Origin: Escherichia phage VEc33 | Reading direction: 5' to 3' (one strand) | Sequence record: NC_048818.1 | DNA length: 64,000 nt | Shown: positions 1 to 64,000 of the stretch, piece by piece | Layout of the letters: every line of letters begins with the position of its first letter | How positions within the stretch are numbered: the first letter of the stretch is position 1 | The notes under the pieces: model-generated | Told to the model about the DNA's origin: nothing | The model's input: only the letters and a program-made list of their open reading frames with translations | Databases searched by the model: none | Translations under genes and position numbers: made by a program

Positions 1-123
1 TGTCCACTGCCTCCGGCGAAAATACTTAGTCTGCTAACCGCCACCCCCGTTACTATTACCATGCTAACTGTTTCACCCTGCAACCATTTTAATTGCAAGG
101 TGAAACAATTTCAACTTTAATTA

Positions 124-858
124 TTACGCAACTTTTAATTTCTCAATATATTGTTGCGGGCTGCAACTATATTCTGCGCGTTCTTCTTCGGTCATACCTT
201 CCCAACATAATTGCAGGCGGTCGGCTAGGAACTGATAATCATTATCATCGTCGAGAGATTCATCGATAAAGGTTTCACCTATCAATGTCACGCCGATTGA
301 TAGAATATCGTTAACGGCTTGTGCGTCCAGCGTTTTAAATCCGTATGACGCTGCCGCTGATAGCACGCCTTTATGATCATCAATCATTGTAAAATCAGCG
401 TTCGGATATAATTGTTTGAATAGCCCAAAATAGTAACTTTTATAAACTGCGTCTTTGCTGTGGTATATCTCGCTAACTTTATCAGCCTCAAAATATTTGT
501 GTAGTGTATCGCGGGAAAATACACGGATATTACTATCACCACGACCGCGCAACCCTTGTTTACGCAAATAATAATAGTCCGACTTGCTCATTAGTCGAGC
601 GGTGCAAATAATGTTTAAAGTATTTACGTCATTCATGCACTGGCGCATATATGTAACAAGGGGTAATAGTGTATCTTGCATTATTAAATCATGTTTGCAG
701 GCTTCATTTTTATACTTATTTAAATCTAAATTGCCCTCGCTATCAAAGCAAGGCGCTACACGATGAAACGAATTAATGATAGTGCCGTCCAGATCCCAAA
801 TCATGACGCGGGAAATATGCGGGAAATTACGGGTAATATTCGTTTTAACTTGATTCAT
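124..858 (-). CDS. dmp: HAD-family 5'-deoxyribonucleotidase (T5 dmp-like); the six-frame ORF extends to 900 but the likely start is the internal Met at 858
   Basis: DxDGT motif (WDLDGTII) near the N-terminus typical of HAD phosphatases; 244 aa from the internal Met with a GGAG-type RBS upstream; position next to the A1-like gene. Confidence 0.6.
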   Translation of the reverse strand: MNQVKTNITRNFPHISRVMIWDLDGTIINSFHRVAPCFDSEGNLDLNKYKNEACKHDLIMQDTLLPLVTYMRQCMNDVNTLNIICTARLMSKSDYYYLRKQGLRGRGDSNIRVFSRDTLHKYFEADKVSEIYHSKDAVYKSYYFGLFKQLYPNADFTMIDDHKGVLSAAASYGFKTLDAQAVNDILSIGVTLIGETFIDESLDDDNDYQFLADRLQLCWEGMTEEERAEYSCSPQQYIEKLKVA

Positions 859-938
859 TTTGTTACGTTCTCCATTAAAGGGATTTAGTTTATCCAGCAT
901 TACCCGCTATTTATAAGCGGGTAATAATAAATCAACTA

Positions 939-1331
939 TTAAAGACCATAAGCCAACGCATCAGCGATAAAACTAATATCCTCGCCAGATACACCGGAAC
1001 GAATCCCCGCACAAGTATATACTTTTGCGCTGATCAATTGATCATCAAGACAAGCGGGGCAAGGCGCGACAACTGCAAAGGCTAGGCCGGATTTTACGGC
1101 GTCGATGATAATCGTTTCTTGTTTCACCGTGTCAACATAAACGCCTGCGGCCTTAATGTAACTACTTGCGCGGCCTTGCGTATAGGCAAAGGTAGTAACC
1201 TGCAAAGCGTCATTAAAGTCTAGTAGTTCATCAATAACGTGCCCTGCCTCAACGTGATACCGCTCACCATTAGAATAAACCAGAACAATTGAGGACTGAG
1301 CGCGATCGAATGGAATATTTTGCTTTTTCAT
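939..1331 (-). CDS. hypothetical pre-early protein (130 aa)
   Basis: Intact ORF co-oriented with and tightly spaced to neighbours; no recognisable motif. Confidence 0.45.
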   Translation of the reverse strand: MKKQNIPFDRAQSSIVLVYSNGERYHVEAGHVIDELLDFNDALQVTTFAYTQGRASSYIKAAGVYVDTVKQETIIIDAVKSGLAFAVVAPCPACLDDQLISAKVYTCAGIRSGVSGEDISFIADALAYGL

Positions 1332-1369
1332 ATTTATATAACTCCAATTAGTTTAATAAGGGGTTTAAT

Positions 1370-1627
1370 TTATTTGATAATAATCTGCATCTGGTACGGC
1401 GTTAATTCACCGTTTACGGGTAAATTATTATCGCTTAGCCACTCATAAAAAGCGCCATCATCATCAAAGGGGACAATATCGTTATCACGGGAATCGACGG
1501 AAATAATACCATCCGTATTAGTTTTGGCGGCTAGGATAGGCCCGAAGCTGTAAACTTTATCAGATTCCATTTCATCCGGTGAAATGAATACTTTTTCGTC
1601 CAATGTTTTGGGTAATGTAACTTTCAT
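1370..1627 (-). CDS. hypothetical pre-early protein (85 aa)
   Basis: Intact ORF, co-oriented, tight spacing. Confidence 0.4.
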   Translation of the reverse strand: MKVTLPKTLDEKVFISPDEMESDKVYSFGPILAAKTNTDGIISVDSRDNDIVPFDDDGAFYEWLSDNNLPVNGELTPYQMQIIIK

Positions 1628-1682
1628 TTTTGTGGCTCCTGTAATAGCGGCTATATTTCAAGCCGCTAGGGAAATAATTTAT

Positions 1683-3353
1683 TTACGCAAAGAATTTACC
1701 GTTTTTAAAGTCAATCAAAGTGCGCTGACCGTTTGCATAGGTAATTAAATGCGTTTGCGTCCAGCTTGACGCGCCAACGTTGTAACCCATATCCAGACTA
1801 CCAGCAACGCCAGCGGTATATACGCCGCCATAAATGCTGGCGGTATGGGTATGCCCCGTGTTTAACTTGCCCAATTTTTTAAATTGTTTAGGATTGCCAC
1901 GACTGCCGTTAATGCCATTGTGACCGTGTACGCCGCATTCAATGCCTGCAATCTTGAAAGATTGATCAGTGGTCAGGAAAATGGCGTTAAATTCACAACC
2001 TGCAACCTTGCGCAACGCATAATCTAGCACGTTAAACGTTTCGTCGTGTTCACCGATTGCCGCGTAAATTGCAGCATTCAGGCGGTGATATAACTCGGCG
2101 TTTGCTGGATCGTCTTTGATGTTAGCATTACGATCATCAAGCCAACGGGATAGCGCCAAATCGTGATTAGATTCAACAATGATTGTTTGACTAAAATCAC
2201 GTTCCATTGATTCCAGCACGCGCCCCGTATCGATAAGATCATCCAGAACTTTATCACGTCCGGCGGCGTATTGTTTAGCTAGGAATACACCGGATGCGCG
2301 GTTATGATGATTGCGGGATGTAAAATCGTGAACGTCATGCACAAACTGATATTTTGGTTTAAGAATATCTACTAGCCCATAAGTATCACCATGCCCCCAA
2401 GATGCGGCGGCGCACTCCTCATCTAATTTTTCGGCGTGAATATCGCCATACTGCAAGCCTAAAACATGCCCCGATGTCTCATAGCATCCGGCAGGAGTAG
2501 CGCAAACGTTCAGATCATAAAACACCCCGCTTTCGTCCATTGTTTCAAGCTGGCGAACAAAAAATTCCCCGTCCTCGTCGAACTCGACAATCAGCGCACC
2601 GAAGTTATGCAGCGCCTCGGCCTTTTGTCCTGCTTTCTGCTGAATGTAGTTTTTTAACGTTGCCGTTCCGGTTGAATACATACGGCGCACTACTTCACCT
2701 TTTAAAGCTGGCACGCTTTCAGCGGTAATTTTAGCGTGACCAATTGCCAGCCCCTCAATATTTAAAGCCGTTGCAGTCTCGGCGAATCCAGAAAGCGGAT
2801 AATCTGCGGTTGGCAAAACATTAATTTCAGCCATGAAAGCAAAGCGGCGGTTATTTAAAAACACGTTTTTGCTGCAAATATATTTATCGAACGCGGAATC
2901 ATATTTGATTCCATCCGCACCTTCCCCATTTTGAAAACCGTTTTTATTATAAATATACTTAGAAACAAGCAAATCAGCACCGATATATTTAGCAAATTGC
3001 TCCAGTGAGGCTAAAAAGTTTTTATGCGGGAAAGTATTATTCTGAATCGATGTAATAATAAAGCGTTTACCTTGTTTTACTTCCCATTGCTCCACCGTAC
3101 TAGAAACAATCCCAGCCGCTTCTGGGCGCTCATCATTTTTAATGGCTTTTGCTACTTTTGCCGCTTTTGGTTTCGCTGGTTTATTTGCTTCCAACCAATC
3201 ACAAATGGCGGTGGAGTGTTTAGTAGTATCGTATACCGCTTTCGAAATATCGTCACAAACTTCCAATTTAGTGGCGCGCAGGCGTTTACCGTAGAAGTTA
3301 AAGTCAGCGGCCATTTTCAGGATAACGGTTTGTTTTTCTGCGGAAATAATCAT
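1683..3353 (-). CDS. A1: A1-like pre-early protein, calcineurin-like metallophosphatase/nuclease fold (556 aa)
   Basis: 556 aa, the length I recall for T5 A1; metallophosphoesterase-type motifs (GDIHAEKLDE, GNHD-like, GHTHT); RBS before the ATG. Confidence 0.6.
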   Translation of the reverse strand: MIISAEKQTVILKMAADFNFYGKRLRATKLEVCDDISKAVYDTTKHSTAICDWLEANKPAKPKAAKVAKAIKNDERPEAAGIVSSTVEQWEVKQGKRFIITSIQNNTFPHKNFLASLEQFAKYIGADLLVSKYIYNKNGFQNGEGADGIKYDSAFDKYICSKNVFLNNRRFAFMAEINVLPTADYPLSGFAETATALNIEGLAIGHAKITAESVPALKGEVVRRMYSTGTATLKNYIQQKAGQKAEALHNFGALIVEFDEDGEFFVRQLETMDESGVFYDLNVCATPAGCYETSGHVLGLQYGDIHAEKLDEECAAASWGHGDTYGLVDILKPKYQFVHDVHDFTSRNHHNRASGVFLAKQYAAGRDKVLDDLIDTGRVLESMERDFSQTIIVESNHDLALSRWLDDRNANIKDDPANAELYHRLNAAIYAAIGEHDETFNVLDYALRKVAGCEFNAIFLTTDQSFKIAGIECGVHGHNGINGSRGNPKQFKKLGKLNTGHTHTASIYGGVYTAGVAGSLDMGYNVGASSWTQTHLITYANGQRTLIDFKNGKFFA

Positions 3354-3443
3354 AGTAATAAAACTCCATTAAAGGGATTAGGTTAATAACGGCAATATTG
3401 CCAAATATAACGCCTCGAACAATAGGCGTTATAATTTGCAACA

Positions 3444-3641
3444 TTAATTTAAAGGCACTAGGCTAGAACTAACACCACAAGCAACGGCAGCGATAAAACA
3501 AAGCAGACCTAAACGTTTTGCTAATTTAGATTTACGTTTAAAATAATATGAATCTAAATCATTTTGAAAATAAGCGAATAATAGGGAGGCCGCCATAATA
3601 AATAAGCCTAGAATTAAAGATTCAGTAGGGAAGAAAACCAT
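3444..3641 (-). CDS. small hydrophobic membrane protein (65 aa)
   Basis: Two hydrophobic segments; intact ORF between terminator-like hairpins. Confidence 0.35.
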   Translation of the reverse strand: MVFFPTESLILGLFIMAASLLFAYFQNDLDSYYFKRKSKLAKRLGLLCFIAAVACGVSSSLVPLN

Positions 3642-3731
3642 TTTTAAAACTCCTGATTTAAGGGAAGAAAATAACTATCGCTAAACAGTTATATTATTGC
3701 CCCCTCACTAAAAGGGGGCAAGATATAACTA

Positions 3732-4139
3732 TTATTCGCCTGCGGCCTGTTTTACTTCATCGGCAACGCCTAACAATTGCGCTACTGCGTCCAGCGTTTC
3801 AAGTTTTGCACTTTCAAGGCTTGCCAAATCATCGGCGTCTTTGATAATGCCGGAATCAATAGCATGTTTAGCGATAACGCGCACATAGTGAGCTTTACGC
3901 ACAGAGCTACCGCCGCCAACTTTACGCGGCTTATCGCTTTTTTGATAGGCTTTTGCACTGGTCAATTTTGAGCGAACGGATACGGGGGAGGCCGCGCCTA
4001 CTGCTTTTGCAATCTCTTTCAGGCCGTCGCTATTTGCAAAATCTAAACCGTTTTCGTTGATTAACTGCTGGTACATGGTAACAGCTTTCTGAGTGTTTTC
4101 TTCATTCCATGCGAATTTTGCGGTTTTTGCGTTAGTCAT
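3732..4139 (-). CDS. pre-early protein, possible A2-like DNA-binding protein (135 aa)
   Basis: Position immediately upstream (in transcript order) of the A1-like gene; basic central region; hairpin terminator downstream at about 3690-3720. Confidence 0.4.
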   Translation of the reverse strand: MTNAKTAKFAWNEENTQKAVTMYQQLINENGLDFANSDGLKEIAKAVGAASPVSVRSKLTSAKAYQKSDKPRKVGGGSSVRKAHYVRVIAKHAIDSGIIKDADDLASLESAKLETLDAVAQLLGVADEVKQAAGE

Positions 4140-4242
4140 GGTAAAAACTCCTATTAGTTTAATTTAAGGGATTAGATTAGATTAACTTAATGTTAATCGT
4201 TATATCCCCCTGAAATAAGAGGGATATAAAGTTAGCACTAAA

Positions 4243-4494
4243 TTATAAAACAGCTTCCCATTTTTCGTTGCGTTGAACAACCTTTACAACATCGCCGGAT
4301 TTAACGCGAACGCTAAAAACGGGCTTGCCGTTGTTACTGCGTTCATTTTCAGCGTATACCGCGTCGATTGTATCGAACGGCATAAGCGCCGCACCTTTAA
4401 TACGTTCGGCTTTTCCGGTTAATTCGTCCATTTTAGTAACGAAAGGAATAAAAACGGATTGACCAATTTTAGGCGCGGTAATAACGTTTTGCAT
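4243..4494 (-). CDS. hypothetical pre-early protein (83 aa)
   Basis: Intact ORF with RBS; hairpin at about 4205-4235 downstream. Confidence 0.4.
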   Translation of the reverse strand: MQNVITAPKIGQSVFIPFVTKMDELTGKAERIKGAALMPFDTIDAVYAENERSNNGKPVFSVRVKSGDVVKVVQRNEKWEAVL

Positions 4495-5371
4495 AATATA
4501 AACTCCTAGTTATTTGGGGATTGTTCCGCATTACCTGCTAGAAAGTAGCAGGTAATAAGTAACAATCCGCTCGCCAGTTTAATCAATTTAAAGAACTCCA
4601 CGTAGGCCGCTATATCCCGTTAGGGGGCGGGATGCATTATGGTAAGCACCGACCGTCAAATTTTATCAAGTTATCGCTCTTTTCGAACTGGGTACATCTT
4701 AAAACCTATCGGCTAGGCTGTCAAACAATTTTTTGAGATTTTTTATGATTTTCCTTCAGGTCAATCATAATGTTTCGCCAGATCATTTCTAAACCTTGCT
4801 GGCGACCTTGCAAATATTGCTTGAATCGCCATTTTACAGAATTTTGCGCTACTGTCAACAAGTTTTTTGTTTTGCTATCTAGTGCCTTGCTAGGCTTGCC
4901 AGTGATCAAAAGCGTTTGTTTCATATCGTCGATTCCTTATAATGAATAAGTTTACCGCCGATAGGCTTTAAGATATACCCAATTTTTAAAGAGCGCGGCG
5001 GTAAACTTCCCGCCGTGTAGTTCGTCATTGCCGCCCTACGAGATACATAATAGGGGATTCCCAAAAATGGCGCAACCTTATTTTTGTAAAGAAACGTAAA
5101 GACACGATTCACCGGACGGCGTGCGGCGACGGCCTAAAATTAAAAGAAACGGGCGCGCGAATACCACAAAACAGAACAAATAGGCAAGTAATTTTTTCAT
5201 TTATATTTGCTTTGCCCTACTTGACAAAATCTAAAAAGCTCGTGGCAGTGATAAACGGCGTGCCCCCTTATGATGGGATGGCTAAAAACTTCATCGCGTT
5301 CTAGGGCGTTTTAGGCGCATTCTAGCCTTGTTGATAACTTATCCCCAAAAGCAAAAATGAAATTTTCCTAG

Positions 5372-5797
5372 TTATCCACTTGACTTTTATTTTCCAGTGG
5401 ATAACTACTTATTTTATGAAATAAATTAATTGACTTTTATTTGTTAGTATGCATCGGAAAGATAGCAGACTAATAATTGCTAGAATGATAATCATGCTGG
5501 TGGATTGTAACGACCTGAATTATTAGCAGACTATTAATCACGGAAAATCTCATTAGCTAACTAACTATTTCCTGAGTTATAATATACATATAAATTAATG
5601 AGAAATAATAACTATAATAAATAATAACCGATAGGAATAATAACTATAAGAAACTATCGGCCTAAGTGAGAACCACTATCATTTAAGTTATCCACAAGTT
5701 TATTAACAGCACTTTTTGATTTGACACGATAGGCGGCGATATAAGCACTTATCCACAGACTTATCCACATGTTATCCTACTGTATAAATATACAAGA
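5372..5797. promoter_or_regulatory. divergent control region with at least five DnaA-box matches (TTATCCACA/T) and a LexA-box-like palindrome (CTGTATAAATATACAA at 5780-5795)
   Basis: TTATCCACT at 5372-5380 and reverse at 5396-5404; TTATCCACA at 5688-5696, 5749-5757, 5761-5769; CTGT-N8-ACAA adjacent. Confidence 0.6.
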
Positions 5798-6062
5798 CAA
5801 AAAGGTAGTGTTAACAACTGCAATCAATTTTAAGCGGCCTAAATCGCTTTCTAACGAGCAAAACGCTGTAGGGTAATACTAAAGTAAAGCCTCAACGCGT
5901 CGCCCTGGTGGCTTCGCCGTGTTTTGCTCTTTATTGCACCGCTGCGCGGTTAGCATAAAACTAGGCGTTAGGCAAGGAAAATAAAAAGGTAAAATAATAT
6001 TTGCCCCTAGAAAGAAAATACCTTTATCATTCACTCACCGATTAACGAGGGAGGCCGAACAA

Positions 6063-7073
6063 ATGAGGCTTTATAAACCAGATAACGCAACCGTCTTAAA
6101 AGGTGCGCTGCGTAACCTGCTGGACGGTAGCAAGTCAACCAGCATTAAACATTTTATTAACAAGGCTGAAACTATTCATCAAAACTTTTTTGATGACTAT
6201 GACGCCTATGATATGGATGGTTTTTTGCCATTATACAAGTATGGGGCAACGCTTGTTTTATATAATCGGGATTGCCATATCTTTACAGGCAGGGGAGCGG
6301 GGCCGGATACCGATTTTATTATTGCGCAGGGTAATAATATTGTTGCGTATCATAGCAATTCAGGCCGTCAATCATTTAATATAAATGGTTTTGAGCTTAT
6401 TGGGCTTGATCTGATAAACGGACTTTCTAGTATTGAGGGATTTTTAGATGTTATCTGGAAGTATTTACCAGCTGGATGGCATAAGCCGGATAACGACGGA
6501 TCTCAATATACTGGTATAATGGCTTTTGATGGCGACGGTAATTTTTTGTTACCCCGGGAGCTATACCCATATATTTATGATGGGGATATAGAAAGCGCTG
6601 GTTTTTCTTTCTGGAAAGATGAAGATCAGATTATTGACAGCGTAGAAAACCATGCTGTAAATTCTAACACTCAAAGCGTTAAAACTCAAACTACTGAAAA
6701 CAAAGGAAAAAACACCATGACCAAGATCGCTAATATTGTTGCCGCTAATAAATCCGCTGTTGTAAACGCTGCAAAACTGGAAGCGGGTAAAATTGCACTG
6801 ACTCAAATTACGAAAGTAGCGGCTAAAAAAGCACCGTTTATGATTAAAGGTTATATTGATACACCCATCGGTCGAGTAGTGATTGCCAACCTGCTGAGCG
6901 TAGCGGTTGACCAGTACGCCCCAAGTAACCAAAAGGCGAAAGCGGTGGCAGGTGCAGCTATGGAAGCGGCTATGTTAGAAATGGTACAAAGTTTTAATAT
7001 CGCTGAAATGATTGATGAAATGGTGAAAGGTATTGATATTTCTACTTTTACCACTAGCACCGAAAGCGAGTAA
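6063..7073 (+). CDS. hypothetical protein (336 aa), first gene of the rightward block
   Basis: Long ORF with GAGG RBS; Ala/Lys-rich C-terminal half; no recognisable catalytic motif. Confidence 0.55.
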   Translation: MRLYKPDNATVLKGALRNLLDGSKSTSIKHFINKAETIHQNFFDDYDAYDMDGFLPLYKYGATLVLYNRDCHIFTGRGAGPDTDFIIAQGNNIVAYHSNSGRQSFNINGFELIGLDLINGLSSIEGFLDVIWKYLPAGWHKPDNDGSQYTGIMAFDGDGNFLLPRELYPYIYDGDIESAGFSFWKDEDQIIDSVENHAVNSNTQSVKTQTTENKGKNTMTKIANIVAANKSAVVNAAKLEAGKIALTQITKVAAKKAPFMIKGYIDTPIGRVVIANLLSVAVDQYAPSNQKAKAVAGAAMEAAMLEMVQSFNIAEMIDEMVKGIDISTFTTSTESE

Positions 7074-7140
7074 TAACTAATTTAGCGGGGATTGTTTCCC
7101 CGCTTTATTATTCCCTTGTTAATTAATAGGAGGCTAATAA

Positions 7141-7635
7141 ATGGCTGCGGAAAAATATGGCTTCTCACTGGGAGAAGTGAGCACAGCTAAACACGATATG
7201 ATCATTTTGGTTGATTGTCATACGGGTTACTGCGGGGAAGGGAATACCGAGGAATATTTTGTTCCTGCTGGTACGGATCTGGACGCTTTAGCTCACGAAA
7301 TGGCTATTGATAATGCTTCTCGTTTTGGTAGCGATGGCTATGAAGACGAAGATACTGGCGAATGGTATGAAAATGAAAACGTATATGCAAGCCTTTATCA
7401 TTATCAATTAAGTAAATCCGGCACATATGTAAACGGCGGCGATCCTATTAATTCCGTCATGAAATTAATTATTAAATATGGTGGCGTCGAGATAATTGAT
7501 AACAAAGCGGTAATATATGCAAACCGATTAAAACAGCTTGTTTATATTCCTGATAGTACCCGATGGGAGGAATACGCTGTTTTGCATGACGAATTGAAAC
7601 GATGTTTCAATATTGAATCCTTACAAGTAGTCTAA
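7141..7635 (+). CDS. hypothetical protein (164 aa)
   Basis: ORF with AGGAGG RBS; followed by a hairpin terminator. Confidence 0.55.
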   Translation: MAAEKYGFSLGEVSTAKHDMIILVDCHTGYCGEGNTEEYFVPAGTDLDALAHEMAIDNASRFGSDGYEDEDTGEWYENENVYASLYHYQLSKSGTYVNGGDPINSVMKLIIKYGGVEIIDNKAVIYANRLKQLVYIPDSTRWEEYAVLHDELKRCFNIESLQVV

Positions 7636-7650
7636 TGTAAAGTTTTGTAA

Positions 7651-7678
7651 AGGCCGCCTCTTATGGTGGCCTTTTTTG
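7651..7678 (+). terminator. Rho-independent terminator
   Basis: GC hairpin AAAGGCCGCC...GGTGGCCTTTTTTGTT with T-run. Confidence 0.6.
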
Positions 7679-7741
7679 TTATAATGCCTTTACACCGTTT
7701 GAGGACGGTTGAAAATTTCCCAAAAAAATTGGAGGCTTAAA

Positions 7742-7972
7742 ATGGTTGCTTATTCTTCTGCTAGTCATCTGTTCACCGCTCAAGGCTGGGTGTCTAATCG
7801 CGTCATCATTCATGAAATGGTGCAGGAGTTCGGCATTGCTAAAACGTATAATACCATTCAGGAACTATATAACGCTGATAAAATCGATCAGCAAACGGCT
7901 GGCTTTTTGCTGGATACCCTGAAAGCGGAACACTGTACCAAAAAACAAGCGGCAAAAATTGTTTTAATGTAA
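7742..7972 (+). CDS. hypothetical small protein (76 aa from the RBS-supported ATG)
   Basis: GGAGG RBS 7 nt upstream of ATG 7742; the six-frame ORF begins further upstream at 7709. Confidence 0.45.
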   Translation: MVAYSSASHLFTAQGWVSNRVIIHEMVQEFGIAKTYNTIQELYNADKIDQQTAGFLLDTLKAEHCTKKQAAKIVLM

Positions 7973-8021
7973 TTAATAACGGGGCGTTACTTTCGCCCCA
8001 CTAACTAGGGGAGTAGTACAA

Positions 8022-8171
8022 ATGGTTATTTTTCGGGCTATTTTAGCTGGTATCTTGGGCGCCATTTTATCGTTGTTTGCAATAGCTTTCGGTGTTCACG
8101 CCGTTATTATCGGCGCGGGTATCGCCGCATTTTCTTATCTGCTGGGCTGCATGACTGGTAAAGGAGAATAA
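8022..8171 (+). CDS. small hydrophobic peptide (49 aa), absent from the ORF track
   Basis: ATG after GGGGAG RBS; translation MVIFRAILAGILGAILSLFAIAFGVHAVIIGAGIAAFSYLLGCMTGKGE; stop overlaps the RBS of the next gene. Confidence 0.4.
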   Translation: MVIFRAILAGILGAILSLFAIAFGVHAVIIGAGIAAFSYLLGCMTGKGE

Positions 8172-8173
8172 AA

Positions 8174-8386
8174 ATGATCCGCAACGTTTCTCTTGCTCGT
8201 TCGAAAGGCTTTAAGCTGGTGGATGTTAACACGTTCGAGCGGGAAGATTGTAAAATCGAATATGTAGCACGTAACAAAAATGCCTTTCGTGTTACCGAGA
8301 AAAAATTTGACAAGCGCGGCAACGTGATCGCTGAAACGGTTAAACACTTTGCCACCTTTTACGCTGCGTTTCGGGGAGTGTTATAA
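8174..8386 (+). CDS. hypothetical protein (70 aa)
   Basis: AAGGAG RBS; translationally coupled to neighbours. Confidence 0.5.
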   Translation: MIRNVSLARSKGFKLVDVNTFEREDCKIEYVARNKNAFRVTEKKFDKRGNVIAETVKHFATFYAAFRGVL

Positions 8387-8387
8387 A

Positions 8388-8732
8388 ATGGTTATTTATG
8401 AAGGCAATCGCTTTGTTGCTAATTGCCGTCCGGCATTATTAGCAAACTATTTAAATCAGCTTTCCCCAGCTTATAAGGGCGTTATTAATATTTATGAGGG
8501 CAAGGCGCATTATAAAATTAATGCGGTCGTTGCCCGTGAACTAGCGTTTCAATTTTTGACCTTTGCATCTTGTGACGTTCAGGTTATGGGTGAAGCATTA
8601 ATTGCAGAAAATGAAGATGATTTTATTAATATTTTCCGCAAGGTATGCACTGAGCGCCTAGTAATGAAAGGCGCGTATATTCAATCAACCGCTGACAGTA
8701 TTGAAACAGCGTTTCGAAAGGTGGCGCAATGA
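8388..8732 (+). CDS. hypothetical protein (114 aa from internal ATG with RBS)
   Basis: GGAG RBS before ATG 8388; the six-frame ORF begins at 8349. Confidence 0.5.
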   Translation: MVIYEGNRFVANCRPALLANYLNQLSPAYKGVINIYEGKAHYKINAVVARELAFQFLTFASCDVQVMGEALIAENEDDFINIFRKVCTERLVMKGAYIQSTADSIETAFRKVAQ

Positions 8733-8832
8733 GATTATATATTTTCGTTGGTAATGTTGAGGCAGCTAATGATTCCGCTGGTGGCGATAACGTTCGCCGC
8801 TATTGGCAAAAATATATTTACTAGGAGTTATT

Positions 8833-9027
8833 ATGAGCAATAAAATTGTTGTGACCAAAACTACTACGATGGTTGATGTTTTTTACGTGCCCGATACGCC
8901 GGAAAACCGACAAGCGGTCGAGCGTGGCGAATATGATAAAGTGATTTATGATCACGATGGTTATTATCAACATTTGGTAGATTCCTACGGGGAGGAGGAA
9001 AAAATCACGCACCGACTACCCGACTAA
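8833..9027 (+). CDS. hypothetical small protein (64 aa)
   Basis: AGGAG RBS before ATG 8833. Confidence 0.4.
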   Translation: MSNKIVVTKTTTMVDVFYVPDTPENRQAVERGEYDKVIYDHDGYYQHLVDSYGEEEKITHRLPD

Positions 9028-9283
9028 TAATCACGGGGCGCAACTATCAGGAAGTGCCCCCAATTTTCAAATGAGAATGATTATCATTTGACCGCGCCCG
9101 CGATAGTTAGCCTGCTAATGGTTAGGGTGTTACGTGTCGCCTTGTGTGATCGTTAGCGTGCTAACTAATTTTCAAGCCTCCTCCAATTTTGCCCTTGTTT
9201 TAGTATCCCCACCAAAATTAAACGCGTCAGAATGCGATCTAGGACGTTTTAGGCCTATATTAGAATTATTCACTGCATAGGAA

Positions 9284-9303
9284 TACTGTATAAATATACA
9301 GTA
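9284..9303. promoter_or_regulatory. LexA (SOS) box-like palindrome TACTGTATAAATATACAGTA
   Basis: Perfect CTGT-N8-ACAG with AT-rich spacer. Confidence 0.5.
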
Positions 9304-9313
9304 GAATAACCTG

Positions 9314-9394
9314 GGGATAAGTCTGTGGATAACGCTTCAAAATGGCTAGGATTCTGTCAAGTCAAATCGTGCTGTTGATAAGTCTGTGGATAAC
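9314..9394. promoter_or_regulatory. DnaA-box pair in reverse orientation (TGTGGATAA at 9324-9332 and 9386-9394), each preceded by GATAAGTC
   Basis: Reverse complements of TTATCCACA; inverted copy of the 5741-5769 module. Confidence 0.55.
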
Positions 9395-9627
9395 TTAAAT
9401 AGCAGTGTTTCTCACTTCCGTTTTTAAATGCGAATCATTATCATTCGCATTTCACTAGCTAACCGATAATCACTCCACGTTTTAAATGAGAATCATTTCA
9501 CTTCTTGAATAGTTCTCATTCCCTTTCTTAAATGCAAATCATTATCATTCGCATTTCACTTTTTAAATGAGATTGATTCTCATTATCATTCGCATTCAGG
9601 CGAGCAGGGCAATTGCCCTGCGCTTTT

Positions 9628-10228
9628 GTGCAAATCCGACATTTGCCCCCATGGGTTACGCGTGGGCATGTATGTGCAAATCCGACAATTTTTGGTAGTG
9701 TGCAAATCCGACCCGAAAAATTTTTATAGTGTGCAAATCCGACAACGAATTTTCCCAAAAACTCCAGCAATCACGAACTGCGTTCGAATCCTGTGGAATT
9801 AGCTAGAGTATGTGCAAATCCGACATGTGTTGAGCTATGCGAATCCGACAAGATTTTTGTGACTTCGATTGGAGGGTGTGTGATTGTATAAGTTTGAGGA
9901 GAAGATGAGAGAGCGAGAGAAATTTTGGGACTAGAAGGATGTGGGCGCAGGATTGGTGCGGAGCACCTGATTTGCGTGGATTTTGGGGAAGAGTTGAGAT
10001 AATTTGGGAAGATTTGAGATAGGCGCAGAAAAAGTAAAATTTTATTAGCAAAATGGCGCAAAATAGCTTGACAAGTGAAAATTCTTGTGGCTCTAAAAAC
10101 TCAGGCAATCATGGGCCTTCGGCCCGAAATAATGCTGCTATTTTCAGGAGAGTAAGAGTTCCTAAAAACTTAGGCGTTTGTGCAAATCCGACCATAAATT
10201 TCTAGAATATCAATGTGCAAATCCGACA
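9628..10228. repeat. about 8 dispersed direct repeats of GTGCAAATCCGACA
   Basis: Copies at 9628, 9674, 9699, 9731, 9812, 9837 (variant), 10180, 10215; irregular spacing. Confidence 0.6.
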
Positions 10229-10254
10229 GTAATTTCTAGAAATGTGTTTTCGAA

Positions 10255-10355
10255 AAATGTCTCCTAGAAATAACCGCCCTCCCTATAACCGCCCTATATT
10301 AACCGCCTAGTATATGCTCCTAGAAACTTAGGAGAACCGCCCTAGAAAGAGGGAG
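10255..10355. repeat. short tandem-like repeats of AACCGCCCT / CCTAGAAA
   Basis: AACCGCC(C)T four times and CTAGAAA four times within 100 bp. Confidence 0.45.
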
Positions 10356-10680
10356 TATTTCGTGAGAACTCTGGAGTTTCTAGGAAAGTGTTGTGTCATC
10401 CTAGCAGATGAGCGGCAACAGGTGTATCATCTTGAACACAGATATTGCCTTTAAATATTATAAGGTAAATTAAAAGTAAAGTAGCCCCCATTACATGTGT
10501 GCTTACTCGTGGGGCGCGTGATTAATTACGTAAGTCCTCGACTGTCATACCCCTGTTGCTCGGTCGCAAAGAGTTAACGAAGTCTCGTGTAATAATCATC
10601 GCCCCTAGAGTTCAAAACAAAAGTTGTTTTTAATCTATGTGATTATTATAACATGCAGATGGATGAACGTCAAGTAACGT

Positions 10681-11391
10681 TTATTCTTTTACTTTGGCTT
10701 TGAGTTTGATACCAAGAGATGCGAAGTAGATATAAGTTGCTAAATAGGACATAGCAGATCCTGTCTCTTCGTAAGAGAGAGTTCCTTTCACGTACCTCTT
10801 ATATTCTGGCTCTAGATTAATAATCGTAGTACTTGGCAATCCTAGCGAATTACATAATGATTTGAATGTTTCTTTATCTCTATGAATCGCATAGTGAATG
10901 GCTTTTTCTGTAGGAGTTAATTCTAGATCTTTGGTAATGGCTACGTGCAAACTCGCTATAGTCATGCCAATTCCACGATACGTTTCCTCCTTATTAAGAG
11001 AAGGTTTCTGTTTCTCTAACTCAGGAAGATGTGCAAATTCTCCCTTCTTTCTCGGAATCTTATCATCACTAAGTAATGCTGTTAAGAAATCTGTTTCTTC
11101 ATAGGCTGGGAGCACTTCATCAATCAATACTAGAATAGAACTAGCATTGATACCTTTCGCACTAGGATCTAAAGATTTTAATGCTTTATTAGTTTCAACG
11201 TAGGAGCCTGCTAATACTACCTTAGAGCTATTCCTATCATATTTAATTTTATTAGCTTCCCAACGTGCAGGACGATAATCAGATAGAAACATTACCGCAT
11301 ATTTTTGTTCATCTGTTAGCTCGGAGAAACATTTCTGGTTTGATTCTTTTGCTAGCGCAATAAGGTGCTTTAGTTTTTCTGCTTTATTCAT
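10681..11391 (-). CDS. hypothetical protein (236 aa)
   Basis: Long ORF; first of the AT-rich leftward early block. Confidence 0.55.
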   Translation of the reverse strand: MNKAEKLKHLIALAKESNQKCFSELTDEQKYAVMFLSDYRPARWEANKIKYDRNSSKVVLAGSYVETNKALKSLDPSAKGINASSILVLIDEVLPAYEETDFLTALLSDDKIPRKKGEFAHLPELEKQKPSLNKEETYRGIGMTIASLHVAITKDLELTPTEKAIHYAIHRDKETFKSLCNSLGLPSTTIINLEPEYKRYVKGTLSYEETGSAMSYLATYIYFASLGIKLKAKVKE

Positions 11392-11393
11392 TG

Positions 11394-11783
11394 TTAAACC
11401 TCCTGAGCTTTATCTTCTGTATAGAAATCTTCGGTAGCTTGATAATGTAATGTAAAGAATTCAAAAGACAGGCAATCTGATGCTGTCTTTTGAATGTATC
11501 TTAATTCATTAATAAAGGATTCCTTGAAGATCTTACGGTTAGGTTTTAGTTCTATCAGTTGGTTAATAAGCTCATCGATTAATTCTACTGCATCATCTAT
11601 ATAATCAACCTCAAAGACCGGGGATTCATAGATTATTTCCTCAACTCCGTTAGTAACTAAAGCGACTACAATTACCTCTCCAGTAGTTTCTTCAGGATAA
11701 AGATAACCTGCATCTACTTTACGAACAGTAACACGAGTTTGGCTAGTAATTTGACGATTTATAGCAATAATATAATGTAACAT
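11394..11783 (-). CDS. hypothetical protein (129 aa)
   Basis: ORF 3 nt from its neighbour (coupled). Confidence 0.5.
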   Translation of the reverse strand: MLHYIIAINRQITSQTRVTVRKVDAGYLYPEETTGEVIVVALVTNGVEEIIYESPVFEVDYIDDAVELIDELINQLIELKPNRKIFKESFINELRYIQKTASDCLSFEFFTLHYQATEDFYTEDKAQEV

Positions 11784-11854
11784 AAATTCTCCTAATATGC
11801 CTCTCCTATTAAAAGGTCTGGAGAGGCGTAGACCTATAAATTAGTTAACGATCT

Positions 11855-12469
11855 TTATTGATCTTTTTTACTCTCGTTAATAGCAGCTCCCAATGCCTCC
11901 ATAATAGCATCCTCTAAACTTCCATGTTTACCAGGATTATTAAAATGAATAGTACAAACAGAACTCCTAGAAACTCCAGAGTCCCCAGGTGCTACGCTTT
12001 TCATGTCAGATTCAAAAGCTTCTTGGGTATGTTGCAGCTGTACAGAAGGGCCGTAATCTTCACCAAACTTATATGACTTCGTACTACTTACCACACCACC
12101 ACAAGGAACATTGTGCATATCCGACATTAATCTTTTATCGGAGTTATTCAGCATTGAGATTGTCCCTGACTGCCACGGATCTCTAATAGTCACTGGGGTA
12201 CTGGGACGATTTACCTCAGTCTTCACAAGTTTGTACCCTGCATCGATCAGTGCATTAATCAGGTTATCCGCCGGGATGCGAGCCGTACCAAAAATCTTAC
12301 GAGCGTCCTCGAGCTTACCTTCAAGATCTTTACATGCTCTAAGGTCAGTGTGTGCAAATGTTAGCTTCATAGATTTGAATTGTACAGTAGCAGTCAAATC
12401 TTTAAAGCTATAATCCCATGTGTTCAGTTCATGGTCTGGTACTACTTGAATAGATTGTTGTGTAAACAT
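11855..12469 (-). CDS. hypothetical protein (204 aa)
   Basis: Long ORF with RBS. Confidence 0.55.
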   Translation of the reverse strand: MFTQQSIQVVPDHELNTWDYSFKDLTATVQFKSMKLTFAHTDLRACKDLEGKLEDARKIFGTARIPADNLINALIDAGYKLVKTEVNRPSTPVTIRDPWQSGTISMLNNSDKRLMSDMHNVPCGGVVSSTKSYKFGEDYGPSVQLQHTQEAFESDMKSVAPGDSGVSRSSVCTIHFNNPGKHGSLEDAIMEALGAAINESKKDQ

Positions 12470-12654
12470 TATTTATTCTCCAGTTTGTCTAACAGTTTAT
12501 GGGCTGCTAGGTTATATTGCTCAAGTTCACGATTAAGGATTTGGTTTTCACACTTTAGCTCTAGATTCTTATTATTAAGAATATTGCAGATCAGTAGAAG
12601 TGCTAATATAACTAGCAAGGAACCTACGAGCATTAAAATAAAAAGAGTTTCCAT
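12469..12654 (-). CDS. small membrane protein (61 aa)
   Basis: N-terminal TM helix then coiled coil; start/stop overlap with neighbours. Confidence 0.4.
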   Translation of the reverse strand: METLFILMLVGSLLVILALLLICNILNNKNLELKCENQILNRELEQYNLAAHKLLDKLENK

Positions 12655-12887
12655 TATTTAATTCCCATATAACGTTTGAGATATATGATGAAGTCTTCTG
12701 CTGTATGCTCTACGCTACCTTGAGCTACAAATAGCTTGAGGGCTTCACGTTGTAGTTTAAGAGCAGCCAACTCACCACGTAATTTTATTAGATCTTCTAC
12801 TAGTTCTCTAGCTCTACGCATAATAGCAAAAGATACAAGTACTACGATGAATAACATAACTACTAAAATAATTGCTATGATTTCCAT
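12654..12887 (-). CDS. small membrane protein (77 aa)
   Basis: N-terminal TM helix; coupled. Confidence 0.4.
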   Translation of the reverse strand: MEIIAIILVVMLFIVVLVSFAIMRRARELVEDLIKLRGELAALKLQREALKLFVAQGSVEHTAEDFIIYLKRYMGIK

Positions 12888-13165
12888 ATTAACATCCAGC
12901 TTTTATCGTATATTTGGGCATGTTCTACTAATTCGTTTATTGATGTAGAATTATCGTAGATACCCTCTAGTAAACGTTTTCTGTCAAATTTATCAACCAA
13001 ATACTCTGTGCCATTTATCACTACCCTATACAGCTCTGGAACTAAGGGGTGTTTGTTTGGTATTGGACGACTACCTAAGTCTATTTCGTTTTTACCCCAT
13101 TCTGTGTTAAATAGTTTGTTACTAAGTGCTGCTAGTGGGTTTGACCATACAATATAGCTACTCAC
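12875..13165 (-). CDS. hypothetical protein (96 aa)
   Basis: ORF with overlapping start/stop. Confidence 0.45.
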   Translation of the reverse strand: MSSYIVWSNPLAALSNKLFNTEWGKNEIDLGSRPIPNKHPLVPELYRVVINGTEYLVDKFDRKRLLEGIYDNSTSINELVEHAQIYDKSWMLIWKS

Positions 13166-13646
13166 TATTTATCTCCATTCTTAGCTTTGAAAACTTATTA
13201 TACCAAACTATATGATTATCGTCAATTACAAATTTATGGTAACATGCTGGTACGGTATAAGTTCCATAATCCGTGACACGCTGCACAACCTTGTGTGCAC
13301 ACAGTCGACAACCATGCCCTTCTAAATGAGATCTAGCAGTTTGCCAGTAATAACCATCATGGTCTGGGCAATAGATCTCGACTTGCTGTTGCATTGTCTT
13401 ATAATTTACACGCTCATACCCGAAGAAAGCTCCATGTGCTGATACTGCTTTCTTGATAAATATAAGGTTTAAGGCTTCTTGTTGAAAATCGGGATGTAGC
13501 TGTTTAATCTTAGTTCTATTAATAGACCCATCTGATTTGATGAACCTATTTATTGGAAAGTTGTTAGCTTCCTCTATTAATAATTCATTTACTTTTTCTC
13601 TCATACTAAATAGTCTCACAGCTAAGGTGGAAACATTCGTAAGCAT
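13158..13646 (-). CDS. hypothetical protein with Cys/His cluster (162 aa)
   Basis: CPDHDGYYWQTARSHLEGHGCRLCAH motif suggests a zinc-binding module. Confidence 0.5.
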   Translation of the reverse strand: MLTNVSTLAVRLFSMREKVNELLIEEANNFPINRFIKSDGSINRTKIKQLHPDFQQEALNLIFIKKAVSAHGAFFGYERVNYKTMQQQVEIYCPDHDGYYWQTARSHLEGHGCRLCAHKVVQRVTDYGTYTVPACYHKFVIDDNHIVWYNKFSKLRMEINSE

Positions 13647-13809
13647 CTCCAGTAAACTCTTTATCTTGTAGTAAACACTTAGCCTGGTCTTCCGGTACTC
13701 CAGTATCTAATAGTTGTTGTTTACTTGGCTTTTCAGCAAATACCTTTACAAAATACTCGCCATCCTGATTATACTCATTTATATCTCTAGTAAGGACATA
13801 TACTTGCAT
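13606..13809 (-). CDS. hypothetical protein (67 aa)
   Basis: ORF with RBS; hairpin terminator-like element at about 13825-13860 upstream. Confidence 0.4.
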   Translation of the reverse strand: MQVYVLTRDINEYNQDGEYFVKVFAEKPSKQQLLDTGVPEDQAKCLLQDKEFTGDAYECFHLSCETI

Positions 13810-13865
13810 TTGAAGTTCCTTGAAAACATAAAAGGCCAGAACAATTAAGTCCTGGCCTCCTAAAA

Positions 13866-14238
13866 TTAATGAAGTTGTTTACCACTTCTTAACATAGTGG
13901 CCGTTTCCATAAGACCTAGCGTAGCATCACGCTTATTGATCTGTTTACCAAGTTCATCAGTACGTTTACTGATGTAAGCATTAATAGCCATATTCATAGC
14001 TGTAGCGAGATCTTCTTTGGTTATCTCTTCATCGTCTAAAGCTAATTTAGCCAAAGAATCAAATGTGCTAGAGAGTCCTATAAGATCTGAGGTTTCTCCA
14101 GCCAAAATAGGATTAATATTATCTACTGTTACTTCTAGCATGGAGTTGACAATATCTTCACCGTCTATTAGACCAGTTTCAATATTACTCTCCCACTCCT
14201 TCATCTGCTCCAATAATGGATTTTTCTTTTCTGTCATG
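13866..14238 (-). CDS. hypothetical acidic protein (about 124 aa from the internal Met at 14238)
   Basis: The six-frame ORF runs to 14303, but the start at 14238 (MTEKKNPLL) reduces overlap with the upstream gene. Confidence 0.4.
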
Positions 14239-14646
14239 GTAGAGGTTTCCTGTATCTGTGGGTAAGAAGGATGATTGTGTCTTAGGAGGATGTTGCTTAG
14301 CAATCCAGTTAAGAATCAGCACGCGACTAGGAACAATATCGGTGTTATACCAAAAATCGTGAACCCATTGACGAGCATCTTCAAACTTACCAAATTTATA
14401 CGCTTTCTTAAATAATTCAAATCCAAAACAATCTGGTGTAAAGTCTACTTCGCGATATTGAACTACCTTAGAACCTGTTAAGTCTTGGATCGCTGCATTA
14501 ATTTCTGTATGCGAGAATTTTGTTTCATGAAACTTATTAAAGAATCGGTAGTTGAAGCGTCCGTTCGTTTCGACAAACAACTGGATGAAAAGATCGTTAA
14601 ATTGGCTATCAAACCAGTAATTCTGTAGTTGTTGTAGTGCTGTCAT
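14185..14646 (-). CDS. hypothetical protein (153 aa)
   Basis: Long ORF, aromatic-rich. Confidence 0.5.
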   Translation of the reverse strand: MTALQQLQNYWFDSQFNDLFIQLFVETNGRFNYRFFNKFHETKFSHTEINAAIQDLTGSKVVQYREVDFTPDCFGFELFKKAYKFGKFEDARQWVHDFWYNTDIVPSRVLILNWIAKQHPPKTQSSFLPTDTGNLYHDRKEKSIIGADEGVGE

Positions 14647-14843
14647 TTACGAACTCCGTTAATTGCCATAATGATGCCTTCGTACATAAAAGGAAGTAAC
14701 CCAGAAGTGTAAAATATATTTTCCGTTACTCCTAGATGTCGAAAAAGTATATTAAATAATGCTGTTAGAAATACAATCTGAGGCAGTAATACAAAATACT
14801 CAGTTACAATCTTTGGTGTCTGATAAACAAGACGTTTTATCAT
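14643..14843 (-). CDS. small membrane protein (66 aa)
   Basis: Hydrophobic core; overlapping start/stop. Confidence 0.4.
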   Translation of the reverse strand: MIKRLVYQTPKIVTEYFVLLPQIVFLTALFNILFRHLGVTENIFYTSGLLPFMYEGIIMAINGVRK

Positions 14844-14942
14844 TGTTTTTAAGTCTCCTTATTACTTTGGCCTGCTCCACAATAATGAAAACTGCTAGCA
14901 CTAACAATGCTATTAGCCCAGCAGTAATTGGTGCTAAATCAA

Positions 14943-15320
14943 TCATGGTAGACGCCATACATAATTAGCTGTCTGTAGAACTTCGGAAACACCATCATGT
15001 TGCATCACTACAGACGTTGGAGAGTAACTATTCGCCAGTTCTGTACGAACCATCTCACGTTCTTCTCCAGTTTCAATATTTTTAACAACTACCTTCATTT
15101 TGAGAGGTGTCAGTTCAGAGAGCGGTTTCCAAGAGTCCTCAATTGCAATTCCTACCTTTTTCTCGATTACCATGAGAACTTCTAGTGTGTCATCTGGAAT
15201 ACTAATATTATTATTTACAAACTGTAACAGCTCATGCAAAGTATTTAATTCGTTAAAATTAAGTTTCATCTTTAAGAATATCCTCAACCATATCACAGGA
15301 CTGTTGCAATTCGTCAGCAA
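14943..15320 (-). CDS. hypothetical protein (125 aa)
   Basis: ORF. Confidence 0.45.
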   Translation of the reverse strand: MLTNCNSPVIWLRIFLKMKLNFNELNTLHELLQFVNNNISIPDDTLEVLMVIEKKVGIAIEDSWKPLSELTPLKMKVVVKNIETGEEREMVRTELANSYSPTSVVMQHDGVSEVLQTANYVWRLP

Positions 15321-15501
15321 TGCGCTTAATATCGGTCTTTGTTACTTTACCGATTAACATCACCAGTAACATAGAAAGTATAATAAGTGGGACTGGAATA
15401 ACAAATAATGCTACCTTAGCTACATTCTTTGGTGCCCATGTGTGGTACTTAGTAACTAGAACCCCTACCACGATTAGATAAACCGCTAGAATAAACATCA
15501 T
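15259..15501 (-). CDS. small membrane protein (80 aa)
   Basis: Two TM segments. Confidence 0.4.
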   Translation of the reverse strand: MMFILAVYLIVVGVLVTKYHTWAPKNVAKVALFVIPVPLIILSMLLVMLIGKVTKTDIKRIADELQQSCDMVEDILKDET

Positions 15502-15779
15502 TTTTTAATCTCCGTGATTATCTGTGTACGCATTACTTTAGCAGGTAATTTATTATTTCCAATTATTGCTTCTATATTATTTAATTTTTCCTTAAGAATA
15601 TCCGAGCGTCTTTGTGCTAACTCAATATCTTGCTCTTGTTCTAGTAACCGGTGGTGTAGCCCATCATTAGTAATGAGCATACTTTCCATGTTTTTTCGTG
15701 CATTTACAATGCCAATAATTCCACCAATCGCTACTAGCGTAGTAAGAACCAGTAACCCAATAAGAATTTCTGTAATCAT
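15498..15779 (-). CDS. membrane-anchored coiled-coil protein (93 aa)
   Basis: N-terminal TM helix. Confidence 0.45.
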   Translation of the reverse strand: MITEILIGLLVLTTLVAIGGIIGIVNARKNMESMLITNDGLHHRLLEQEQDIELAQRRSDILKEKLNNIEAIIGNNKLPAKVMRTQIITEIKK

Positions 15780-16312
15780 TTATTTAATTCCTCTAAAGTA
15801 GGTAAGAGTTTTGTATGATCAAAAGTTTCTATAACAGCGTTAGACCCATGTAGTTCTAAACGTAGTTCATTAGCTCTTTGAACTGCCAACTCTAAATCTA
15901 AATACCTAAAGTAGCCTCCATGTACTGTAATACTTTCGGCGCTTCTGACCTGGACTCTCCATTGTTGTCGATCTTTTTTCCAGGTAACTCCTAAGTACCC
16001 CGAATTAGATTGAGCGATTTTGCTACGATTATTCTCTTGGGACGTACAATCTTTTAAATTACACCATCTATTATCTTTTCTTATATTATTTAAGTGGTGC
16101 ACTAGATTTGGAATATACCCCTCCATGTACAAAAAGGCTAATCTATGAGCTGCATATCTTTTTCTATTTATTCCAATAAATATATAACCATCCTTATCAG
16201 GACTACCAGCAATACTACCTGCTTTACCCCGTCCCCTACTGACTTTCCTTATAAACTCGCCCGTTTCCGGGCGGTATTCAAATAGCTCTTTTAATCTTTC
16301 TTGTGTTAGCAT
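15776..16312 (-). CDS. HNH homing endonuclease with AP2-like DNA-binding domain (178 aa)
   Basis: HHLNNIRKDNRWCNL...SQENNRSK HNH motif and YLGVTWKK...WRVQV AP2-like segment. Confidence 0.7.
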   Translation of the reverse strand: MLTQERLKELFEYRPETGEFIRKVSRGRGKAGSIAGSPDKDGYIFIGINRKRYAAHRLAFLYMEGYIPNLVHHLNNIRKDNRWCNLKDCTSQENNRSKIAQSNSGYLGVTWKKDRQQWRVQVRSAESITVHGGYFRYLDLELAVQRANELRLELHGSNAVIETFDHTKLLPTLEELNK

Positions 16313-16602
16313 TTTTTCTTTAATTGCTTAATTTCACGCTCAAAGCTAGCTGCTCGGCGTTCTGCCACTGCTTGGTGCTCCTTAGCAAAGCGTGCCTCTT
16401 GTTTTGCTAAGTTAAAGGCCATAGCGTTCTTGTTAAGAGAATCATACATCTTCTTCATCGCCGGAATAGACATTTTCATCAGTTGCCCCTCAAATCCTTG
16501 CATGTCGAGGAGAATTGCTAATACATTGGCCATTTCAGTCTTGGTAAGGTTAGAGGCGTCGAAGTCTTTAGTCATGTTTTCCATTAGAATTTCCTCTCTC
16601 AT
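16306..16602 (-). CDS. hypothetical protein (98 aa)
   Basis: ORF, coupled. Confidence 0.45.
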   Translation of the reverse strand: MREEILMENMTKDFDASNLTKTEMANVLAILLDMQGFEGQLMKMSIPAMKKMYDSLNKNAMAFNLAKQEARFAKEHQAVAERRAASFEREIKQLKKKC

Positions 16603-16662
16603 TAATTTATGGATTTATTATACAGAATTTTAAGGCTTAAAGCAACTGAATTTTTTAATTAC

Positions 16663-17094
16663 TTACCAATCGTTAACAACACCAGAGAACTCAGAAGCAA
16701 AAACTTTTTCAAATTTTTCTGCAATTTCAGGATGATCTTTACAGATCAACTCAATACATGCTTCTGGAGTCATTCCTTCATCTTCAGGATCGCCGTAATA
16801 TTTGTCCCAAAGATCATCAGGGATGATGTGCTCTGCCAAATCTTGGAAAGAGATTAGCTGATAACGTTCTGCTTCCTCGGGGATAAGGATTTCACAAAGA
16901 TCTTTATCTATATCACTACGGTAATCAGCAATTAGTAGGGTATTGCAAGCATGGCACTCCCAGACCATCAAGCGTTCAGAAATAGTATTAGACTTATCCT
17001 GAACGTAAGACTGGAACAAGGTTCGGAAAGTTGCCTTAACTTGTTCAAACTTATCTGCTGCTGCGAAAACTAGGGCTTTATCAACTTTGTTCAT
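16663..17094 (-). CDS. hypothetical acidic protein (143 aa)
   Basis: ORF with RBS and upstream promoter-like motif. Confidence 0.5.
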   Translation of the reverse strand: MNKVDKALVFAAADKFEQVKATFRTLFQSYVQDKSNTISERLMVWECHACNTLLIADYRSDIDKDLCEILIPEEAERYQLISFQDLAEHIIPDDLWDKYYGDPEDEGMTPEACIELICKDHPEIAEKFEKVFASEFSGVVNDW

Positions 17095-17261
17095 TTTTAT
17101 TCCTTCTCATCAATTTATAGAGTAATTATACAGAAACTTAGGCATTTTAGCAAATAAAACTTTTAATTAAAATGCCTAGTCCTGTACCAACAGCAATACA
17201 AATGATTATAAGTATTGCTACTGCTTGTATGATTCGTTTAATAATAGCCTCAGCTATATAC

Positions 17262-17783
17262 TTAGACATTTAACATCCAGCTAGTTTTATCATGAGAAGT
17301 GTACTTACCATTCATGATGTCTTCCAGGCGTACCGGTGATTTTGCATACTCTACACAAACGTTAATATAACGAGGGTCTCCCATTAACTCAAAGTGAGTA
17401 TGTCCGTGTAAGTTCTTCTTGCCTCTTAACTCTTCTGGATGTACTGGAGCATGGGAAAGCCAGAAGTTTTTATATTTAACTAGTGATTGTACGTTATCTA
17501 CAACTCCCACTAAGTCTTTGAAAGATAACCCTTCTCGTTCTAAGTCGTGGTTCCCCAAAACTAATGTAGTTCTAACATTGCTGAAGAGTTTCCCAAACTT
17601 CTCCAAACCATCTCTAGATACAAATGCATCCCCTAAAATATAGAATACTGTACGCTTATCCTTCATGGATGTAATGGTATCCATAATAAATTCATCATGC
17701 TCTTCCATAGTAGAGAAGATTGGTCTGAATTTAGTAATATTTGCATGTCCTAAATGGAGATCACTCCAAAAGCAAACTTTCAT
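17262..17783 (-). CDS. calcineurin-like metallophosphoesterase (173 aa)
   Basis: DLHLGH...GDAF...GNHD...GHTH motifs. Confidence 0.65.
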   Translation of the reverse strand: MKVCFWSDLHLGHANITKFRPIFSTMEEHDEFIMDTITSMKDKRTVFYILGDAFVSRDGLEKFGKLFSNVRTTLVLGNHDLEREGLSFKDLVGVVDNVQSLVKYKNFWLSHAPVHPEELRGKKNLHGHTHFELMGDPRYINVCVEYAKSPVRLEDIMNGKYTSHDKTSWMLNV

Positions 17784-18658
17784 TAAAGAATCCTCTGTAC
17801 ACCACAGCTATCTTCTCGAAGAGTGGTAAATGTTGTGATTTTTCCAGTTTCATCATTAACTTGCGCAACCGTCAACTGCCCGTTGAAAACACCGCCAGTA
17901 TCTAGGTAAACACGATTCTGGTATAAAATAGGGTAAGGTACTCCAGTATGTCCGTGAAACACGAAATCTACCCCACTAACTGGAGGTACTTCTACCATGT
18001 ATTTTTCTTTAAATCCTGCATAACGCTGGAAATACGAGTGTTCCTCGCCATTTTTGGACAAGTGGAAGCCTATTTCTTGGATTACATCTCGATCCCATAA
18101 GTATGGTTCAACATGGTATCCAGGATGGTCATGTGGGTCTTCCTTAGCTGCTTCTACTTGTGCAATAAGGTTATCCCATACTGGGGTTTCTACTTCGTTA
18201 CCACATTCTTTGTACGTAAAAGGTACACCACCATGAACAACACCATACTTCTTGCCACGATGTTTAACAGTTAGGAATACTGGCATTTTTTCAGCCATGT
18301 CTTCGGCAATATTTTTAATTGTATCTGCATCTAGTTCATTCATAGCCCACATACCACCGTTATACATCCAGTTAGCCCAATCTCCCACAATCATAAACTG
18401 GTCGTGGTTTCCACGAACGCTACAAAAACGTGGATTATATAAGAATTTAGCTAAAACTTGTAGGTTCTGCGTGCCTCGATCAATTAAATCTCCCACGCAT
18501 ACAACGCAATCTTTCTTGCCATTATAGCCAGCTAATTGTAGTGCATCTTCTAGTAAATCGTTACATCCATGAATATCACCAACAAAAAATAAGTTAACAT
18601 CATCAGGTACTACTAGTGTTTTATGCACATTAAATTCTTTTTTCATAATTATTCCCAA
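17783..18658 (-). CDS. Ser/Thr protein phosphatase (PPP family) (291 aa)
   Basis: GDIHGC, GDLIDRG, GNHD motifs. Confidence 0.7.
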   Translation of the reverse strand: MGIIMKKEFNVHKTLVVPDDVNLFFVGDIHGCNDLLEDALQLAGYNGKKDCVVCVGDLIDRGTQNLQVLAKFLYNPRFCSVRGNHDQFMIVGDWANWMYNGGMWAMNELDADTIKNIAEDMAEKMPVFLTVKHRGKKYGVVHGGVPFTYKECGNEVETPVWDNLIAQVEAAKEDPHDHPGYHVEPYLWDRDVIQEIGFHLSKNGEEHSYFQRYAGFKEKYMVEVPPVSGVDFVFHGHTGVPYPILYQNRVYLDTGGVFNGQLTVAQVNDETGKITTFTTLREDSCGVQRIL

Positions 18659-18894
18659 ATAACATTTAAAATAGTTGTACCATAGTTATTAGATAGTTTG
18701 AGAGTATAACCCTCTTTATAAATAGCTTTTATGGCCTCATAACTAATTTCATCACGGTTAAACTGCACATAAGAACCACCACATTCTACAGAAGATATAA
18801 TCCGTCTTTTAACGTATCTATACGGTTTCTTTCTGCTCTTGAGAAGAGCAGCTCTATTAACCCTAGCTAAATGTTTTGCTTGCTCTGCTAACAT
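18649..18894 (-). CDS. hypothetical protein (81 aa)
   Basis: ORF, overlapping coupling. Confidence 0.4.
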   Translation of the reverse strand: MLAEQAKHLARVNRAALLKSRKKPYRYVKRRIISSVECGGSYVQFNRDEISYEAIKAIYKEGYTLKLSNNYGTTILNVIWE

Positions 18895-18898
18895 TTAA

Positions 18899-19276
18899 TT
18901 ATCTCCAATGGTTGGTATGTTTTTCGGCCTCTTCATCATTAGGCTCAAATACTACGTGGCAATCTACAGCTTCCCAAAAGGCTTCACGGATTAAGGAGTT
19001 TTTAGCTGAGATATCTAACTCTTCCCACTCTTCCAAAGTCTCTAAGTCTGTATCAACTTCGGTATCACAGCCAACCAAACCCAGAGACACAACAAGAGTA
19101 AGACGATCTTCACGTTCTTCGGGATAAACCTCAGCATACTCCCAAGCAGCTTCTTCAACATAATATTGTTGTTCCTTTTCTGGAAGTGACTTATACTTTT
19201 CTTCTGTAATACCCATCTCAACAGCGCGAGTACCACAAACTACGTTATTATTAATAATTAGATATGCATAGTTCAT
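18899..19276 (-). CDS. hypothetical acidic protein (125 aa)
   Basis: ORF. Confidence 0.45.
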   Translation of the reverse strand: MNYAYLIINNNVVCGTRAVEMGITEEKYKSLPEKEQQYYVEEAAWEYAEVYPEEREDRLTLVVSLGLVGCDTEVDTDLETLEEWEELDISAKNSLIREAFWEAVDCHVVFEPNDEEAEKHTNHWR

Positions 19277-19403
19277 TGGAATACCCCTATTTCTTGTAGT
19301 GCGTAGATAGCCTTCTCATCAATTTATATAAGTATTATACCAAAATTTTTAGCAAAAAGCAAGTAAAATAAAAGCCTGATCCGCTAAGATCAGGCTTGGT
19401 TTA

Positions 19404-19694
19404 TTAATCCTCTGGATTATCATCCAGGAAATTTTTAATAGCTTCGTGCATAGTTTCTTTACGAAGCTGACGTCCAATCAAAATATGATTAGCTTCTACT
19501 CGACCATTAGGTAAGCGATCCGCCAGAACTACTACAGGAACTTGGCGCACACCAAATTTCTGCATTAATTCTGTATTATCAGTCTCTTTATGGATTTCCA
19601 AATTATAGTCACTGACTACTTTATCAAATACTGGCTCAAACATTTTGCAAGGGTTGCAAGTGGAACCTTTCAATAGATATACTAATTTACTCAT
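19404..19694 (-). CDS. thioredoxin/glutaredoxin-like protein (96 aa)
   Basis: CNPC (CxxC) active-site motif near the N-terminus. Confidence 0.6.
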   Translation of the reverse strand: MSKLVYLLKGSTCNPCKMFEPVFDKVVSDYNLEIHKETDNTELMQKFGVRQVPVVVLADRLPNGRVEANHILIGRQLRKETMHEAIKNFLDDNPED

Positions 19695-20118
19695 AGTTAT
19701 TAATGGCCTCTAAGAAGTTTTTCATAGTTTTTACGGTTGCGGTGCTCAGATCAAGATTTACACCCAAACACTCGGTTAGTGCTTTCTGATAAGGAGCCTT
19801 CAATCTGCCTTCTGGGACTTCTACCTTTTTATACTCTTTATTTTTGACCTTTTTAATCATAGTCTCTAGTACAAGAAGCGGTAATTTAGCACCTTCAATA
19901 TCAGTACCCAAAAGTTCAGTTAAAATTTTATTAAGATCAAGACGAGTTAACTTTTTGCCCTTAGACATAGATGCACCTACCTTTGTATCAATAGATTTTT
20001 CCGCTTTCTTTTCGAGCTTTTTGTACTCAGGAGAGTCATGATCGCGGAGTGCAATGTTTAGCTCGTAATGTGGTATACGAAAATGTTCCGCCATTTGAGT
20101 GTAGAAACGATCAGACAT
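19687..20118 (-). CDS. hypothetical protein (143 aa)
   Basis: ORF. Confidence 0.45.
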   Translation of the reverse strand: MSDRFYTQMAEHFRIPHYELNIALRDHDSPEYKKLEKKAEKSIDTKVGASMSKGKKLTRLDLNKILTELLGTDIEGAKLPLLVLETMIKKVKNKEYKKVEVPEGRLKAPYQKALTECLGVNLDLSTATVKTMKNFLEAINNYE

Positions 20119-20193
20119 AATATATACCTCTCTTAACTAATTTATGTATATATTATATAATAACTAGGGCTAAAAGTCAACTACTTTTTTATC

Positions 20194-20610
20194 TTAATCT
20201 ACTGCATGTATAAATCTTTTCCTAACTAGATACATAGTTATTGGGTAAATTGAGTACATAAGTATCGGGGAGAAAAGGGTGAAATACGCTGTAACTCCCC
20301 CAGCTAACATCAAAGGTATTAATGCTAGAGTAAGGGCCATAAGAATCATACCGAATGAAACAGCCAAAGCTATGGATATAGGATTCTCTAGTTCCATCCA
20401 TAACCAACAATATTTCGTATCTCTATGGCAATTGCATTTACAAACGCCGAATGAACCCATAATTATATACTCTAGTCCGTGAATAACCTTTATTAATAAG
20501 CTATTTCGGGTAGTTAATGCAATGATAGTAAAGACTATCATTAAAACGAATACTACTAGACTTATTTTCCAGATACCTAGCAGCATCATAGTGAATAGTT
20601 CTGCAAACAT
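20194..20610 (-). CDS. multi-pass membrane protein, candidate holin (138 aa)
   Basis: Three or more hydrophobic helices; adjacent to the endolysin. Confidence 0.45.
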   Translation of the reverse strand: MFAELFTMMLLGIWKISLVVFVLMIVFTIIALTTRNSLLIKVIHGLEYIIMGSFGVCKCNCHRDTKYCWLWMELENPISIALAVSFGMILMALTLALIPLMLAGGVTAYFTLFSPILMYSIYPITMYLVRKRFIHAVD

Positions 20611-20688
20611 GGCTTTCTCCTATCTTCAAAAAATTATTAAAGCCCCCTTTGCCTAAAAAGGCGGGAGTATTCCCGCCTAAGTTATTAA

Positions 20689-21102
20689 TTAAACTAGTTC
20701 GACATGACCGCCATCATAGGTACCACGTTTTATTTCATCGTGATAGTCTCCCGAAGCATTCCAATCAGCACCAAAACGAAGTTTAATGCCTAGCTCTTTA
20801 CCAGCTTGTTCAAAAGCCTTTTTAACTGCCCAAAATGCTTCTAAGTCATTCCAATCAATTTTGCCATTAATGTATGGAGCAAAATCAAGGGCATCCCCAG
20901 TAATATGCTTGCTTTTACTAGGATCTTTTAAAAATGAAGTACCATTAGCAATATTCTGGGCACTTTGTGCTACTGTACGAATACCCTGTACGATCGTGAA
21001 ATCATATGGAGATAATTCTAAAGCTCTACGAGCTACTTTTTGTAGCTCTGGCTTAACGGTAGCTAATTGTTTTTCGCTATTTTTACCAAATTTAAAACTC
21101 AT
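20689..21102 (-). CDS. lys: endolysin, M15-family L-alanyl-D-glutamate peptidase (137 aa)
   Basis: Peptidase M15 signature (HxxGxAxD...H) as in the T5 endolysin. Confidence 0.7.
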   Translation of the reverse strand: MSFKFGKNSEKQLATVKPELQKVARRALELSPYDFTIVQGIRTVAQSAQNIANGTSFLKDPSKSKHITGDALDFAPYINGKIDWNDLEAFWAVKKAFEQAGKELGIKLRFGADWNASGDYHDEIKRGTYDGGHVELV

Positions 21103-21755
21103 ATTGATCTACCTAAAGATCTCTGTTGCGGGGAACAGAGCTTTGTTAAATACTCGTTAAATTTCTCAGAATCGGCTGCATCTACAGGATTATCTTTCCA
21201 AGCAATACCAATATATCCAGCATAGATATTGTTTAGATTGAAGTACGGACAAGTGTATATGTAATTAAAAGTAACATTCTTAAACGCAGGTATATTTAAC
21301 CCCATGTATTTATTTACTTTTACACTTAAATCCGATGCGTAGTTAAAGCCGTCTAAGTGACGTCTATATAGCTCAGACGTCTTATTTACCGCTTTATCGG
21401 CCAAGTCAGCCCTATCTAATTGCGCATTGCTTTCCCATGCAATAATGTTAGAATAATCATTAATGGCATCGGGTTTATACTTGACTACAAAAACAGCATC
21501 CGCACCCGTTTGGGAAAAAAGCACCATGCTCTTTTCTCTAGCTACGTTAGGAAAATTACTTATCCTTTGAGTTTGAACATCCTGTAGAACCGCAGACGTG
21601 GAGAAAGTCTTTAAGAATGACATCACCTCACTAGTATTACTAACAAATAAGAAAATAATGACAGCAACTAAGATAGTTAGCAGACGTTTAAGAAGCGATG
21701 CTGGATCTTTCGCTTCTTGGAGCAGTACCGTTAATAATTGTAAGAACTTTTCCAA
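21099..21755 (-). CDS. membrane-anchored protein (218 aa)
   Basis: N-terminal TM helix; coupled to lys. Confidence 0.5.
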   Translation of the reverse strand: MEKFLQLLTVLLQEAKDPASLLKRLLTILVAVIIFLFVSNTSEVMSFLKTFSTSAVLQDVQTQRISNFPNVAREKSMVLFSQTGADAVFVVKYKPDAINDYSNIIAWESNAQLDRADLADKAVNKTSELYRRHLDGFNYASDLSVKVNKYMGLNIPAFKNVTFNYIYTCPYFNLNNIYAGYIGIAWKDNPVDAADSEKFNEYLTKLCSPQQRSLGRSI

Positions 21756-21867
21756 TTGTAACCTCCTCTAACCAGTACCATTATACTAATTTTGGAGGAA
21801 AATTACAATGTGTTTTTAAAGATCACTTCTGGAGCATAAAATTTTGTCGTTGTCAAGAAGAATTTTA

Positions 21868-21900
21868 GATAAAAGAAAAGCCAGGGTCGTTAAACCCTGG
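21868..21900 (-). terminator. Rho-independent terminator
   Basis: Hairpin GCCAGGGTCGTTAAACCCTGGC followed by T-run on the minus strand. Confidence 0.5.
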
Positions 21901-21911
21901 CTTAAAATTAC

Positions 21912-22511
21912 TTACTCTTCGTTATGCTCCTCGGATTGAGGTAACTGGGCTTTATTATATTGCTCAGATCGATATTTTGCCAAGATTTCAATACGCTTAT
22001 GGATTTCTTTGCTATCTAGATAGATATTTTTGTTGTCTTTTACCATCTCGTCGATTTCGTCTATTGAGAAGAATGGATAGTAGACATCTAGCATCATATC
22101 TTCTACGAACTTGTTGTAAGATTCATAGGCTTTCTTGATTTCTTGACCTTTCTCACAGAATCCGCCAGAGAACGTGTGTCCCATTAACGTAGCGTGTGGA
22201 TGTACTACCCACCCATGACAGGATAGGAAAATTGTGCAGTAAGCAGAAGCACTAGGACCAATCAGATGTCCTATAACTGTTCCACGGCAATTAGCAATTA
22301 AGTTAGATAACTGTGCAGCAGTATCAACATAACCACCCGGGCCATTAATCATCAGATTAATTTCGTCGTCCTCATTTGCCTGCATAAGTACCATTGATAA
22401 ATCACGGTATTCATCAGGTGGACCTAATTCTTCATCAAAGAAAAAGGTATACTCATTAGATTGGCGAATGGAGTGAAACAGGTTAGTCTTTTCTTCTTTT
22501 TTATTAGTCAT
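21912..22511 (-). CDS. ClpP-family serine protease-like protein (199 aa)
   Basis: INGPGGYV and GPSASAY motifs resemble the ClpP INSPGG / GxAAS signatures. Confidence 0.55.
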   Translation of the reverse strand: MTNKKEEKTNLFHSIRQSNEYTFFFDEELGPPDEYRDLSMVLMQANEDDEINLMINGPGGYVDTAAQLSNLIANCRGTVIGHLIGPSASAYCTIFLSCHGWVVHPHATLMGHTFSGGFCEKGQEIKKAYESYNKFVEDMMLDVYYPFFSIDEIDEMVKDNKNIYLDSKEIHKRIEILAKYRSEQYNKAQLPQSEEHNEE

Positions 22512-22523
22512 AGCGATCCTTGA

Positions 22524-23276
22524 TTATCCAACTAGTGGTTCTAGCTCTAAGTCACAGAAGTTATAAACTTCTAGTTTAAGGTTATTGATACCATCGAATT
22601 TATTAACTAATTCGTGAGTAATATATTTTGCAGGAATACCACTTTCAGATGGATGATCTGATTTAATAGTGAACTTCTGCTCAGCGGGTACTACATTTAC
22701 TATCAAAGAATCCATATCTAAATGGTTTGTTTCTCTGAGTAACTCTCCTTCATTGGGGAATCTAACATCTGTTATTACGGCGACGTCTGGGTCGTCTTTA
22801 GCGATGGATTGCTCCAGAATTATGAGCCAAATGCGTTCATGCACCAGCTGCCTTCCTAGCTCTGTTCCTACGAGCTGTAACATTTTTCTCGGAGAAATAA
22901 ATAAACTATAAAGACCATCTTCTTTACTCTCTGAGATAAGTTGTTGAGGATTAAGATATTTTTCCTCAAAAATAGGCCAAACGTACGAGAAGTCTTCAAA
23001 CTTATCGATACCATACTTAACCCACACATCTCTGGCTCGCTCCAATTGAGATTGTGTGACCGTAAACCATTGGTCAACCTCTTTTCCCCTGCGCTCTCCT
23101 AGAAACTCTGGAGTTACACCGAGGATTACGGATGCAAGTTCATAAACGGGCTTAGCAAAACTATAACGACGGGGTAAACACGTTGGATACGTGTCATTAC
23201 ACCAATCGATAATTAATTTTGCAACGGTATCTTTTCCCGAACCAGCTTCACCATGTAAACCGACTAATACTGACAT
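22524..23276 (-). CDS. deoxynucleoside monophosphate kinase (250 aa)
   Basis: P-loop GEAGSGKDT at the N-terminus; size matches phage dNMP kinases. Confidence 0.6.
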   Translation of the reverse strand: MSVLVGLHGEAGSGKDTVAKLIIDWCNDTYPTCLPRRYSFAKPVYELASVILGVTPEFLGERRGKEVDQWFTVTQSQLERARDVWVKYGIDKFEDFSYVWPIFEEKYLNPQQLISESKEDGLYSLFISPRKMLQLVGTELGRQLVHERIWLIILEQSIAKDDPDVAVITDVRFPNEGELLRETNHLDMDSLIVNVVPAEQKFTIKSDHPSESGIPAKYITHELVNKFDGINNLKLEVYNFCDLELEPLVG

Positions 23277-23629
23277 TAATCTTTCCTATTTGTAATGGGT
23301 GGATAGTAAACTAAGCAACGTTTTTCTTGTAAATCTTGGCGATAGAAGCAAACCATACTTGTCAGTCGTGAGATATATGAATATTCTGCCTCACGGCATT
23401 TTGCCAACATATTCCAATCTTTATATGGTACAACAACTACTACACCATCTTCTCCATTTGTAGCTAATTTCTTTTCAAACTTAAAATCAAAGCTACAAGG
23501 TTGAAGTCCTTTGGGCCAGTCTACATGAGCTGTTGGTAGCTCATGTGTAGATTCTGTCTTTATTTCTTGTGCACAGCCTGTGATTGTGATTGCGGCTGCG
23601 AGCAGTATTCCAAGTTTCCAGTTAAACAT
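23276..23629 (-). CDS. lipoprotein (117 aa)
   Basis: Signal peptide with lipobox ITGC. Confidence 0.55.
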   Translation of the reverse strand: MFNWKLGILLAAAITITGCAQEIKTESTHELPTAHVDWPKGLQPCSFDFKFEKKLATNGEDGVVVVVPYKDWNMLAKCREAEYSYISRLTSMVCFYRQDLQEKRCLVYYPPITNRKD

Positions 23630-24003
23630 GCTAATCTTTCCTCGAACTCCTTACTCTGCTTTTTAGCAATTAATGTTACCAATCCAGGCTTTGCAGCTAT
23701 AATGTCTTGACGACTAAGTGCTTTATCAAGCTGACTAATTTTCTTATCTAGATCTGCTTGGGAAACATTATTCATTGTGAAATACTGATTCATACGAGTC
23801 TCACGAAGTTCACTCTCAGCTTTCACCTTGTTAAGGGAAGTCTCTAGAGAAGAGATCTTTTTAGTAGCTACCGCAAGATCTCCCGCCAAAGTCTCCACTT
23901 TATTTATTAAGTGATAAGCACCGAACCCGATGCCTATCGCTAGACCTGCTCCCAGGATATACATCTTGTTATTCCAAACTAAGTCTACAAACCATTTCCG
24001 CAT
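23560..24003 (-). CDS. membrane-anchored coiled-coil protein (147 aa)
   Basis: N-terminal TM helix; ORF overlaps the downstream gene. Confidence 0.4.
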   Translation of the reverse strand: MRKWFVDLVWNNKMYILGAGLAIGIGFGAYHLINKVETLAGDLAVATKKISSLETSLNKVKAESELRETRMNQYFTMNNVSQADLDKKISQLDKALSRQDIIAAKPGLVTLIAKKQSKEFEERLACLTGNLEYCSQPQSQSQAVHKK

Positions 24004-24500
24004 TAGCCTGTACTCGCAAACTCACCGTGGAGTTCTTTGAGTTTGGTATCCCGCCATTTTATAGCCTCTTCCAAACTCTTAAGTGTTTTCGAAACTTGCT
24101 TACCATGTTTGGTAATTCTTACTTGGTAAGTCCCATTTGTTTTTCTATGGATATTTTTAACGCCTAAATGGTTATCGCTTCTTACTTTTTGGTTACAAGC
24201 ATTATCAGATCTTGTAGCAGGCCTTAGATTCTCAAATCTATCATTAGTTGAGTCTTTGTCCTTGTGATCAACTATTTCAGGCCATTCTCCAGTATGCCAT
24301 GCATAGATTAATCTATGTGCCCCTATAGCTATGGAACCATTATATAGTTCAACTACTCTATGTCCTGTACTTTGTCTAGATCCTGCTACTGTTCCGGCGA
24401 ATATCTTATTAAAATGTTCGTCCCCTTCCCTGGGTTTCCAGATAAGATTACCATCTTCTTGGTAATCGAACATTCTTCTTAGCTCTTCCTTACTGATCAT
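24003..24500 (-). CDS. HNH homing endonuclease with AP2-like domain (165 aa)
   Basis: HNH-type His/Asn motif (WHTGEWP...DHKDKDSTND...N) and AP2-like segment; same architecture as 15776..16312. Confidence 0.65.
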   Translation of the reverse strand: MISKEELRRMFDYQEDGNLIWKPREGDEHFNKIFAGTVAGSRQSTGHRVVELYNGSIAIGAHRLIYAWHTGEWPEIVDHKDKDSTNDRFENLRPATRSDNACNQKVRSDNHLGVKNIHRKTNGTYQVRITKHGKQVSKTLKSLEEAIKWRDTKLKELHGEFASTG

Positions 24501-25195
24501 CTTTTCATATTCCTAAAAGAAGTAACAGTATCAAATCCATGTGCAGCTAAGCGATCCTTATCGGAAATCGTAATAGTATTTGGTTCACCGGTTCCTAACA
24601 CGCCCCAGATATATTGCTCGATCATCTGGTGTAAACGGTATAAGTTACTTTCAATTTCCTGCCACGGAATACCGGACTGATGGAAACGAATGTTAGTCTG
24701 AATTACGAAGTTACGAACATCATCGTTATCGTTCTTTTTAATACCTTTCACATATGCAATCGGTACACGCAGTTCGGATAAGATACGTTCTGCTTTAGGT
24801 TTTGCTTCAGCTAGCAGATCACGCATTGTTTCACGAACATCTCCACGACTCTTATCCATTAAGTAAGAGCGAGCATGTAATCCCATCTCTTCCATTTTAT
24901 CGAACATAGTGTCGAGATTAAACGTTTTGAAGCTAAATGCTGGATGCCAGCAGTACAGCTCGTGTAACCAGTAAACTTCACCTGCAACAAATAGGGGGTT
25001 TACGAAGTATTCGAAATCACCACGGAAAGATAGCGAACCATCACGAAATACCTGGCGAGTATGCACAATGTTCTTTTCTGCATCATCGGTTACTTTAACC
25101 AGTAACTCCTCAGTTTTACGTTCCCACACACGATCTGGGTCGAACAAACTGTTCTGCAAATCATACACATCGGCGAACTTAGAAATAATCCTCAT
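24497..25195 (-). CDS. hypothetical protein (232 aa)
   Basis: Long ORF with promoter motif upstream at about 25200-25260. Confidence 0.55.
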   Translation of the reverse strand: MRIISKFADVYDLQNSLFDPDRVWERKTEELLVKVTDDAEKNIVHTRQVFRDGSLSFRGDFEYFVNPLFVAGEVYWLHELYCWHPAFSFKTFNLDTMFDKMEEMGLHARSYLMDKSRGDVRETMRDLLAEAKPKAERILSELRVPIAYVKGIKKNDNDDVRNFVIQTNIRFHQSGIPWQEIESNLYRLHQMIEQYIWGVLGTGEPNTITISDKDRLAAHGFDTVTSFRNMKR

Positions 25196-25349
25196 ATTTA
25201 ATCCTCTTGCCTCAATCTATAAACATATTATACAAAAGTTTGGGCATCTAAGCAACTAAAATTTTATTATAAAAATAGCCCAGTCGCAAAAGTGCAGGCT
25301 GGGCTTTGTCATTATTTGCTTTTGCTAGTAAGTTGATTTAGTATCAATC

Positions 25350-25730
25350 TTATGTAATATTAGTTTCTCTAGCTTTACGCAGTACCCCTGCATTTCTCCA
25401 CAATTTGATGTCAGCAACTGTTTCTTTATACGGAGCAATGGTAGAACCAATTGGGCCAGCAACTAATAGTCCAAAGAACCCTACAATACGCATGTAGAAC
25501 AAGCATTCTTTGGCTGTCATATTATTTACTGCTTTTTTCTGGCTTTCATCTTTAAACTCATGTTCTTGACCATCAATACGTAGATACTTAACAAACCATT
25601 CAGCAGAATGTTCGTCCAAATGTCTAATAATAGCTATCGCGTATCCAGCACCGATTAAAAACCAAGTTGTAACAAGAATTAGTAATATAGTCATATTATC
25701 TCCAGTTAGGGCTAGCAGCCACCTCACCAC
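25350..25730 (-). CDS. membrane protein (126 aa)
   Basis: Multiple hydrophobic helices. Confidence 0.45.
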   Translation of the reverse strand: MVRWLLALTGDNMTILLILVTTWFLIGAGYAIAIIRHLDEHSAEWFVKYLRIDGQEHEFKDESQKKAVNNMTAKECLFYMRIVGFFGLLVAGPIGSTIAPYKETVADIKLWRNAGVLRKARETNIT

Positions 25731-25804
25731 TTACCGCACTAAGGGGCACGACTCCCTTATCCGTAACAGTTGCAGGTGACGCAACTCGGTCCTACGCGAG
25801 TTCT

Positions 25805-26089
25805 TTAATTATTCTGCATTTCTGCTTTAAATTTTTTCATATTACGAGTTTTTCGGTAATAGAAAAATACAGATGTTGGGCCTAGAAGAATATCCATAAT
25901 AAATATCACAGATCTAGCACATCTGAGTAATGTTTTATCATCAAGAGGTGGTAGGTCTAACGGTCGGGTTTTATGTATAACATATAATATTACATCTTTG
26001 TTCTTAGAAATATACAGATCATCAACCAAGCTATAAATAGCTACTATGGATCCAATGACGAACCAAAGAGCAAAGGGAGAGATAATCAT
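25805..26089 (-). CDS. small membrane protein (94 aa)
   Basis: Hydrophobic N-terminus. Confidence 0.4.
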   Translation of the reverse strand: MIISPFALWFVIGSIVAIYSLVDDLYISKNKDVILYVIHKTRPLDLPPLDDKTLLRCARSVIFIMDILLGPTSVFFYYRKTRNMKKFKAEMQNN

Positions 26090-26382
26090 TTCAGATCCTT
26101 TTCATTAATTAGAATATTTGTAAACAGCGGAGTAAATCCTAGACTCATAGTAGGTCCAAACGTATTCATGGCTACCCACAATTGCATAGTGATCATCCCA
26201 TCTTTAATCTCTGGATCTTTATATTCTTCGATACGTTTTTTGGCAAAGGCAACTACATCTGGGTTATTTTTATTTTTCTGGATATAGTCATGCCAAAACT
26301 GGGCATTCTCACTACGTAGGAATGTTAAAATATCCTTAGTTGCTGGGATCTGCACTGTGCTATTAATATTTAGTCTTTTCAC
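26086..26382 (-). CDS. hypothetical protein (98 aa)
   Basis: ORF, coupled. Confidence 0.45.
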   Translation of the reverse strand: MKRLNINSTVQIPATKDILTFLRSENAQFWHDYIQKNKNNPDVVAFAKKRIEEYKDPEIKDGMITMQLWVAMNTFGPTMSLGFTPLFTNILINEKDLK

Positions 26383-26779
26383 GTTCTTCTCTCCGACGTT
26401 TGCATTCTTTCATCATATGAGCTGCTACAACTTCATGGTAGTAGCCATTAATGTTATCTTCTGGCAAGAAATGCTTAATAGTCTCTAGCTGACAAATAAC
26501 TCGATGAAGATGGTTATTTGGTAGACACAATTTTATACCTGCAACAAATCCAGAGAAGCCTGGAACACTGAACATGGGTTGGGCTTCTACTCTACCTTCA
26601 GAGTTGATATTAAGCTCAATTGAGATACCCATTTTCATGCTATAAAGCTGGCAATATTCTCCATTACCAGACCTTGACCAAACGGTGAAGTCCTCATCAA
26701 TTTGATCTTGGATTTCTGTAATTGCAAATTTAATTCTAGGATCTAAATTATTCATCTTCACCTTCAAAGTCGCAATCAT
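26363..26779 (-). CDS. hypothetical protein (138 aa)
   Basis: ORF. Confidence 0.45.
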   Translation of the reverse strand: MIATLKVKMNNLDPRIKFAITEIQDQIDEDFTVWSRSGNGEYCQLYSMKMGISIELNINSEGRVEAQPMFSVPGFSGFVAGIKLCLPNNHLHRVICQLETIKHFLPEDNINGYYHEVVAAHMMKECKRRREEREKTKY

Positions 26780-27053
26780 AACGACAAGTAAAAGAACTAG
26801 AGCTATTAGTACGTTGAGTAGTTATCTCACCACGTTTGCTAACAGTAACAGCCGGAGTAGAGAAGTTTTTATTAGTATATATTTCTACTTTGCCGTTACG
26901 TTCCTTAACATCACGCACTTTACCATATTCAGTAATGATGCCGTTTTGTTGGACTTTAACATTACCGTTTTTCATAGAAACTTTGGTAGATGCCAGAGAA
27001 CCGAAACTAACTGCGGAGATCATCAGTGCAATAATAAACTTATTCATCTTCAT
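26748..27053 (-). CDS. secreted protein with signal peptide (about 101 aa from the internal Met)
   Basis: MKMNKFIIALMISAVSFGSLAS signal-like N-terminus; the six-frame ORF extends to 27113. Confidence 0.45.
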   Translation of the reverse strand: MKMNKFIIALMISAVSFGSLASTKVSMKNGNVKVQQNGIITEYGKVRDVKERNGKVEIYTNKNFSTPAVTVSKRGEITTQRTNSSSSFTCRYDCDFEGEDE

Positions 27054-27321
27054 CCTCCCCACTACAATCACGACATACATCATAATCGTTGAAAGAACGT
27101 TCGTGAGCTTCACACCACCAAGAACAAGAATCGCAGAGGAACATTTCGGTTTTTTCCAGTGCTTGACCTAAAAGATCATCAGCTTCCTCAGCAGTAATCT
27201 TCAATCCACACACATCTGCCACACGTTCTTTAATTAAAGGACCTGCTTCGTGGTAAGACATACAGGTTCCCACAACATCATGTTCAAGAACATGAATGGC
27301 ACAGTCTAGGCGATTTTTCAT
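27040..27321 (-). CDS. Cys-rich zinc-ribbon-like protein (93 aa)
   Basis: C-x2-C ... C-x2-C pairs; promoter-type motif immediately upstream. Confidence 0.5.
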   Translation of the reverse strand: MKNRLDCAIHVLEHDVVGTCMSYHEAGPLIKERVADVCGLKITAEEADDLLGQALEKTEMFLCDSCSWWCEAHERSFNDYDVCRDCSGEDEDE

Positions 27322-27351
27322 TTCAAACCTCTCTCATCAATTTATAAATAT

Positions 27352-27380
27352 ATTATAGCAAGAAAAGAGAGGTTTAGCAA
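27352..27380 (-). promoter_or_regulatory. sigma70-type early promoter (TTGCTA -35, 17-nt spacer, TATAAT -10), representative of about 20 copies
   Basis: Reverse-complement reading: TTGCTA-N17-TATAAT followed by AAATTGATGAGAGAGG leader and the ATG. Confidence 0.6.
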
Positions 27381-27397
27381 ATGAATTATTTCAGAAT

Positions 27398-27745
27398 TTA
27401 GTCATAGCACCACCATAATCCACGCTTACGCATGTCATGATCGCGATTATAGTCGTAATTTTCTGGATCTTTCATCACGCGGTGGAGTTCTTGACGATTC
27501 CCTTGACGAACCATTTTATTAGAATGCCACTTAACATTCTTACTAATAGAATTCCAGTTATAACCATCCTTTTTCTCGTTACGAATGGTTGCTTCCTTCA
27601 TTTCCTGTTCTACATCATCCCAGGATTTGGCATAAATAACACGAATCCAGTAGCCATTTTCTTTGATGAAAGAATATTCTTGAGAGAATTGTTCTTTAGA
27701 CTTCCACCACTGATCACCAGATTGTCTACGATAAGTACGGCTCAT
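27398..27745 (-). CDS. hypothetical protein (115 aa)
   Basis: ORF. Confidence 0.45.
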   Translation of the reverse strand: MSRTYRRQSGDQWWKSKEQFSQEYSFIKENGYWIRVIYAKSWDDVEQEMKEATIRNEKKDGYNWNSISKNVKWHSNKMVRQGNRQELHRVMKDPENYDYNRDHDMRKRGLWWCYD

Positions 27746-27866
27746 ATTACCTCCATTAAGTCTTTTAAATTAACCTAATGTGGATGAATTTTGTTATACA
27801 TATATTATGTACCTTTATACAGAAAAACCCCAGACTACTTATTCAATAGCTGGGGTTTGTTATTAA

Positions 27867-28199
27867 TTACAGATCGGGGCGTTCATCTTCGAAACAGCCT
27901 GAGCTGATTCCTTCTCCGAATCCTACAAAGCCATCAAATTCATCATTTGAAGTACCACCAGTATAGGTGATGTCCGCAATCATCGCTTCCATTTTCCTGA
28001 TCTCCGAGGTTTTCATACCTGCTTTACTATTCTTATAATATTTGCGAGGGTTCCCACACATCCAGCAAGAACAGATGCAAGGAGTAGTAGTGATAATACC
28101 TAACCGCTTAGGGCTTTCTTCATGTGGAAAGACTGTCCAATACTTCTTGCGGTTGTTCTTCACACGTTGCCGGTGATGGCGTCTTAATGCTCGATCCAC
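27867..28199 (-). CDS. hypothetical Cys-containing protein (110 aa)
   Basis: ORF; CICSCWMC cluster. Confidence 0.45.
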   Translation of the reverse strand: MDRALRRHHRQRVKNNRKKYWTVFPHEESPKRLGIITTTPCICSCWMCGNPRKYYKNSKAGMKTSEIRKMEAMIADITYTGGTSNDEFDGFVGFGEGISSGCFEDERPDL

Positions 28200-28280
28200 A
28201 CATTTCTCCTAAAACTTGGGAGATAAACGGAGTTTGCTCGACTACCTTGCGTAGCTGGGAGAAATCGTATCCAAACCCCA

Positions 28281-28649
28281 TTACATCGCCTGAGTAAATG
28301 TACGACTAATAACGTCGTTCTGTTGTTCACGAGTCAGTGCGTTAAATCGAACAGCGTAGCCAGAGACACGGATGGTCAACTGAGGATATTTTTCAGGATG
28401 TTTCTGTGCATCCAAAAGCTGATCACGGCTTAACACATTGACATTTAGGTGCTGACCACCTTCGATTTGAGGGGCGACTTCCACTTTGACTTCACGGAAG
28501 GCTTCGGGATCGAATTGTGGTGTGATACCTTCTAGATCTTCAACTAGAACTTTCTGTTTAAGTTCACCATTGTCGGAGTATAGCTGAATAATCTGATTTT
28601 CATGAACAAGGTTAATTACGCCAGATTTAAGATTTTGATATGCTTTCAT
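28281..28649 (-). CDS. autonomous glycyl-radical cofactor (GrcA/YfiD-like) (122 aa)
   Basis: C-terminal [17 protein letters not shown] glycyl-radical signature. Confidence 0.65.
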
Positions 28650-28691
28650 TAGATCTCCCCGATGTTAGAAGTTGGCTCAGCTATTTATTCT

Positions 28692-28886
28692 TTATACTTT
28701 TCCATAGTATACGGAAACTGTCTTACCAGTTTGGTTCATGACATATGCTACTTCATCTTCTTTTAAAAAGATGGCTTGGTCTACTCCAACTATAGCCAAT
28801 CTTTTATTTCTAGGATTAAAGCTTACACTTTTGCCTGTATGAATCTGTTCCCCATTCTTGGCTGACATTATTTTAATTGTTAACAT
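28692..28886 (-). CDS. hypothetical small protein (64 aa)
   Basis: ORF. Confidence 0.35.
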   Translation of the reverse strand: MLTIKIMSAKNGEQIHTGKSVSFNPRNKRLAIVGVDQAIFLKEDEVAYVMNQTGKTVSVYYGKV

Positions 28887-28923
28887 AGCTGCTCCTAAAG
28901 TTAGCTATCTCTAGCTCTTTTAA

Positions 28924-28999
28924 TGGTAGTTAGTAGTGGATTTGAACCACTGTAGTCGCTCCGTATGAAGGAGGTGCATAACCTCTCTGCCAACTAACT
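28924..28999 (-). tRNA. tRNA-Met/Ile2 (anticodon CAT)
   Basis: Hand-folded: acceptor AGTTAGT/ACTAACT, T-arm GTGG-TTCAAAT-CCAC, anticodon loop TTCATAC, CCA encoded. Confidence 0.55.
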
Positions 29000-29166
29000 A
29001 GTTAATTCTTTATAGGTTAGATCTAGAAGATCTTTCTTACTGATAAGTCCTTCTCTATATTGGTCAATAAACATATCTATTCTAGAGTTCTCTGAGACTT
29101 CTATATCAGAAAGTTCAGCAAATATTTTTGCAAGTTTATCAATATCTTCCATACATAACCTTAATT

Positions 29167-29243
29167 TGGTACTCCGGGAGGGATTTAAACCCCCGATCTC
29201 TCGGTTATCAGCCGAGTGCTTTAGATCGCTAAGCTACCGAAGC
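29167..29243 (-). tRNA. tRNA-Ile (anticodon GAT)
   Basis: Anticodon stem CTCGG/CCGAG, loop CTGATAA; discriminator A; CCA encoded. Confidence 0.6.
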
Positions 29244-29244
29244 A

Positions 29245-29451
29245 TTAACATTTCACAGCAGAACGTTTGCCATTTCTAGGTGCACCGGGAAGTCGGGCAC
29301 ATTCCGCCATTTTTCTTTTTATTTTGCGGATGTTTTCAGGTGTTTGATCTTCTGGTTTTAGGCCAGATACATTACACCATAGTTTACCCTCCCATGCTGT
29401 AATGATCATTACGCCGTTACATATAATCTTTTCTGTAAAAGAAATTCTCAT
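29245..29451 (-). CDS. hypothetical small protein (68 aa)
   Basis: ORF between tRNAs. Confidence 0.35.
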   Translation of the reverse strand: MRISFTEKIICNGVMIITAWEGKLWCNVSGLKPEDQTPENIRKIKRKMAECARLPGAPRNGKRSAVKC

Positions 29452-29744
29452 TATCGTATCTCGTTTAGGTAAGAAGTATAATGGAATTTAGCTTCTCCAG
29501 TCTTATCTATTTCTACCTCAGTTCGTGGTACTTGACGAACCACGCCATGAATCATCTTATAGCGAATGCCTTTAGCTGGTTCATGATCTTTTGGAAATAC
29601 CTGTTTAACCGTTACTACTTTATACTCTTCACGCGGTGTTAACACAACTACTTGATCACCTTCTTTGATTTTCCAAGAAGATGGAAATTCATAGGTATAT
29701 CTTTGGCCACCAGTTTGGAATACTACAGAAAGATAACGCTTCAT
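29451..29744 (-). CDS. hypothetical protein (97 aa)
   Basis: ORF with promoter motif upstream. Confidence 0.45.
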   Translation of the reverse strand: MKRYLSVVFQTGGQRYTYEFPSSWKIKEGDQVVVLTPREEYKVVTVKQVFPKDHEPAKGIRYKMIHGVVRQVPRTEVEIDKTGEAKFHYTSYLNEIR

Positions 29745-29818
29745 TTGGTTTCCCTCTCATTAATTTATATAAATATTATAACAAGAAATAAGAGAGAAGG
29801 CAAATGAATTTTTAAATT

Positions 29819-29893
29819 TGGTGCTCCCACCAGGAATCGAACCCGGTTCAGATGCTTACAAGGCAACTGCATCGCCAGCAATGCTTTAGGAGC
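29819..29893 (-). tRNA. tRNA-Thr (anticodon TGT)
   Basis: T-arm CCGGG-TTCGATT-CCTGG; anticodon loop CTTGTAA; one mismatch in anticodon stem. Confidence 0.5.
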
Positions 29894-30060
29894 GATAATC
29901 CCATTATTTCAATGGGATTTCTTTTTCAAATACAGGGGATTTATCTGACATTACTGTCATTGCCAACTGCTGAAGAAACTCGAAAGTTAGCTTTAAACGT
30001 TCTTCGCCTAATTCAATCTCAACGTATTTCTTTTGTTTGTCAACCTTTAATTTTAGGTTA

Positions 30061-30282
30061 TCAGCCATCTTCGGATTCTCGTTGCTTGGCTACTGCTAGC
30101 CAGTCTGGTAAAAGAAACTTAGTACGAAACTCTTCATACGTTTCTTCTGGGTAAAAGCTAAAACCTCCTTTCTCATCATTCAAGATAACAGAGCCGTCAG
30201 TTTGTTCATAAGCTCGGTATGTTTCCCCAATAATGATAACTCGTTTATCGGTACTTTTATTACGAAACTCAAAAACGTGCAT
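30061..30282 (-). CDS. hypothetical small protein (73 aa)
   Basis: ORF. Confidence 0.4.
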   Translation of the reverse strand: MHVFEFRNKSTDKRVIIIGETYRAYEQTDGSVILNDEKGGFSFYPEETYEEFRTKFLLPDWLAVAKQRESEDG

Positions 30283-30298
30283 AATGTTTCCTTAAAGT

Positions 30299-30374
30299 TG
30301 GAGCGGCTAGAGGGAATCGAACCCTACTCAGCGAGGCTTGGAAGGCCTGCGACACAACCCGTGTGCTTAACCGC
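30299..30374 (-). tRNA. tRNA-Gly (anticodon TCC)
   Basis: Anticodon loop CTTCCAA; discriminator U; T-arm GGG-TTCGATT-CCC. Confidence 0.55.
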
Positions 30375-30382
30375 TTATTATT

Positions 30383-30458
30383 TGGCTGGAGAAGGAGGAA
30401 TCGAACCTACCATTAACGGGGTCAAAGTCCGTTGTGCTAACCGTTACACTACTCTCCA
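30383..30458 (-). tRNA. tRNA-Gln (anticodon TTG)
   Basis: Anticodon loop CTTTGAC; U1-A72; discriminator G. Confidence 0.55.
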
Positions 30459-30464
30459 ATTGTT

Positions 30465-30540
30465 TGGCTGGAGTGCCTGGGATCGAACCAGGAACCTTCG
30501 GAGTCAGAGGCCGACGATCTGCCAATTGATCTACACTCCA
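30465..30540 (-). tRNA. tRNA-Gln (anticodon CTG)
   Basis: Anticodon loop CTCTGAC; T-arm CCTGG-TTCGATC-CCAGG; discriminator G. Confidence 0.55.
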
Positions 30541-30548
30541 ATAATTCT

Positions 30549-30749
30549 TTACTCTACAGGAACCGTAGCTATTGGTTCTGGTTCTTCTAGACGTTTGCCT
30601 TCATGATCTACACGAATAACTCCGCATCCCTCGCAAAGCACAACAGCACCGTAACCTTCTTTAACTTCGGCTTCTGTAATCAAACCAGAAAGATCACCAG
30701 TATCTTTACCCCACATATCAATGGAGCATTGTTTGCAGAAATCAGCCAT
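30549..30749 (-). CDS. Cys-rich zinc-ribbon-like small protein (66 aa)
   Basis: CKQC ... CEGC pairs. Confidence 0.4.
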   Translation of the reverse strand: MADFCKQCSIDMWGKDTGDLSGLITEAEVKEGYGAVVLCEGCGVIRVDHEGKRLEEPEPIATVPVE

Positions 30750-30774
30750 ATTTTATTTCCTATTTAAGTTAATT

Positions 30775-30851
30775 TGGGGTGGCTAGTGGAATTCGAATCC
30801 ACATAGGCCTGATTCACAAGCAGGATCATTAACCAATTATGATATAGCCAC
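30775..30851 (-). tRNA. tRNA-His (anticodon GTG)
   Basis: Anticodon loop TTGTGAA; discriminator C as expected for His; T-arm GTGGA-TTCGAAT-TCCAC. Confidence 0.6.
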
Positions 30852-31405
30852 AATTGAAAACTCGCAGGGTTAGCGAAACCTTCCTCAATTAGCATGTTCT
30901 AGAATACTAATCAAGTTATCTCCTATTGCATGCAGCTCAAGACGAGTACGAATTTTCAATTGTGGCGGCTCTCAGAAACTCTTCTATTCTAGCCTCAGAA
31001 GCTTACCCCCGAACGCATGTCGGGAAAGTCTTTCCAGGAGCATCAAATAGCACCGTTACACTTTGAGCCATTGATGTATCAAGGAATAGAAGGGCTTGAA
31101 CCTTCACGAGATAGACCATTTATCTCAACCGCTTTTAAGGTATATTTCTAGGAGTGGATGTTCCTAGTAAACCTATTCGGCAGTCCCGTCTACCAATTCC
31201 GGCATATTCCAAGAATTTTTTATAAACCAGCAGAAGCCTCATTTAAAGCATCAATAATAGCTTCACGCTGGGTCATTCCATACCCGGTGGAGTCTAGGTG
31301 AGGCAAATAGGCTTCCCATCCATTATCTGTTTCATGAAGGCATGCTTTAAATTTTTTACCGTCCTTCATTGTTACAGTAACTGTTTTGCTCATAAGGATT
31401 CCTTA

Positions 31406-31495
31406 TATTTAATTGGAGGAAGGTAATGGAGTCGAACCATCACCGTATCACTACAGCGGGCTAGTTTTCAAGACTAGTTGCGTACCACTACGCCC
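31406..31495 (-). tRNA. tRNA-Ser (anticodon TGA), class II
   Basis: 90 nt with long variable arm; anticodon stem CTAGT/ACTAG, loop CTTGAAA. Confidence 0.6.
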
Positions 31496-31502
31496 TACCT
31501 TC

Positions 31503-31593
31503 CATTTGTTTGGCGGAAGAGGAGAGATTTGAACTCTCAAGCCGTTTTACCAGTCAGCCACTTTCCAAGCGGTTTTCGTCGCCAATTCGATTT
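31503..31593 (-). tRNA. tRNA-Ser (anticodon GGA), class II, tentative
   Basis: 91 nt; ...CTCTTCC-G-CCA 3' end; anticodon loop TTGGAAA resembles E. coli Ser(GGA). Confidence 0.45.
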
Positions 31594-31705
31594 GCTCTTC
31601 CAATAATAAGATGATGCCTCTATCACACCAGGCAGTTACGCCTCGCTGGGATTCGAACCCATTAAAACAGCTCAACCGAGATAGTAGGTTTAATTTACTC
31701 TGACC

Positions 31706-31782
31706 ATCAAATTTGGTGCGTGACAAGGGATTCGAACCCTCAAAACCCGACTTCTAAGGACGGTATGTATGCCAATTCCATC
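31706..31782 (-). tRNA. tRNA with anticodon TAG (Leu-type anticodon on a short class-I body)
   Basis: Acceptor GCGTGAT/GTCACGC, discriminator A, T-arm GAGGG-TTCGAAT-CCCTT; anticodon loop CTTAGAA; one U-U in the anticodon stem. Confidence 0.45.
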
Positions 31783-31787
31783 AATCA

Positions 31788-31866
31788 CGCATATTTGGTG
31801 GAGAATAACGGAATCGAACCGTTCTGATGTCCTCGGTGCAAGCGAGGTGTCCACTCCATGCAGACC
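31788..31866 (-). tRNA. tRNA-Ala (anticodon TGC)
   Basis: Anticodon stem CCTCG/CGAGG, loop CTTGCAC; G3-U70 wobble in acceptor; discriminator A. Confidence 0.6.
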
Positions 31867-32247
31867 CATTCCCCAAATTCTTTAGTTTACTAAGGCTATT
31901 AGCTCGGCGTAACTACAGCACCTTCGCTTCGAGCGGAAGGAACTGCGTCATCTCGCAAACCCAATACACTACTCAGTTGCCGCTGAATCTAGTGGACTAA
32001 TCTAGAACCTCTCCCAAATCGTAGGGATCGTGCTTTTTGGCAGCCAGTCCTAGGTCGAGCTAATACCTTAGTGAACTAAGATGAGGATTTCTCCTCATCA
32101 ATTTATATAAATATTATAACAAGAAATTAAGCATTAAGCAACTGCGTTTTTGAAATTTCTTGGACTTGGTACTCGGTGATAGAATCTAACTATCGCTACC
32201 GCCGTGTAAAGACGGGGTTCTCTCATTAAACTAACCGAGCAAAAATT

Positions 32248-32325
32248 TGGTGGATTGCCTGGGATTCGAACCCAGAACTGACGGATTAAAGGTCCGCTAC
32301 TCTTATCCAGTTGAGCTAGCAATCC
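32248..32325 (-). tRNA. tRNA-Lys (anticodon TTT)
   Basis: Anticodon loop CCTTTAA; D stem GCTC/GAGT; discriminator A. Confidence 0.6.
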
Positions 32326-32789
32326 AAATTCTCTACTAATAGTTTAAAAGCGTCTAACAGAGGTACTTCAAACCATTCTCCTGATACTTTGTAGTCTTTC
32401 AGAAGATTATGTAATGCTTTTTCAGTTCTTCTCTTGTCCGAGGAGAATCTAAAATGGTATAACTTGTAATCACGATAGGGCGAATATGTTTGATAACTAG
32501 ACAGTCTTTCATTTACGTCTACTGTCATACCTATCTTATAGAGTCCAGGCCACGCTGGGTTACCTATTACATATACAAACCCTTCTGTTATAGGGATTTT
32601 ATGCTCCCTTTTATACTTCAGTAAGTTTAACGCTGCCATTCTATAACAGAACTTAAACTCTGAGGATTTTAGTTTACCTTCTTTACCGGATATTTCGTTA
32701 TACTTCTCCATATACCTACGTATTAAGGAGTCAGTAATAGTAAAGTGCTTTGGAAGATCCAGGGCTTGAAGTACACGGTTAATAAGCAT
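32316..32789 (-). CDS. T5orf172-domain (GIY-YIG-like) endonuclease (157 aa)
   Basis: GFVYVIGNPAWPGLYKIGMT ... YKVSGEWF core; paralog of 34543..35061. Confidence 0.65.
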   Translation of the reverse strand: MLINRVLQALDLPKHFTITDSLIRRYMEKYNEISGKEGKLKSSEFKFCYRMAALNLLKYKREHKIPITEGFVYVIGNPAWPGLYKIGMTVDVNERLSSYQTYSPYRDYKLYHFRFSSDKRRTEKALHNLLKDYKVSGEWFEVPLLDAFKLLVENLDC

Positions 32790-32963
32790 AAACTTCCTTA
32801 ATAGAATGGACTTTTAAGTAAGAATGATTAATCCCAAACTCCGCCATTACTTCTTTTTCATCTTTTCCATAATGTGCAAGTAAGGATCTTGAGGTATTAT
32901 TACCTAAACGTTTGTCGCTTACTACTAATCGAAATACTTTCATTTCGAAATCCTCTATTAAAA

Positions 32964-33041
32964 TGGAAGCGGGTGCAGGAATCGAACCTACCTCTTTCTA
33001 GCTTATGAGACTAGCGATCTCTACCAGAGATCTAACCCGCA
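32964..33041 (-). tRNA. tRNA-Met/Ile2 (anticodon CAT)
   Basis: Anticodon stem CTAGT/GCTAG, loop CTCATAA; D stem GATC/GATC. Confidence 0.5.
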
Positions 33042-33047
33042 ATTGTT

Positions 33048-33125
33048 TGGTCTCCGTGGGAGGATTTGAACCCCCGACCCTATCGCCCCAAACGAAACGC
33101 TCTGGCCAAACTGAGCTACACGGAG
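33048..33125 (-). tRNA. tRNA-Pro (anticodon TGG)
   Basis: Anticodon loop TTTGGGG; D stem GCTC/GAGC; discriminator A. Confidence 0.55.
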
Positions 33126-33498
33126 AATATTATCTTTTTAACCACAGTAAAGATAAGCCTAGCATAGTGAATCCAGTACCTAATCCAATACATTTCTCTA
33201 TAAGAGTAAATGTATCTATGTTGAATGCTGTTATAACAATTGGGATACACCACAATAGCATAAAGACTTCGGCTATCTTATACTTCATTTAGCTTTCCTT
33301 CTCTTCACTTTATAAGATATATTATACAGAGAATTAAGTAAAATAGCAAATGAATTTTTAATAAATTTACTTATTGTGTAGGCCACCTGGAGGCTACCAA
33401 CCCCACGGCTGACAAAGAAGTTTGCGAGACCTCTCTTAAAAGCCAGAATAGACCCGCCGGTCTATCGGAACCTACATAATAAGTAAACTTTATAGTGT

Positions 33499-33619
33499 CA
33501 TTCTAGGCAGGATTCGAACCTGCTATCACTTGTGCGGACTTACGAGAACCATTCTTTCACTCGAATCGAACGAGCTTCTGCCCTAGCCAAGCTGGTTTCC
33601 CCATCAACCACGCTAGAAT
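33499..33619 (-). ncRNA. tRNA-like element with an approximately 45-nt insertion (unresolved)
   Basis: Acceptor-like ATTCTAG/CTAGAAT flanking a perfect T-arm GCAGG-TTCGAAT-CCTGC and D-arm TGGT...ACCA, but about 121 nt long with a second T-arm-like hairpin. Confidence 0.25.
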
Positions 33620-33741
33620 GTTAGATTGTTTTCAGTGCAAGAGTCCGAGTCTTGGACACGACCGCTTCGCAAGTACATAGGCAGCTTATCATGAGTCAGC
33701 ACTTCCGAATTGCTAGCTCCGTGTTCTGCACTGAAATTTTA

Positions 33742-34089
33742 TTAGTTTAACCGTAAAGTATTATCTACTTCACCATTAATTGTTCGGCATTCCTCTGGGA
33801 ATGCCGGGGTGGCTTTGTATTCCCACCACTCAGCACCATCATATTCCCCACGTTCTAGCCAAGTTCCATCGGCAAACCATACATTACCATAAAGTAATTG
33901 TCCACCGTATCCAGAATCATATTCAAAGTCTAGGTTATTAAGAAAATCCTCAATATCTTCTTCTGTATAACCTAAAGGTAATACCCAAACTTTTTTATCC
34001 CCATAATACCCAAATTCTATTTTAATACACTTAACTTCAGAATTAGTATTTTTTAAGGCAAGTAACAACTCTTCTTTGGCATTACGCAT
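33742..34089 (-). CDS. hypothetical protein (115 aa)
   Basis: ORF; Trp/Tyr/Gly-rich. Confidence 0.45.
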   Translation of the reverse strand: MRNAKEELLLALKNTNSEVKCIKIEFGYYGDKKVWVLPLGYTEEDIEDFLNNLDFEYDSGYGGQLLYGNVWFADGTWLERGEYDGAEWWEYKATPAFPEECRTINGEVDNTLRLN

Positions 34090-34114
34090 AGTATATTCTC
34101 ATACTGAATTAATT

Positions 34115-34191
34115 TGGCGCGACCGATGGGATTTGAACCCACATTCTCTCCCGTGACAGGGGAGTACCATTACCAAGCCAGCCCCGGTCGC
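34115..34191 (-). tRNA. tRNA-Asp (anticodon GTC)
   Basis: Anticodon stem CTCCC/GGGAG, loop CTGTCAC; discriminator G. Confidence 0.6.
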
Positions 34192-34200
34192 ATAATTTAT

Positions 34201-34386
34201 TTACTCAGCTTTGAGTTTTTCAATAGCTGCATTAAGTTCTTTAAGAAACTCTTTTCGTACATTAAGACGATTGAGACTTACTAGTATATCATGTTTAAGT
34301 TCTTCGATATATTTCTTCTCAACTTCAATATTGTTGATAGTGCTATCACGATGAACTTCTAGCTGCGCAATCACATTCTTGGACAT
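34201..34386 (-). CDS. hypothetical small protein (61 aa)
   Basis: ORF. Confidence 0.35.
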   Translation of the reverse strand: MSKNVIAQLEVHRDSTINNIEVEKKYIEELKHDILVSLNRLNVRKEFLKELNAAIEKLKAE

Positions 34387-34488
34387 ACTTATTTCCTCAG
34401 TTATTAATGAAAATGGTATCTGTGGCTGAATTCGATGTCAGCAATGATAGCTGGTTGGCTACCGGTTTACTTAACTCTACACAGAATT

Positions 34489-34566
34489 TGGCGGTTCCTG
34501 CTGGATTCGAACCAGCAACCCTCAACTTAACAAGATGCCGCTCTAACCAATTAGAGCTAAGGAACC
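34489..34566 (-). tRNA. tRNA-Asn (anticodon GTT), tentative
   Basis: Acceptor GGTTCCT/AGGAACC, T-arm GCTGG-TTCGAAT-CCAGC, loop TTGTTAA; anticodon stem poorly paired. Confidence 0.4.
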
Positions 34567-35061
34567 ATATAAGTCAGAACTAGAGTTAATACGTTCTAGA
34601 TATTTACTAAGATCTCTAGAATTTATACTAAACCACTCATGCTCTTTTAAATCTTTGAAATACCGGTGAATTAGTTTTTCACCTTTTCGTTTGTCAAACC
34701 AAAAAGACCAGTGCTCTAACTTATAATCCCTATAAGGGGAATAAGTCTGATATTGAGCTAATCTCTCTTTTGGATTTTGACTCATACCTATTTTATACTG
34801 ATTTTTCCATGCAGGATTACTAATACAGTATACAAAACCTTCAGAAATAGGAAGTTTATTTTCCTGCTTAAACTTTATAAAGGAAAGTGCAGCAAGTTTT
34901 CTCGAATACATAGTATTCGTATTCTTTTTGGTATTACCATTGGTTCCTGAAAGATTTATATATTCTTCCATAAATCTTTGGATTAGTTCTGCGGTTATAT
35001 AGAAGGGCTCATTAGTAACAACGCCTTTCTTTACCAAACTATCAAAAACTTTTGTATGCAC
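34543..35061 (-). CDS. T5orf172-domain (GIY-YIG-like) endonuclease (172 aa)
   Basis: GFVYCISNPAWKNQYKIGMS ... EHEWF core; 172 aa, the namesake size of the T5orf172 domain; 3' end overlaps the tRNA. Confidence 0.65.
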   Translation of the reverse strand: MHTKVFDSLVKKGVVTNEPFYITAELIQRFMEEYINLSGTNGNTKKNTNTMYSRKLAALSFIKFKQENKLPISEGFVYCISNPAWKNQYKIGMSQNPKERLAQYQTYSPYRDYKLEHWSFWFDKRKGEKLIHRYFKDLKEHEWFSINSRDLSKYLERINSSSDLYGSLALIG

Positions 35062-35082
35062 TACTTCTTTCCTTTAGCAAAT

Positions 35083-35158
35083 TGGACGACCGCATGAGAT
35101 TTGAACTCACATAAAAAGGATTTGCAATCCTTCGCCTAAGCCATTCAGCCAACGGTCG
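35083..35158 (-). tRNA. tRNA-Cys (anticodon GCA)
   Basis: Anticodon stem AAGGA/TCCTT, loop TTGCAAA; discriminator U. Confidence 0.6.
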
Positions 35159-35235
35159 GTTTATCTTGTTCTGTCATGTTGCTTCTCCAGTTCAATTTAT
35201 GTAATTATTATACAGAACTTTTGGAAACTAAGCAA

Positions 35236-35514
35236 CTACATTTTTAAGAATTTGATGCCTTTCTTTTTCTTCTTATATTTCCACGTTAATGGATTCTGCC
35301 GATTGTGAACGCTTGAGATCTTCGTCTCGTCAAAGTTCTTCAATATCATGTAATCACAAGATAATTGTTCTAATGGAATGTGATCACCGTCAAAAGCATA
35401 TACATAAGGTTGTTGACTAGCACGATAATGATAGACTTTGTTAATTCTACGTTTTAGCGACTTATCAGCGCAGTAAATAAAGAAGTTTTCAGGATGCATC
35501 AGCATCTCCTTCAA
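35236..35514 (-). CDS. hypothetical protein (92 aa)
   Basis: ORF. Confidence 0.4.
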   Translation of the reverse strand: MKEMLMHPENFFIYCADKSLKRRINKVYHYRASQQPYVYAFDGDHIPLEQLSCDYMILKNFDETKISSVHNRQNPLTWKYKKKKKGIKFLKM

Positions 35515-35516
35515 TT

Positions 35517-35591
35517 TGGTGCACCCTGTTCGTATCGAACGAACCTCTCAAGCTCTTCAGGCAAGCGCTAATCCATCTCAGCTAAAGGTGC
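35517..35591 (-). tRNA. tRNA-Phe (anticodon GAA), tentative
   Basis: T-arm GTTCG-TTCGATA-CGAAC; anticodon loop CTGAAGA; weak anticodon stem. Confidence 0.45.
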
Positions 35592-35597
35592 AAATTT

Positions 35598-35674
35598 TGG
35601 CAAACCTACTAGGACTCGAACCTAGACCGTACGGTTTTAGAGACCGACATGCTGTCCAGTAACACTCTAGGAAT
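35598..35674 (-). tRNA. Trp-like tRNA with anticodon CTA (reads UAG), candidate amber suppressor
   Basis: T-arm CTAGG-TTCGAGT-CCTAG and discriminator G as in E. coli tRNA-Trp; anticodon arm TCGGT-CTCTAAA-ACCGT differs from the Trp loop CTCCAAA by one base; acceptor stem has two U-U mismatches. Confidence 0.4.
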
Positions 35675-35682
35675 GCAGAAAT

Positions 35683-35759
35683 TGGCGTCCTGTGCGGGGA
35701 TCGAACCCGCAAATCCTACCTTGAAAGGGTAGTGACTTTACCAGTTTGTCTAACAGGAC
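35683..35759 (-). tRNA. tRNA-Glu (anticodon TTC)
   Basis: Acceptor GTCCTGT/ACAGGAC perfect; anticodon stem CTACC/GGTAG, loop CTTTCAA. Confidence 0.65.
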
Positions 35760-35766
35760 TTAAATT

Positions 35767-35857
35767 TGGTGTTGGATGATGGAGTCGAACCACCCGAGAC
35801 CCTTCCGAGTCGGCAGATTTACAGTCTGCTTCGCTACCTCTACGATACTAATCCAAC
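35767..35857 (-). tRNA. tRNA-Tyr (anticodon GTA), class II
   Basis: 91 nt; acceptor GTTGGAT/ATCCAAC; anticodon stem GCAGA/TCTGC, loop CTGTAAA. Confidence 0.6.
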
Positions 35858-35985
35858 ATATTTAAAAGTATTCAAATACTAGTTTAAACACTTTTAAATA
35901 TGTTTCCGAATTAGATAACTATTATATCAAGTTTTAAGGCACTGAGCAAGTCAAATTTTAAAGAACTTGCTCAGTGCTGTATTAG

Positions 35986-36261
35986 TTAGTCGAACTTAGG
36001 AGTGACAGTTAAGGAGAACGGAAGTTCGAAAACTTCTTCGCCCTCATTACTAACGGTAACTACACGACCTTTAAGTTCAGACATTAAAATATCAATATCA
36101 GCTTTTGCATCTGGAGCCATGCCAGCTTCAATACATTTAGCTTTAACTTCCGGTAAAAGCTCTACGTTATAGAGATAGAGCCACTCAATCTCACCTTCCC
36201 AGTCTTCCCAGGATTTGCAGATTGCACTTTCAATACCAGTTGCTACAACACGATTTTGCAT
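35986..36261 (-). CDS. hypothetical acidic protein (91 aa)
   Basis: ORF with promoter motif upstream. Confidence 0.45.
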   Translation of the reverse strand: MQNRVVATGIESAICKSWEDWEGEIEWLYLYNVELLPEVKAKCIEAGMAPDAKADIDILMSELKGRVVTVSNEGEEVFELPFSLTVTPKFD

Positions 36262-36351
36262 TAATTAACTCCTCCATCAATTTATATAATTATTATATCA
36301 GAAATTTAAGGCAAAAGGCAAGTACATTTTTAAAAATTCTGTTTGGAGGAG

Positions 36352-36558
36352 CTAAACTCCAGATTCTTCAGCTAAGTCTAGGCTAATAAGAGTTATAGCC
36401 ATAATTGCTGCACCGTGTTCTTTTTCTCCGGTGTTTTTAGCAGAGTCTATAATAGTCTTAATCTGTTCGTAATAGCCCTTTACTTCTTGTTCAATACCTG
36501 CCTCGGCTATCATGCCTTTAGTCATGATTCGTTGCATAGTAATTTCACGGTTAGCCAT
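36352..36558 (-). CDS. hypothetical small protein (68 aa)
   Basis: ORF. Confidence 0.35.
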   Translation of the reverse strand: MANREITMQRIMTKGMIAEAGIEQEVKGYYEQIKTIIDSAKNTGEKEHGAAIMAITLISLDLAEESGV

Positions 36559-36733
36559 GATGTTTCTCCAATTTCATCTTTAATAGTCTACAAATAAAAT
36601 CAATGTCTTCATCCGTGCCTAGATCTCTATCTTCAAGAGTTGCCTTGAAGTTTTTAGTCAATTCCATGAGGATAACTTCTCTAGAACGACGTGTTGGCGG
36701 AGGTGGATGTCTATACATCTTATTTCCTTAATT

Positions 36734-36810
36734 TGGTAGGGGTGGTGGGATTCGAACCCACAAAACCTGAATTTTAAGTCCAGTACCTATGCCAATTCGA
36801 TTACACCCCC
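36734..36810 (-). tRNA. tRNA with anticodon TAA (Leu-type anticodon on a class-I body)
   Basis: T-arm GTGGG-TTCGAAT-CCCAC; anticodon stem CTGGA/TTCAG, loop CTTAAAA; discriminator A; 5-nt variable loop. Confidence 0.5.
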
Positions 36811-36817
36811 GTGTAGT

Positions 36818-37006
36818 TTAGTCAATTACTTTTGAGGCTTCAAGGTAGTCGATATAGTGTATGTTTTCTACCGTAATCATATAATCTGCCACTTTATCCA
36901 TAGCTTGGGCTTCAGAGGTAGCTCTGGCTAACCTATATCCTTTTTTATATTCATCCTGGTATTCTCTATCTTGGATAAACACAACATAAACTATATATAG
37001 ATCCAT
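36818..37006 (-). CDS. hypothetical small protein (62 aa)
   Basis: ORF. Confidence 0.35.
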   Translation of the reverse strand: MDLYIVYVVFIQDREYQDEYKKGYRLARATSEAQAMDKVADYMITVENIHYIDYLEASKVID

Positions 37007-37025
37007 TTGTTACCTCTATTTAATT

Positions 37026-37103
37026 TGGTGGCTCCCCGAGGATTCGAACCTACGTACCTTCCGGTTATGAGCCGGGTGCTCATACCATATGAGCTTGAGA
37101 ACC
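37026..37103 (-). tRNA. tRNA-Met/fMet (anticodon CAT)
   Basis: Anticodon loop CTCATAA with a G-C-rich stem; third CAT tRNA in the cluster. Confidence 0.45.
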
Positions 37104-37109
37104 AAAATC

Positions 37110-37198
37110 TGGCGGAAGAAGTGGGAATCGAATCCACAAGGCTATATTTCAAACCGACAGATTAGCAATCTGCTGCAATACCGTTATGCTATTCTTCC
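37110..37198 (-). tRNA. tRNA-Ser (anticodon GCT), class II
   Basis: 89 nt; acceptor GGAAGAA/TTCTTCC; anticodon stem GCAGA/TCTGT, loop TTGCTAA; discriminator G. Confidence 0.55.
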
Positions 37199-37219
37199 GA
37201 ATTTATAAGATATATTATA

Positions 37220-37738
37220 TTAGAAATTTAGCTTCATAGCAAGAAAATTTTTCAAGTTTTCGGTAGACATCTCATCTACGTCTACAGGAGAAACAAAGCC
37301 GTTTAATTTTCTAGCAAATTTTTCACCCGCAGGATCATTATCCCCGACAGCTACCAATTTAAAAGGTAATAATTTCAGTTGCTTTAATAACGCTTTTCCT
37401 GGAGAAGAACCCAACATTGCTAGGGCTGGATAACCAGCGTTATGTAACGCAACTGCCTTAAATACAGATTCAGCGATCAATACTACTTTTTCATCTCCAT
37501 TGAGAGTTTCTAGTCCCCATACACACTGGGTAGTAGAATAAGTAAAGTATTTAGCTTCAAAAGGGCACTTACCATGACCTTTTGGAGCAGAAGGATTATA
37601 AGTTTGGTAGCCCCTCAACATCCCAGAGAAATCATATAACGGGACTGTTAGCCATCCTTCCGGACTTAACCAGCAATGATATTTTTCTGTATCAAATCCT
37701 CTAGATAAGAGGTGCTGTGTTAGCTCATCAACATTCAT
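37220..37738 (-). CDS. Toprim-domain-like protein (172 aa)
   Basis: VVLIAESVFKAV ... LVAVGDNDPAGEKFA resembles the Toprim E...DxD signature. Confidence 0.45.
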   Translation of the reverse strand: MNVDELTQHLLSRGFDTEKYHCWLSPEGWLTVPLYDFSGMLRGYQTYNPSAPKGHGKCPFEAKYFTYSTTQCVWGLETLNGDEKVVLIAESVFKAVALHNAGYPALAMLGSSPGKALLKQLKLLPFKLVAVGDNDPAGEKFARKLNGFVSPVDVDEMSTENLKNFLAMKLNF

Positions 37739-37915
37739 ACCTGGTTCCTCTCTCTCAAATTTATAGATATATTATACAGAGAATTTAGCATTCAAGCAAT
37801 CAAATTTTTTAACTTTTTAGAGGAAAATCATAGGGCACTTAAGGGTAGCAGATAAGTGGTGAGGACCAAAATTTGTGACCCCACTAAAAATCCGGGGGCA
37901 ATTTTTAAAGACCCC

Positions 37916-37944
37916 TTGACATTTTCGCTGGGGTAGTGTAAAGT
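37916..37944 (+). promoter_or_regulatory. sigma70-type promoter (TTGACA-N17-TAAAGT) for the rightward three-gene module
   Basis: Consensus -35 TTGACA at 37916-37921. Confidence 0.5.
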
Positions 37945-38006
37945 ATATGTTATGGATGAGTGATCAAAGAGACACACATTTTCTATATACTAGGAGGTGT
38001 CAAAAA

Positions 38007-38978
38007 ATGACAGAAGAAGTAGCTAAGAGTCCTGAAACCGTCGCTAGCGTAGCAGCAGAACTGCATCGTCACGAGGAATCAGATAAGAAAAAGTGGGAGA
38101 AGGTCAGAGCCTACGAAGAAAAACATCGTGTTCACGATGAAGAAGATGATGATGAACATTGTCATAAATATGGAAAACATAAAATGCAAGAACCAGTAAA
38201 CGTATTCACTAGTGGCTTCCCTGGCCTACTGGGTGGTTACCCAGCAAACGCAAGTGCTTTCGGTGGTGAAGGTATGGGACTATTCGGAGCTATCCTAATC
38301 GGTGCTCTATTAACAGGCGGATTTGGTGGTTTTGGTGGTTTTGGCCGTGGTGCTGGCGTTGCCGCTGAAGGGACTGCTGTGGACGCGATCCTTTCTAACC
38401 AAGATACTGCAAGTATTCTAGCTGCAATCAATACTACTCGTACAGAAGCTAACCAGGGCACTGGGGCTGTTCTAAGCGCAGTAAACGGTGTGGGAGCTGC
38501 TCAAGCTGCTAGCACTCAGCAAGTTCTGACTACTATCTACGGTACAGGTGCTAATCTGTCAAACCAGATCTGTGCTGAAACTCGTAACGTTATTCAGGGT
38601 CAGTTCGATCTTTCTCGTCAGATGGATCAATCTTTCGCTGCTAACCAGATCGCACGTGCTCAAGATAAATTTGACTCTGCTCAGATTGCTTTCCAGCAGT
38701 CTATTCAGACCAATAACCAGTTTGCCGCTGTTCAGGCTCAGATGTGTGCTAACCAGAATGCTATCGAACGTCAGCTTGCCGAATGTTGCTGTGAGCTTCA
38801 GACTGCAATCGCTGGTGTAACTACTGCACGTATCCAGGACGAACTGAATGAATGCCGTCTGCGTGAAGCAATCGCTGCAGGTAGCGGTGCTAACGGTCAG
38901 GTAATTAATCAAATCGCTGTAAGTCTTGGTGCTATCACTCAGACTCTGGCTGGTCTGCAGGCTAAACTGCCGGCTTAA
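38007..38978 (+). CDS. Gly-zipper membrane protein with acidic His-rich N-terminus and Ala/Gln-rich C-terminal domain (about 323 aa from the RBS-supported ATG)
   Basis: AGGAGG RBS before ATG 38007; hydrophobic GLFGAILIGALLTGGFGGFGGFG segment; CCCE and other Cys near the C-terminus; no recognisable enzymatic motif. Confidence 0.55.
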   Translation: MTEEVAKSPETVASVAAELHRHEESDKKKWEKVRAYEEKHRVHDEEDDDEHCHKYGKHKMQEPVNVFTSGFPGLLGGYPANASAFGGEGMGLFGAILIGALLTGGFGGFGGFGRGAGVAAEGTAVDAILSNQDTASILAAINTTRTEANQGTGAVLSAVNGVGAAQAASTQQVLTTIYGTGANLSNQICAETRNVIQGQFDLSRQMDQSFAANQIARAQDKFDSAQIAFQQSIQTNNQFAAVQAQMCANQNAIERQLAECCCELQTAIAGVTTARIQDELNECRLREAIAAGSGANGQVINQIAVSLGAITQTLAGLQAKLPA

Positions 38979-38999
38979 TATTAAGGGGAGGAGCCCATT

Positions 39000-39416
39000 A
39001 TGAGTAAATATGGTTTTGTAAATAACGGACTTAATCAAAGTATGGGCTCCCAGCAGCCCGTTCCGGGACTGGATAACCCTTACCTACAACAGTTGCAACA
39101 GCGTTTAGCAGAAGCGCAACAGATGCAGCAACAACTCCAGCAAAACCCTGGAAGTGTGAGTCCTATGCAAATGATGCAGCAAATGAGCGGGCAGTCGCAA
39201 ATGCCTCAACAAATGCAGCAACAGGTGCCTCAGCAGCAAGTTCAGCAGCAAACCCAACAACCGCAGGTTTCTGCGGAAGGACAGGCAGTACTAGCCCTTT
39301 TCGAAGACTTCGCAAAGACAGAGGATGGGAAGCAGCTTGTATCACTTATGGGTAAGTTTAATAGCTTCTGCCAAAGCCAAGTTGCAAAAGCTCAAAATGG
39401 TGGTAATAACTCCTAA
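39000..39416 (+). CDS. Gln-rich low-complexity protein (138 aa)
   Basis: GGAGGAG RBS; poly-Q/M stretches. Confidence 0.5.
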   Translation: MSKYGFVNNGLNQSMGSQQPVPGLDNPYLQQLQQRLAEAQQMQQQLQQNPGSVSPMQMMQQMSGQSQMPQQMQQQVPQQQVQQQTQQPQVSAEGQAVLALFEDFAKTEDGKQLVSLMGKFNSFCQSQVAKAQNGGNNS

Positions 39417-39425
39417 GGAGGAATT

Positions 39426-39620
39426 ATGTGTTGCAGAAAATCTGTTTCGTGCTGCCCAATGCCTGTAGCACGTTGTTGCTCTCCAGCAATGTTTACGCAA
39501 ATACCGGCGTTCAATCCGTTTGCCTTTAAGCCTACTCTTATCCTGCCCCCTAGAGTAGATTTTCAGTCAAGATTGGCCTCCCGTATGGGTGGTTGCTGTA
39601 ACAAGAGTATATGGTTCTAA
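39426..39620 (+). CDS. Cys-rich small protein with four CC doublets (64 aa)
   Basis: AGGAGG RBS; MCC..SCC..RCC..GCC pattern. Confidence 0.45.
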   Translation: MCCRKSVSCCPMPVARCCSPAMFTQIPAFNPFAFKPTLILPPRVDFQSRLASRMGGCCNKSIWF

Positions 39621-39633
39621 AGAACCAAACAAT

Positions 39634-39668
39634 AAAGCCCCTAGTCGAAAGACTTAGGGGCTTTTTCT
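39634..39668 (+). terminator. Rho-independent terminator, one of two back-to-back hairpins
   Basis: AAAGCCCCTAGTCGAAAGACTTAGGGGCTTTTTC. Confidence 0.6.
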
Positions 39669-39684
39669 TTTGCCTTAAATACAG

Positions 39685-39721
39685 AAAAGCCCGCGCTCTC
39701 GGAGGAAACGCGGGCTTGGTT
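39685..39721 (-). terminator. Rho-independent terminator for the convergent leftward gene
   Basis: AAAAGCCCGCGCTCTCGGAGGAAACGCGGGCTTGGTT hairpin. Confidence 0.5.
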
Positions 39722-39740
39722 CGAAGATTACGTGTAACTA

Positions 39741-40688
39741 TTACTTGTTACGCATATCCATGATCATTTGACCATCGTAACCAGTACCTACTACAGTCTG
39801 AGGCACACCACCTTGATATTTCTGAGCACGAATCATATCAACTTCCAGTTGTTTCCAACGAATCATCTCAGGAGTAATGGTACGTTGCAGTGCGGCGTTA
39901 GCTTCAGCTTCTTTCTTAGCTGCGTACAGTTTAGCATCTGCGTCACGTTCATTAGCGATAGCTTGGTTGTTGCGAGCTTCACGATCTGCTTCTGCTTGTT
40001 TAACTTTTTGCTGTGCTTCCTGTTCAACACGAGCTAATTCAGCTTTAGCAGCATTAGCCTGTTCTTCACGAACTTTGGTATTCTGTACCTGTTCCATGAT
40101 TACCGGTGGCAAAGTAATATCCTGAAGGAATACCTGCTTAACTGTGTAACCATATGGGCGTGCGTACTCTTCAACTTCCTGTTGAATTGCAGTTTGCAAT
40201 TGAGCCTGAATTTTAGCATCAAACAAATCTTGTGCTTTAGGTACAGACTTACCAAACTCACGAATAGTAGACAGTAATTTTTCAGTTACATATTTGTCTA
40301 ACGCTTGATCCTGAGTACCTGCATTAATACGGTTAATCGGTGCCTTAGAACCATCAAACTGCAACATAACAGTCAGATCAACAGTGGATTTAAACTTATC
40401 CTGACTAGGAACCTGAAGTTTATCTAATTTTACAGCAATATCTTTAGTACTAAAAGTATCGAAAGAAGCAAAAGGATTTACAATATGAAAGCCGGGTAAT
40501 ACTGGATTAGGGTCTACTTTACCCAGGAATGTTTGAGTTTTAACCGTACCATCAGAAACAATAGTATATGAATTAAAAGCTAGAATTAAACCTGCTAAAC
40601 CAACTACAGCACCAATCCCCCAACGTTTAATAGTACGAATTACTTTCTGCTCAGAAGTTAGTTCTTTCATATTTTTAGTATTAAACAT
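39741..40688 (-). CDS. SPFH/band-7 (prohibitin/HflC-like) membrane protein (315 aa)
   Basis: N-terminal TM helix, SPFH-like core, Ala/Glu/Gln-rich coiled coil. Confidence 0.6.
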   Translation of the reverse strand: MFNTKNMKELTSEQKVIRTIKRWGIGAVVGLAGLILAFNSYTIVSDGTVKTQTFLGKVDPNPVLPGFHIVNPFASFDTFSTKDIAVKLDKLQVPSQDKFKSTVDLTVMLQFDGSKAPINRINAGTQDQALDKYVTEKLLSTIREFGKSVPKAQDLFDAKIQAQLQTAIQQEVEEYARPYGYTVKQVFLQDITLPPVIMEQVQNTKVREEQANAAKAELARVEQEAQQKVKQAEADREARNNQAIANERDADAKLYAAKKEAEANAALQRTITPEMIRWKQLEVDMIRAQKYQGGVPQTVVGTGYDGQMIMDMRNK

Positions 40689-40722
40689 ATATTTCCTTTG
40701 TTTTAGTTACAGTTAATAAAAT

Positions 40723-40797
40723 TGGCCGAGGTGACAGGATTCGAACCTGCATAAAGGAATTTAGAAGACTCCTGCCTATCCCTTAGACTACACCCCG
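40723..40797 (-). tRNA. tRNA-Arg (anticodon TCT)
   Basis: T-arm GCAGG-TTCGAAT-CCTGT; anticodon stem GGAGT/ATTCC, loop CTTCTAA. Confidence 0.55.
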
Positions 40798-41299
40798 TTT
40801 AAGTATTTTTAAGAACTCTCGTAAAAACTCTTAAAAATACAGACGATACCGGGAGAGTCATAAGTCTCACTCATTAAGTATTTCAAGACAAAATACGGTA
40901 ACGTCTATTATTTTCCAGTTTAAGTCAGGGTGACTTAGTGGTTATGTCCTGCGGTATATTGAGGACTCGGTTAGGCTTGGGGTCATGACTTCCCGCCTTT
41001 TGCTGCTACTCAACAGGAGTTATCGCGAATTACCTGTGCTATTGTGCACCATTAGTGACATCTCTCATGTCAGCATTTCCCACTTTGTGGATAGCTTGAA
41101 AAACTACTCCGATATGGAGAAAGAACTTCACTACCCTAGAATACCTTCTAAAGTTCTTCTTTAGCCTGGACATAGTTAAATCGTAATAAAACTATTCAGC
41201 AGACTGGTTGGTTAGTCTGGAACCAACTACCGCGTGGTTTAGGCAGTGCGCAACTAACCTCGGAAGCTTTTACGTTAAAAGCATCAGTTATCCAGTTCT

Positions 41300-41371
41300 T
41301 ACCGACCGTAGGATTCGAACCTACATCTTCCACCAGTTACGGCTTGATAATACCAATTATACTAGGACGGC
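41300..41371 (-). ncRNA. tRNA-like element (acceptor and T-arm present, anticodon arm not foldable)
   Basis: Perfect T-arm GTAGG-TTCGAAT-CCTAC and acceptor-like GCCGTCC/GGTCGGT; no CCA; sits in an 840-bp ORF-free region. Confidence 0.25.
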
Positions 41372-41647
41372 AGTGTTACTACATAAGTGATTTCCACACC
41401 CCACTATTTATAAATTAGAGAAGAGTTTAGGGGAGAGGTTTCAGACGCCTCATTTTACACGTTCTAGCCACTAACCGGGATTGCCGCCCCCCTGTGTACT
41501 AGTTTTACAACTAACCCACCGACTCTATTCAACGAATCTTAGTGCTCGACGCATCTTACATTAAGACAAGTTCAGCGTAATCGGCTCGCTGTTCCCTAAT
41601 TTATGAATATATTATACAGAATTTAAAGGCATTTAGCAAATAAATTT

Positions 41648-42091
41648 TTAATTAAATTCGCCAGCAATCTGAGCAGCAGTACCACCATCATAACGCCCAG
41701 AAAATTCTTCCTTAATCGCTTTCATCAGCATACCTTTTGTAATTCCAGGGTTTAGCTTAACTAATTCTGCAAAGTATTTACGAATCTCAGTATCAGATAA
41801 CTGAGGAGGCAGATACTCCTGCAACCACTTAGTTAGAATGTATTCATACTGAGCGGACTGCAAGCTATAACTATCAAGATCTTGACCATGAAGTTTAGCT
41901 TTCATCTGGTTAATGCTTTTTAGTTGAGCTTTGAGATAAGACACAAATTGTTCAGAAGTGATGAAATCTTTATCAATACGCTGAAGATCCCCGATTATGG
42001 TCTGATAGCTTTTAGCGACTTCTTTATCAGAACCATTAAACTTAGAATCCTGCAAAGCTCTACGCAAAACATCTAAAATATTCTCTTCCAT
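41648..42091 (-). CDS. GatB/YqeY-domain-like protein (147 aa)
   Basis: Overall similarity to YqeY-family helical proteins (recognised by eye). Confidence 0.45.
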   Translation of the reverse strand: MEENILDVLRRALQDSKFNGSDKEVAKSYQTIIGDLQRIDKDFITSEQFVSYLKAQLKSINQMKAKLHGQDLDSYSLQSAQYEYILTKWLQEYLPPQLSDTEIRKYFAELVKLNPGITKGMLMKAIKEEFSGRYDGGTAAQIAGEFN

Positions 42092-42329
42092 TATTTCATT
42101 CCTAACGCTTGGTTAAAAGATTGTTCTGTCATAACTGCTGAGACTTTGGCGAAATCAAACTTTTTAGGGTTCGTAGTGATCTCAGCAACGTTAGAAGTTT
42201 TAACAGTTTTCGTAGTACGAATACCGCGAGTGTTAACGCCAATAATTACAACTGATTTCATATTTCGCTTCCTCTCATTAATTTATGAAAGTATTATACA
42301 GAAATTTAAGTACTTAAGCAAGTAAATTT

Positions 42330-42797
42330 TTAAGTTTTAGTGACAACAGGTTTATAAAACGTATGTCCCTTAATCTTAGTTGTTTTCTTAAACTTCTTTG
42401 TCCAGTAAGGTTTATCTTTACCACTATGGAAGTACAATGCTCCATGCGTAGGATCTTGTGGTAAATCAACGTAGTATATCACTCTAGCTAAATTCTTAGC
42501 GGTTTGCCAAGCCTCATCAGTTTTATCAACTTTTGGTCTCTTAGACACCCAAGAGAACTGGTTAGACTGATATACTACTTTACAGTAGGAATCTGGGAAT
42601 TTACCAGAGTTTACACGGTTTTTAGTAACGTGTGCAATCGCCGTCATTCCCTTTATGCCCTCACCACGACTTTCGAAATAGATATTTTTAGCAATGCAAT
42701 CTATTTCTTTTGCATCGTGCGATGCCTGACTACTAAAGCTGAAGGTAAGGGCAGCTACTAAAAGCAAAGCTGCCTTCATTCTTTTTACTCCTGCCAA
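42330..42797 (-). CDS. secreted cell-wall hydrolase (SleB/CwlJ-like) (155 aa)
   Basis: Signal peptide then CIAKNIYFESRGEG...AIAHVTKNR...QFSW hydrolase-2 motifs. Confidence 0.6.
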   Translation of the reverse strand: MAGVKRMKAALLLVAALTFSFSSQASHDAKEIDCIAKNIYFESRGEGIKGMTAIAHVTKNRVNSGKFPDSYCKVVYQSNQFSWVSKRPKVDKTDEAWQTAKNLARVIYYVDLPQDPTHGALYFHSGKDKPYWTKKFKKTTKIKGHTFYKPVVTKT

Positions 42798-43102
42798 TCA
42801 TATTCAACACGATTGGGGTTTTCTTTGTACCCTAAGTCAAGCAAATCATTACGCATATGTTGCTTAGCTACTGGGTTCGAGGTTACTAGTACCACTTTCT
42901 TTGGTCTCTGCCCAAATTCTAAGAGTAAACGAAGAATTTGATAACCTTCCATACCATCTACAGCCAAGTCATTATCCATATAAACGAAGTGGCCTGTGGT
43001 ATCAGTTTTATTCAGAAACTCTACAGCGGCTTCTGGGGTTCGAATGATAATGTCCATTCCGTGAAGATTACGCACATCATCAATCAAAATATGAAAAGTC
43101 AT
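42785..43102 (-). CDS. CheY-like receiver-domain protein (105 aa)
   Basis: ILIDD acidic pair, YMDNDL..DGMEG phospho-acceptor-like Asp region, VVLVTSN and downstream Lys, in receiver-domain order. Confidence 0.45.
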   Translation of the reverse strand: MTFHILIDDVRNLHGMDIIIRTPEAAVEFLNKTDTTGHFVYMDNDLAVDGMEGYQILRLLLEFGQRPKKVVLVTSNPVAKQHMRNDLLDLGYKENPNRVEYDWQE

Positions 43103-43544
43103 AATAGCCTCGTTTCATCAATTTAAAAATATATTATACAGATAACTTAATAAATTAGCAAATACATTTTTAAATTGTGAAACTAGTAAACCGATAAACA
43201 GCCTAGAGGCGCCACAGGCCATATCTTATGAGCCATGTACCTTTGATCTAGGGTTTGAATCATCAACGAATACTTTGCATCTTTTAGCTTTAGAAGTTTA
43301 GAAGTTTGAGTTCTTTAAACTTTTCAGCTTTCATACTTAAATGTTGATCTTTGAAGTTGTGTCGGTAATATCAACGACGCTTTGTTTTTACGTGTCAGAT
43401 TAAGTGTCTGATGTAATAAACATAATCTCCAATAGATTATACTTTATAGTATGGTCAGCGGTCTTATTTAACCTCGTATTTCAACCGCTGCTGCGAGGTA
43501 AGATGCTTGGGCTTTCGTCTACCGATTTACTAGCTTTTAAATTA

Positions 43545-44183
43545 TTACTCTACTTCAATGAAGGTAGAGGCGTTAGACTCGGACAGAACAAAGTCAACAT
43601 TTGTTGCAAAGTCCTGATATTCCTCGTCATGCTGCTTAATCAGCTTCTCCAGTTCCAGCGGATCAATCAAGAATGGAGTATTCTTGAGTTCCAGCAGGTT
43701 GAGCTGCATTTTAACTTCATCTTCGGAAGTTTTCTTATCGCGGGTAGCCATGCTATCCTGCAAACGCTCATATTTAGCATCAAACTGTGCTTTCTGCGTA
43801 TTAAACTTAACCGTAGCGGCATGGAACTGCTTACGCATGTTAGCCAGTAGCTGAGCTTTAAGCTCCATAGAACGCTTAGCTTCAATTGCTTCCGCAACAG
43901 TCATCTTACGAGAGCCAATCTCAACGATTGTTTCCGCATTGCTCTTAATCAGAGCAGCTTTGATACAATCACGCTGGGACATCATATCTAGGAGAGATTG
44001 GAAATCTGCCTTAATACGAGCAGATAGATCGTCTACTTCGATTGCAGCGCCAACTACAACCTTATTTTTATCCTTACCTTCACCAACAGCGATCAGAAGC
44101 TGTTGTTCAGTAGCTTTACGGATTTTAGCTTCCAGAGATTTGATAGTTGCCAGAGCGCGAGTTTTAGAAATACGAGTAGTCAT
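43545..44183 (-). CDS. coiled-coil protein (212 aa)
   Basis: Long ORF; heptad-like Ala/Lys/Glu pattern. Confidence 0.5.
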   Translation of the reverse strand: MTTRISKTRALATIKSLEAKIRKATEQQLLIAVGEGKDKNKVVVGAAIEVDDLSARIKADFQSLLDMMSQRDCIKAALIKSNAETIVEIGSRKMTVAEAIEAKRSMELKAQLLANMRKQFHAATVKFNTQKAQFDAKYERLQDSMATRDKKTSEDEVKMQLNLLELKNTPFLIDPLELEKLIKQHDEEYQDFATNVDFVLSESNASTFIEVE

Positions 44184-44236
44184 TATTTGCTTCCTTATAT
44201 GAAGTTTGAGATTTGAATTTGTTTAAATTTGATCTA

Positions 44237-44419
44237 TTACAGACCAATTGCCAGCAGAGTGCGCAGAACAGTATCATTACTGTTATCAATTTTAGGATTA
44301 GCACGATTTAACAGATCAAAGATTTTCTGGATACCTGATTGACGTTCAGCCATACGACGGATACCAAGATTACGAGTAGCTTTCTTACCATTTTTACGAA
44401 CATTTTTAGATACTGGCAT
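44237..44419 (-). CDS. small basic protein (60 aa)
   Basis: ORF; Lys/Arg-rich N-terminus. Confidence 0.35.
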   Translation of the reverse strand: MPVSKNVRKNGKKATRNLGIRRMAERQSGIQKIFDLLNRANPKIDNSNDTVLRTLLAIGL

Positions 44420-44489
44420 ATTTGTTTTCCTTTTATTGTTTTATCAAATTTATGAATATATTATACAGAATTTTGGGGACGGAAGCAAA

Positions 44490-45191
44490 TCAAATTTTCA
44501 TTTTTTCGATCATAGCTGCAACACAATAGCTTTCAACTAAGGCATCAAATGCAGGATCATGCTTAACCGGATAGATCCCATAACGAATAGTGTCCATCTT
44601 CTCCATTTTAGCTATTGCCCAGCTAATACCTTCGGTCTCTAGAGCCTTATAACTGTATCCAGCTTGCATCCAGAGATTACGAAGAGATCGAACATTACCC
44701 AAATTCCAGAATTTCCACGGAACTACCTCTTCATTGGTTCCAGCATGGAACGTGTTTGCAGAGTAGATAGTCATATCAAACTCTGGGCCATTGCCATAAT
44801 ACAAAGCATTTTCGCCTAGAGCCAACTCCATAATATTTTGAGCCATAGAGAAGGCAGCATAGTTTGAGCCTAATTTATTAGTGCAATGATGTTTACCATT
44901 TTGGAAGGCAATCAGTTTTGGATTACGTTCCTTCATAGCTTCCATAATGTGGATAGCAGACGGGCTATTTTTAGCTTGATCCATCCAGAATGCTAGAGTA
45001 GATGCTGTAACTTTGGCACCAGAATTAAGCTGATCCTGCACATCCAAAGTAACAAATACTAGATCAGGGTCTTTATCAACCCCATGCATAGCCACAAAAG
45101 CGAAAGAAGGCATTACGATATGAGTAGTACCACAATCTCCTGGAGTTCCTAGAGATTCAATATCTAGCATACCAAATGGTTTTACTTTCAT
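44490..45191 (-). CDS. DEDDh-family 3'-5' exonuclease (233 aa)
   Basis: LDIESLG (Exo I) and HDPAFDA (Exo III) motifs. Confidence 0.6.
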   Translation of the reverse strand: MKVKPFGMLDIESLGTPGDCGTTHIVMPSFAFVAMHGVDKDPDLVFVTLDVQDQLNSGAKVTASTLAFWMDQAKNSPSAIHIMEAMKERNPKLIAFQNGKHHCTNKLGSNYAAFSMAQNIMELALGENALYYGNGPEFDMTIYSANTFHAGTNEEVVPWKFWNLGNVRSLRNLWMQAGYSYKALETEGISWAIAKMEKMDTIRYGIYPVKHDPAFDALVESYCVAAMIEKMKI

Positions 45192-45219
45192 AACTTATCC
45201 TTTATTGTGTAGAAAACTA

Positions 45220-45456
45220 TTAAAGAGCTGTCTCTTTAATAGACTCCCACTTCTTGGGGTCTTTAAAACCAGGAAGCATATCCTCACTGACATCCCAGTT
45301 CTCCTCCATAGAGAGGTCGGGCCATTCATTCCAGCTACCTTCCAGCTCTTCATAACAGGTATCCATTACCTCATGACTAGAAAGTCGTGTATAATCCCTA
45401 GCTGACTTATGGGTGCTAGCACGGTTAAAATCATTCTTTGCTACAAAATTACGCAT
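45220..45456 (-). CDS. hypothetical protein (78 aa)
   Basis: ORF. Confidence 0.4.
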   Translation of the reverse strand: MRNFVAKNDFNRASTHKSARDYTRLSSHEVMDTCYEELEGSWNEWPDLSMEENWDVSEDMLPGFKDPKKWESIKETAL

Positions 45457-45497
45457 AGTTTCTCCAAATAAGAGGGGCTTTCGCCCCCTGATTTAAA

Positions 45498-45713
45498 TCA
45501 CTTGCCCAGCAGTTTAAGGATATTTTCCATAATAGTTTGGGCAGATTTTTCACTCTTGTTGGTTTCAGCCAACTTTAAAGCGAGTTCTTCCTGCTGTTTC
45601 TGAATATCCGCAGCAATTTTTTGATCAGCCTCAATACGAGCTTGAAGCTCATCAGTGATAGTGGTAAAGGAAGCAACGATTTCAGTAACAGAACGTGGTT
45701 TCTTAGAGAACAT
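45498..45713 (-). CDS. hypothetical coiled-coil protein (71 aa)
   Basis: ORF flanked by hairpins. Confidence 0.4.
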   Translation of the reverse strand: MFSKKPRSVTEIVASFTTITDELQARIEADQKIAADIQKQQEELALKLAETNKSEKSAQTIMENILKLLGK

Positions 45714-45776
45714 AAAAATATCCTTGATTAGTTAGAGAATTAGTAGATTGTAGGGGCAGAAGCCCCTATTTATCTA

Positions 45777-46292
45777 TTACTTCGCTTTACGCTTGCGAGC
45801 TGGTTTAGCAGATTTACGAGCAGAATCACCAGTGAACTTAATGCCTACACCGTAACACAGAGCACGAACATTATCTTTACTATACTCTACGCCAAAGATA
45901 TTTGGCTTAACAGAACCAAACTGTCCACGAGTATCACGCAATACATCTGCTGTTGGTTTACGCTTCTGGTTAACTGCTTTCTCGTAATCTTTCATGGCCA
46001 TGCCATTACGAGGGAACAATTCTGCTCCAGCATTGAAACTCAGTACTACTGGAACAGATTTGTGACCGTAACCCTGTACATAGGTCACAAGGTGGGCTAC
46101 AGAACGAGTAGCGTTCTTAGCCTTCGGCTTTTGACGAATCGGAGCCGGATTATTTAGTGCTTGCGCAGCCTGAGTATCGGTAGGATGCTTACGCAGGTGG
46201 CGTTCCAGACGAGCTTTACGGTTAGCCTCAGTCTGAGGGAAAGTTTTAACTGTAGTAGCTGCTTGAGTTTTTGCGTTTTTCTGCTTAGCCAT
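45777..46292 (-). CDS. basic, likely nucleic-acid-binding protein (171 aa)
   Basis: Lys/Arg-rich termini. Confidence 0.5.
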   Translation of the reverse strand: MAKQKNAKTQAATTVKTFPQTEANRKARLERHLRKHPTDTQAAQALNNPAPIRQKPKAKNATRSVAHLVTYVQGYGHKSVPVVLSFNAGAELFPRNGMAMKDYEKAVNQKRKPTADVLRDTRGQFGSVKPNIFGVEYSKDNVRALCYGVGIKFTGDSARKSAKPARKRKAK

Positions 46293-46375
46293 TATTTGTT
46301 TTCCTTTTTGTTTATCAATTTATGAAGTATATTATACGGTAATTTGAAGCGTTTAGCAAATGAATTTTTTAAAAA

Positions 46376-46654
46376 TTATCTACCAACCATCTTGGCTTGT
46401 TCTGCATCGGAAACATATTGATACGCTCCTTTATTATACGCTGGAGCAGTACACATTTTCTTACGCTCAATCTCTTCTTGGGCTTTTCTTTCGCGTTCAG
46501 CTAATTCTTCATCCAGATAAACTAAACGTTGTTCTGGAGGAGGTGGAAGACGTGTTTCTGGCTCACCAATATTAGCCTTTCTTATTTGACGAGGTGATTG
46601 TGCACGTTTTCTCAACGGTTTAAATCCTAATGAATTTGAGTTATAAATTCGCAT
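46376..46654 (-). CDS. hypothetical protein (92 aa)
   Basis: ORF. Confidence 0.4.
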   Translation of the reverse strand: MRIYNSNSLGFKPLRKRAQSPRQIRKANIGEPETRLPPPPEQRLVYLDEELAERERKAQEEIERKKMCTAPAYNKGAYQYVSDAEQAKMVGR

Positions 46655-46730
46655 AAAGCCCTCCTCACTTTCAATACGAATATTATACTAAATTAGAGGG
46701 CTTTAAGCAAGAAGATTTTTAATTTATTTA

Positions 46731-47219
46731 TTACATCTCAGCCATTTCAGCTTCAGTAATAACTGTGTTACACAATGCATCTACAGCTTCATTACCACTA
46801 ATACCAGAATGTCCTTTAACCTTAATAAAGGTAGGATTAGTATTGTGAAAGTTGATATACTGCTGTGTTAATTTAAATGCTTCCTGCCAAAGTTCTAGAT
46901 TAAGAGGGACTTCACCATCTGCTTTCTTCCAGCCTTTCCTTTGCCAAGAAAACATCCAACTTTCCATACCATTTTTGCAATAAGCAGAGTCAGTATAGAT
47001 AGCAATTGGTCTATTATCTTTTTTAACAGACCAACGTAGGGCTTCTACGATAGCTGTGAGTTCCATCTCATTATTTGTAGTTTTAGGATTATAACCAGAT
47101 TTAGAACCTAAACGATCGTCGTTATCATCATAGACAATAAAACCCCAAGCACCTGGACCTGGATTAGACTTACAAGCACCATCTGTGTAAATGTGGAAAA
47201 CCGACATTATACCTCCCAA
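46731..47219 (-). CDS. rnhA: ribonuclease H (162 aa)
   Basis: IYTDGACKSNPGPGAWG ... TNNEMEL ... YTDS RNase H motifs. Confidence 0.7.
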   Translation of the reverse strand: MGGIMSVFHIYTDGACKSNPGPGAWGFIVYDDNDDRLGSKSGYNPKTTNNEMELTAIVEALRWSVKKDNRPIAIYTDSAYCKNGMESWMFSWQRKGWKKADGEVPLNLELWQEAFKLTQQYINFHNTNPTFIKVKGHSGISGNEAVDALCNTVITEAEMAEM

Positions 47220-47488
47220 CTAATTTTAAGACCCATGTCTACAAAGGTGGCTTCTCGGTAGTATTGTGAGAGATGATACCCCTTATCCGATAAGGTTTTT
47301 AGTACCGATTTAGCTGCTCCTGGCATTTCTCTAGGATTATATAGCCACCTAGCGTAAGGATTATCTCGAATAATTACTTCTGTATTTCCAGACTTAGCAG
47401 CTTCTACAATCTTTTCTTCTATAAACTTTAGAAATGCGGGTACTTCTGTTAATCCTGCAAGTTCTTGGGCTTCTTTGGCTGAAATCAT
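47207..47488 (-). CDS. hypothetical protein (93 aa)
   Basis: ORF, coupled. Confidence 0.4.
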   Translation of the reverse strand: MISAKEAQELAGLTEVPAFLKFIEEKIVEAAKSGNTEVIIRDNPYARWLYNPREMPGAAKSVLKTLSDKGYHLSQYYREATFVDMGLKISWEV

Positions 47489-47581
47489 TGTATACCTCCA
47501 ATTTATAAAATATATTATATTTAAATTTCACTAAATAAGCAAATGAAATTTAAATATAATAGCCCCGAAGGGCTATTTAAG

Positions 47582-48421
47582 TTAAGAGGACATTTTAGCT
47601 TTAAGAGCCGGATGCGGATCATATCCTTCAAGCTGGAAAGACCAAGCTGCCGTATTATTTTCTAATAAATCGTAAAGATCTACAAACTCTGGCATTACTA
47701 GAGTAGGTAAAGCACGAGGTTTACGTTTTACCTGTTCTTCTACCTGTTCCATGTGGTCATTATAGATATGAGTATCACCACCACTAAAGATAAGATAACG
47801 AGGTTTTAATCCTGTCAGTTTTGCTAATATATGCGTTAATAAAGCATAGCTAGCAATATTGAAAGGTAAACCGAGGAAACAATCCACCGAGCGTTGTGTC
47901 CATTTAAGATCTAGGTATCCATCGTTACTTACATAGCACTGGAAGCCATAGTGACAGGGTGGTAATGCCATTTTATCAAGTTCAGCTACATTCCATGCAG
48001 ATACTAGGTGTCTACGACCATGTGGATTATTCTTGAGACCCTCAATGAGTTCTAGGATCTGATCTCGTCCACCAAAGTTGCGCCATTGTTTACCATATAC
48101 TGGCCCTAGATTACCATTGTCATATCCCATACTTATGGCTTGGTCTTCATAATTTGGAGTCCAGATGGTCCACTGTCCTTCGTCACGCCCAAATGTGAAT
48201 ACTCGCAGATCATGGAGATTTGTAGATCCAGATAAAAACCATAAGAGTTCTCCAACTACCGACTTCCAAGCTAGACGTTTAGTGGTTACAGCTGGGAATC
48301 CCTCACGTAGATCGAACTTAGCATAGGAATCAAAAATTGAAACTGTGCCTGTTCCTGTACGATCGTTACGTGGTTCACCTAGTAGAATTACATCTGTTAG
48401 AATTTTTAAATATTGTTGCAT
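47582..48421 (-). CDS. thyA: thymidylate synthase (279 aa)
   Basis: Active-site region PPCH and LGLPFNIASYALLTH motifs. Confidence 0.8.
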   Translation of the reverse strand: MQQYLKILTDVILLGEPRNDRTGTGTVSIFDSYAKFDLREGFPAVTTKRLAWKSVVGELLWFLSGSTNLHDLRVFTFGRDEGQWTIWTPNYEDQAISMGYDNGNLGPVYGKQWRNFGGRDQILELIEGLKNNPHGRRHLVSAWNVAELDKMALPPCHYGFQCYVSNDGYLDLKWTQRSVDCFLGLPFNIASYALLTHILAKLTGLKPRYLIFSGGDTHIYNDHMEQVEEQVKRKPRALPTLVMPEFVDLYDLLENNTAAWSFQLEGYDPHPALKAKMSS

Positions 48422-48954
48422 TAATAAGTAACCAATTCCTGTACAAATCGCAGGCTGTTATCACTGTTTGCGCCAACTGCATAGACTAATCGAGTGGATT
48501 CATAGTTATAATCCAGTATCATACTATCTAGGTGTATATCTGCCTCTAGCTTCTGCTCGCTAAAGATTGTAGATACAAAAGCACTTTCAATATGCCCATG
48601 TTGGTACATTTCTAGAAGAAGATTAGCTCCACCTAGAACTACTGTTTGCTGATCTTTTAGAAAAGTAGGTAATGTATCACCTATCATTGATATGGGAGTG
48701 TAAATATCGTGTGTAATATCATCTGGCAGTGGACGATCAGCACGAATAAATAGGTCAGAAGCTCCAATCATACGTTCCCTAACGGCGTATGGAAGAGCTA
48801 AATAAGTACCTGCCCCAATAATAATATTATCAGGATTTAGTACATCTAATTGTGAATAAAAAGCATCTAGTTCTTCTTTAAAAGAACCCCAGGGAAGCTT
48901 ACCTCGGAGGCCGAACTCCCCATTCGGCCCAACTGCATACATTGCTGTAATCAT
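48421..48954 (-). CDS. dihydrofolate reductase (177 aa)
   Basis: Size and MITAMYAVGPNGEFG...LPW N-terminal DHFR pattern; coupled to thymidylate synthase. Confidence 0.65.
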   Translation of the reverse strand: MITAMYAVGPNGEFGLRGKLPWGSFKEELDAFYSQLDVLNPDNIIIGAGTYLALPYAVRERMIGASDLFIRADRPLPDDITHDIYTPISMIGDTLPTFLKDQQTVVLGGANLLLEMYQHGHIESAFVSTIFSEQKLEADIHLDSMILDYNYESTRLVYAVGANSDNSLRFVQELVTY

Positions 48955-50096
48955 AGGAAATCTCCAAATTCATTGCCCAGATCTTTCAGAGTATCAGTAG
49001 AGGTCTCAGTTACCTGACCTACACGGTAAGCTGCACCAATCTGGATTTCTTGTGGAGCAGGCTGTAGAGAAGTAGTATCCAACCAGTTCATGATCCACGG
49101 AATAGGGTTTTTGGTGATTACTGGTAAGTGACTAGGCCATTCTACACCAATGTGTATAAATGCGTTACGTCCCACAAAGTACAAGTATTCTTCTAGAAGT
49201 TCTGCATTCAAACCAATCAGACTACGACCTTTGAAGATGAAATGACCCCATTCAATTTCAGTTTTCAGAGTTTTCAGGAGCTGTGCTGGTGCTTTAGCCA
49301 CTGCTTCATCTACCAGATCTTTGTCAAACTGCTGGAACATAATCTGGATGATTGTTTTAGACATCTGAGTATGTAGGGCTTCATCTTTAGCAATCAATTG
49401 CAGATTTTTAGCAATACCTTGCAGAATATCGTTCTCTGCTAACGCAAAGGTACATGCAAAGGATGCGTAGAACTGCATTGCTTCCAGACCGTAGATTGCA
49501 AAATAAGCATCTAACAGTTTAGCCTGAGTTTCACGCTTAACTTCAGGGAACTCAGTTTCTGGATATGTATTGTCACCACGATGATCACGTACTGCAATGA
49601 AATACTGACCTAACTGGTACAGTTCATCAAACAGTTCAACAGAATCTGCGATACGTGCAAATGCTTCTTGGTTTTTAGTTACAGAATCAATAAATTCTGC
49701 CGGATCAGTCAGCACATTACGGATAATGTTGCTATACGCACGGCTATGCAGGTCTTCGAAGTAGCTCCACTGTTTTAGCATTCCTTCCAGTTCAGGGCGG
49801 CTTACAAGTGGCATAATAGCTGCTTCAGGCGCTCGACTGATAAAGGAATCAGTTTGGGTCTGCCATGCTAAGTTCAGGAGTGTAATTTCCTGAATTTCAC
49901 GTGGGAGGTTGGGCCATTGTTTCTTATCTGCTTCCAGACTGATTTCAGTTTCAGTCCAAAATTGAGAGCGTTGCAGAAGTGCCAGACGCTCTAATTCTGG
50001 ATGGGCTACACGCACATAGTCTGCGATACCAAGAGAGTCTCCCAGGAAAAGATCAGCGTTAGTATGATCCCAGTTCAGGTTTAGTAAAGTAGTCAT
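48951..50096 (-). CDS. nrdB: ribonucleotide reductase class Ia beta subunit (381 aa)
   Basis: Di-iron/tyrosyl-radical helices (EALHTQ, FACTFALAE motifs). Confidence 0.8.
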   Translation of the reverse strand: MTTLLNLNWDHTNADLFLGDSLGIADYVRVAHPELERLALLQRSQFWTETEISLEADKKQWPNLPREIQEITLLNLAWQTQTDSFISRAPEAAIMPLVSRPELEGMLKQWSYFEDLHSRAYSNIIRNVLTDPAEFIDSVTKNQEAFARIADSVELFDELYQLGQYFIAVRDHRGDNTYPETEFPEVKRETQAKLLDAYFAIYGLEAMQFYASFACTFALAENDILQGIAKNLQLIAKDEALHTQMSKTIIQIMFQQFDKDLVDEAVAKAPAQLLKTLKTEIEWGHFIFKGRSLIGLNAELLEEYLYFVGRNAFIHIGVEWPSHLPVITKNPIPWIMNWLDTTSLQPAPQEIQIGAAYRVGQVTETSTDTLKDLGNEFGDFL

Positions 50097-50202
50097 TGAT
50101 TTTCCTCTTTCTCACTATTTCAGGAATATTATAGCAAATCAGGTAGCGATTAGCAAGTAAAATTTCAAAGAAAAAGGAGACCCGAAGATCTCCTTGTTTT
50201 TA

Positions 50203-52533
50203 TTATAACTGGCAACCACCAGAAGCACAACCCGCTGCTTCTTCTCCAGCCCCACCACCATTTGCAGTGTTGAAGTTTGCGTAGTACCAAGTTTTTATAC
50301 CGTACTTAACAGCAGTCATGAAATCACGAACTACTACTGGGCCAGGGATGATTTCATTCTCGAATTTAGAGTAATCATAATACATCTGGAAACTTGATGA
50401 CTGATTCAAGAATTTTTGGTAAACGGCGTTCCACTTGATCCACTCAGTGCGATCAATATCATAGGCCAGTTTATAGCTCATGAGAGTATCCCAATCGGTT
50501 GCACCTGGAGCAATTGCAATTACTTTATTCACTGCACTACCTTTGATAGATACAATCTTACGAGGTGGCTCAATTGAGTTGGTAACACCCAATAGTACAG
50601 AAGAGCTTTCTCCCGGCATCTGCGCAGTCAGAACAGAGTTACGCATACCGTATTTCAGAATATCTGCACGCAGAGATTCCCAGTCCATTTCTAGACCTAC
50701 GGATACCAGTTCATCAACAGTTTTCTTGTACGTGTCGATTACCAGAGTTCCTTTAGATGGTTTAGTACGATCGAACCATTCACATGCACCTTGCTCTTTG
50801 GCTAGACGTACAGAGGCTTTATGCAGGAAGTAAGACAGTTTTTCAGCCTCACGATGAATCCAGTTACGTGCTTCAACACCTTCGTAGGCCAAACCTTCCG
50901 CCGCCATTGCACCTGCTGCGTTCATCAGACCAATACCAACATTACGACGTTTCTTAGCCGTATATTCCATAGTTGGGAACGGATAATCCTGAATTTCAAT
51001 GATGGTATCAACGAATTTCAGAAGAATATAGCAAGTCTTTTCCCACTCAGCCAGAGATTCCATGCGTCCTAGTACAACACCACCTAAGTTACACAGAGAT
51101 ACTTCCCCAATATCCTCCGGCTTCATTTGATCAAGTTGTTCTTTTGTTTTATACAGTTCCGTGATATGATGGAACGGGCGTGTAGGCTGAGTAATTTCAA
51201 CACAAAGGTTTGTCATACGGATTGGATCAAGGAAGTTACCGTGACGATTAGATTCCCCGATGTGGTGTGCATACATACGTCCTGTTTCCATTCGGATACG
51301 TAGCCAAGTATCTAGGATTTCTTTTGCTGAGACTTTAGGAGCTGCTGGAACTGTTTTTCCTTCGTGGTCGATCTTTGTAAGAGATGCCACACGTTTCTCC
51401 GCTGCCACATAGATTTCTTCAAATTTAGCCTCGTCATCACTATAAAACGCTTCATGAACTTCTGGAGCATAGAAGTATGACATTAGCGTAATATCTTCAT
51501 TTTTCAGATAACGTTTTAACAAAAGATTGTTGAAGCTCAGAGAATAATCCATCTTATCGATTTTATTCTCATCTGTAGCACGTTGTTGCTTAACCTGCAT
51601 CAATTGAATGATTTCAGGGTCAAAGTATGGATAAGACACTGTAGCAGAACCACCACGAGTTTGCTGAGTATTGGCCTTTACTGAGCGGTCAATGTGTCGA
51701 TAATATGGCAGTTTTCCGGAATGCGGGAATGCCCCATTTCGCACCGGATCAGCAATTGATCGGCTTTCAAGATGATACCCGATTCCAGCTCTGGCTGCGA
51801 CCATTTTGAAGACGATGTGCTCGGCTGTGTCGATTGAATCCAACGTGTCAGTGGAATCCACGAGGCAGCAACTAGCAAATCCACGGTCACTAGAACGCAA
51901 ACCAACCAGTGGCGGCGTAGGAACGTTGATTTTGTGGAGCGACATTGCATTGTAGAGATCGATTGCATCTAGAATTGTCCAGTTGGGTTGAGATAACATC
52001 GCCATTGCCATGCCCATATAGGCAAATTGCGGGGTTTCGTAAATTTCGCCAGTTGCGATATTACGACGAGAATACTTATCAAAGAATTGTTTCAATCCTC
52101 CGCTAGTGAAAAGACGGTCGCGATCATGGTCGATAACCTGATTCAGAGCTTCAAATTGCTCATCGGTAATCCATGCACTCATGTCTTCCCATGCACCTAC
52201 ACTAACCATATGATCGTGGAAAAAGCGCAGAGAAGGTGGTTCGAAGGAATCATAAAGGCGTTTACGCATTTGCGCAAGACGTAATTCCTTTGCTGGCACG
52301 TCGTATGCTGGATTATCTTTGATAAGACTTTCAGCAGCCTTAATTAAAGCATCCATCAGAGTGTCGGAATCTACAATCCCCTTAGGTAGAGTTTTTTGAG
52401 CAGCCATAGTAATGGCTGACCAACTTACATCAACTGTTTTGCAACCATACTCTGCCCAACCATTGAGTTTTTCAGGAGCAAAGTCTTCTACAGTACCGTC
52501 ACGTTTAATTACTTTTTCGATGCGATGGCTCAT
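50203..52533 (-). CDS. nrdA: ribonucleotide reductase class Ia alpha subunit (about 776 aa from the RBS-supported ATG; the six-frame ORF extends to 52638)
   Basis: ATP-cone VIKRDGT near the N-terminus, catalytic core, C-terminal CxxC tail. Confidence 0.8.
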   Translation of the reverse strand: MSHRIEKVIKRDGTVEDFAPEKLNGWAEYGCKTVDVSWSAITMAAQKTLPKGIVDSDTLMDALIKAAESLIKDNPAYDVPAKELRLAQMRKRLYDSFEPPSLRFFHDHMVSVGAWEDMSAWITDEQFEALNQVIDHDRDRLFTSGGLKQFFDKYSRRNIATGEIYETPQFAYMGMAMAMLSQPNWTILDAIDLYNAMSLHKINVPTPPLVGLRSSDRGFASCCLVDSTDTLDSIDTAEHIVFKMVAARAGIGYHLESRSIADPVRNGAFPHSGKLPYYRHIDRSVKANTQQTRGGSATVSYPYFDPEIIQLMQVKQQRATDENKIDKMDYSLSFNNLLLKRYLKNEDITLMSYFYAPEVHEAFYSDDEAKFEEIYVAAEKRVASLTKIDHEGKTVPAAPKVSAKEILDTWLRIRMETGRMYAHHIGESNRHGNFLDPIRMTNLCVEITQPTRPFHHITELYKTKEQLDQMKPEDIGEVSLCNLGGVVLGRMESLAEWEKTCYILLKFVDTIIEIQDYPFPTMEYTAKKRRNVGIGLMNAAGAMAAEGLAYEGVEARNWIHREAEKLSYFLHKASVRLAKEQGACEWFDRTKPSKGTLVIDTYKKTVDELVSVGLEMDWESLRADILKYGMRNSVLTAQMPGESSSVLLGVTNSIEPPRKIVSIKGSAVNKVIAIAPGATDWDTLMSYKLAYDIDRTEWIKWNAVYQKFLNQSSSFQMYYDYSKFENEIIPGPVVVRDFMTAVKYGIKTWYYANFNTANGGGAGEEAAGCASGGCQL

Positions 52534-52677
52534 TTGGTTTTCCTTTTTATAGTTATCAGGATTTAGGAAATAGTTTACTTTATTCTCAGTCATTTGGCAA
52601 ATAAAATTTTCTGATAGAAAAGGCCCGAGTATTTTCATACCCAGGCCTTCTGTGTTGTCAGTCTAGTTTTTGGCCAC

Positions 52678-52875
52678 TTAAGTTCTCAGCAGAATATCTA
52701 TTGAGGTACTTAGTTCATTATAATTGAAGGGCCGATTTGGATTTGAGGTTACAATTTTCCACGCTAGGGTAGTCTTAGGACTATCTTCCCCTTCCTTACG
52801 TGTAATCATATTAGCAGCACTCAGTGAAGTACGATGTATTTTTGTTTTACGGTGTAGATGTACGACGTTTCCCAT
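52678..52875 (-). CDS. hypothetical small protein (65 aa from the internal Met)
   Basis: ATG 2 nt after the PhoH stop; the six-frame ORF extends into phoH. Confidence 0.35.
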   Translation of the reverse strand: MGNVVHLHRKTKIHRTSLSAANMITRKEGEDSPKTTLAWKIVTSNPNRPFNYNELSTSIDILLRT

Positions 52876-52876
52876 A

Positions 52877-53638
52877 TTACACCTTCCCCATGTCTTTAAA
52901 AATATCGTAGAATGCTTTAGACTCAGCAGAACGAACGTTATCAATCAATTCGATCATTGAGAATGGAGCATTTTCATATTTCTCATAAACTTCCATAAGA
53001 AGAGCTAGACCTGAGTCACCTTTAATATCTTTCTGAGCTATATCTCCGCAGATAATTAAACGGCAGTCTTGTCCTACACGAGTTAGGAGACAAACCATTG
53101 CCTCAACGGAAATATTCTGAGCTTCATCGACAATTACATAGGAGTTGTTGAAAGTTCTGCCACGAGCATGTTCTATAGCCAAAAATTTAATTTTCTGACG
53201 TTCGACATATCCCTTATAGGCATGATCACCGATGGCCCATTTCATACCATCAGCTATTGGCTCCAACCAAGGCTCTAGCTTTTCTGCTAGATCACCAGGA
53301 AGCATACCAAGAGACTTACCTAGAGGTTCATTAGGACGTACGAGGATCACTTGCTCAATATCTGAGTGAATGTCTACGAGTTCCTGAGCTGCAAGAACAG
53401 ACGGGATAAAGGTTTTACCTGTACCTGGCTCACCGATACCCACAGTCACTGTGTTGTTCTTGATCATATTGATATATGATTTTTGCTCTCGGTTTTTACC
53501 TACTAGGGATTTAGCAACTGGGTTAGCGTAATCATTAGAAAAATCAGCCTGAATTACGTTATTCTCATATTTGTTGCCACGCTTTCTTGAACCATTGCGG
53601 TTCTCTCTTTTTTGACGTGCTTTTCCCATAAATAACAC
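52877..53638 (-). CDS. phoH: PhoH-family ATPase (253 aa)
   Basis: Walker A GEPGTGKTF and PhoH-type Walker B. Confidence 0.75.
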   Translation of the reverse strand: MLFMGKARQKRENRNGSRKRGNKYENNVIQADFSNDYANPVAKSLVGKNREQKSYINMIKNNTVTVGIGEPGTGKTFIPSVLAAQELVDIHSDIEQVILVRPNEPLGKSLGMLPGDLAEKLEPWLEPIADGMKWAIGDHAYKGYVERQKIKFLAIEHARGRTFNNSYVIVDEAQNISVEAMVCLLTRVGQDCRLIICGDIAQKDIKGDSGLALLMEVYEKYENAPFSMIELIDNVRSAESKAFYDIFKDMGKV

Positions 53639-53942
53639 TCCTATAGTGTACTTCGCTAACAGAGGATCAACAAAAAGATCTTGTTTATCAACTTACAAAT
53701 ATATTATACCAGTATATGCAGTAAAAAGCAACTACAATTTTAAATAAGCCTATGATATTGCATTTAAATAAAAAATTTGCTTGCTTTTAACTGGAAATGT
53801 ATGGTATTAGATAATCATTTTATACCGCGTACATAGGCGCGTGATTATACTATTTTAAGTACAAAATAGCAAATAAATTTTTTAACAATTTGCTAACTTT
53901 TTAGCACAGATCAAAATACAATATCTAAGAGAAAAATTATAT

Positions 53943-53970
53943 TGACATTTGCCCTTGAATAAGCTATAAT
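53943..53970 (+). promoter_or_regulatory. sigma70-type promoter (TTGACA-N16-TATAAT) upstream of nrdD
   Basis: Consensus hexamers followed by AAAGGAGGG RBS. Confidence 0.6.
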
Positions 53971-53999
53971 AGTAGTCTTAGTTAGAAAAGGAGGGTATA

Positions 54000-55874
54000 A
54001 TGAATCGCAATGATGAACTAAAATACAAGGAAATGCAGTCCTTGATTAGAAACTGCAAAGAAATTATTGAGGGTTCTGCTGATGAAGAGCTTCTCTTTAA
54101 TAATGCGAATAAACCCTCTGAGCGTTTCCCTACACAAAGGGATATGCTCGCAGGGGAATTGAGTAAATATCTGATTCTAGAAGAAATGCCAGTTCAGATT
54201 CGAAATGCTCATATGATTGGAGATATTCATTTCCATGATGCTGATTACGCTGCTTTAGGCATGACTAACTGTTGCCTAGTAGCCCTGGAAGATATGTTGA
54301 AAAATGGTATGAAAGTTGGTAATGCTGAAATTAGCACTCCAAACTCTATCACTACTGCGGCTGCTATTACAGCTCAGATTATCACACAGGTTAGCTCCCA
54401 TCAGTATGGGGGTACTTCTGTAGACCGATTAGATGAAGTATTGGCTCCTTATGTTCGTAAGTCTTATGATAAGAATCATGCGTTTGCAAAACGTTGGACT
54501 AAGGATGAAGCCAAAGCATCAGTAATGGCTACGGAGATGACTGAAAAAGAAGTCTATGATGCTTGTCAGGGTCTAGAGTATGAAATCAATACGATGTTCA
54601 ACTCTAATGGTCAGAGTCCATTTATTACCTTTGGTTTTGGTCTAGGAACTTCTTGGGAAGCACGTCTAGTACAGAAAGCAATACTGAAAGTACGTATGGA
54701 TGGCTTAGGTATCAATAAACGTACAGCTATCTTTCCGAAACTGGTGTTTGTTCTGCGTGATGGCGTAAATATGAAGCCAGGGGATGTTAATTATGACATC
54801 AAGAAGTTAGCTATGAAATGTACTGCTGAACGTATGTATCCAGACTATATCAGCTATGATAAGGTTGTGGAAGTTACTGGTGACTATAAAGTTTCTATGG
54901 GCTGCCGTTCATTCCTAGCTGCTGCAGAAGATGGTGAAACTGCCGGTCGTAATAACTTAGGTGTTGTTTCTGTAAACTTGCCTAGAATTGCTATCGAAGC
55001 TGAAGGGAATATTGATCTATTCTTTGATTTGCTTGAGCTACGTGTTGATACAGCGTTAAAAGCGTTGGAGTGGAGAGTTGATCGCTTAAAATACATTCAA
55101 GCTAAAGCCGCGCCCATCCTCTATATGTCAGGAGCCTTTGGGTTACGCTTAGGGCCTGATGAATATGTATTCGATCATTTCTATAACCGTGCTTCTGTAT
55201 CTCTGGGGTATATTGGTTGCCATGAAATGCTACAGTTCATGTTTGGCAAAGATGTAGACACAATGTCCGAGACTTGCATCAAGTTTGTTCAGCGTGTATT
55301 GCAGTACATGCGAGATAGAGTCGATCAGAAGAAGGAAGAGACTAAGTTAGGTTATAGCCTGTATGCTACACCGTCAGAGTCCCTATGCGATCGGTTTTGT
55401 CGTCTAGACCGTGAATATTTCCCGGAGCATGAAGATATTCTGTCTAAAGGATACTACACTAACTCGCACCACCTTGATGTAGAACGCAAAGTTGCTCCCA
55501 ATGTGAAATTTGATTATGAATCTAATTTTACTCCGATTGCTTCTGGTGGGTGCATTTCCTATGTAGAACTACCAGATATGAAACGATTCCCAGATGCACT
55601 GGAATGGGTTATTAATTATGCTGCTAGTAAAGTTCATTACTTCGGTATTAATACTCCAGTGGATTCTTGTAGTAAATGTGGATTCTTAGGTGAAACAATA
55701 GCATCTGAAGATGGATTTAAGTGCCCTATCTGTGGTAATCATGACCCCGAAACTCTTGAAGTAACTCGTCGAGTTTGTGGGTATCTTGGAAATCCGGGTG
55801 CTCGTCCATTTAACCCCGGCAAACAGCACGAGGTGATGGGCAGAGTGAAACATCAGGATATTCGAGCTAAATAA
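54000..55874 (+). CDS. nrdD: anaerobic ribonucleoside-triphosphate reductase (class III) (624 aa)
   Basis: C-terminal CxxC Zn site and glycyl-radical motif RRVCGYLG. Confidence 0.8.
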   Translation: MNRNDELKYKEMQSLIRNCKEIIEGSADEELLFNNANKPSERFPTQRDMLAGELSKYLILEEMPVQIRNAHMIGDIHFHDADYAALGMTNCCLVALEDMLKNGMKVGNAEISTPNSITTAAAITAQIITQVSSHQYGGTSVDRLDEVLAPYVRKSYDKNHAFAKRWTKDEAKASVMATEMTEKEVYDACQGLEYEINTMFNSNGQSPFITFGFGLGTSWEARLVQKAILKVRMDGLGINKRTAIFPKLVFVLRDGVNMKPGDVNYDIKKLAMKCTAERMYPDYISYDKVVEVTGDYKVSMGCRSFLAAAEDGETAGRNNLGVVSVNLPRIAIEAEGNIDLFFDLLELRVDTALKALEWRVDRLKYIQAKAAPILYMSGAFGLRLGPDEYVFDHFYNRASVSLGYIGCHEMLQFMFGKDVDTMSETCIKFVQRVLQYMRDRVDQKKEETKLGYSLYATPSESLCDRFCRLDREYFPEHEDILSKGYYTNSHHLDVERKVAPNVKFDYESNFTPIASGGCISYVELPDMKRFPDALEWVINYAASKVHYFGINTPVDSCSKCGFLGETIASEDGFKCPICGNHDPETLEVTRRVCGYLGNPGARPFNPGKQHEVMGRVKHQDIRAK

Positions 55875-55916
55875 GCTAATCAGCCGGGTTGCTAGTCGAC
55901 CTGGCTTTTATTTTAT

Positions 55917-55945
55917 TTGCTTTCAGCCAAAAATTTATATATAAT
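55917..55945 (+). promoter_or_regulatory. sigma70-type early promoter (TTGCTT-N17-TATAAT), paralogous to the 62606 promoter
   Basis: TTTATTTGCTTTCAGCC...TATAATAGATTTATAAATTTGAGAGGAG leader. Confidence 0.6.
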
Positions 55946-55973
55946 AGATTTATAAATTTGAGAGGAGAAAGCT

Positions 55974-56264
55974 ATGAGCGAGTTGCTTCCTAAAGTAGAT
56001 GTCTCCCATCTTGGGGAGCCTAGTGAAGAACGTAAGGCTCTAGATTGGTTGGGTGGATTTGATTATCGTCGTGTTGTTGCAACATGGAATGATAAGAATG
56101 ATAAGAAAGTTAAGAAGTTTCGGGTACATTATGTAGGTAAAGACAAGTGGCTCTGGATTGATTATGAAGAATCAAAGGGGTCTACTAAGGCTGTGAAAAT
56201 TTATTGTATGTATGGGTATTATTATGCTCACTGTGATAAGAATGAATTTACAGTACAGAACTAA
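55974..56264 (+). CDS. hypothetical protein (96 aa)
   Basis: ORF with RBS. Confidence 0.5.
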   Translation: MSELLPKVDVSHLGEPSEERKALDWLGGFDYRRVVATWNDKNDKKVKKFRVHYVGKDKWLWIDYEESKGSTKAVKIYCMYGYYYAHCDKNEFTVQN

Positions 56265-56273
56265 GGAACAAGA

Positions 56274-56477
56274 ATGAAAAACGTAAAACATCTTAAATAT
56301 CGCTTAATTTACAACGGACGTATGGAAACAGAAGATCTGGCCCAATTAGCTATTACTTCTAATGAGGTTACGGTGCGTGCTCTGGCAATTGAAAAGTTGC
56401 GTGCCTCTTATGAAAATCGTGTTATGGAACTGGAGGAGAAACTTTATGGACTTCTTGAATCAGAATCTAAAAAGTAA
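56274..56477 (+). CDS. hypothetical protein (67 aa)
   Basis: ORF. Confidence 0.4.
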   Translation: MKNVKHLKYRLIYNGRMETEDLAQLAITSNEVTVRALAIEKLRASYENRVMELEEKLYGLLESESKK

Positions 56478-56640
56478 TCCAGAAAACATGCTTATTGAGC
56501 AATGGAACTTTGGTTATAATGCTGGTGTAGCTACTTGTATTGCTAGATTGGATACGCTTATTAAGCAAGAAAAGGTACGCCCTGAGGAAGCAATTTTACT
56601 CCGAAATATTATCGAAGGATTTAAGCAAGGAATCGTATAG
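56446..56640 (+). CDS. hypothetical protein (about 64 aa from the internal Met)
   Basis: GGAGGAG RBS before ATG 56446. Confidence 0.4.
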   Translation: MDFLNQNLKSNPENMLIEQWNFGYNAGVATCIARLDTLIKQEKVRPEEAILLRNIIEGFKQGIV

Positions 56641-57476
56641 TGCGTAGATTAATTATTATTAGCGGTGCAGGTTTGAGTGTTGAAAGTGGTGTACGAGCTT
56701 TTCGTACTGATACTGCTAGTGGTAAAGCATTGTGGGATGATTATGATCTAGAAGAAGTATGTAATATTCATGCCTTTCGTGGTAATTTTTATCATAAAAC
56801 CCATATGTTTTACAACAAACGTCGTGAAGAGCTAAAAACTGTTGAACCCAATCTTGCACATTTGCGTATTGGTGAATGGTATAAACAATATCCAGGTCAA
56901 GTAGTAAACTTGACTACCAACGTTGATGACCTTATTGAGCGTGCTGGCGTTCCACATAGTGACATTCTGCACATTCACGGATATTTAAAAGAGGTTGTTG
57001 TAGCTGATAGCTACAATAGTAGCAATAAACGGATTATTGATGTAGGGTATAATTCTATTGATCCAGATGATTATAAATGGGTTAAACCTAATGTAATCTT
57101 CTTTGGAGAACATGCTCCTGCATACGCAGAAATGTATAATGTTTTTGATGGTATTACCAGTCAAGATATGATCATTGTGGTTGGTTGCTCTAATCAAGTA
57201 ATTAACTTCTACTGGGAATTATTTCCTGTTCTTAATTTGACTGCTGCCAAACTAATGGTAGTTAACTACTATGATAGTGCCATAGCAGCAGAGCCAGGCT
57301 ATCAAGGTATGACTCGTAGTGAGATGTACCAACTGGAAGATCGTGGTATTCCTTACTGGAGTAATGGTGCGGTAGATGCTTTTAGTGACCCTGATTTTAT
57401 TGCTCGTGTGGAAGCCCATTTAGAGGGTAGACCTTATGTGCCGGAGAGAAGGGGAAACAGATATGTCCATAGTTAA
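56640..57476 (+). CDS. Sir2-family (sirtuin-like) NAD-dependent protein (278 aa, GTG start)
   Basis: GAGLSVESGVRAFR N-terminal nucleotide-binding motif typical of sirtuins. Confidence 0.6.
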   Translation: MRRLIIISGAGLSVESGVRAFRTDTASGKALWDDYDLEEVCNIHAFRGNFYHKTHMFYNKRREELKTVEPNLAHLRIGEWYKQYPGQVVNLTTNVDDLIERAGVPHSDILHIHGYLKEVVVADSYNSSNKRIIDVGYNSIDPDDYKWVKPNVIFFGEHAPAYAEMYNVFDGITSQDMIIVVGCSNQVINFYWELFPVLNLTAAKLMVVNYYDSAIAAEPGYQGMTRSEMYQLEDRGIPYWSNGAVDAFSDPDFIARVEAHLEGRPYVPERRGNRYVHS

Positions 57477-57645
57477 ATCTGTTTATACACATCCCGATGA
57501 TATATTTGTATGGGCGGACGGTAGTTGGTGCTATCGCTGTGAGCTATGGGAAATGGACTATAAATCCGATGATTATGGTGTCATATATGTTGATACGGTT
57601 GAGTATGATACGTTCTTAGAAAGGGACAAAAATGGAAATAAGTAA
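57463..57645 (+). CDS. hypothetical small protein (60 aa)
   Basis: Internal Met with RBS; overlaps neighbours. Confidence 0.35.
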   Translation: MSIVKSVYTHPDDIFVWADGSWCYRCELWEMDYKSDDYGVIYVDTVEYDTFLERDKNGNK

Positions 57646-58138
57646 TACTCCAATTATTTTTCTAGATATTGATGGGGTGCTCAACTCGAGCATCTCCCAT
57701 CACCATGCACCTGATGATGAAAAGATTTTCTTTGGAAGTGACTGGGTTTTTAAACCGCTTCTCAAGGCTTTTCAGGATTTTATTCGTCCTTCTCCAATAA
57801 TGATTGTTGGGGTATCTTCATGGTTCTCTGTCAGGAATGAGATGGAGAACGTTCAGATTATGACCGGATTAGATCTTATCGATCGTTTTCTTGGTACAAC
57901 GGATTTTACTGGTGGTGGATTATCTAGGGGTAATTCTGTTCTTCGCTTCGTTGAAAAGCATAAGCTCAAACATTGGTGTGTGCTGGATGATGCTGGTGCT
58001 ATGATGTATCAGTATCCAACGGTTATAGTCAATGGTAGAACTGGAATAAATCTTCAAGATTTAAGAGCTGTTAGCTATATGTTAGAATTTAGTCCAGATC
58101 TTGAAATGTGTAAAGCCCTGCAACAATTTAAGGTGTAA
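57632..58138 (+). CDS. HAD-like hydrolase (168 aa)
   Basis: N-terminal FLDIDGVLN (DxDGxL) motif and downstream VLDDAG. Confidence 0.5.
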   Translation: MEISNTPIIFLDIDGVLNSSISHHHAPDDEKIFFGSDWVFKPLLKAFQDFIRPSPIMIVGVSSWFSVRNEMENVQIMTGLDLIDRFLGTTDFTGGGLSRGNSVLRFVEKHKLKHWCVLDDAGAMMYQYPTVIVNGRTGINLQDLRAVSYMLEFSPDLEMCKALQQFKV

Positions 58139-58140
58139 AT

Positions 58141-58569
58141 ATGTTCAATAATGTATTCTCTAAAGAGGCTAACCCGATATTGGTTAATTTTTGGCGTACT
58201 CTTCCAGCCAACCTGTACAATGAGGCTATTAATGCTTTGAAAATATGGTGTGAGAATAATGAAATCTCCTTTGCTTTTAAAGGTGAGATTGAAGAGGCTC
58301 CCTGTATTGGTTTAATTGTGCAGGTGGAGGATGGTCTTGAAGAGATTGTCGGCTGGAAAGAGTTGGATGAAATGGGCTTGGTTTTTGCGTTAAACTATAA
58401 GCTGTTTATGCCCAATAAACACCGTATTGTTGTTAACTATAAAACCAATGAATCTCCTGGTTTTCAAGTTAATGAACGGTATGGTTGGTCTTACTCACCA
58501 GAAGAAGTAAATGATGGTATCCAAAAACTTCGTCGTTTTGGTTATCAAATTCCGGGTTTAACCGCCTAA
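58141..58569 (+). CDS. hypothetical protein, paralog A (142 aa)
   Basis: Shares PCIG(L/V), MGL(V/I)(F/V)ALN(Y/F)(K/S)LF and G(Y/I)(Q/Y)(I/V)PGL blocks with the next gene. Confidence 0.5.
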   Translation: MFNNVFSKEANPILVNFWRTLPANLYNEAINALKIWCENNEISFAFKGEIEEAPCIGLIVQVEDGLEEIVGWKELDEMGLVFALNYKLFMPNKHRIVVNYKTNESPGFQVNERYGWSYSPEEVNDGIQKLRRFGYQIPGLTA

Positions 58570-58578
58570 GGGGGCACA

Positions 58579-58971
58579 ATGGAACAAGTATATTGGCGTC
58601 AGATCGACCCTAGTTTGGTGAAGCGTGCAGAGAAGCTGCTACAACGTTGGTTGGGGGTAAGACAAGCCTCCTTCACTTTTCCGGAGCAGCAAATAGACGA
58701 TCCCTGTATTGGTGTTTTCCTATCAGGCTACGCTAGGGAATGGGAATTGGATTGGAATGAGTTGTCTGCTATGGGTTTAATTGTTGCCCTAAATTTCTCT
58801 TTGTTCCATACACGTGGTTTGGCTATATGTCGTGTGCCTGATGACGGTTGTTCGCCCCATCTTTTACAGGTGGAAGATGATATTTGGGAGTACACTCCAG
58901 ATATTCTCAAAGAAGCTAAAGAACAATTAAATCGTGCTGGGATTTATGTTCCAGGCCTGAACGATGAATGA
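58579..58971 (+). CDS. hypothetical protein, paralog B (130 aa)
   Basis: Tandem paralog of 58141..58569. Confidence 0.5.
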   Translation: MEQVYWRQIDPSLVKRAEKLLQRWLGVRQASFTFPEQQIDDPCIGVFLSGYAREWELDWNELSAMGLIVALNFSLFHTRGLAICRVPDDGCSPHLLQVEDDIWEYTPDILKEAKEQLNRAGIYVPGLNDE

Positions 58972-59063
58972 GTTTTATTAGCTGAACTCTGATTACCGAG
59001 CCATTTTGACTCGGTTTTCTCTATGTTCAAAGACACTGGTAGCAGCTCCTGGAAAAATCTACT

Positions 59064-59091
59064 TGCAGGATGCCCAAAATCTTGATATAAT
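59064..59091 (+). promoter_or_regulatory. sigma70 promoter with extended -10 (TTGCAG-N16-TGATATAAT)
   Basis: Hexamers with TG extension; followed by an about 500-nt ORF-poor leader. Confidence 0.5.
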
Positions 59092-59590
59092 ATTTATATT
59101 GAATTGAGAGACATTAGTAAAAATTGATTTTGCTAATTTTTCTTGTTTACAATCCGCGATACGGAACAGTTAGGCTGCCCCATTAAGGGTTGTTTTAACT
59201 GTTACGTGTTAGTTTTTAAACAAATAGTTAATAGAATACTTAGCGATCTGCGTCCCGTAGGAACCCTGGTAAGGCCTCGAAGCAACCTAGATAGAGGTGG
59301 TTGTGAAGTGAGACGGGAGGAGTGAAAAACTCCGAGACGTGATTCTGTAAGTTATATTGCATCTAGTATGAGCTAGTATATGAAGCATTAGGTGAGCAAA
59401 TCTGGCTTAGCGGCCATCCTCAAGGATTTGTGCGGTATAGCAAAGCAGCAGCGCAGCGTGAAAGTGGAAGTTGCCACCCCACTTCAGTATTTGCGATTAA
59501 TTTGTTGAGAAATTGACAGTAACAGTTGTTCTATTCTTTCTGAATAGTCCTAAAGAAAACTTATTTCATTTCCAACACAGGAGTATTGTT

Positions 59591-62380
59591 GTGTTTTCAA
59601 TCCTACAAGGTCATGCAGGATTTCATCGCGATTTAGCCACAGGCAATTGGCGAGAAGTTAAAGCAGAAGATTATCTTTTTGCTAAAAGATTTTCCTCAAA
59701 GCATCCTGAAGGTAAACCAGCTTCAATGCCCTTCAAGTTTGATGTAATTGACGAAGTTGATCCTCAAACCCTAGTAGAAATGCTTCCCATTATGAGACGT
59801 TTAACGTCTGACCCTCATATCGTTGCGGTACGAGGTCGATGTCTTGCACCTAAAAATAATGTGCGGCGTAAGAAGGGCAACTTTAATGTATCTAACCCAA
59901 GTCATATAATCGCAATGGATGTGGATGGTATTGTAGATACAGGTGGTTGTAACAAGTTTGATCTTGTTGGCATGGCTCGACATATTATTAGAATGTTAAA
60001 TAGTATTAGTGAGGATATGTTCCCTCTTGATGCAGGGTTTATCGCTCATGCATCATCTTCGGCTGGGCTAAAACCAGGTATCCGAATGCACTTAATACTA
60101 GAATCTAATGTTAAAGTAACTCAGGGTCAAATCAAATTCTTATTTACATCTATCAACGAAAGTAGTAGACAAAAGTATGGCTTTGATATTGCCGACCTAG
60201 CTTATTACTCTTCCGTACAGCTTCATTATTTTGCAGATCCGTTATTTATCGATGGTATAGTAGATCCGTTTAAAGCGGAGGGTGCTTCACGTCTGGTATT
60301 TGTTAAGGGTTCTAAAGTAAATTTACCCAATAATCTGGTTGACTATGAAACAACTAGAGGAGAGTTTAAAGAGGAGTTCTACTCCTTACTCGATCAAATT
60401 AAAGGTAAAAAGGCTGCCTCTGATAAAGTAGAAGAAACCATCAGCGAGTTAGAAGAAGCCGAGGATGGAGTGTATCTACGTATTATTCCTAAACTCTATC
60501 ACAGAGCTTTAGAGGATGGTGTTGATTTTGCATGGCTAGAAAAAGAAATCCGCCCAGCCTTATCAGAATATATTGCAACTAAAGATAATAGTCGTAATAT
60601 TCAAGACTACTTTAATAACGGTCGTAAACAGGCTCTGAAAGCGTTTGTTAATAATTCTAAACGCGATATACCTGATGTTTTAAAAGGTATTCCACTTAAA
60701 AAGCTAGAAACTAATTCTCTAGAAACTGATAACTTCTTGAAATTAAACACTGTACCACCAGAAGGTTATATGACTTTTGTAAAAGCAAGTCTAGGTACAG
60801 GTAAAACCACGGCAGTTGTGCGTTGGTTAGATTCAGGGGTTATTAAAGGTAATTTCTTAGCAATTACCAATACTAGAGCACTGGTATCTTCAAATGCTAA
60901 GAAATTTAGTGCAGGACAGTATGATAAGTCTGTAGATATGCTTAATTTTAAGCGTGGTGCTATTGACCGTATGTCCACAACTATTCACTCTTTGCATAAA
61001 TTCAAGAGTTTTATTGGTCAAATTGACGCAATCTTTATCGATGAATGTGATGCAGTAATGAATGACCTATTATTCGCCCCGGTTGTTAAGCAACGTCGAG
61101 AGTGTATTCAGGTTCTTCGGGATATTCTTGCAACTGCAAAAATCATTATATTATCTGATGGGGATATTAGTGCAGAAACAATTGAAGCATATGGTTCTTT
61201 GATTGAGTTTGATAAACCGGTTGCATTTTATAATCATCACCGTAAAATGCTATCAAAAGCTCATGCTTATGAGTTTCCTGATGAATCCAGTATTTGGGTT
61301 GCACTTCAGACTTCCCTGGAGATGGGTGAGAAATCTATCCTAGTATCTGACTGTGGGCCAGATGAACTGAATGAGAAGGGCATGGCGTTGCGTCGTAATA
61401 CGGGTGCGTTAGTTAAGGAAATCCATTCAAATTCTACGTCTGATGTGGATATTAGACGTATCCTGGATTACACAACTAATGAGTTAATTGACCAACAAAT
61501 TGATTGCTTATTATGTAGTCCATCCGTAACGAGTGGTGTTGACTTCAACTATTTTGATAACGTATTCGTTATTACTAGAACCTCAAACCAAGCGCCAAAC
61601 ATGCGTTTCCAAGCAATCAGGCGCGACCGTGGTGCTCAGAATATCTATTATTTTATTGATAAATCCACTAGTGGATTCTCCGCAGGTTCTGAACAATATA
61701 ATATTGATGAAGGTTGGCTGGAGTTAGCACAGCAATTATATGCACGTCGCAGAGAGCTGGAATCTAGGAACTATACTAGTACTTTACGTTATTACTTGCT
61801 TGATCAGGGTGCAACTATTGATATTTTCAGCGAAAGCTGGGGAACTATTGAAGGTGCTGGTAAAGAGTACACAGAAGAGCGAATCAAAGCTATACTGTAT
61901 TCAACTCCTGATTATTGTGCTCCACGCCATGCAGATGCGTATGAAGCTAAACTACTTCTTGTTCGCTATTATCATCTTGAGTCTATTAAAGATGTAACAG
62001 TTGAGCATGTTGAACAATATATCAAGGATAAACCTAATGATCGAGCGGCATTCTTCCATAAAATGCACGAGATGTTTTGGGAAGATATTAAGAAGTGTTC
62101 AAATGTCACTATCAAACCATTCATAGAAGCTCTGAAAGGTAAGAAGAAAGATTTCTTCCTTAAAACAGGTCAGAGTGCTAACCCAAAATATGCGAGAATG
62201 TATCTTGGTATGATGGGTATTGGTAAGGATATGAACACTGAAAATATTGTAGACTGGTACAGAACCTATTGTAAAATCGAGTGTATGCCAATCCCGTATA
62301 AGTTTATGACTGATGAGGAGAAACATATGCATGATGAAGCAATGGCAGAGCTAGGTGCTAGAAATGACAGTGAAGAATAA
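59591..62380 (+). CDS. P-loop NTPase/helicase-like replication protein (about 930 aa from the RBS-supported GTG; the six-frame ORF begins at 59513)
   Basis: Walker A ASLGTGKTT and Walker B IFIDECD; AGGAG RBS 8 nt before GTG 59591. Confidence 0.6.
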   Translation: MFSILQGHAGFHRDLATGNWREVKAEDYLFAKRFSSKHPEGKPASMPFKFDVIDEVDPQTLVEMLPIMRRLTSDPHIVAVRGRCLAPKNNVRRKKGNFNVSNPSHIIAMDVDGIVDTGGCNKFDLVGMARHIIRMLNSISEDMFPLDAGFIAHASSSAGLKPGIRMHLILESNVKVTQGQIKFLFTSINESSRQKYGFDIADLAYYSSVQLHYFADPLFIDGIVDPFKAEGASRLVFVKGSKVNLPNNLVDYETTRGEFKEEFYSLLDQIKGKKAASDKVEETISELEEAEDGVYLRIIPKLYHRALEDGVDFAWLEKEIRPALSEYIATKDNSRNIQDYFNNGRKQALKAFVNNSKRDIPDVLKGIPLKKLETNSLETDNFLKLNTVPPEGYMTFVKASLGTGKTTAVVRWLDSGVIKGNFLAITNTRALVSSNAKKFSAGQYDKSVDMLNFKRGAIDRMSTTIHSLHKFKSFIGQIDAIFIDECDAVMNDLLFAPVVKQRRECIQVLRDILATAKIIILSDGDISAETIEAYGSLIEFDKPVAFYNHHRKMLSKAHAYEFPDESSIWVALQTSLEMGEKSILVSDCGPDELNEKGMALRRNTGALVKEIHSNSTSDVDIRRILDYTTNELIDQQIDCLLCSPSVTSGVDFNYFDNVFVITRTSNQAPNMRFQAIRRDRGAQNIYYFIDKSTSGFSAGSEQYNIDEGWLELAQQLYARRRELESRNYTSTLRYYLLDQGATIDIFSESWGTIEGAGKEYTEERIKAILYSTPDYCAPRHADAYEAKLLLVRYYHLESIKDVTVEHVEQYIKDKPNDRAAFFHKMHEMFWEDIKKCSNVTIKPFIEALKGKKKDFFLKTGQSANPKYARMYLGMMGIGKDMNTENIVDWYRTYCKIECMPIPYKFMTDEEKHMHDEAMAELGARNDSEE

Positions 62381-62605
62381 AAAATGGGAAACAAGGAAGT
62401 TCCCAGTAAAAGAGCGTAAAGTTCCTGTTTACGATACTTCGGAAAAGCTATGTAGGGTGGTACCGCACAGACTAGCTGGCATCCCTAACATATCCGAGTG
62501 GTTACTTAAACAACGGAGGACTAACGTATCTCTTCGCATAGGGTTTGAATTAGATAAAGTATATGCTGAACTTTCTTCTTTGCTCAAGGAATCGTAAAAA
62601 TTTAT

Positions 62606-62634
62606 TTGCTTTCAGGAAAATTTTTCTGTATAAT
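62606..62634 (+). promoter_or_regulatory. T5 PN25-type early promoter
   Basis: AAAAATTTATTTGCTTTCAGGAAAATTTTTCTGTATAATAGATTCATAAATTTGAGAGAG matches my recollection of the canonical PN25 sequence. Confidence 0.7.
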
Positions 62635-62667
62635 AGATTCATAAATTTGAGAGAGAGGAGTTTAAAT

Positions 62668-63372
62668 ATGGCTGGTTCTCGCAGAAAGAAACATATCCAT
62701 GAAATCCCGGATGAAGTCTTTAAAAAAGTTATAGAGCATCTGGAGAACGGTGGTACTAAGAAAGCAGCATGTGAAATGCTTGGCGTATCATCCAACCCAA
62801 CTATGGAAAGGATGATAGAAGAGTGGCAAGATCGCCAAATTCAAGTTGCCGAGATGAAGAAAAAGAAACGTGGCACACTCATTGAAGGCATTGAGTTAGC
62901 TAACGTTATTGAGCAGTATTTATCTGGTGATTCTTTTGAAGAAATTGCCGATCGTAATTACCGCTCTGTAGCAATGGTTAAATCTGTTCTGGAACGATAT
63001 GGTGCTCTACTTCGTTTGAACGATATTGTAGATCCATTGAATCCTCCAATTATTCCTGATGATGCTGTAGCAGAAGAATTTGCAGTTGGTGAGCTTGTTT
63101 GGGTTCCTGGGTACCAGTGTATCGGTGAAATCAAAAAAGCAATGGATAACCCTGTTGGTTGTTACCGTGTATGGCTTCTATCAGAAGGCAAACAACAGAA
63201 CGTTCATTATATGAATTATGAGTTGGCTTCTGTAAAGCATTTGGAAAAGCTAGGAGTAGACGTAAAATCTCTGGGGTATAAATGGACTCGGGAAGAAGTC
63301 ATTACGTTGATTAACGAAGCTGTTAAGGCCGCCTTGAAACTTGATAAAGAAAAAGGAAAACGCCGTGAGTAG
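62668..63372 (+). CDS. helix-turn-helix DNA-binding protein (234 aa); ends with a TAG stop
   Basis: GGAG RBS before ATG 62668; N-terminal HTH-like segment GGTKKAACEMLGVS; the six-frame ORF begins at 62563. Confidence 0.55.
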   Translation: MAGSRRKKHIHEIPDEVFKKVIEHLENGGTKKAACEMLGVSSNPTMERMIEEWQDRQIQVAEMKKKKRGTLIEGIELANVIEQYLSGDSFEEIADRNYRSVAMVKSVLERYGALLRLNDIVDPLNPPIIPDDAVAEEFAVGELVWVPGYQCIGEIKKAMDNPVGCYRVWLLSEGKQQNVHYMNYELASVKHLEKLGVDVKSLGYKWTREEVITLINEAVKAALKLDKEKGKRRE

Positions 63373-63616
63373 ACTAACTGATTTACTTAAAGATGGGGAA
63401 GTAAAAACACTATATCGTAGAAGCTGGGATAACGATAATAACGGCTTAGTGTTACTAACTTTAGATGCTGACTCGGATGTAGCTACTCAGCATACCTGGG
63501 TAGCCGGTAACTATCCATACAGCGAGGTTGTTTCATTAACGGTATGCGAAGCTATTGCTGATGATTGGGAGATTGCCAGCATTGATGATATGCTCGCTGT
63601 TGGCCTGGTGGAGTAA
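63364..63616 (+). CDS. hypothetical protein (about 84 aa, GTG start overlapping the upstream TAG)
   Basis: GTG at 63364 in the frame of the listed ORF 63341..63616; coupled. Confidence 0.4.
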
Positions 63617-63633
63617 CTACTTAAAAATTTCAG

Positions 63634-63662
63634 TTGCTTAATCCTACAATTCTTGATATAAT
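63634..63662 (+). promoter_or_regulatory. sigma70-type promoter (TTGCTT-N17-TATAAT)
   Basis: Same architecture as the 55917 and 62606 promoters. Confidence 0.55.
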
Positions 63663-63719
63663 ATTCTCATAGTTTGAAAGAACTATTCTGTTTAATTCTT
63701 AATTAAGGAAATATAAAAT

Positions 63720-64000
63720 ATGACTACTCCAACTCAGTGGACTGATGAACTGTTTGAAAAAATGTCTTCCGAATATGTTGCTCGTATGGAGCAATTCCCA
63801 GAGGATGAACGTCCGGGCGTTAGCATGGAAATTGTTAGTGAAATTGCCCAGGAAAATGGTGTAACTCCGAACGGTTTTCGTATGAAGCTGACTAAAGCAG
63901 GTTTGTATATCAAGAAAGCTGCTGGTTCTACTTCTAAATCTAGTGCATCTACTGGAGAAAAAGCTTCCGGTGGTTCTCGTACCTCCAAAGCCCAAGCTCA
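63720..64000 (+). CDS. partial CDS running off the window end (at least 93 aa), absent from the ORF track
   Basis: ATG at 63720 after AAGGAAA RBS and the 63634 promoter; open to position 64000. Confidence 0.5.
   Translation, partial: MTTPTQWTDELFEKMSSEYVARMEQFPEDERPGVSMEIVSEIAQENGVTPNGFRMKLTKAGLYIKKAAGSTSKSSASTGEKASGGSRTSKAQA

What the first reader, a model, noticed from the sequence alone, without database searches (positions are those of the whole stretch)
1683..4139. Pre-early host-takeover pair: A1-like metallophosphatase and adjacent A2-like protein
The 556-aa ORF has calcineurin-type metal-binding motifs consistent with a nuclease/phosphoesterase and sits with a HAD deoxynucleotidase (dmp-like) and a small basic protein, all leftward and nearest the genome end. 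This matches the first-step-transfer gene set described for T5. The small ORFs around them (939-1627, 3444-3641, 4243-4494) remain functionally open and could include anti-restriction or anti-repair factors.
Basis: partly seen in the sequence, partly recalled or inferred. Interest (0 to 1): 0.4.

Follow-up and report, generated by a model that had tools for sequence, protein, structure and literature searches.

The report
T5 pre-early genes A1, A2, dmp
This stretch is the well-studied first-injected end of a T5-like bacteriophage, carrying near-identical copies of T5's host-DNA-destroying protein A1, its DNA-binding partner A2 and the nucleotide phosphatase Dmp, so the finding is correct but ordinary.

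Summary
Window position 1 is the left terminus of a Tequintavirus genome (199/200 nt identical to T5 bases 1-200). The 556-aa ORF (1683-3353, minus) is 97% identical to T5 A1, the 135-aa ORF (3732-4139) is 99% identical to T5 A2, and the ORF at 124-858 is 99% identical to T5 Dmp. Gene order and strand match the T5 first-step-transfer (FST) region.

Dmp carries the HAD motifs. A2 has a GcrA/Myb-like three-helix DNA-binding domain and is only mildly basic (pI 8.8).

Corrections: A1 and A2 are separated by a 65-aa two-TM ORF, and "939-1627" is two ORFs. The second of these (85 aa, acidic) is unrelated to T5 gene 003 and replaces it.

A 2026 preprint already calls A1 a predicted metallophosphatase that is necessary and sufficient for host DNA degradation. 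Novelty: already known.

The parts
1..10436 (.). First-step-transfer (FST) / left terminal region of a T5-like genome, up to and including the injection-stop-like repeat region
   Evidence: Window 1-200 is 199/200 identical to T5 1-200. It is collinear with T5 1-10608 at 86-93% identity, with three indels. T5 annotates 1-10219 as the left terminal repeat / FST DNA.
124..858 (-). dmp, 5'-deoxynucleoside monophosphatase (HAD superfamily); an alternative in-frame ATG lies at 900
   Evidence: 99% identical to T5 Dmp. Invariant D22/D24/T26, K140 and D161, with T86 and D160 nearly invariant. 16 of 48 relatives hit Pfam HAD_PNKP. PDB profile hits are mostly HAD phosphatases, though weak (best E 0.0011). 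GGAG lies before the ATG at 858.
939..1331 (-). T5 gene 002 orthologue, 130 aa, function unknown
   Evidence: 88% identical to T5.002; phrog_4576, unknown function.
1370..1627 (-). 85-aa acidic ORF (pI 4.08), a cassette that replaces T5 gene 003; function unknown
   Evidence: No BLASTP similarity to T5.003. DNA homology to T5 breaks at 1380-1634. phrog_8297. Present in 181 phage records, hypothetical or unannotated in every row listed.
1683..3353 (-). A1, 556 aa (61 kDa): host-DNA degradation and second-step-transfer protein
   Evidence: 97% identical to T5 A1; 100% identical to T5_ev219 A1; phrog_1745 E 2.4e-244.
1686..2468 (-). A1 residues 296-556: calcineurin-like metallophosphoesterase domain carrying motifs I-V
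2469..3086 (-). A1 residues 90-295: conserved beta-rich middle region with many invariant polar residues; role unknown
   Evidence: Invariant Q104 N105 T107 Y135 N235 Y236 H249 R267 D280; confidently modelled; not assigned to any fold here.
3174..3353 (-). A1 residues 1-60: three-helix N-terminal domain, followed by a disordered Lys/Ala/Pro linker (residues 61-89)
   Evidence: Helices at 5-17, 26-41 and 47-56, with low pLDDT for 61-89. Distant homologues have a Pfam-significant HTH at this position, but the T5-type N-terminus does not align to it by BLAST.
3444..3641 (-). T5 gene 005 orthologue, 65-aa hydrophobic protein (two transmembrane domains annotated in T5)
   Evidence: 94% identical to T5.005; GRAVY 0.87; phrog_4820 'membrane protein'; the T5 annotation notes two TM domains.
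3732..4139 (-). A2, 135-aa DNA-binding protein needed for second-step transfer
4243..4494 (-). T5 gene 007 orthologue, 83 aa, DUF7177, function unknown
   Evidence: 88% identical to T5.007; PF23801 E 2.8e-41.
4721..4924 (-). hdi (T5 gene 008) orthologue, 67 aa; host division inhibitor in T5
   Evidence: 82% identical to T5.008; PF24188 DUF7416; the hdi function comes from bioRxiv 10.64898/2026.04.02.716235.
4831..4858 (-). Strong sigma-70 promoter-like site (TTGACA-16-TAAAAT) at the position of T5 promoter P-H22
   Evidence: 11/12 consensus match; T5 annotates P-H22 at 4799-4873.
4696..4724 (-). Sigma-70 promoter-like site (TTGACA-17-TAAGAT), about 35 bp beyond the upstream edge of the span T5 annotates as P-D/E20
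   Evidence: 10/12 consensus match. T5 annotates P-D/E20 at 4338-4664, roughly window 4351-4677, so this site lies just outside that annotated span; equivalence is not shown.

Best explanation
The region is the leftward pre-early operon of a T5-like phage (Tequintavirus), on the DNA that enters the cell first. SHOWN HERE: A1, A2 and Dmp are orthologues of the T5 proteins. A1 has a C-terminal binuclear metallophosphoesterase domain of the Mre11/SbcD/PolD-DP1 type with every metal-ligand motif intact. A2 has a GcrA/Myb-like three-helix DNA-binding domain, then a conserved basic linker, then a helical C-terminal part. Dmp is a HAD-superfamily phosphatase. FROM THE LITERATURE ON T5: A1 is necessary and sufficient for degradation of the host chromosome. 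A1 and A2 are both required to resume DNA injection (second-step transfer). A1 shuts off pre-early transcription and associates with RNA polymerase. Dmp converts the released dNMPs to nucleosides, which are excreted. INFERRED: A1 acts directly as a Mn2+/Mg2+-dependent DNase through its metallophosphoesterase site, and its N-terminal helical domain and/or A2 directs it to DNA. The operon is transcribed by host sigma-70 RNA polymerase from strong promoters near 4700-4860. [quoted passage not shown]
Against: No sequence method links A1 to metallophosphoesterases. Pfam gave nothing for A1 or for any of 43 family members, and phmmer and profile searches of the PDB gave only noise. Foldseek gave no hit at E <= 0.001. 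The assignment therefore rests on a predicted structure plus motifs. According to the literature read here (10.1101/866236; 10.64898/2026.04.02.716235), purified A1 has never been shown to have nuclease activity, so direct catalysis on DNA is inferred. The superfamily also includes phosphatases, lipid and nucleotide hydrolases, and inactive scaffolds. How unmodified T5 DNA escapes A1 is unexplained. Metal-ligand geometry in the model could not be inspected with these tools.
Confidence: 0.8

Rival explanations
1. A1 is an active metallophosphoesterase but not itself the DNase. It hydrolyses another phosphoester (a phosphoprotein, a nucleotide or a signalling molecule) and so unleashes a host nuclease such as RecBCD, making DNA degradation indirect.
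Against: The best structural neighbours are nucleases (DP1 exonuclease, Mre11, SbcD). Distant homologues carry an N-terminal HTH DNA-binding domain. Per the preprint, A1 alone is sufficient for chromosome degradation in E. coli.
Confidence: 0.12
2. Davison's model: A1, or an A1/A2 heterodimer, is a site-specific, restriction-like endonuclease. It cuts host sites that are absent from FST DNA, and cuts the phage DNA once beyond the injection stop signal to release the block and allow circularisation.
For: Proposed in bioRxiv 10.1101/866236. It would explain why phage DNA is spared. A2 has a sequence-reading type of fold (Myb/GcrA-like), and A1 relatives carry HTH domains, which could provide specificity.
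Against: Nothing here shows sequence specificity. From my own knowledge, Mre11/SbcD/DP1-type enzymes are structure-specific or end-specific rather than sequence-specific. [quoted passage not shown] In the three other phage families inspected, A1 homologues occur with no A2 detected nearby and no FST-type genome layout.
Confidence: 0.05
3. A1's metallophosphoesterase domain is a catalytically dead scaffold, as in Vps29 or the eukaryotic polymerase B-subunits. A1 would then act only structurally, as a 'DNA transfer protein' at the membrane or on RNA polymerase.
Against: From my own knowledge, dead scaffolds have lost the metal ligands. Here every ligand position of motifs I-V is invariant across 43 sequences whose mean column identity is only 42%.
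Confidence: 0.03

Closest known systems
Bacteriophage T5 pre-early proteins A1 (T5.004), A2 (T5.006) and Dmp (T5.001), NC_005859
   Same: Same lengths (556 and 135 aa, and 244 aa for Dmp from the T5-type start at 858), 97-99% identity, and the same order, strand and distance from the left terminus.
   Different: 19, 2 and 2 amino-acid substitutions respectively. The neighbouring accessory genes differ: gene 003 is replaced by an unrelated 85-aa ORF, hegG is absent, a 164-aa ORF is inserted after gene 011, and gene 016 is mostly lost.
Mre11/SbcD and the archaeal PolD DP1 proofreading exonuclease (calcineurin-like metallophosphoesterase nucleases)
   Same: The predicted fold of A1 residues 296-556 matches, and all five metal-binding motifs are present.
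   Different: Only 9-16% identity among the top hits, and undetectable by sequence profiles. A1 has a large conserved N-terminal extension (residues 90-295) and a helical N-terminal domain. No Rad50/SbcC-like ATPase partner is encoded nearby. Motifs II and III begin with H and S respectively instead of the canonical G.
GcrA DNA-binding domain and Myb/SANT/homeodomain three-helix domains
   Different: No sequence-level match to any Pfam family in the local copy, which would include a GcrA model. Resemblance of the A2 C-terminal part to the GcrA sigma-70-interacting domain was not tested.
HAD-superfamily phosphatases (T4 polynucleotide kinase phosphatase domain, MDP-1)
   Same: Dmp has the DxDxT motif, the motif II T, the motif III K and the motif IV DD. 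Relatives hit HAD_PNKP, and PDB profile hits are HAD enzymes.
   Different: Dmp itself scores below every Pfam and NCBIfam threshold. It also has a C-terminal acidic extension (residues ~190-244) that is absent from most relatives.

Membership tests
T5 A1 family (PHROG 1745, 'DNA transfer protein') | Full-length sequence match to the family profile and to T5 A1 | tested here: met
   phrog_1745 E 2.4e-244, residues 8-555 on profile positions 8-540 of 542; 97% identity to T5 A1 over 556/556 residues.
Calcineurin-like metallophosphoesterase superfamily | Five conserved motifs supplying the binuclear metal ligands: DxH, GDxxD, GNH[D/E], H, GHxH | tested here: met
   G303-D304-I-H306, H339-D340-V-H-D343, S395-N396-H397-D398, H476 and G500-H501-T-H503. 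All ligand residues are invariant in 43 homologues. The leading G of motifs II and III is replaced by H and S.
Calcineurin-like metallophosphoesterase superfamily | Four-layer alpha/beta sandwich fold | tested here: met
Calcineurin-like metallophosphoesterase superfamily | Significant match to a curated sequence model (Pfam Metallophos / Metallophos_2) | tested here: not met
   No such hit for A1 at E <= 0.1, nor for any of 43 family members at E <= 0.05. PDB sequence and profile searches gave only noise. The relationship lies beyond the reach of sequence profiles.
Calcineurin-like metallophosphoesterase superfamily | Metal-dependent phosphoester hydrolysis (here, DNase activity) | not testable with these tools
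   Needs purified protein. The literature read here reports no in vitro activity yet (10.64898/2026.04.02.716235; 10.1101/866236).
T5 A2 family (PHROG 1725 / Pfam PF26822) | Full-length sequence match to T5 A2 | tested here: met
   99% identity over 135/135 residues; phrog_1725 E 8.3e-52; all 67 homologues carry the precomputed PF26822 annotation. That model produced no hit in the local Pfam copy.
HAD superfamily (Dmp) | Motifs I (DxDxT/V), II (S/T), III (K/R) and IV (DD or similar) | tested here: met
   D22, D24, T26, K140 and D161 are invariant, and T86 and D160 are at least 90% conserved, in 48 relatives down to 26% identity.
HAD superfamily (Dmp) | Significant match to curated HAD sequence models | tested here: inconclusive
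   Dmp itself gets no Pfam or NCBIfam hit. 16 of 48 relatives hit HAD_PNKP and 7 hit Hydrolase. PDB profile hits are mostly HAD enzymes but weak (best E 0.0011).
T5-type first-step-transfer (FST) region | Lies at the left genome end, with divergent pre-early operons followed by a repeat-rich injection stop region | tested here: met
   The terminus is identical to T5. The leftward operon spans 124-5028 and the rightward operon 6063-9027. The repeat- and palindrome-rich non-coding region at 9192-10436 is 90% identical to the T5 iss region.
T5-type first-step-transfer (FST) region | The region is duplicated as a roughly 10-kb direct terminal repeat at the right end | not testable with these tools
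   The window covers only the first 64 kb, so the right end is not visible. Close relatives are annotated with LTR, RTR or DTR features.

The most novel reading that the evidence does not exclude
Probability: 0.08. Interest if true: 0.5.

Novelty: already known. Interest (0 to 1): 0.1.

Why it matters
It matters little as a discovery. These are the classical T5 pre-early genes, in a phage about 92-94% identical at the DNA level to many sequenced Tequintaviruses, and the metallophosphatase prediction for A1 is already published. The value here is confirmatory. An independent structure-based test agrees with the published prediction. It also shows that the assignment cannot be reached by standard sequence-profile annotation, which explains why databases still call A1 a 'DNA transfer protein'. 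The open questions belong to T5 biology in general, not to this window. Is A1 itself the DNase? How is unmodified phage DNA spared? What does the conserved middle region of A1 do? Which FST gene gives restriction insensitivity?

Tried and rejected
(1) Sequence-based detection of the A1 metallophosphatase domain found nothing relevant. I tried Pfam and NCBIfam on A1, Pfam on all 43 family members, and phmmer and a family profile against PDB sequences. The best profile hit, a dehydroquinase at E 0.006, aligns only around 'SNH' and is spurious.
(3) I asked whether the 85-aa ORF is a diverged T5.003. It is not: BLASTP finds no alignment, and DNA homology breaks cleanly at the gene borders.
(4) I asked whether the 137-aa 'DNA transfer protein' next to the A1 homologue of Caulobacter phage BL64 is an A2 relative, which would have tied in with the GcrA-like fold. 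It is not (E 12).
(5) I asked whether the 13-nt string shared upstream of A1 and dmp is a regulatory motif. There are only two copies, which is not above the chance level reported by the search, although that estimate was computed with up to 2 mismatches allowed while both copies are exact. Most simply it is a shared ribosome-binding region.
(6) A link between Dmp and the m6-dAMP-sensing PUA-Cal-HAD defence: that preprint does not mention Dmp, and T5 is sensitive to the system, so I dropped it.
(7) Known anti-restriction families (ArdA, Ocr) among the small ORFs: no Pfam hits.

Full report
OBSERVATION. They are 124-900 (258 aa; 244 aa from the ATG at 858), 939-1331 (130 aa), 1370-1627 (85 aa), 1683-3353 (556 aa), 3444-3641 (65 aa), 3732-4139 (135 aa), 4243-4494 (83 aa) and 4721-4924 (67 aa). 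Two details need correcting. The 556-aa and 135-aa ORFs are also not directly adjacent, because the 65-aa hydrophobic ORF lies between them.

IDENTITY. Megablast of window 1-6000 finds 466 phage records, 253 of them covering at least 80% of the query. Nearly all are Salmonella or Escherichia T5-like phages, and the genes under the match are annotated A1 / DNA transfer protein, A2 / DNA-binding protein and deoxynucleoside-5'-monophosphatase. Against the T5 reference (NC_005859), the 556-aa protein is 97% identical to A1 with no gaps. The 135-aa protein is 99% identical to A2, and the first ORF is 99% identical to Dmp. The A1 protein is 100% identical to that of phage T5_ev219. Window bases 1-200 match T5 bases 1-200 at 199 of 200 positions. 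The window therefore begins exactly at the left genome terminus, and 'nearest the genome end' is literally true. These are orthologues rather than merely 'A1-like' genes, and the region is the first-step-transfer (FST) DNA.

SYNTENY AND DIFFERENCES FROM T5. Mapping all T5 FST proteins onto the window and aligning the DNA shows collinearity with four differences.
- T5 gene 003 has no counterpart. The 85-aa ORF at 1370-1627 occupies its slot, shares no detectable similarity with it, and sits in a segment (1380-1634) where DNA homology breaks cleanly. This alternative cassette occurs in 181 phage records and carries no functional annotation in any listed row.
- The HNH endonuclease gene hegG is absent.
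- A 164-aa ORF (7141-7635, phrog_6741, unknown function) is inserted after gene 011.
- Gene 016 is mostly missing.
The preprint 10.64898/2026.04.02.716235 reports that 003, 009, 016 and hegG are the least conserved pre-early genes, which agrees with these differences.

IS A1 A METALLOPHOSPHATASE?

Sequence methods do not see it. Pfam gives no Metallophos hit for A1 or for any of 43 family members. NCBIfam gives nothing. Single-sequence and profile searches of PDB sequences give only noise.

The claim is therefore supported, with one caveat: it rests on a predicted structure plus motifs. The same conclusion is already in print. The 2026 preprint calls A1 a 'predicted metallo-phosphatase' that shares features with double-strand-break-repair nucleases and polymerase proofreading subunits.

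ARCHITECTURE OF A1. The model shows a three-helix N-terminal domain (residues 1-60). Next comes a disordered Lys/Ala/Pro-rich linker (61-89), then a conserved beta-rich region (90-295), and finally the metallophosphoesterase domain (296-556). In distant homologues the first ~45 residues score above Pfam gathering thresholds for HTH_23, HTH_7 or CENP-B_N. BLASTP between A1 and such a homologue starts only at residue 69, so an HTH in the T5-type N-terminus is inferred, not shown. The middle region holds many invariant polar residues (Q104, N105, T107, N235, Y236, H249, R267, D280), and I could not assign it a fold. DP1 aligns over 219 residues whereas single-domain metallophosphoesterases align over roughly 150-165, so part of this region may correspond to the domain that precedes the phosphodiesterase domain in DP1. 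I could not inspect the superposition.

DMP. Dmp has no Pfam or NCBIfam hit of its own. An exhaustive HMMER search found 215 relatives. In an alignment of 48 of them, D22, D24, T26, K140 and D161 are invariant, and T86 and D160 are nearly so. These are HAD motifs I-IV. Sixteen of the 48 hit Pfam HAD_PNKP and seven hit Hydrolase. The profile's PDB hits are weak (best E 0.0011) but mostly HAD phosphatases (MDP-1, the T4 PNK phosphatase domain). 'HAD deoxynucleotidase' is therefore right.

HOW IT WORKS. Three things are shown here: the orthology, the intact binuclear metallophosphoesterase site in A1, and the DNA-binding-type fold in A2. Strong sigma-70-like promoters also lie at 4858-4831 (11/12 consensus match, at the position of T5 P-H22) and at 4724-4696.

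From the T5 literature (10.64898/2026.04.02.716235; PMC10644984; PMC13250531; 10.1101/866236):
- A1 is necessary and sufficient for chromosome degradation in vivo.
- A1 associates with RNA polymerase and shuts off pre-early promoters.
- Dmp dephosphorylates dNMPs, and the products are excreted.

My inference is that A1 is itself the Mn2+/Mg2+-dependent DNase and that Dmp makes the destruction irreversible. Supporting context comes from three phages outside Demerecviridae: Rhizobium RHEph02 (Autographiviridae), a Flavobacterium Elemovirus and Caulobacter BL64. In each, the A1 homologue sits among replication and nucleotide-metabolism genes, next to an annotated dNMP phosphatase of another fold or a MazG-like gene, and I detected no A2 nearby. 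This suggests that the nuclease role is the ancestral core and that the 'DNA transfer' role, with A2, is specific to T5-like phages. It is based on three loci only.

RIVALS. An indirect role, with A1 activating a host nuclease, stays open because no in vitro nuclease activity has been reported. Davison's site-specific A1/A2 endonuclease model has no support here. A dead-scaffold role is contradicted by the invariant metal ligands.

SMALL ORFS. Orthologues of T5 genes 002, 005 and 007 are present at 88-94% identity and fall in families of unknown function. In T5 they are dispensable and were not among the toxic genes (preprint). The 67-aa ORF at 4721-4924 is hdi, the FtsZ-targeting division inhibitor. 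Nothing in my analysis singles out a candidate. The 85-aa ORF is very acidic (pI 4.08) and, being absent from T5, was not among the genes tested in the T5 studies read here.

VERDICT. Interest is low.

Noticed in passing
window 1370-1627 (-): An 85-aa, very acidic ORF (pI 4.08, phrog_8297) occupies the slot of T5 gene 003 but shares no similarity with it. DNA homology to T5 breaks cleanly at 1380-1634, so this is a cassette exchange. It is present in 181 phage records and carries no functional annotation in any listed row. Being absent from T5, it was not among the genes tested in the T5 knockout and toxicity study.
   Followed up: partly
window 5434-5522 and 7080-7632: Relative to T5, the HNH homing-endonuclease gene hegG is missing, and a 164-aa ORF (7141-7635, phrog_6741, unknown function) is inserted between genes 011 and 012. 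Gene 016 is reduced to its first 19 codons.
   Followed up: partly
window 870-882 and 3364-3376 (-): The same 13-nt string, CCCTTTAATGGAG (containing a GGAG Shine-Dalgarno), precedes the start codons of both dmp and A1. It supports the dmp start at 858 rather than the upstream ATG at 900. With only two copies it is not above the chance level the search reported (computed with up to 2 mismatches allowed).
   Followed up: yes
window 9300-10400: The non-coding injection-stop-like region carries seven copies of TGTGCAAATCCGACA, three exact copies of TCATTATCATTCGCATT, two CTGTGGATAAC (DnaA-box-like) repeats at 9311-9333 and 9372-9394, and several palindromes. It is 90% identical to the T5 iss region.
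   Followed up: partly
window 35598-35674 (-): Within the cluster of 23 tRNA genes (28.9-40.8 kb) there is a tRNA with a CTA anticodon, which would read the amber codon. ARAGORN labels it 'Pyl'.
   Followed up: no
A1 residues 90-295 (window 2469-3086, -): A large, confidently modelled, beta-rich region of A1 lies upstream of the metallophosphoesterase domain and carries many invariant polar residues (Q104, N105, T107, N235, Y236, H249, R267, D280). I could not assign it a fold or a function. It is as conserved as the catalytic domain.
   Followed up: partly
L002 (Rhizobium phage RHEph02), L003 (Flavobacterium phage elemoA_7-3A), L004 (Caulobacter phage BL64): A1 homologues (31-39% identity) occur outside Demerecviridae, in phages not described as using T5-type two-step injection. 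They sit inside replication or nucleotide-metabolism modules, next to an annotated dNMP phosphatase of a different fold or a MazG-like pyrophosphohydrolase, with no A2 homologue detected nearby.
   Followed up: partly
proteins P0070, P0076, P0097 (distant A1 homologues): These relatives have a genuine N-terminal helix-turn-helix (HTH_23, HTH_7 or CENP-B_N above the Pfam gathering score) where T5-type A1 has a non-alignable three-helix domain.
   Followed up: yes

What the first reader, a model, noticed from the sequence alone, without database searches (positions are those of the whole stretch)
5372..9394. Inverted DnaA-box plus LexA-box modules flanking the rightward gene block
At 5741-5797 the sequence reads TTATCCACAGACTTATCCACA ... 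TACTGTATAAATATACAAG; at 9284-9335 the reverse complement of nearly the same module occurs (TACTGTATAAATATACAGTA followed by GGATAAGTCTGTGGATAA). Two perfect DnaA boxes and an SOS-box-like CTGT-N8-ACAG palindrome are thus present as an inverted pair about 3.5 kb apart, bracketing the 6063-9027 block, with further DnaA boxes at 5372-5404, 5688-5696 and 9386-9394. As far as I recall, repeats and DnaA boxes have been noted around the T5 injection-stop region; the paired LexA-like boxes and the inverted arrangement are what I would test.
Basis: seen in the sequence. Interest (0 to 1): 0.6.

Follow-up and report, generated by a model that had tools for sequence, protein, structure and literature searches.

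The report
LexA-type operators in T5 injection-stop repeats
The two inverted repeats with DnaA boxes are a published feature of phage T5's first-injected DNA, but the palindrome inside each repeat is a near-perfect binding site for the host SOS repressor LexA, conserved across the T5 family and apparently never recognised as such, which gives a testable lead on how T5 pauses its DNA injection.

Summary
The window is a T5-like phage (Tequintavirus), and 5372-9394 lies in its left terminal repeat, the first-step-transfer DNA. Two arms (5664-5797 and 9284-9417) form an inverted repeat around the rightward pre-early genes. Each arm holds two pairs of DnaA boxes and a CTGTAT-N4-ATACAG palindrome. 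The inverted repeat and its eight DnaA boxes are already published (IRC-spacer-IRD / IRD'-spacer-IRC'; Heusterspreute 1987, Wang 2005, Davison 2020). The palindrome ("palD") has been described only as a palindrome. The right copy, TACTGTATAAATATACAGTA, is one mismatch from the idealised LexA consensus and scores above every classical E. coli SOS box I compared it with. The left copy in this phage is degraded (CAG to CAA) but intact in T5 and 20 of 24 relatives. LexA-type palindromes beside perfect DnaA boxes recur in Klebsiella, Serratia, Vibrio and Aeromonas T5-like phages and in metagenomic relatives, only in the pre-early region, although the surrounding sequence no longer aligns. A published T5 deletion removes the whole left arm and the phage is viable, so the pairing is not essential. 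Best reading: host LexA and DnaA docking sites on entering DNA. Binding is untested, and phage protein A2 remains a rival binder.

The parts
5329..5404 (.). Third cluster of four DnaA-like boxes, each an 8/9 match: 5329-5337 (-) TTATCAACA, 5339-5347 (+) TTATCCCCA, 5372-5380 (+) and 5396-5404 (-) TTATCCACT. The last two form an inverted pair.
   Evidence: search with up to one mismatch. One search shows the inverted pair is present in only some relatives (L001, L007, L011, L020, L025) and absent from T5.
5664..5797 (+). Left arm of the inverted repeat, equivalent to T5 IRC-spacer-IRD. Order of elements: AAGTGAGAACCACT..ATTTAAG, outer DnaA pair, spacer with TTGACA, inner DnaA pair, 10 bp, palindrome.
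   Evidence: alignment of 24 left and 24 right arms. Named in Davison 2020.
5688..5708 (+). Left outer DnaA-box pair: TTATCCACA agt TTATTAACA.
5749..5769 (+). Left inner DnaA-box pair: TTATCCACA gac TTATCCACA, both perfect. A degenerate third box, TTATCCTAC (5772-5780), overlaps the start of the palindrome.
5778..5797 (.). Left LexA-type palindrome, degraded in this phage: TACTGTATAAATATACAAGA (CAG changed to CAA).
   Evidence: 3 mismatches to the consensus. PWM 17.5 bits, against 22.3 for the intact left copy in most relatives. The final G is lost in 4 of 24 left copies.
5787..5814 (-). Leftward sigma-70 promoter-like site, TTAACA-16-TATATT, whose -10 hexamer lies inside the left palindrome.
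   Evidence: 10 of 12 matches. The -35 region is replaced in T5, L003, L026 and L028, so the site is not universally conserved.
5827..5889 (+). Left inner flank with weaker inverted homology to 9193-9257 (..GGCCTAAAtCGC..TTCTAACG..GGGTAATACTAAAG..).
   Evidence: RNA folding gives no strong structure signal (z = -1.8).
6001..6030 (+). Promoter-like site TTGCCC-18-TATCAT just upstream of the first gene of the block. It corresponds in position to the promoter annotated in T5 at 6411-6489.
6063..9027 (+). Rightward pre-early gene block, the equivalent of T5.011-T5.017. The first gene belongs to DUF7566.
   Evidence: The T5 equivalents are dispensable.
9193..9257 (-). Right inner flank with weaker inverted homology to 5827-5889.
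   Evidence: RNA folding z = -0.3.
9284..9303 (.). Right LexA-type operator, TACTGTATAAATATACAGTA. This is probably the 'palD' palindrome of the T5 literature.
   Evidence: 1 mismatch to TACTG(TA)5CAGTA, with 0.00 expected by chance. PWM 25.0 bits, above all 27 reference SOS boxes; the highest score in 30 shuffles of the window was 17.8. CTG and CAG are kept in 24 of 24 right copies.
9312..9332 (-). Right inner DnaA-box pair. On the - strand it reads TTATCCACA gac TTATCCCCA.
9373..9393 (-). Right outer DnaA-box pair. On the - strand it reads TTATCCACA gac TTATCAACA.
9284..9417 (-). Right arm of the inverted repeat, equivalent to T5 IRD'-spacer-IRC'. By homology it lies inside the region annotated as the injection stop signal in T5.
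   Evidence: Davison 2020.

Best explanation
The feature is the known pair of inverted repeats in the first-step-transfer DNA of T5-like phages. Each arm is a docking module for two host DNA-binding proteins. It has two head-to-tail pairs of DnaA boxes, 61 bp apart start to start, all pointing toward a 16-bp palindrome, CTGTAT-N4-ATACAG. By sequence, that palindrome is a top-affinity operator for the host SOS repressor LexA.

Shown here: the anatomy, the match to LexA specificity, the restriction of both motif types to the pre-early non-coding DNA, and their joint persistence across Demerecviridae where the flanking sequence no longer aligns.

Inferred: when this DNA enters the cell, a LexA dimer and DnaA oligomers load onto it. 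The right arm is the last DNA to enter before the injection pause. The host nucleoprotein complex on it helps to hold or organise the DNA at the stop. Because LexA destroys itself when RecA is activated, the host-DNA breakdown driven by phage protein A1 would loosen the complex and so make the hold sensitive to progress of the takeover. The left arm is an accessory duplicate.

The role is modulatory rather than essential.
For: Identity of the locus:
- The region is about 92% identical to Tequintavirus genomes and syntenic with the T5 left terminal repeat, whose annotation places the injection stop signal over the right arm.
- Davison 2020 describes the same inverted repeats and eight DnaA boxes in 25 phages.

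LexA match:
- The right copy has 1 mismatch to the 20-mer consensus, with 0.00 expected.
- It scores 25.0 bits with a heterology-like index of 1.0, better than all 27 reference SOS boxes. Shuffles of the 64 kb window reach at most 17.8 bits.

Conservation in 24 distinct close relatives:
- CTG is kept in 48 of 48 copies, CA in 48 of 48, and the final G in 44 of 48.
- The tolerated variants (ATCCAG, CTGTGT, GTACAG) keep CTG...CAG.
- The asymmetric centre flips between AAAT and ATTT with no intermediates, as expected if a symmetric dimer reads only the arms.

Distant relatives:
- Klebsiella Kpn02, Serratia Kamaji, Vibrio D418 and Cody, Aeromonas AhSzq-1, and loci L090-L096, L100 and L101 carry sites of 18-25 bits within about 150 bp of perfect TTATCCACA boxes. 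The sites bracket the same divergent gene block.
- Whole-genome scans: in D418 (114 kb), all 3 LexA-type sites and all 5 perfect DnaA boxes fall within 3.9 kb. In AhSzq-1, both LexA-type sites and 6 of 10 perfect DnaA boxes fall within about 2 kb.
- All these hosts are Gammaproteobacteria, which share the CTGT-N8-ACAG LexA motif (established knowledge).
Against: - No binding data exist, and none can be produced with these tools.
- The left copy is naturally degraded in this window and in 3 relatives.
- The whole left arm can be deleted from T5 with only a small-plaque phenotype.
- Davison reports lineages that have only the right arm.
- A Thalassavirus-like group (L097-L099) keeps only half-palindromes.
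- The palindrome has no consistent promoter context across the family, so classical SOS repression is not evident.
- A2, an essential phage DNA-binding protein, has an invariant HTH-like segment across the family and could read the same palindrome.
- From memory, T5 plates on recA cloning strains. If so, LexA cleavage cannot be obligatory.
Confidence: 0.5

Rival explanations
1. The palindrome is the operator of a phage protein, most plausibly the essential DNA-binding protein A2, alone or with A1. Its likeness to a LexA box would then be coincidence, or deliberate competition with LexA. A2 bound there would act in second-step transfer or in the shut-off of pre-early transcription.
For: - A2 is present in every lineage that has the palindrome, and it keeps an invariant HTH-like stretch (S51, V55, R56, K58, L59) at only 38-43% overall identity.
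- The single-sequence model shows an N-terminal three-helix HTH-like bundle.
- The literature says A2 binds DNA and is needed for second-step transfer by an unknown mechanism.
- The composite of a DnaA box plus the palindrome is essentially confined to T5-like DNA: 14 hits in 596 Gb of bacterial genomes, at least one of them (L054) a T5-like fragment.
Against: - The site matches LexA specificity beyond the core. It has the flanking TA/CA and an AT-rich centre, and its variants fall at positions where LexA tolerates change.
- A near-consensus site will bind LexA whatever else binds it.
- A2 shows no LexA-like winged helix and has no significant structural match (weak model).
- The injection-stop region holds another family-wide palindrome, ATGCGAAT..ATTCGCAT, which is an equally good candidate for A2.
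Confidence: 0.22
2. Each palindrome is a classical SOS operator over a promoter inside the module. LexA, with DnaA on the adjacent boxes, represses a pre-early transcript until the SOS response is induced. This would tune pre-early expression to the state of the host's DNA.
For: - The left palindrome contains the -10 of a leftward promoter-like site, TTAACA-16-TATATT, which is the usual position of LexA boxes.
- In each arm an inward-reading TTATCC-16-TATAAA/TATATT arrangement can be drawn (read directly from the sequence).
- E. coli uvrB is a precedent for a promoter region with both LexA and DnaA sites (abstract of PMC6015884).
Against: - The -35 of the leftward site is replaced in T5 and three other relatives.
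- The inward candidates have poor -35 hexamers, and no equivalent exists in the Vibrio or Aeromonas phages.
- The three experimentally characterised pre-early promoters lie elsewhere.
- The inner flanks have no Rfam family and no RNA-structure signal.
Confidence: 0.15
3. The palindrome acts as DNA structure or as a cleavage or recombination site rather than as a protein operator. It could be a cruciform or hairpin, or the restriction-like site that Davison proposed A1/A2 cut to release the held DNA. Alternatively the arms are relics of a mobile element's terminal inverted repeats or of an origin-like element.
For: - It is a perfect 6-bp-arm palindrome at the end of the high-identity part of each arm.
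- The two-state flip of its centre is what hairpin-mediated template switching would produce.
- Davison lists PalD among candidate cleavage sites.
- The cargo between the arms varies in length between phages.
Against: - Single-arm substitutions are never compensated on the other arm, so base pairing is not under selection.
- The stem is short and AT-rich.
- Davison's model places cleavage to the right of the stop, whereas the palindrome lies to its left.
- The block encodes no transposase.
- The literature places the replication origins mid-genome.
Confidence: 0.08

Closest known systems
T5 IRC-spacer-IRD and IRD'-spacer-IRC' inverted repeats with eight DnaA boxes (Heusterspreute 1987; Wang 2005; Davison 2015 and bioRxiv 10.1101/866236)
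   Same: It is the same locus, with the same inverted arrangement around the second pre-early operon. DnaA boxes occur in pairs 3 bp apart, and the right arm lies next to the injection stop. This window is simply another member.
   Different: In every text I could search, the palindrome next to IRD/IRD' is treated only as 'palD', a possible restriction-type site. LexA and SOS are never mentioned. I also find that the homology continues inward past the palindrome, and that the design reaches Vibrio, Aeromonas and metagenomic relatives.
Gammaproteobacterial SOS boxes (LexA operators such as those of dinD, umuDC, sulA, recN and the colicin genes)
   Same: It has the same 20-bp TACTG(TA)5CAGTA design. 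The right copy scores above all the reference sites.
   Different: It lies in a strictly virulent phage rather than a host or temperate-phage gene. It is not tied to an identifiable regulated promoter. It is always coupled to oriented DnaA-box arrays, and it is present as inverted copies 3.5 kb apart.
LexA operators of temperate phages and plasmids (for example GIL01 promoter P1)
   Same: A mobile element uses the host LexA as a sensor. For GIL01, the abstract of PMC4551915 describes LexA binding SOS boxes in a phage promoter.
   Different: Those sites control the lysis-lysogeny decision or toxin promoters. T5-like phages have no lysogeny, and the sites sit in the non-coding DNA of the injection-stop region.
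E. coli uvrB promoter region and oriC-type DnaA-box arrays
   Same: uvrB combines LexA and DnaA sites in one control region (PMC6015884 abstract). oriC shows closely spaced, oriented DnaA boxes.
   Different: There is no adjacent regulated repair gene. No AT-rich 13-mer unwinding element was identified. T5 replication origins are reported mid-genome.

Membership tests
T5-type first-step-transfer inverted repeats (IRC-spacer-IRD / IRD'-spacer-IRC') | Located in the terminal repeat of a T5-like genome, flanking the operon that diverges from A2-A1. | tested here: met
   About 92% identity to Tequintavirus genomes, and synteny with NC_005859 (dmp, A1, A2, T5.011-017).
T5-type first-step-transfer inverted repeats (IRC-spacer-IRD / IRD'-spacer-IRC') | Two arms in inverted orientation, each with two pairs of DnaA or DnaA-like boxes 3 bp apart at fixed spacing. 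| tested here: met
   Pairs at 5688/5700, 5749/5761, 9312/9324 and 9373/9385. The perfect boxes of the two pairs within an arm lie 61 bp apart start to start (5688 and 5749; 9324 and 9385), and the same spacing holds in Kamaji and Kpn02.
T5-type first-step-transfer inverted repeats (IRC-spacer-IRD / IRD'-spacer-IRC') | The right arm lies at the injection stop, that is, at the DNA shear point after first-step transfer. | not testable with these tools
   Supported only by homology to the injection-stop feature annotated in T5 at 9140-10149.
LexA operator (SOS box, CTGT-N8-ACAG type) | A 16-bp CTGT-N8-ACAG core within a TACTG(TA)5CAGTA-like 20-mer. | tested here: met
   The right copy (9284-9303) has 1 mismatch. 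The left copy (5778-5797) does NOT meet the core pattern in this window (it ends ACAA), but does in T5 and in 20 of 24 relatives.
LexA operator (SOS box, CTGT-N8-ACAG type) | A score within the range of experimentally verified sites. | tested here: met
   Right copy 25.0 bits and left copy 17.5 bits, against 13.2-23.7 bits for 27 reference sites.
LexA operator (SOS box, CTGT-N8-ACAG type) | Overlaps or adjoins the promoter of a gene that LexA represses. | tested here: inconclusive
   The left copy overlaps a promoter-like site that is not conserved in T5. The right copy has none. The known pre-early promoters lie elsewhere.
LexA operator (SOS box, CTGT-N8-ACAG type) | LexA binds the site, and its function changes on RecA-dependent LexA cleavage. 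| not testable with these tools
   This needs EMSA, footprinting or ChIP, and infections of lexA and recA mutant hosts.
DnaA-box cluster | Multiple 9-mers matching TTATCCACA / TTWTNCACA, enriched beyond chance. | tested here: met
   5 perfect boxes against 0.62 expected, all within the arms. 12 of the 33 matches with up to one mismatch lie in 6% of the window.
DnaA-dependent replication origin | DnaA boxes next to an AT-rich unwinding element and serving replication. | tested here: not met
   I saw no 13-mer-type unwinding element on reading the sequence. There are no replication genes nearby. The literature places the origins mid-genome and notes that the replication genes are not present during first-step transfer.
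Transposon terminal inverted repeats | Inverted ends flanking a transposase gene. | tested here: not met
   Pfam and PHROGs find no transposase or recombinase domain in the proteins of the block.

The most novel reading that the evidence does not exclude
The LexA operator and the oriented DnaA arrays form an SOS-gated latch for two-step injection. Host LexA and DnaA clamp the last-entered DNA at the stop. A1-driven destruction of the host chromosome activates RecA, LexA cleaves itself within minutes (a time scale similar to the 3-5 minute pause), and the loosened complex lets A2 restart transfer. The virulent phage would thus use the host's own damage sensor as a timer reporting that takeover has succeeded.
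Probability: 0.1. Interest if true: 0.9.

Novelty: new variant of a known kind. Interest (0 to 1): 0.58.

Why it matters
How T5 stops after injecting 8% of its genome, and then restarts, has been open for more than fifty years. The only current molecular proposal invokes host DnaA on these boxes. Recognising that the conserved palindrome beside them is a consensus LexA operator adds a second, well-understood and experimentally tractable host protein to the picture. LexA's self-cleavage is triggered by exactly the kind of DNA damage that T5 inflicts on its host. The idea can be tested directly with existing lexA and recA alleles, purified proteins and the T5 engineering methods already published. 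It would also be an unusual case of a strictly virulent phage family maintaining SOS operators. If LexA binding proves irrelevant, the result still narrows the list of candidate functional elements in the injection-stop region.

Tried and rejected
- **Rfam scan of 4400-10800:** no match near any family threshold.
- **RNA folding of both inner flanks:** no convincing structure, z = -1.8 and -0.3. I did not pursue an sRNA or leader reading.
- **Host-switch test:** I wanted A1-encoding phages of hosts with a different LexA motif. The alphaproteobacterial phages RHEph10 and RHEph02 carry A1 inside replication modules with no T5-like pre-early layout, so the test does not apply. Vibrio phage HNL01 likewise lacks the layout and the motifs.
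- **Composite motif in bacterial genomes:** 14 hits in 596 Gb, close to my rough estimate of chance (about 7), and at least one (L054) is a mis-binned T5-like fragment. This neither supports nor excludes a host-only function.
- **Fur-box reading of the injection-stop palindromes:** only 13-15 of 19 matches, and the window total (24) is no higher than in shuffles (18.3, maximum 28). Dropped.
- **A2 analysis:** no Pfam domain, no PDB sequence relative, and a single-sequence model of moderate confidence with no significant fold match. It cannot settle the rival.
- **A conserved promoter over the palindrome:** not conserved.
- **Literature:** no paper linking LexA or SOS to T5-like phages, none containing the literal palindrome sequence, and none citing Heusterspreute together with LexA. 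Davison 2015, Wang 2005 and Heusterspreute 1987 were not readable here, so an earlier mention cannot be excluded.
- **Host-factor screens and a recent SOS/defence preprint:** no information on T5 in lexA, dnaA or recA backgrounds.

Full report
**What the window is.** Megablast of 5200-9700 finds 446 phage records, the best about 92% identical. All are T5-like phages (Tequintavirus and relatives) of Escherichia and Salmonella. The gene order matches the left terminal repeat of T5 (NC_005859): dmp, A1 and A2 are leftward, and a block equivalent to T5.011-T5.017 is rightward. The T5 record annotates the region just right of that block as the injection stop signal. The finding therefore lies in first-step-transfer DNA, the 8% of the genome that enters the cell first.

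**Checking the observation.** The quoted strings are at the stated places, and the repeat finder reports them as inverted repeats: 5749-5794 with 9287-9332 at 89%, and 5635-5726 with 9355-9446 at 73%. All five perfect TTATCCACA in the 64 kb window lie in these arms (0.62 expected; no shuffle reached five). Twelve of the 33 matches with up to one mismatch fall in 5329-9393. The LexA 20-mer consensus with up to three mismatches hits only 9284-9303 (one mismatch) and 5778-5797 (three mismatches), with none expected. Several details need correcting. The right inner pair is one perfect and one 8/9 box. Only the right palindrome is a true CTGT-N8-ACAG. One coordinate is off by one. The boxes at 5372-5404 are 8/9 matches.

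**What is already known.** Davison's preprint 'Phage T5 two-step injection' describes exactly these arms as IRC-spacer-IRD and IRD'-spacer-IRC'. It reports eight DnaA or DnaA-like boxes in pairs 3 bp apart, conserved in 25 T5-like phages, and proposes that membrane-bound DnaA stops the entering DNA. The DnaA boxes go back to Heusterspreute 1987, and the repeat nomenclature to Wang 2005, both as cited there. That text contains no occurrence of 'LexA' or 'SOS'. The palindromes, including PalD, which by position is this one, are mentioned only as possible restriction-type cleavage sites. Searches for LexA together with T5-like, Tequintavirus, Demerecviridae or Heusterspreute, and for the literal sequence, found nothing relevant. 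Three older key papers could not be read.

**Anatomy.** I aligned the left arms and the reverse-complemented right arms of 24 distinct relatives. The arm reads: AAGTGAGAAaCACT..ATTTAAG, an outer DnaA pair, a spacer containing TTGAyTTGACA, an inner DnaA pair, GGTTATyCTA, then CTGTATAwwTATACAG. All boxes in an arm point toward the palindrome. A degenerate third box (TTATCCTAC) overlaps the palindrome's first bases. High-identity homology between the left and right arms stops at the far edge of the palindrome. After about 30 unrelated bases, weaker homology resumes for about 65 bp (..CCTAAAACG..TTCTAACG..GGG.ATACTAAAG..), and the same holds in a Serratia phage. The palindrome is thus the gene-proximal end of the strongly conserved part of each arm.

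**The palindrome as a LexA site.** The right copy scores 25.0 bits, above every reference site (13.2-23.7). The intact left copy found in most relatives scores 22.3, and this window's left copy 17.5. Thirty shuffles of the window reach at most 17.8. Across the 48 aligned copies, CTG is kept in 48 of 48, CA in 48 of 48 and the final G in 44 of 48. The four losses are all left copies, including this window's. The few variants (ATCCAG, CTGTGT, GTACAG, CACAG) keep CTG...CAG. The asymmetric centre exists in only two states, AAAT and ATTT, which are reverse complements of each other. That is the pattern expected for a site read symmetrically through its arms. Uncompensated single-arm changes argue against selection for a hairpin.

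**Family-wide persistence.** I used A1 and A2 as anchors to fetch distant Demerecviridae. Sites of 18-25 bits lie next to perfect TTATCCACA boxes, and bracket the gene block divergent from A2-A1, in:
- Klebsiella phage Kpn02
- Serratia phage Kamaji
- Vibrio phages D418 and Cody
- Aeromonas phage AhSzq-1
- Further loci, down to metagenomic viruses whose A2 is 33-35% identical

In the Vibrio and Aeromonas phages the box arrangement differs and the sequence between motifs cannot be aligned. Whole-genome scans make the localisation explicit. In D418 (114 kb), all three LexA-type sites and all five perfect DnaA boxes lie within 3.9 kb. In AhSzq-1, both LexA-type sites and six of ten perfect boxes lie within about 2 kb. 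One Thalassavirus-like group (L097-L099) has only half-palindromes, so the element can decay.

**Is the pair needed?** A 2026 preprint built T5 ΔLΔR, which lacks hegG through 017. I mapped its deletion primers onto NC_005859, and the deleted interval is 5390-9160. This removes the entire left arm (palindrome at 6211-6230) and spares the right arm (9409-9540). The phage is viable with smaller plaques. Davison also notes lineages that have only the right arm. The inverted pairing is therefore accessory. The right arm has not been tested.

**Mechanism.** A near-consensus operator will bind LexA in any gammaproteobacterial host. That follows from established LexA biochemistry but is not shown here. 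I therefore read the arms as docking modules for host LexA and DnaA on the entering DNA. The right arm is part of whatever holds or organises the DNA at the pause. LexA self-cleavage, provoked by A1-driven host DNA breakdown, offers a way to couple release or transcription to takeover. These steps are inferred. Several facts argue for a modulatory rather than obligatory role: the left arm is dispensable, some lineages have lost the palindrome, and, from memory, T5 plates on recA strains.

**Rivals.**
- *Phage protein A2.* This is the main rival. A2 is essential, binds DNA and keeps an invariant HTH-like segment across the family. A single-sequence model shows a three-helix HTH-like bundle with no significant PDB match and no LexA-like winged helix. 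That neither supports nor excludes A2 as the binder. The injection-stop region also holds another family-wide palindrome, ATGCGAAT..ATTCGCAT, which could equally be A2's site.
- *A classical SOS-repressed promoter.* This is suggested by the leftward TTAACA-16-TATATT site over the left palindrome. However, that -35 is replaced in T5, nothing equivalent exists in distant phages, and the mapped pre-early promoters lie elsewhere.
- *Structural, cleavage-site, transposon-end or origin readings.* These have little support.

**Verdict.** The inverted DnaA-box repeats are already known. The identification of the conserved palindrome as a consensus LexA operator, and its co-conservation with DnaA boxes across Demerecviridae, appears to be new and is directly testable.

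Noticed in passing
window 9426-9452, 9530-9556 (related copies 9067-9091 and 9565-9596); L036 3766-3788: The injection-stop palindromes AAATGCGAATCATTATCATTCGCATTT share the half-sites ATGCGAAT..ATTCGCAT with Aeromonas phage AhSzq-1. This is a third motif conserved across distant T5-like phages. Its binder is unknown, and it is a plausible candidate site for A2. Its resemblance to a Fur box is weak (13-15 of 19) and not above chance for the window as a whole.
   Followed up: partly
window 9629-10234: Seven copies of TGCAAATCCGACA at irregular spacing. These are probably the DRD direct repeats described for the T5 injection-stop region.
   Followed up: no
window 5296-5332, 9234-9270, 5833-5860; L035 ~8905-8938; L037 ~3600-3631; L033 ~7715-7747; L096 ~8670-8701; L098 ~4220-4250: A recurrent motif of the form ..TAGAATCGC.TACAG.GCGTTTTAGG.. 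flanks the palindromes. In several distant phages it directly precedes an extra LexA-type or half-LexA site that has no DnaA boxes. Its function is unknown.
   Followed up: partly
window 5372-5404: An inverted pair of 8/9 DnaA-like boxes (AGTTATCCACT ... AGTGGATAACT) surrounds TTGACTTTTATTTTCC. It is identical in some relatives (L001, L007, L011, L020) and absent from T5 and others.
   Followed up: partly
palindrome centres: window 5786-5789 and 9292-9295, and all relatives: The four central bases occur only as AAAT or ATTT, which are reverse complements, with no intermediates (right copies 16 versus 8). This suggests inversion of the centre by template switching at the palindrome rather than stepwise mutation.
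   Followed up: partly
window 38227-38246: TACTGGGTGGTTACCCAGCA scores 17.1 bits on the LexA matrix. It has a GC-rich centre, lies outside the pre-early region, and is at the level of the best shuffled sequences, so it is probably chance.
   Followed up: no
L054 (RZZU01000077.1, 3,015 bp, labelled a Clostridia MAG): This contig carries both T5-type arms in inverted orientation about 2.3 kb apart. It is almost certainly a T5-like phage fragment mis-binned into a Clostridia genome.
   Followed up: partly
window 3732-4139 (-), A2: A2 has no Pfam domain. It shows a family-invariant HTH-like segment (..IAK.VGA.S..SVRSKL..), a glycine-rich linker (RKVGGGSS) and a helical C-terminal domain in a single-sequence AlphaFold model (pLDDT 76). 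No PDB fold match is significant.
   Followed up: partly
window 1683-3353 (-), A1: A1 is 100% identical to that of Escherichia phage T5_ev219 (LR597655.1). A1 homologues also occur in non-T5-like phages of Rhizobium, Caulobacter and Flavobacterium, inside replication modules and without any first-step-transfer layout.
   Followed up: no

What the first reader, a model, noticed from the sequence alone, without database searches (positions are those of the whole stretch)
9060..9600. Array of Fur-box-like palindromes in the terminal-repeat non-coding region
Five or more copies of an AT-rich palindrome (consensus AATGCGAATCATTATCATTCGCATT) lie in an ORF-free stretch. Its core AATGATAATGATT / GAATCATTATC closely resembles the E. 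coli Fur box GATAATGATAATCATTATC. T5-type phages are known to adsorb to the iron-regulated receptor FhuA, so multiple Fur-like sites on incoming phage DNA could titrate Fur or make local transcription iron-responsive. This is a hypothesis from motif resemblance only.
Basis: partly seen in the sequence, partly recalled or inferred. Interest (0 to 1): 0.55.

Follow-up and report, generated by a model that had tools for sequence, protein, structure and literature searches.

The report
Fur-box array in T5 injection-stop region
A dense cluster of near-perfect binding sites for Fur, the host's iron-sensing repressor, lies in the gene-free stretch where T5-type phages pause DNA injection; the same cluster occurs in unrelated large phages, which gives a testable lead on an old puzzle, although no binding has been shown.

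Summary
Window 9060-9600 is the left part of the T5-type "injection stop signal" non-coding region. The palindromes are T5's known DRE/DRC/pal repeats.

Five palindromic units give ten hits to a Fur matrix I built from 16 E. coli Fur-repressed promoters. Seven score 15.5-20.9 bits (training sites 10-23), against 0.02 expected. Overlapping hits lie 6 bp apart, as in real Fur operators. A consensus of 130 phage units derived without the Fur matrix (AAATGAGAATCATTCTCATTT) equals published Fur-box consensuses.

All enterobacterial T5-likes keep the array while whole units are gained and lost. The same array occurs in unrelated myoviruses (phAPEC8-, phi92- and rV5-like, and a 350-kb Klebsiella phage) in which no A2 homologue was seen. 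Fur-box identity is therefore strongly supported.

BtuB-using BF23 has the array, no promoter or gene lies beneath it, and T5 destroys host DNA within minutes.

Most likely host Fe-Fur polymerises here, beside a consensus LexA box and DnaA-box pairs, forming a nucleoprotein block at the first-step-transfer boundary. Binding and function are untested. I found no paper linking these repeats to Fur.

The parts
9036..9068 (+). GC-rich hairpin (GGGGCGC..GTGCCCC) followed by AATTTTC, just after the last + strand ORF (stop at 9027). Possibly a terminator.
   Evidence: Read from the sequence. Conserved in T5-likes (first block). Not flagged by the terminator scan because its loop exceeds 8 nt.
9069..9089 (.). 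Fur-box unit P1, a 21-bp palindrome AAATGAGAATGATTATCATTT containing the 7-1-7 core TGAGAATgATTATCA.
   Evidence: Fur-matrix hits at 9067 (16.8 bits) and 9073 (18.7 bits), 6 bp apart. One mismatch to AATGAGAATNATTCTCATT. Retained, with the flanking GACCGCGCCCG, even in Vibrio phage VCPH.
9284..9303 (.). LexA (SOS) box-like palindrome TACTGTATAAATATACAGTA.
   Evidence: Zero mismatches to TACTGTATAWWTATACAGTA, with 0 expected by chance. CTGT-N8-ACAG is nearly invariant across T5-likes.
9312..9332 (-). DnaA-box pair, 3 bp apart: TTATCCCCA and the perfect box TTATCCACA (IRD' of Davison).
   Evidence: All 5 perfect DnaA boxes in the 64-kb window lie in the two inverted-repeat modules, against 0.62 expected. 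Described for T5 in bioRxiv 10.1101/866236.
9374..9393 (-). Second DnaA-box pair: TTATCAACA and the perfect box TTATCCACA (IRC').
9426..9452 (.). Fur-box unit P2, a 27-bp palindrome with the classical F-F-x-R hexamer layout (GCGAAT GATAAT G ATTCGC on the - strand). Lies inside the 67-bp direct repeat DRE1 (9409-9475).
   Evidence: Fur hits at 9424 (15.8 bits) and 9430 (16.2 bits), 6 bp apart. Repeat families D3 and D5 and inverted repeat I1.
9484..9520 (.). Degenerate unit P3: AAATGAGAATCATT and its partner GAATAGTTCTCATT, split by a spacer.
   Evidence: Fur hit at 9482 (10.3 bits). The unit number at this point varies among relatives.
9530..9556 (.). Fur-box unit P4, a 27-bp palindrome AAATGCAAATCATTATCATTCGCATTT, inside DRE2 (9513-9579).
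   Evidence: Fur hits at 9528 (15.5 bits) and 9534 (17.5 bits). 87% identical over 55 nt to an intergenic segment of Phapecoctavirus genomes.
9565..9596 (.). Composite Fur-box unit P5: AAATGAGATTGATTCTCATT fused to TCATTATCATTCGCATT.
   Evidence: Three hits phased by 6 bp, at 9563 (10.9 bits), 9569 (20.9 bits, the best in the 64-kb window) and 9575 (12.8 bits).
9604..9621 (+). Perfect GC hairpin GCAGGGC-AATT-GCCCTGC followed by GCTTTTG. Terminator-like, and closes the array on the right.
   Evidence: Invariant in T5-likes.
9624..10235 (+). Seven copies of GTGCAAATCCGAC (DRD repeats), spanning the inferred end of the terminal repeat at about 9887. Context only, not part of the Fur array.
   Evidence: family D1. 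The repeat end is inferred by homology to chee24. Named.

Best explanation
**What it is.** The palindromes are canonical operators for the host ferric uptake regulator Fur. They are arranged as an unusually dense array of five units, about ten overlapping dimer sites. The array sits in the non-coding "injection stop signal" region of a T5-type terminal repeat.

**Proposed mechanism.** Once the first-step-transfer DNA is in the cytoplasm, pre-existing Fe2+-Fur binds the high-affinity cores and polymerises over roughly 9424-9596, plus the outlying site at 9069. Together with LexA on the consensus SOS box (9284) and DnaA on two box pairs (9312-9393), this builds a large host-protein-DNA complex. 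The complex is bracketed by two GC hairpins and lies about 300 bp inside the end of the terminal repeat. No promoter or gene lies under the array, and it sits where two transcription units converge. It therefore most likely acts on DNA transactions rather than as a classical gene repressor. It could be a barrier or insulator between pre-early and early DNA, or the host-dependent part of the injection pause. Either role would depend on iron-loaded Fur.

**Status of each step.**
- Shown: motif identity, phasing, density, retention through unit turnover, and presence in unrelated phages.
- Inferred: Fur occupancy in vivo.
- Speculative: the barrier or injection-stop role.
For: **Matrix scoring.** A palindromic 19-bp matrix learned from 16 E. 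coli K-12 Fur-repressed promoter regions recovers GATAATGATAATCATTATC. In the window, 7 of the 9 best hits in 64 kb fall in 9067-9587, at 15.5-20.9 bits. Training sites scored 10.3-23.0 bits, or 6.6-21.1 when each was left out in turn.

**Chance.** Expected hits of at least 15 bits in the region are 0.02.

**Phasing and density.** Overlapping hits are exactly 6 bp apart, as in the native promoters. Those promoters hold only 0-3 hits of at least 15 bits each.

**Consensus.**
- E. coli 7-1-7 sites with their flanks give AAAATGATAATCATTATCATTTT.
- A motif derived from 130 distinct phage units without the Fur matrix gives TAAATGAGAATCATTCTCATTTA.
- The two matrices correlate at r=0.864 in register, against a maximum of 0.788 in 2000 column permutations. 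A secondary peak appears at an offset of +/-6.

**Literature.** The only two papers in the library containing these strings list them as Fur boxes. They are the Xanthomonas consensus AATGAgAATcATTctCATT (PMC1790865) and Acinetobacter FUR boxes (PMC3055841).

**Conservation.** Every enterobacterial T5-like locus with enough flank keeps a cluster of 3-7 hits of at least 13 bits, with best hits of 16.6-24.6 bits. Unit number changes among these relatives, and the central base varies freely.

**Other phages.** The same units occur in Phapecoctavirus, phi92, rV5-like, Certrevirus and a 350-kb Klebsiella phage, always in long ORF-free regions.

**Phage-protein candidates.** A2 homologues are confined to 100-128-kb T5-like genomes. 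No small protein is shared between the window and the myovirus sequence I held.

**T5 itself.** The array spans 9549-9718, and Davison's estimated shear point for first-step DNA, 9618, lies inside it.
Against: - No binding data exist. Everything here is sequence inference.
- My matrix is home-made and was seeded with the classical consensus.
- The copies are duplicates of one another, and the T5-likes share this region by descent, so the counts are not independent events.
- The T5/myovirus similarity keeps the order and the 8-bp spacing of two units. That points to horizontal transfer rather than convergence.
- The phage units conserve the outer AAA/TTT flanks more, and the TGA positions less, than E. 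coli sites do. The information profiles correlate at only r=0.38. The GCG arms of the 27-mers also depart from GAT.
- In E. coli, 83% of Fur clusters overlap promoters. None is evident here.
- More distant T5-like phages (A1 37-49% identical) have no array.
- Vibrio phage VCPH has a different repeat (CAACTGTTG-type) in the same slot. Fur sites are therefore not a general requirement of A1/A2-type phages.
- A protein bound to DNA that has already entered the cell gives no obvious way to halt DNA still outside it.
Confidence: 0.55

Rival explanations
1. Fur sponge. The array titrates Fe-Fur away from its targets, derepressing iron uptake (FhuA, TonB, siderophores) or other Fur-controlled functions. 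Alternatively, it makes a nearby phage transcript iron-responsive.
For: The array is denser than any of 16 native operators. There are two copies per genome. After replication, hundreds of genomes would offer thousands of dimer sites, comparable to cellular Fur (abundance, and the Fur titration assay as a precedent, are from my own knowledge). T5-likes and the myoviruses both encode an iron-dependent ribonucleotide reductase, NrdD, shared at 46% identity. T5 makes its nucleotides de novo.
Against: At the first-step stage there is a single copy. Half the host chromosome is digested within 4 minutes, so derepressing host genes cannot help T5. The array is present in BtuB-using BF23 and in phages that do not use Fur-regulated receptors. 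The other Fur-like hits in the window lie inside ORFs at about the chance rate, so no phage Fur regulon is evident. No promoter lies under the array.
Confidence: 0.15
2. The units are operators or iterons for a different protein: a phage-encoded one (for example the essential DNA-binding protein A2) or another host factor. The likeness to Fur boxes would then be incidental or mimicry.
For: A2 is a predicted DNA-binding protein required for second-step transfer. The units conserve flanks and GCG arms beyond what E. coli Fur sites conserve. Gain and loss of whole units resembles iteron arrays. Vibrio phage VCPH carries a different repeat in the same slot.
Against: The units match the Fur consensus over 19-21 bp, flanks included. 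The same units occur in myoviruses, while A2 homologues were found only in T5-like genomes. No protein other than NrdD and an endolysin is shared with 50 kb of Mt1B1_P17 plus the array flanks of the other myoviruses. None of nine pre-early proteins tested, nor the ORF next to the Mt1B1_P17 array, has a recognisable DNA-binding or Fur-family domain in Pfam. The inner bases of the Zur box (TTATA) do not fit; that consensus is from my own knowledge.
Confidence: 0.12
3. Structural nucleic-acid element. The palindromes act as hairpins or cruciforms in DNA, or as hairpins in a read-through RNA. They would serve the injection pause, the nearby strand interruption, replication or packaging of the terminal repeat, with no sequence-specific protein needed.
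For: The single strand of 9405-9600 folds at -24.9 kcal/mol against -9.6 +/- 2.4 for shuffles, z = -6.5. The region is the classical injection-stop candidate, described as rich in repeats and palindromes. GC hairpins flank the array.
Against: The stems are short and AT-rich. What is conserved is the base identity of the Fur core: AAT/ATT is invariant, while the central base is free. That is the signature of protein contacts, not of pairing. The 6-bp overlapping register has no structural meaning. P3, P5 and many units in relatives are not good palindromes yet keep Fur half-sites.
Confidence: 0.1
4. The Fur boxes repress weak promoters for short non-coding transcripts, in the manner of ryhB. 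An example would be a transcript starting near 9597 and ending at the 9604-9621 hairpin and T-run.
For: A promoter-like TTTAAA-16-TATCAT at 9562-9589 overlaps the strongest Fur hit and is followed by a terminator-like hairpin. The ryhB operator strongly resembles the units. In the myoviruses each array is followed by a conserved GC-rich stem-loop. In the Klebsiella jumbo phage, Fur boxes sit directly upstream of TTTACAGTACTG, the same motif that follows a consensus TTGCAA-17-TATAAT promoter.
Against: The promoter match is only 9 of 12, with no good -35, and such matches are common in AT-rich DNA (10 found against 4.8 expected). The product would be about 30 nt. No Rfam family matches. In Phapecoctavirus and phi92 the strong promoter points towards the array from the other side.
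Confidence: 0.08

Closest known systems
E. coli Fur operator clusters (for example fepA-fes, fhuF, fiu, ryhB and gpmA; Chen et al. 2007, PMC2189734)
   Same: The same recognition sequence in its 19-bp, 7-1-7 and 9-1-9 descriptions. Multiple overlapping sites are offset by 6 bp. Scores lie in the range of proven sites.
   Different: There are more strong sites per cluster than in any of the 16 native promoters examined. There is no overlapping promoter and no regulated gene. The array lies on the DNA of a virulent phage, in a terminal repeat.
T5 injection stop signal, Repeat Region 3: DRE1/DRE2, DRC copies and palE-palI (Heusterspreute 1987 and Wang 2005, as cited by Davison; bioRxiv 10.1101/866236)
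   Same: Homologous sequence in the same place: after the IRD'-spacer-IRC' DnaA-box module and before the DRD repeats. The T5 array at 9549-9718 contains the estimated shear point, 9618.
   Different: In that literature the repeats are described structurally, and their function is called impossible to guess. Only the DnaA boxes are assigned to a host protein. Fur, LexA, iron and SOS are never mentioned.
Fur boxes on temperate phages: upstream of sitABCD on lambdoid coliphages (PMC6969025), and the stx1 promoter (my own knowledge)
   Same: A host Fur site carried on phage DNA.
   Different: Those are single operators at the promoter of a cargo gene on a prophage, doing ordinary iron regulation. 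Here there is an array without a gene on virulent phages.
Virulent phages that use host regulators through their binding sites: PhoB boxes and NtcA sites in cyanophages (my own knowledge, not checked here)
   Same: The concept. A lytic phage wires itself to a host nutrient-sensing transcription factor.
   Different: Those sites sit in promoters of phage auxiliary genes. No gene is controlled here, and the site multiplicity is far higher.
Protein roadblocks and titrating site arrays, such as lac operator arrays, plasmid iteron 'handcuffing' loci and the Fur titration assay (my own knowledge)
   Same: Many tandem high-affinity sites whose effect comes from bound protein mass or from sequestering the protein.
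   Different: Those use the element's own protein or are artificial. This one would borrow a host metal sensor.

Membership tests
Fur box / Fur-binding-site cluster | Match to the Fur recognition sequence (19-bp GATAATGATAATCATTATC, or 7-1-7 TGATAATnATTATCA) at the level of proven sites. | tested here: met
   Seven hits of 15.5-20.9 bits against training sites of 10.3-23.0 bits. The motif derived without the Fur matrix correlates with the E. coli matrix at r=0.864, against a null maximum of 0.788. It is identical to the published consensus AATGAgAATcATTctCATT.
Fur box / Fur-binding-site cluster | Clustered overlapping sites offset by 6 (or 3) bp, reflecting dimers on different faces of the helix. 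| tested here: met
   The offsets are 9067/9073, 9424/9430, 9528/9534 and 9563/9569/9575. The 16 E. coli promoters show the same signature. The criterion comes from Chen et al. (abstract).
Fur box / Fur-binding-site cluster | Overlap with sigma-70 promoter elements of a regulated gene (83% of E. coli clusters). | tested here: not met
   Only a 9-of-12 promoter-like match at 9562-9589. The array lies between convergent units with hairpins on both sides.
Fur box / Fur-binding-site cluster | Metal-dependent binding of Fur, shown by footprint, gel shift or ChIP. | not testable with these tools
   No experimental data found. Ten literature searches gave no paper linking T5-type repeats to Fur.
Fur box / Fur-binding-site cluster | Iron- or fur-dependent change in an output such as transcription. 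| not testable with these tools
   No output gene is identifiable. An experiment is needed.
T5 injection stop signal region (Repeat Region 3) | A large ORF-free block at the inner end of the left terminal repeat, after the last pre-early ORF. | tested here: met
   The gene map is dmp, A1, A2 and the + strand ORFs to 9027, then no credible ORF until 10681. The repeat end is inferred at about 9887.
T5 injection stop signal region (Repeat Region 3) | The order of modules: IRD'-spacer-IRC' with paired DnaA boxes, then the DRE repeats, then the DRD repeats, with homology to T5. | tested here: met
T5 injection stop signal region (Repeat Region 3) | A cis-acting arrest of DNA transfer at about 8% of the genome. 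| not testable with these tools
   The exact signal has never been mapped, and functional studies are lacking.
Replication-origin iterons | Direct repeats of one orientation at regular spacing, next to an initiator gene and an unwinding element. | tested here: not met
   The units are palindromic, spacing is irregular (29-58 bp), and there is no adjacent initiator gene. Davison notes that T5 origins map near the genome centre.
Zur box (the other Fur-family operator of E. coli) | GAAATGTTATAWTATAACATTTC (consensus from my own knowledge). | tested here: not met
   By direct comparison the outer AAATG/CATTT arms agree, but four of the five inner bases of each half differ (AGAAT or ATAAT against TTATA). 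No matrix test was done.

The most novel reading that the evidence does not exclude
Arrays of consensus Fur boxes are a previously unrecognised class of cis-element shared by several lineages of large virulent enterobacterial phages. In T5-type phages they, together with the adjacent LexA and DnaA sites, are the long-sought host-factor-binding core of the injection stop signal. Two-step DNA transfer, or the insulation of the terminal repeat, would then depend on iron-loaded host Fur.
Probability: 0.2. Interest if true: 0.85.

Novelty: new variant of a known kind. Interest (0 to 1): 0.62.

Why it matters
How T5 stops DNA transfer after 8% of its genome has been open since the 1960s. The stop needs no new protein synthesis, and complete ejection occurs in vitro, so a pre-existing host component is suspected (both points are from my own knowledge). 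The only candidate put forward so far is DnaA.

Reading the most conserved repeats of that region as consensus Fur operators, next to a consensus LexA box, names two more abundant, pre-existing host proteins. It turns a descriptive "forest of palindromes" into a short list of binding and genetic experiments.

The same array occurs in phAPEC8-, phi92- and rV5-like phages and in a jumbo phage. That suggests lytic phages use the host iron sensor more widely than is known. This would matter for phage behaviour in iron-limited niches such as the gut and blood, and for phage therapy.

If Fur does not bind, the finding reduces to an annotation of known repeats.

Tried and rejected
- **BLAST against E. 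coli genomes.** Searching window 9420-9600 against 5,426 genomes to find native look-alike operators gave only two marginal hits. Short AT-rich queries are not suited to this.
- **Published Fur site tables.** They were not held as text, so I built the matrix from K-12 promoter regions instead.
- **Exact-pattern scan of IMG/VR.** It is too unspecific in AT-rich DNA to be useful.
- **Rfam.** Nothing matched the window region or six related loci.
- **Pfam.** Nine pre-early proteins and the ORF next to the Mt1B1_P17 array gave only DUFs or no match.
- **Arrays in distant T5-likes.** I looked in phages with A1 37-49% identical and found none. The one apparent cluster, in L181, is a coding Asp-Phe repeat.
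- **A rule that every lineage has its own palindrome array.** Only L178 and VCPH show one, so I dropped it as a generalisation.
- **'repeat_region' in phage anhysbys.** This annotation is a 38-bp feature, not a terminal repeat.
- **Davison 2015 (Bacteriophage 5:e1086500).** It could not be read.
- **Other single Fur-like hits.** Those at 44795, 55512 and 56645 lie inside ORFs at about the chance rate.
Full report
**What the window is.** The window is the left end of a T5-type phage (Demerecviridae, Tequintavirus). The 9000-10400 stretch is 94-97% identical to phages chee24 and HASG4, where it lies in the annotated left terminal repeat. The gene order is as follows:
- dmp at 124-900 (- strand)
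- A1 at 1683-3353 (- strand)
- A2 at 3732-4139 (- strand)
- a divergent promoter and repeat region
- + strand ORFs from 6063 to 9027
- no credible ORF until a - strand gene that ends at 10681

By homology to chee24, the terminal repeat ends near 9887. The finding therefore lies in what the T5 literature calls Repeat Region 3, the candidate injection stop signal (iss). Davison describes it as a nest of repeats and palindromes (palC/D, IRD'-spacer-IRC', DRE1/2, DRC copies, palE-J, DRD repeats). [quoted passage not shown]

**The observation.** Five related units are present:
- P1, 9069-9089: a 21-bp palindrome.
- P2, 9426-9452, and P4, 9530-9556: 27-bp palindromes inside the 67-bp direct repeats 9409-9475 and 9513-9579.
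- P3, 9484-9520: a split, degenerate copy.
- P5, 9565-9596: a 20-bp unit fused to the right half of the 27-mer.

The others are the shorter form. The published-type consensus AATGAGAATNATTCTCATT, with up to 3 mismatches, occurs four times in 64 kb, all here, against 0.10 expected.

**Is it a Fur box?** Published site tables were not available as text. I therefore took the intergenic regions upstream of 16 established Fur-repressed E. coli K-12 transcription units: fepA-fes, fepD-entS, fepB-entC, fhuA, fur, gpmA, fiu, fhuE, tonB, cirA, exbB, ryhB, sodA, fecA, fhuF and sufA. From these I trained a palindromic 19-bp matrix.
- The matrix converged on the textbook GATAATGATAATCATTATC. Training scores were 10.3-23.0 bits, and 6.6-21.1 bits when each site was left out in turn.
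- Scanning the window, 7 of the 9 best hits in 64 kb lie in the finding. They are at 9569 (20.9), 9073 (18.7), 9534 (17.5), 9067 (16.8), 9430 (16.2), 9424 (15.8) and 9528 (15.5). Three more score 10-13 bits.
- Dinucleotide shuffles give 0.02 hits of at least 15 bits in the region (maximum 1 in 1000) and 1.2 in the whole window. They never give more than 2 such hits within 600 bp.
- Overlapping hits are exactly 6 bp apart. The native promoters show the same signature, and Chen et al. describe it for Fur clusters.
- None of the 16 native promoters holds more than three hits of at least 15 bits.

Re-aligning the E. coli sites on the 7-1-7 centre, with their flanks, gives AAAATGATAATCATTATCATTTT. 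A motif found with random starting seeds and no Fur matrix, in 35 phage arrays (130 distinct units), is TAAATGAGAATCATTCTCATTTA. The two matrices correlate at r=0.864 in register. The best of 2000 palindrome-preserving column permutations reaches 0.788, and there is a secondary peak at +/-6.

A literal search of about 8 million papers for six unit strings returned only two papers, and both list the strings as Fur boxes. One gives the Xanthomonas consensus AATGAgAATcATTctCATT, which is identical to the phage consensus. The other lists Acinetobacter FUR boxes. On sequence grounds the identification is about as good as it can be.

**Conservation.** Using A1 as an anchor I collected 56 loci. Every enterobacterial T5-like (A1 at least 66% identical) with enough flank has a cluster of 3-7 hits of at least 13 bits at the expected place, with best hits of 16.6-24.6 bits. 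This includes the 121,750-bp T5-length contig, where the array spans 9549-9718 and contains Davison's estimated shear point, 9618.

The alignment shows whole units being gained and lost. The central base of each unit varies freely, while AAT/ATT stays fixed. In two more distant phages (A1 66-67% identical) the array persists although the flanks no longer align.

Phages with A1 only 37-49% identical have no array. Vibrio phage VCPH keeps P1, the LexA-like box, the DnaA pairs and DRD-like repeats. Where the main array should be, it has a different repeat of the CAACTGTTG type.

**Beyond T5.** The P4-P5 segment is 87% identical to an intergenic segment of Phapecoctavirus genomes. Searching with that segment finds 507 phage records. 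I inspected:
- phi92 (Justusliebigvirus)
- an rV5-like Vequintavirus
- a Pectobacterium Certrevirus
- a 350-kb Klebsiella phage
- an Aliivibrio phage

All except the last carry 3-8 strong, 6-bp-phased Fur-matrix hits. The Aliivibrio phage has one weak pair. In every case the hits sit in ORF-free regions of 0.4-1.8 kb. In Phapecoctavirus and phi92 these regions again lie between convergent genes.

Two adjacent units share order and spacing between T5-likes and Phapecoctavirus. The module was therefore probably exchanged horizontally rather than invented twice.

A2, the pre-early DNA-binding protein, has homologues only in 100-128-kb T5-like genomes. The window shares only NrdD and an endolysin with the myovirus sequence I held. 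A common phage-encoded ligand is therefore unlikely, and a host ligand is favoured.

**Neighbours.** Two other host-factor motifs stand between P1 and P2.
- At 9284-9303 there is a perfect match to the SOS-box pattern TACTGTATAWWTATACAGTA, with 0 expected. It is nearly invariant in T5-likes.
- There are two pairs of DnaA boxes. All five perfect TTATCCACA boxes in the window lie in the two inverted-repeat modules, against 0.62 expected. This agrees with Davison.

GC hairpins stand at 9036-9068 and 9604-9621. Consensus sites for three abundant host DNA-binding proteins are thus packed into about 530 bp.

**What it probably does.**
- A classical repressor role is unlikely. There is no convincing promoter (a single 9-of-12 match), and no gene lies downstream before the hairpin.
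There is one copy at entry, and half the host DNA is gone in 4 minutes.
- The FhuA rationale fails because BtuB-using BF23 has the array.

I therefore favour a bound-protein role. Fe-Fur, which is known to polymerise from strong sites (my own knowledge), would form a block with LexA and DnaA at the boundary between pre-early DNA and the rest. That block would act as a barrier or insulator to polymerases coming from either side, and/or as the host-dependent part of the injection pause.

Choosing Fur would make the block iron-dependent. The different repeat in VCPH suggests that occupancy of the slot matters more than iron sensing as such.

I hold the binding claim at roughly 0.85. I hold the combined statement, that the array is selected for Fur binding and acts through a nucleoprotein block, at 0.55. 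The injection-stop role specifically I put at about 0.2. One weakness is that proteins bound to DNA already inside the cell offer no simple way to stop DNA still outside.

**Novelty.** The repeats themselves are known. Their reading as Fur operators, the consensus LexA box beside them, and the occurrence of the array in other phage families were absent from everything I could search. Davison's text has no mention of Fur, LexA, iron or SOS. Papers from 2023 and 2026 still describe the region only as repeats whose role is untested. The library lacks most subscription papers, including Heusterspreute 1987, Wang 2005 and Davison 2015, so prior notice cannot be excluded.

Noticed in passing
window 9284-9303 and 5778-5797: A perfect match to the E. 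coli SOS-box pattern TACTGTATAWWTATACAGTA lies next to the DnaA-box module, with 0 expected by chance. It is nearly invariant in T5-likes; only the central AAAT/ATTT flips. A second copy in Repeat Region 2 has a damaged right arm (ACAAGA). I found no mention of LexA in the T5 sources I could read.
   Followed up: partly
L001 2478-2590 (Mt1B1_P17); L194 1497-1610 (phi92); L195 1539-1563 and 1669-1700 (rV5-like); L196 1466-1575 (Certrevirus); L198 1498-1620, 1784-1810, 2010-2036 and 2882-2908 (350-kb Klebsiella phage): The same Fur-box units form arrays in long ORF-free regions of myoviruses unrelated to T5. Scores reach 22.9 bits, with 6-bp phasing. BLAST with the Phapecoctavirus array matches 507 phage records.
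   Followed up: partly
L001 2590-2640; L194 1615-1660; L195 1563-1610 and 1700-1740; L196 1580-1625: In the myoviruses each array is followed by AGAAT, then a GC-rich nested stem-loop whose loop carries the conserved GGTG(A/T)TTGTCTC. The stems differ between genera in ways that look compensatory. No Rfam family matches. In Phapecoctavirus and phi92 a strong TTGACA-17-TATACT promoter on the opposite strand reads towards it.
   Followed up: partly
L198 1780-2050: In the Klebsiella jumbo phage, Fur boxes sit directly upstream of TTTACAGTACTG. The same motif follows a consensus TTGCAA-17-TATAAT promoter. There the boxes may overlap real promoters.
   Followed up: no
L200 1640-1800 (Vibrio phage VCPH): This Vibrio T5-like keeps P1, the LexA-like box, the DnaA pairs and DRD-like repeats. 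Where enterobacterial phages have the Fur array, it has about ten copies of a CAACTGTTG-type near-palindrome. L178 has ten copies of CTAATATTAG at 4057-4210, about 5.8 kb upstream of A1.
   Followed up: partly
window 228-252: A two-hit, 6-bp-phased Fur-like site (17.7 and 15.9 bits) lies inside the dmp ORF, 228 bp from the left end of the window. It is also present in T5. One such site per 64 kb is about the chance expectation.
   Followed up: partly
window 10645-10673, - strand: The best promoter-like match of the region (TTGACG-17-TATAAT with an upstream TG, 11 of 12) lies just after the stop codon of the - strand gene ending at 10681. It points leftwards into the ORF-free region, towards the DRD repeats and the Fur array.
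   Followed up: no
window 9105-9170: Two copies of a TTAGC-NN-GCTAA palindrome (GTTAGCCTGCTAAT and GTTAGCGTGCTAAC) lie between P1 and the LexA-like box. They may be palC/palD of the T5 nomenclature. Their ligand is unknown.
   Followed up: no
window 9600-9625: The invariant hairpin GCAGGGCAATTGCCCTGC followed by GCGC sits at about 7.9-8.0% of a T5-length genome. From memory, this is close to the position of the first major strand interruption (nick) and to the end of first-step-transfer DNA. I did not check this against the literature.
   Followed up: no
L193 54-78 and 239-257: Mt1B1_P17 has further Fur-like units (GCGAATGAGAATAATTATCATTCGT, 18.9 bits) in the 1.2-kb ORF-free start of the deposited record. 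Whether this is a physical genome end is unknown.
   Followed up: no
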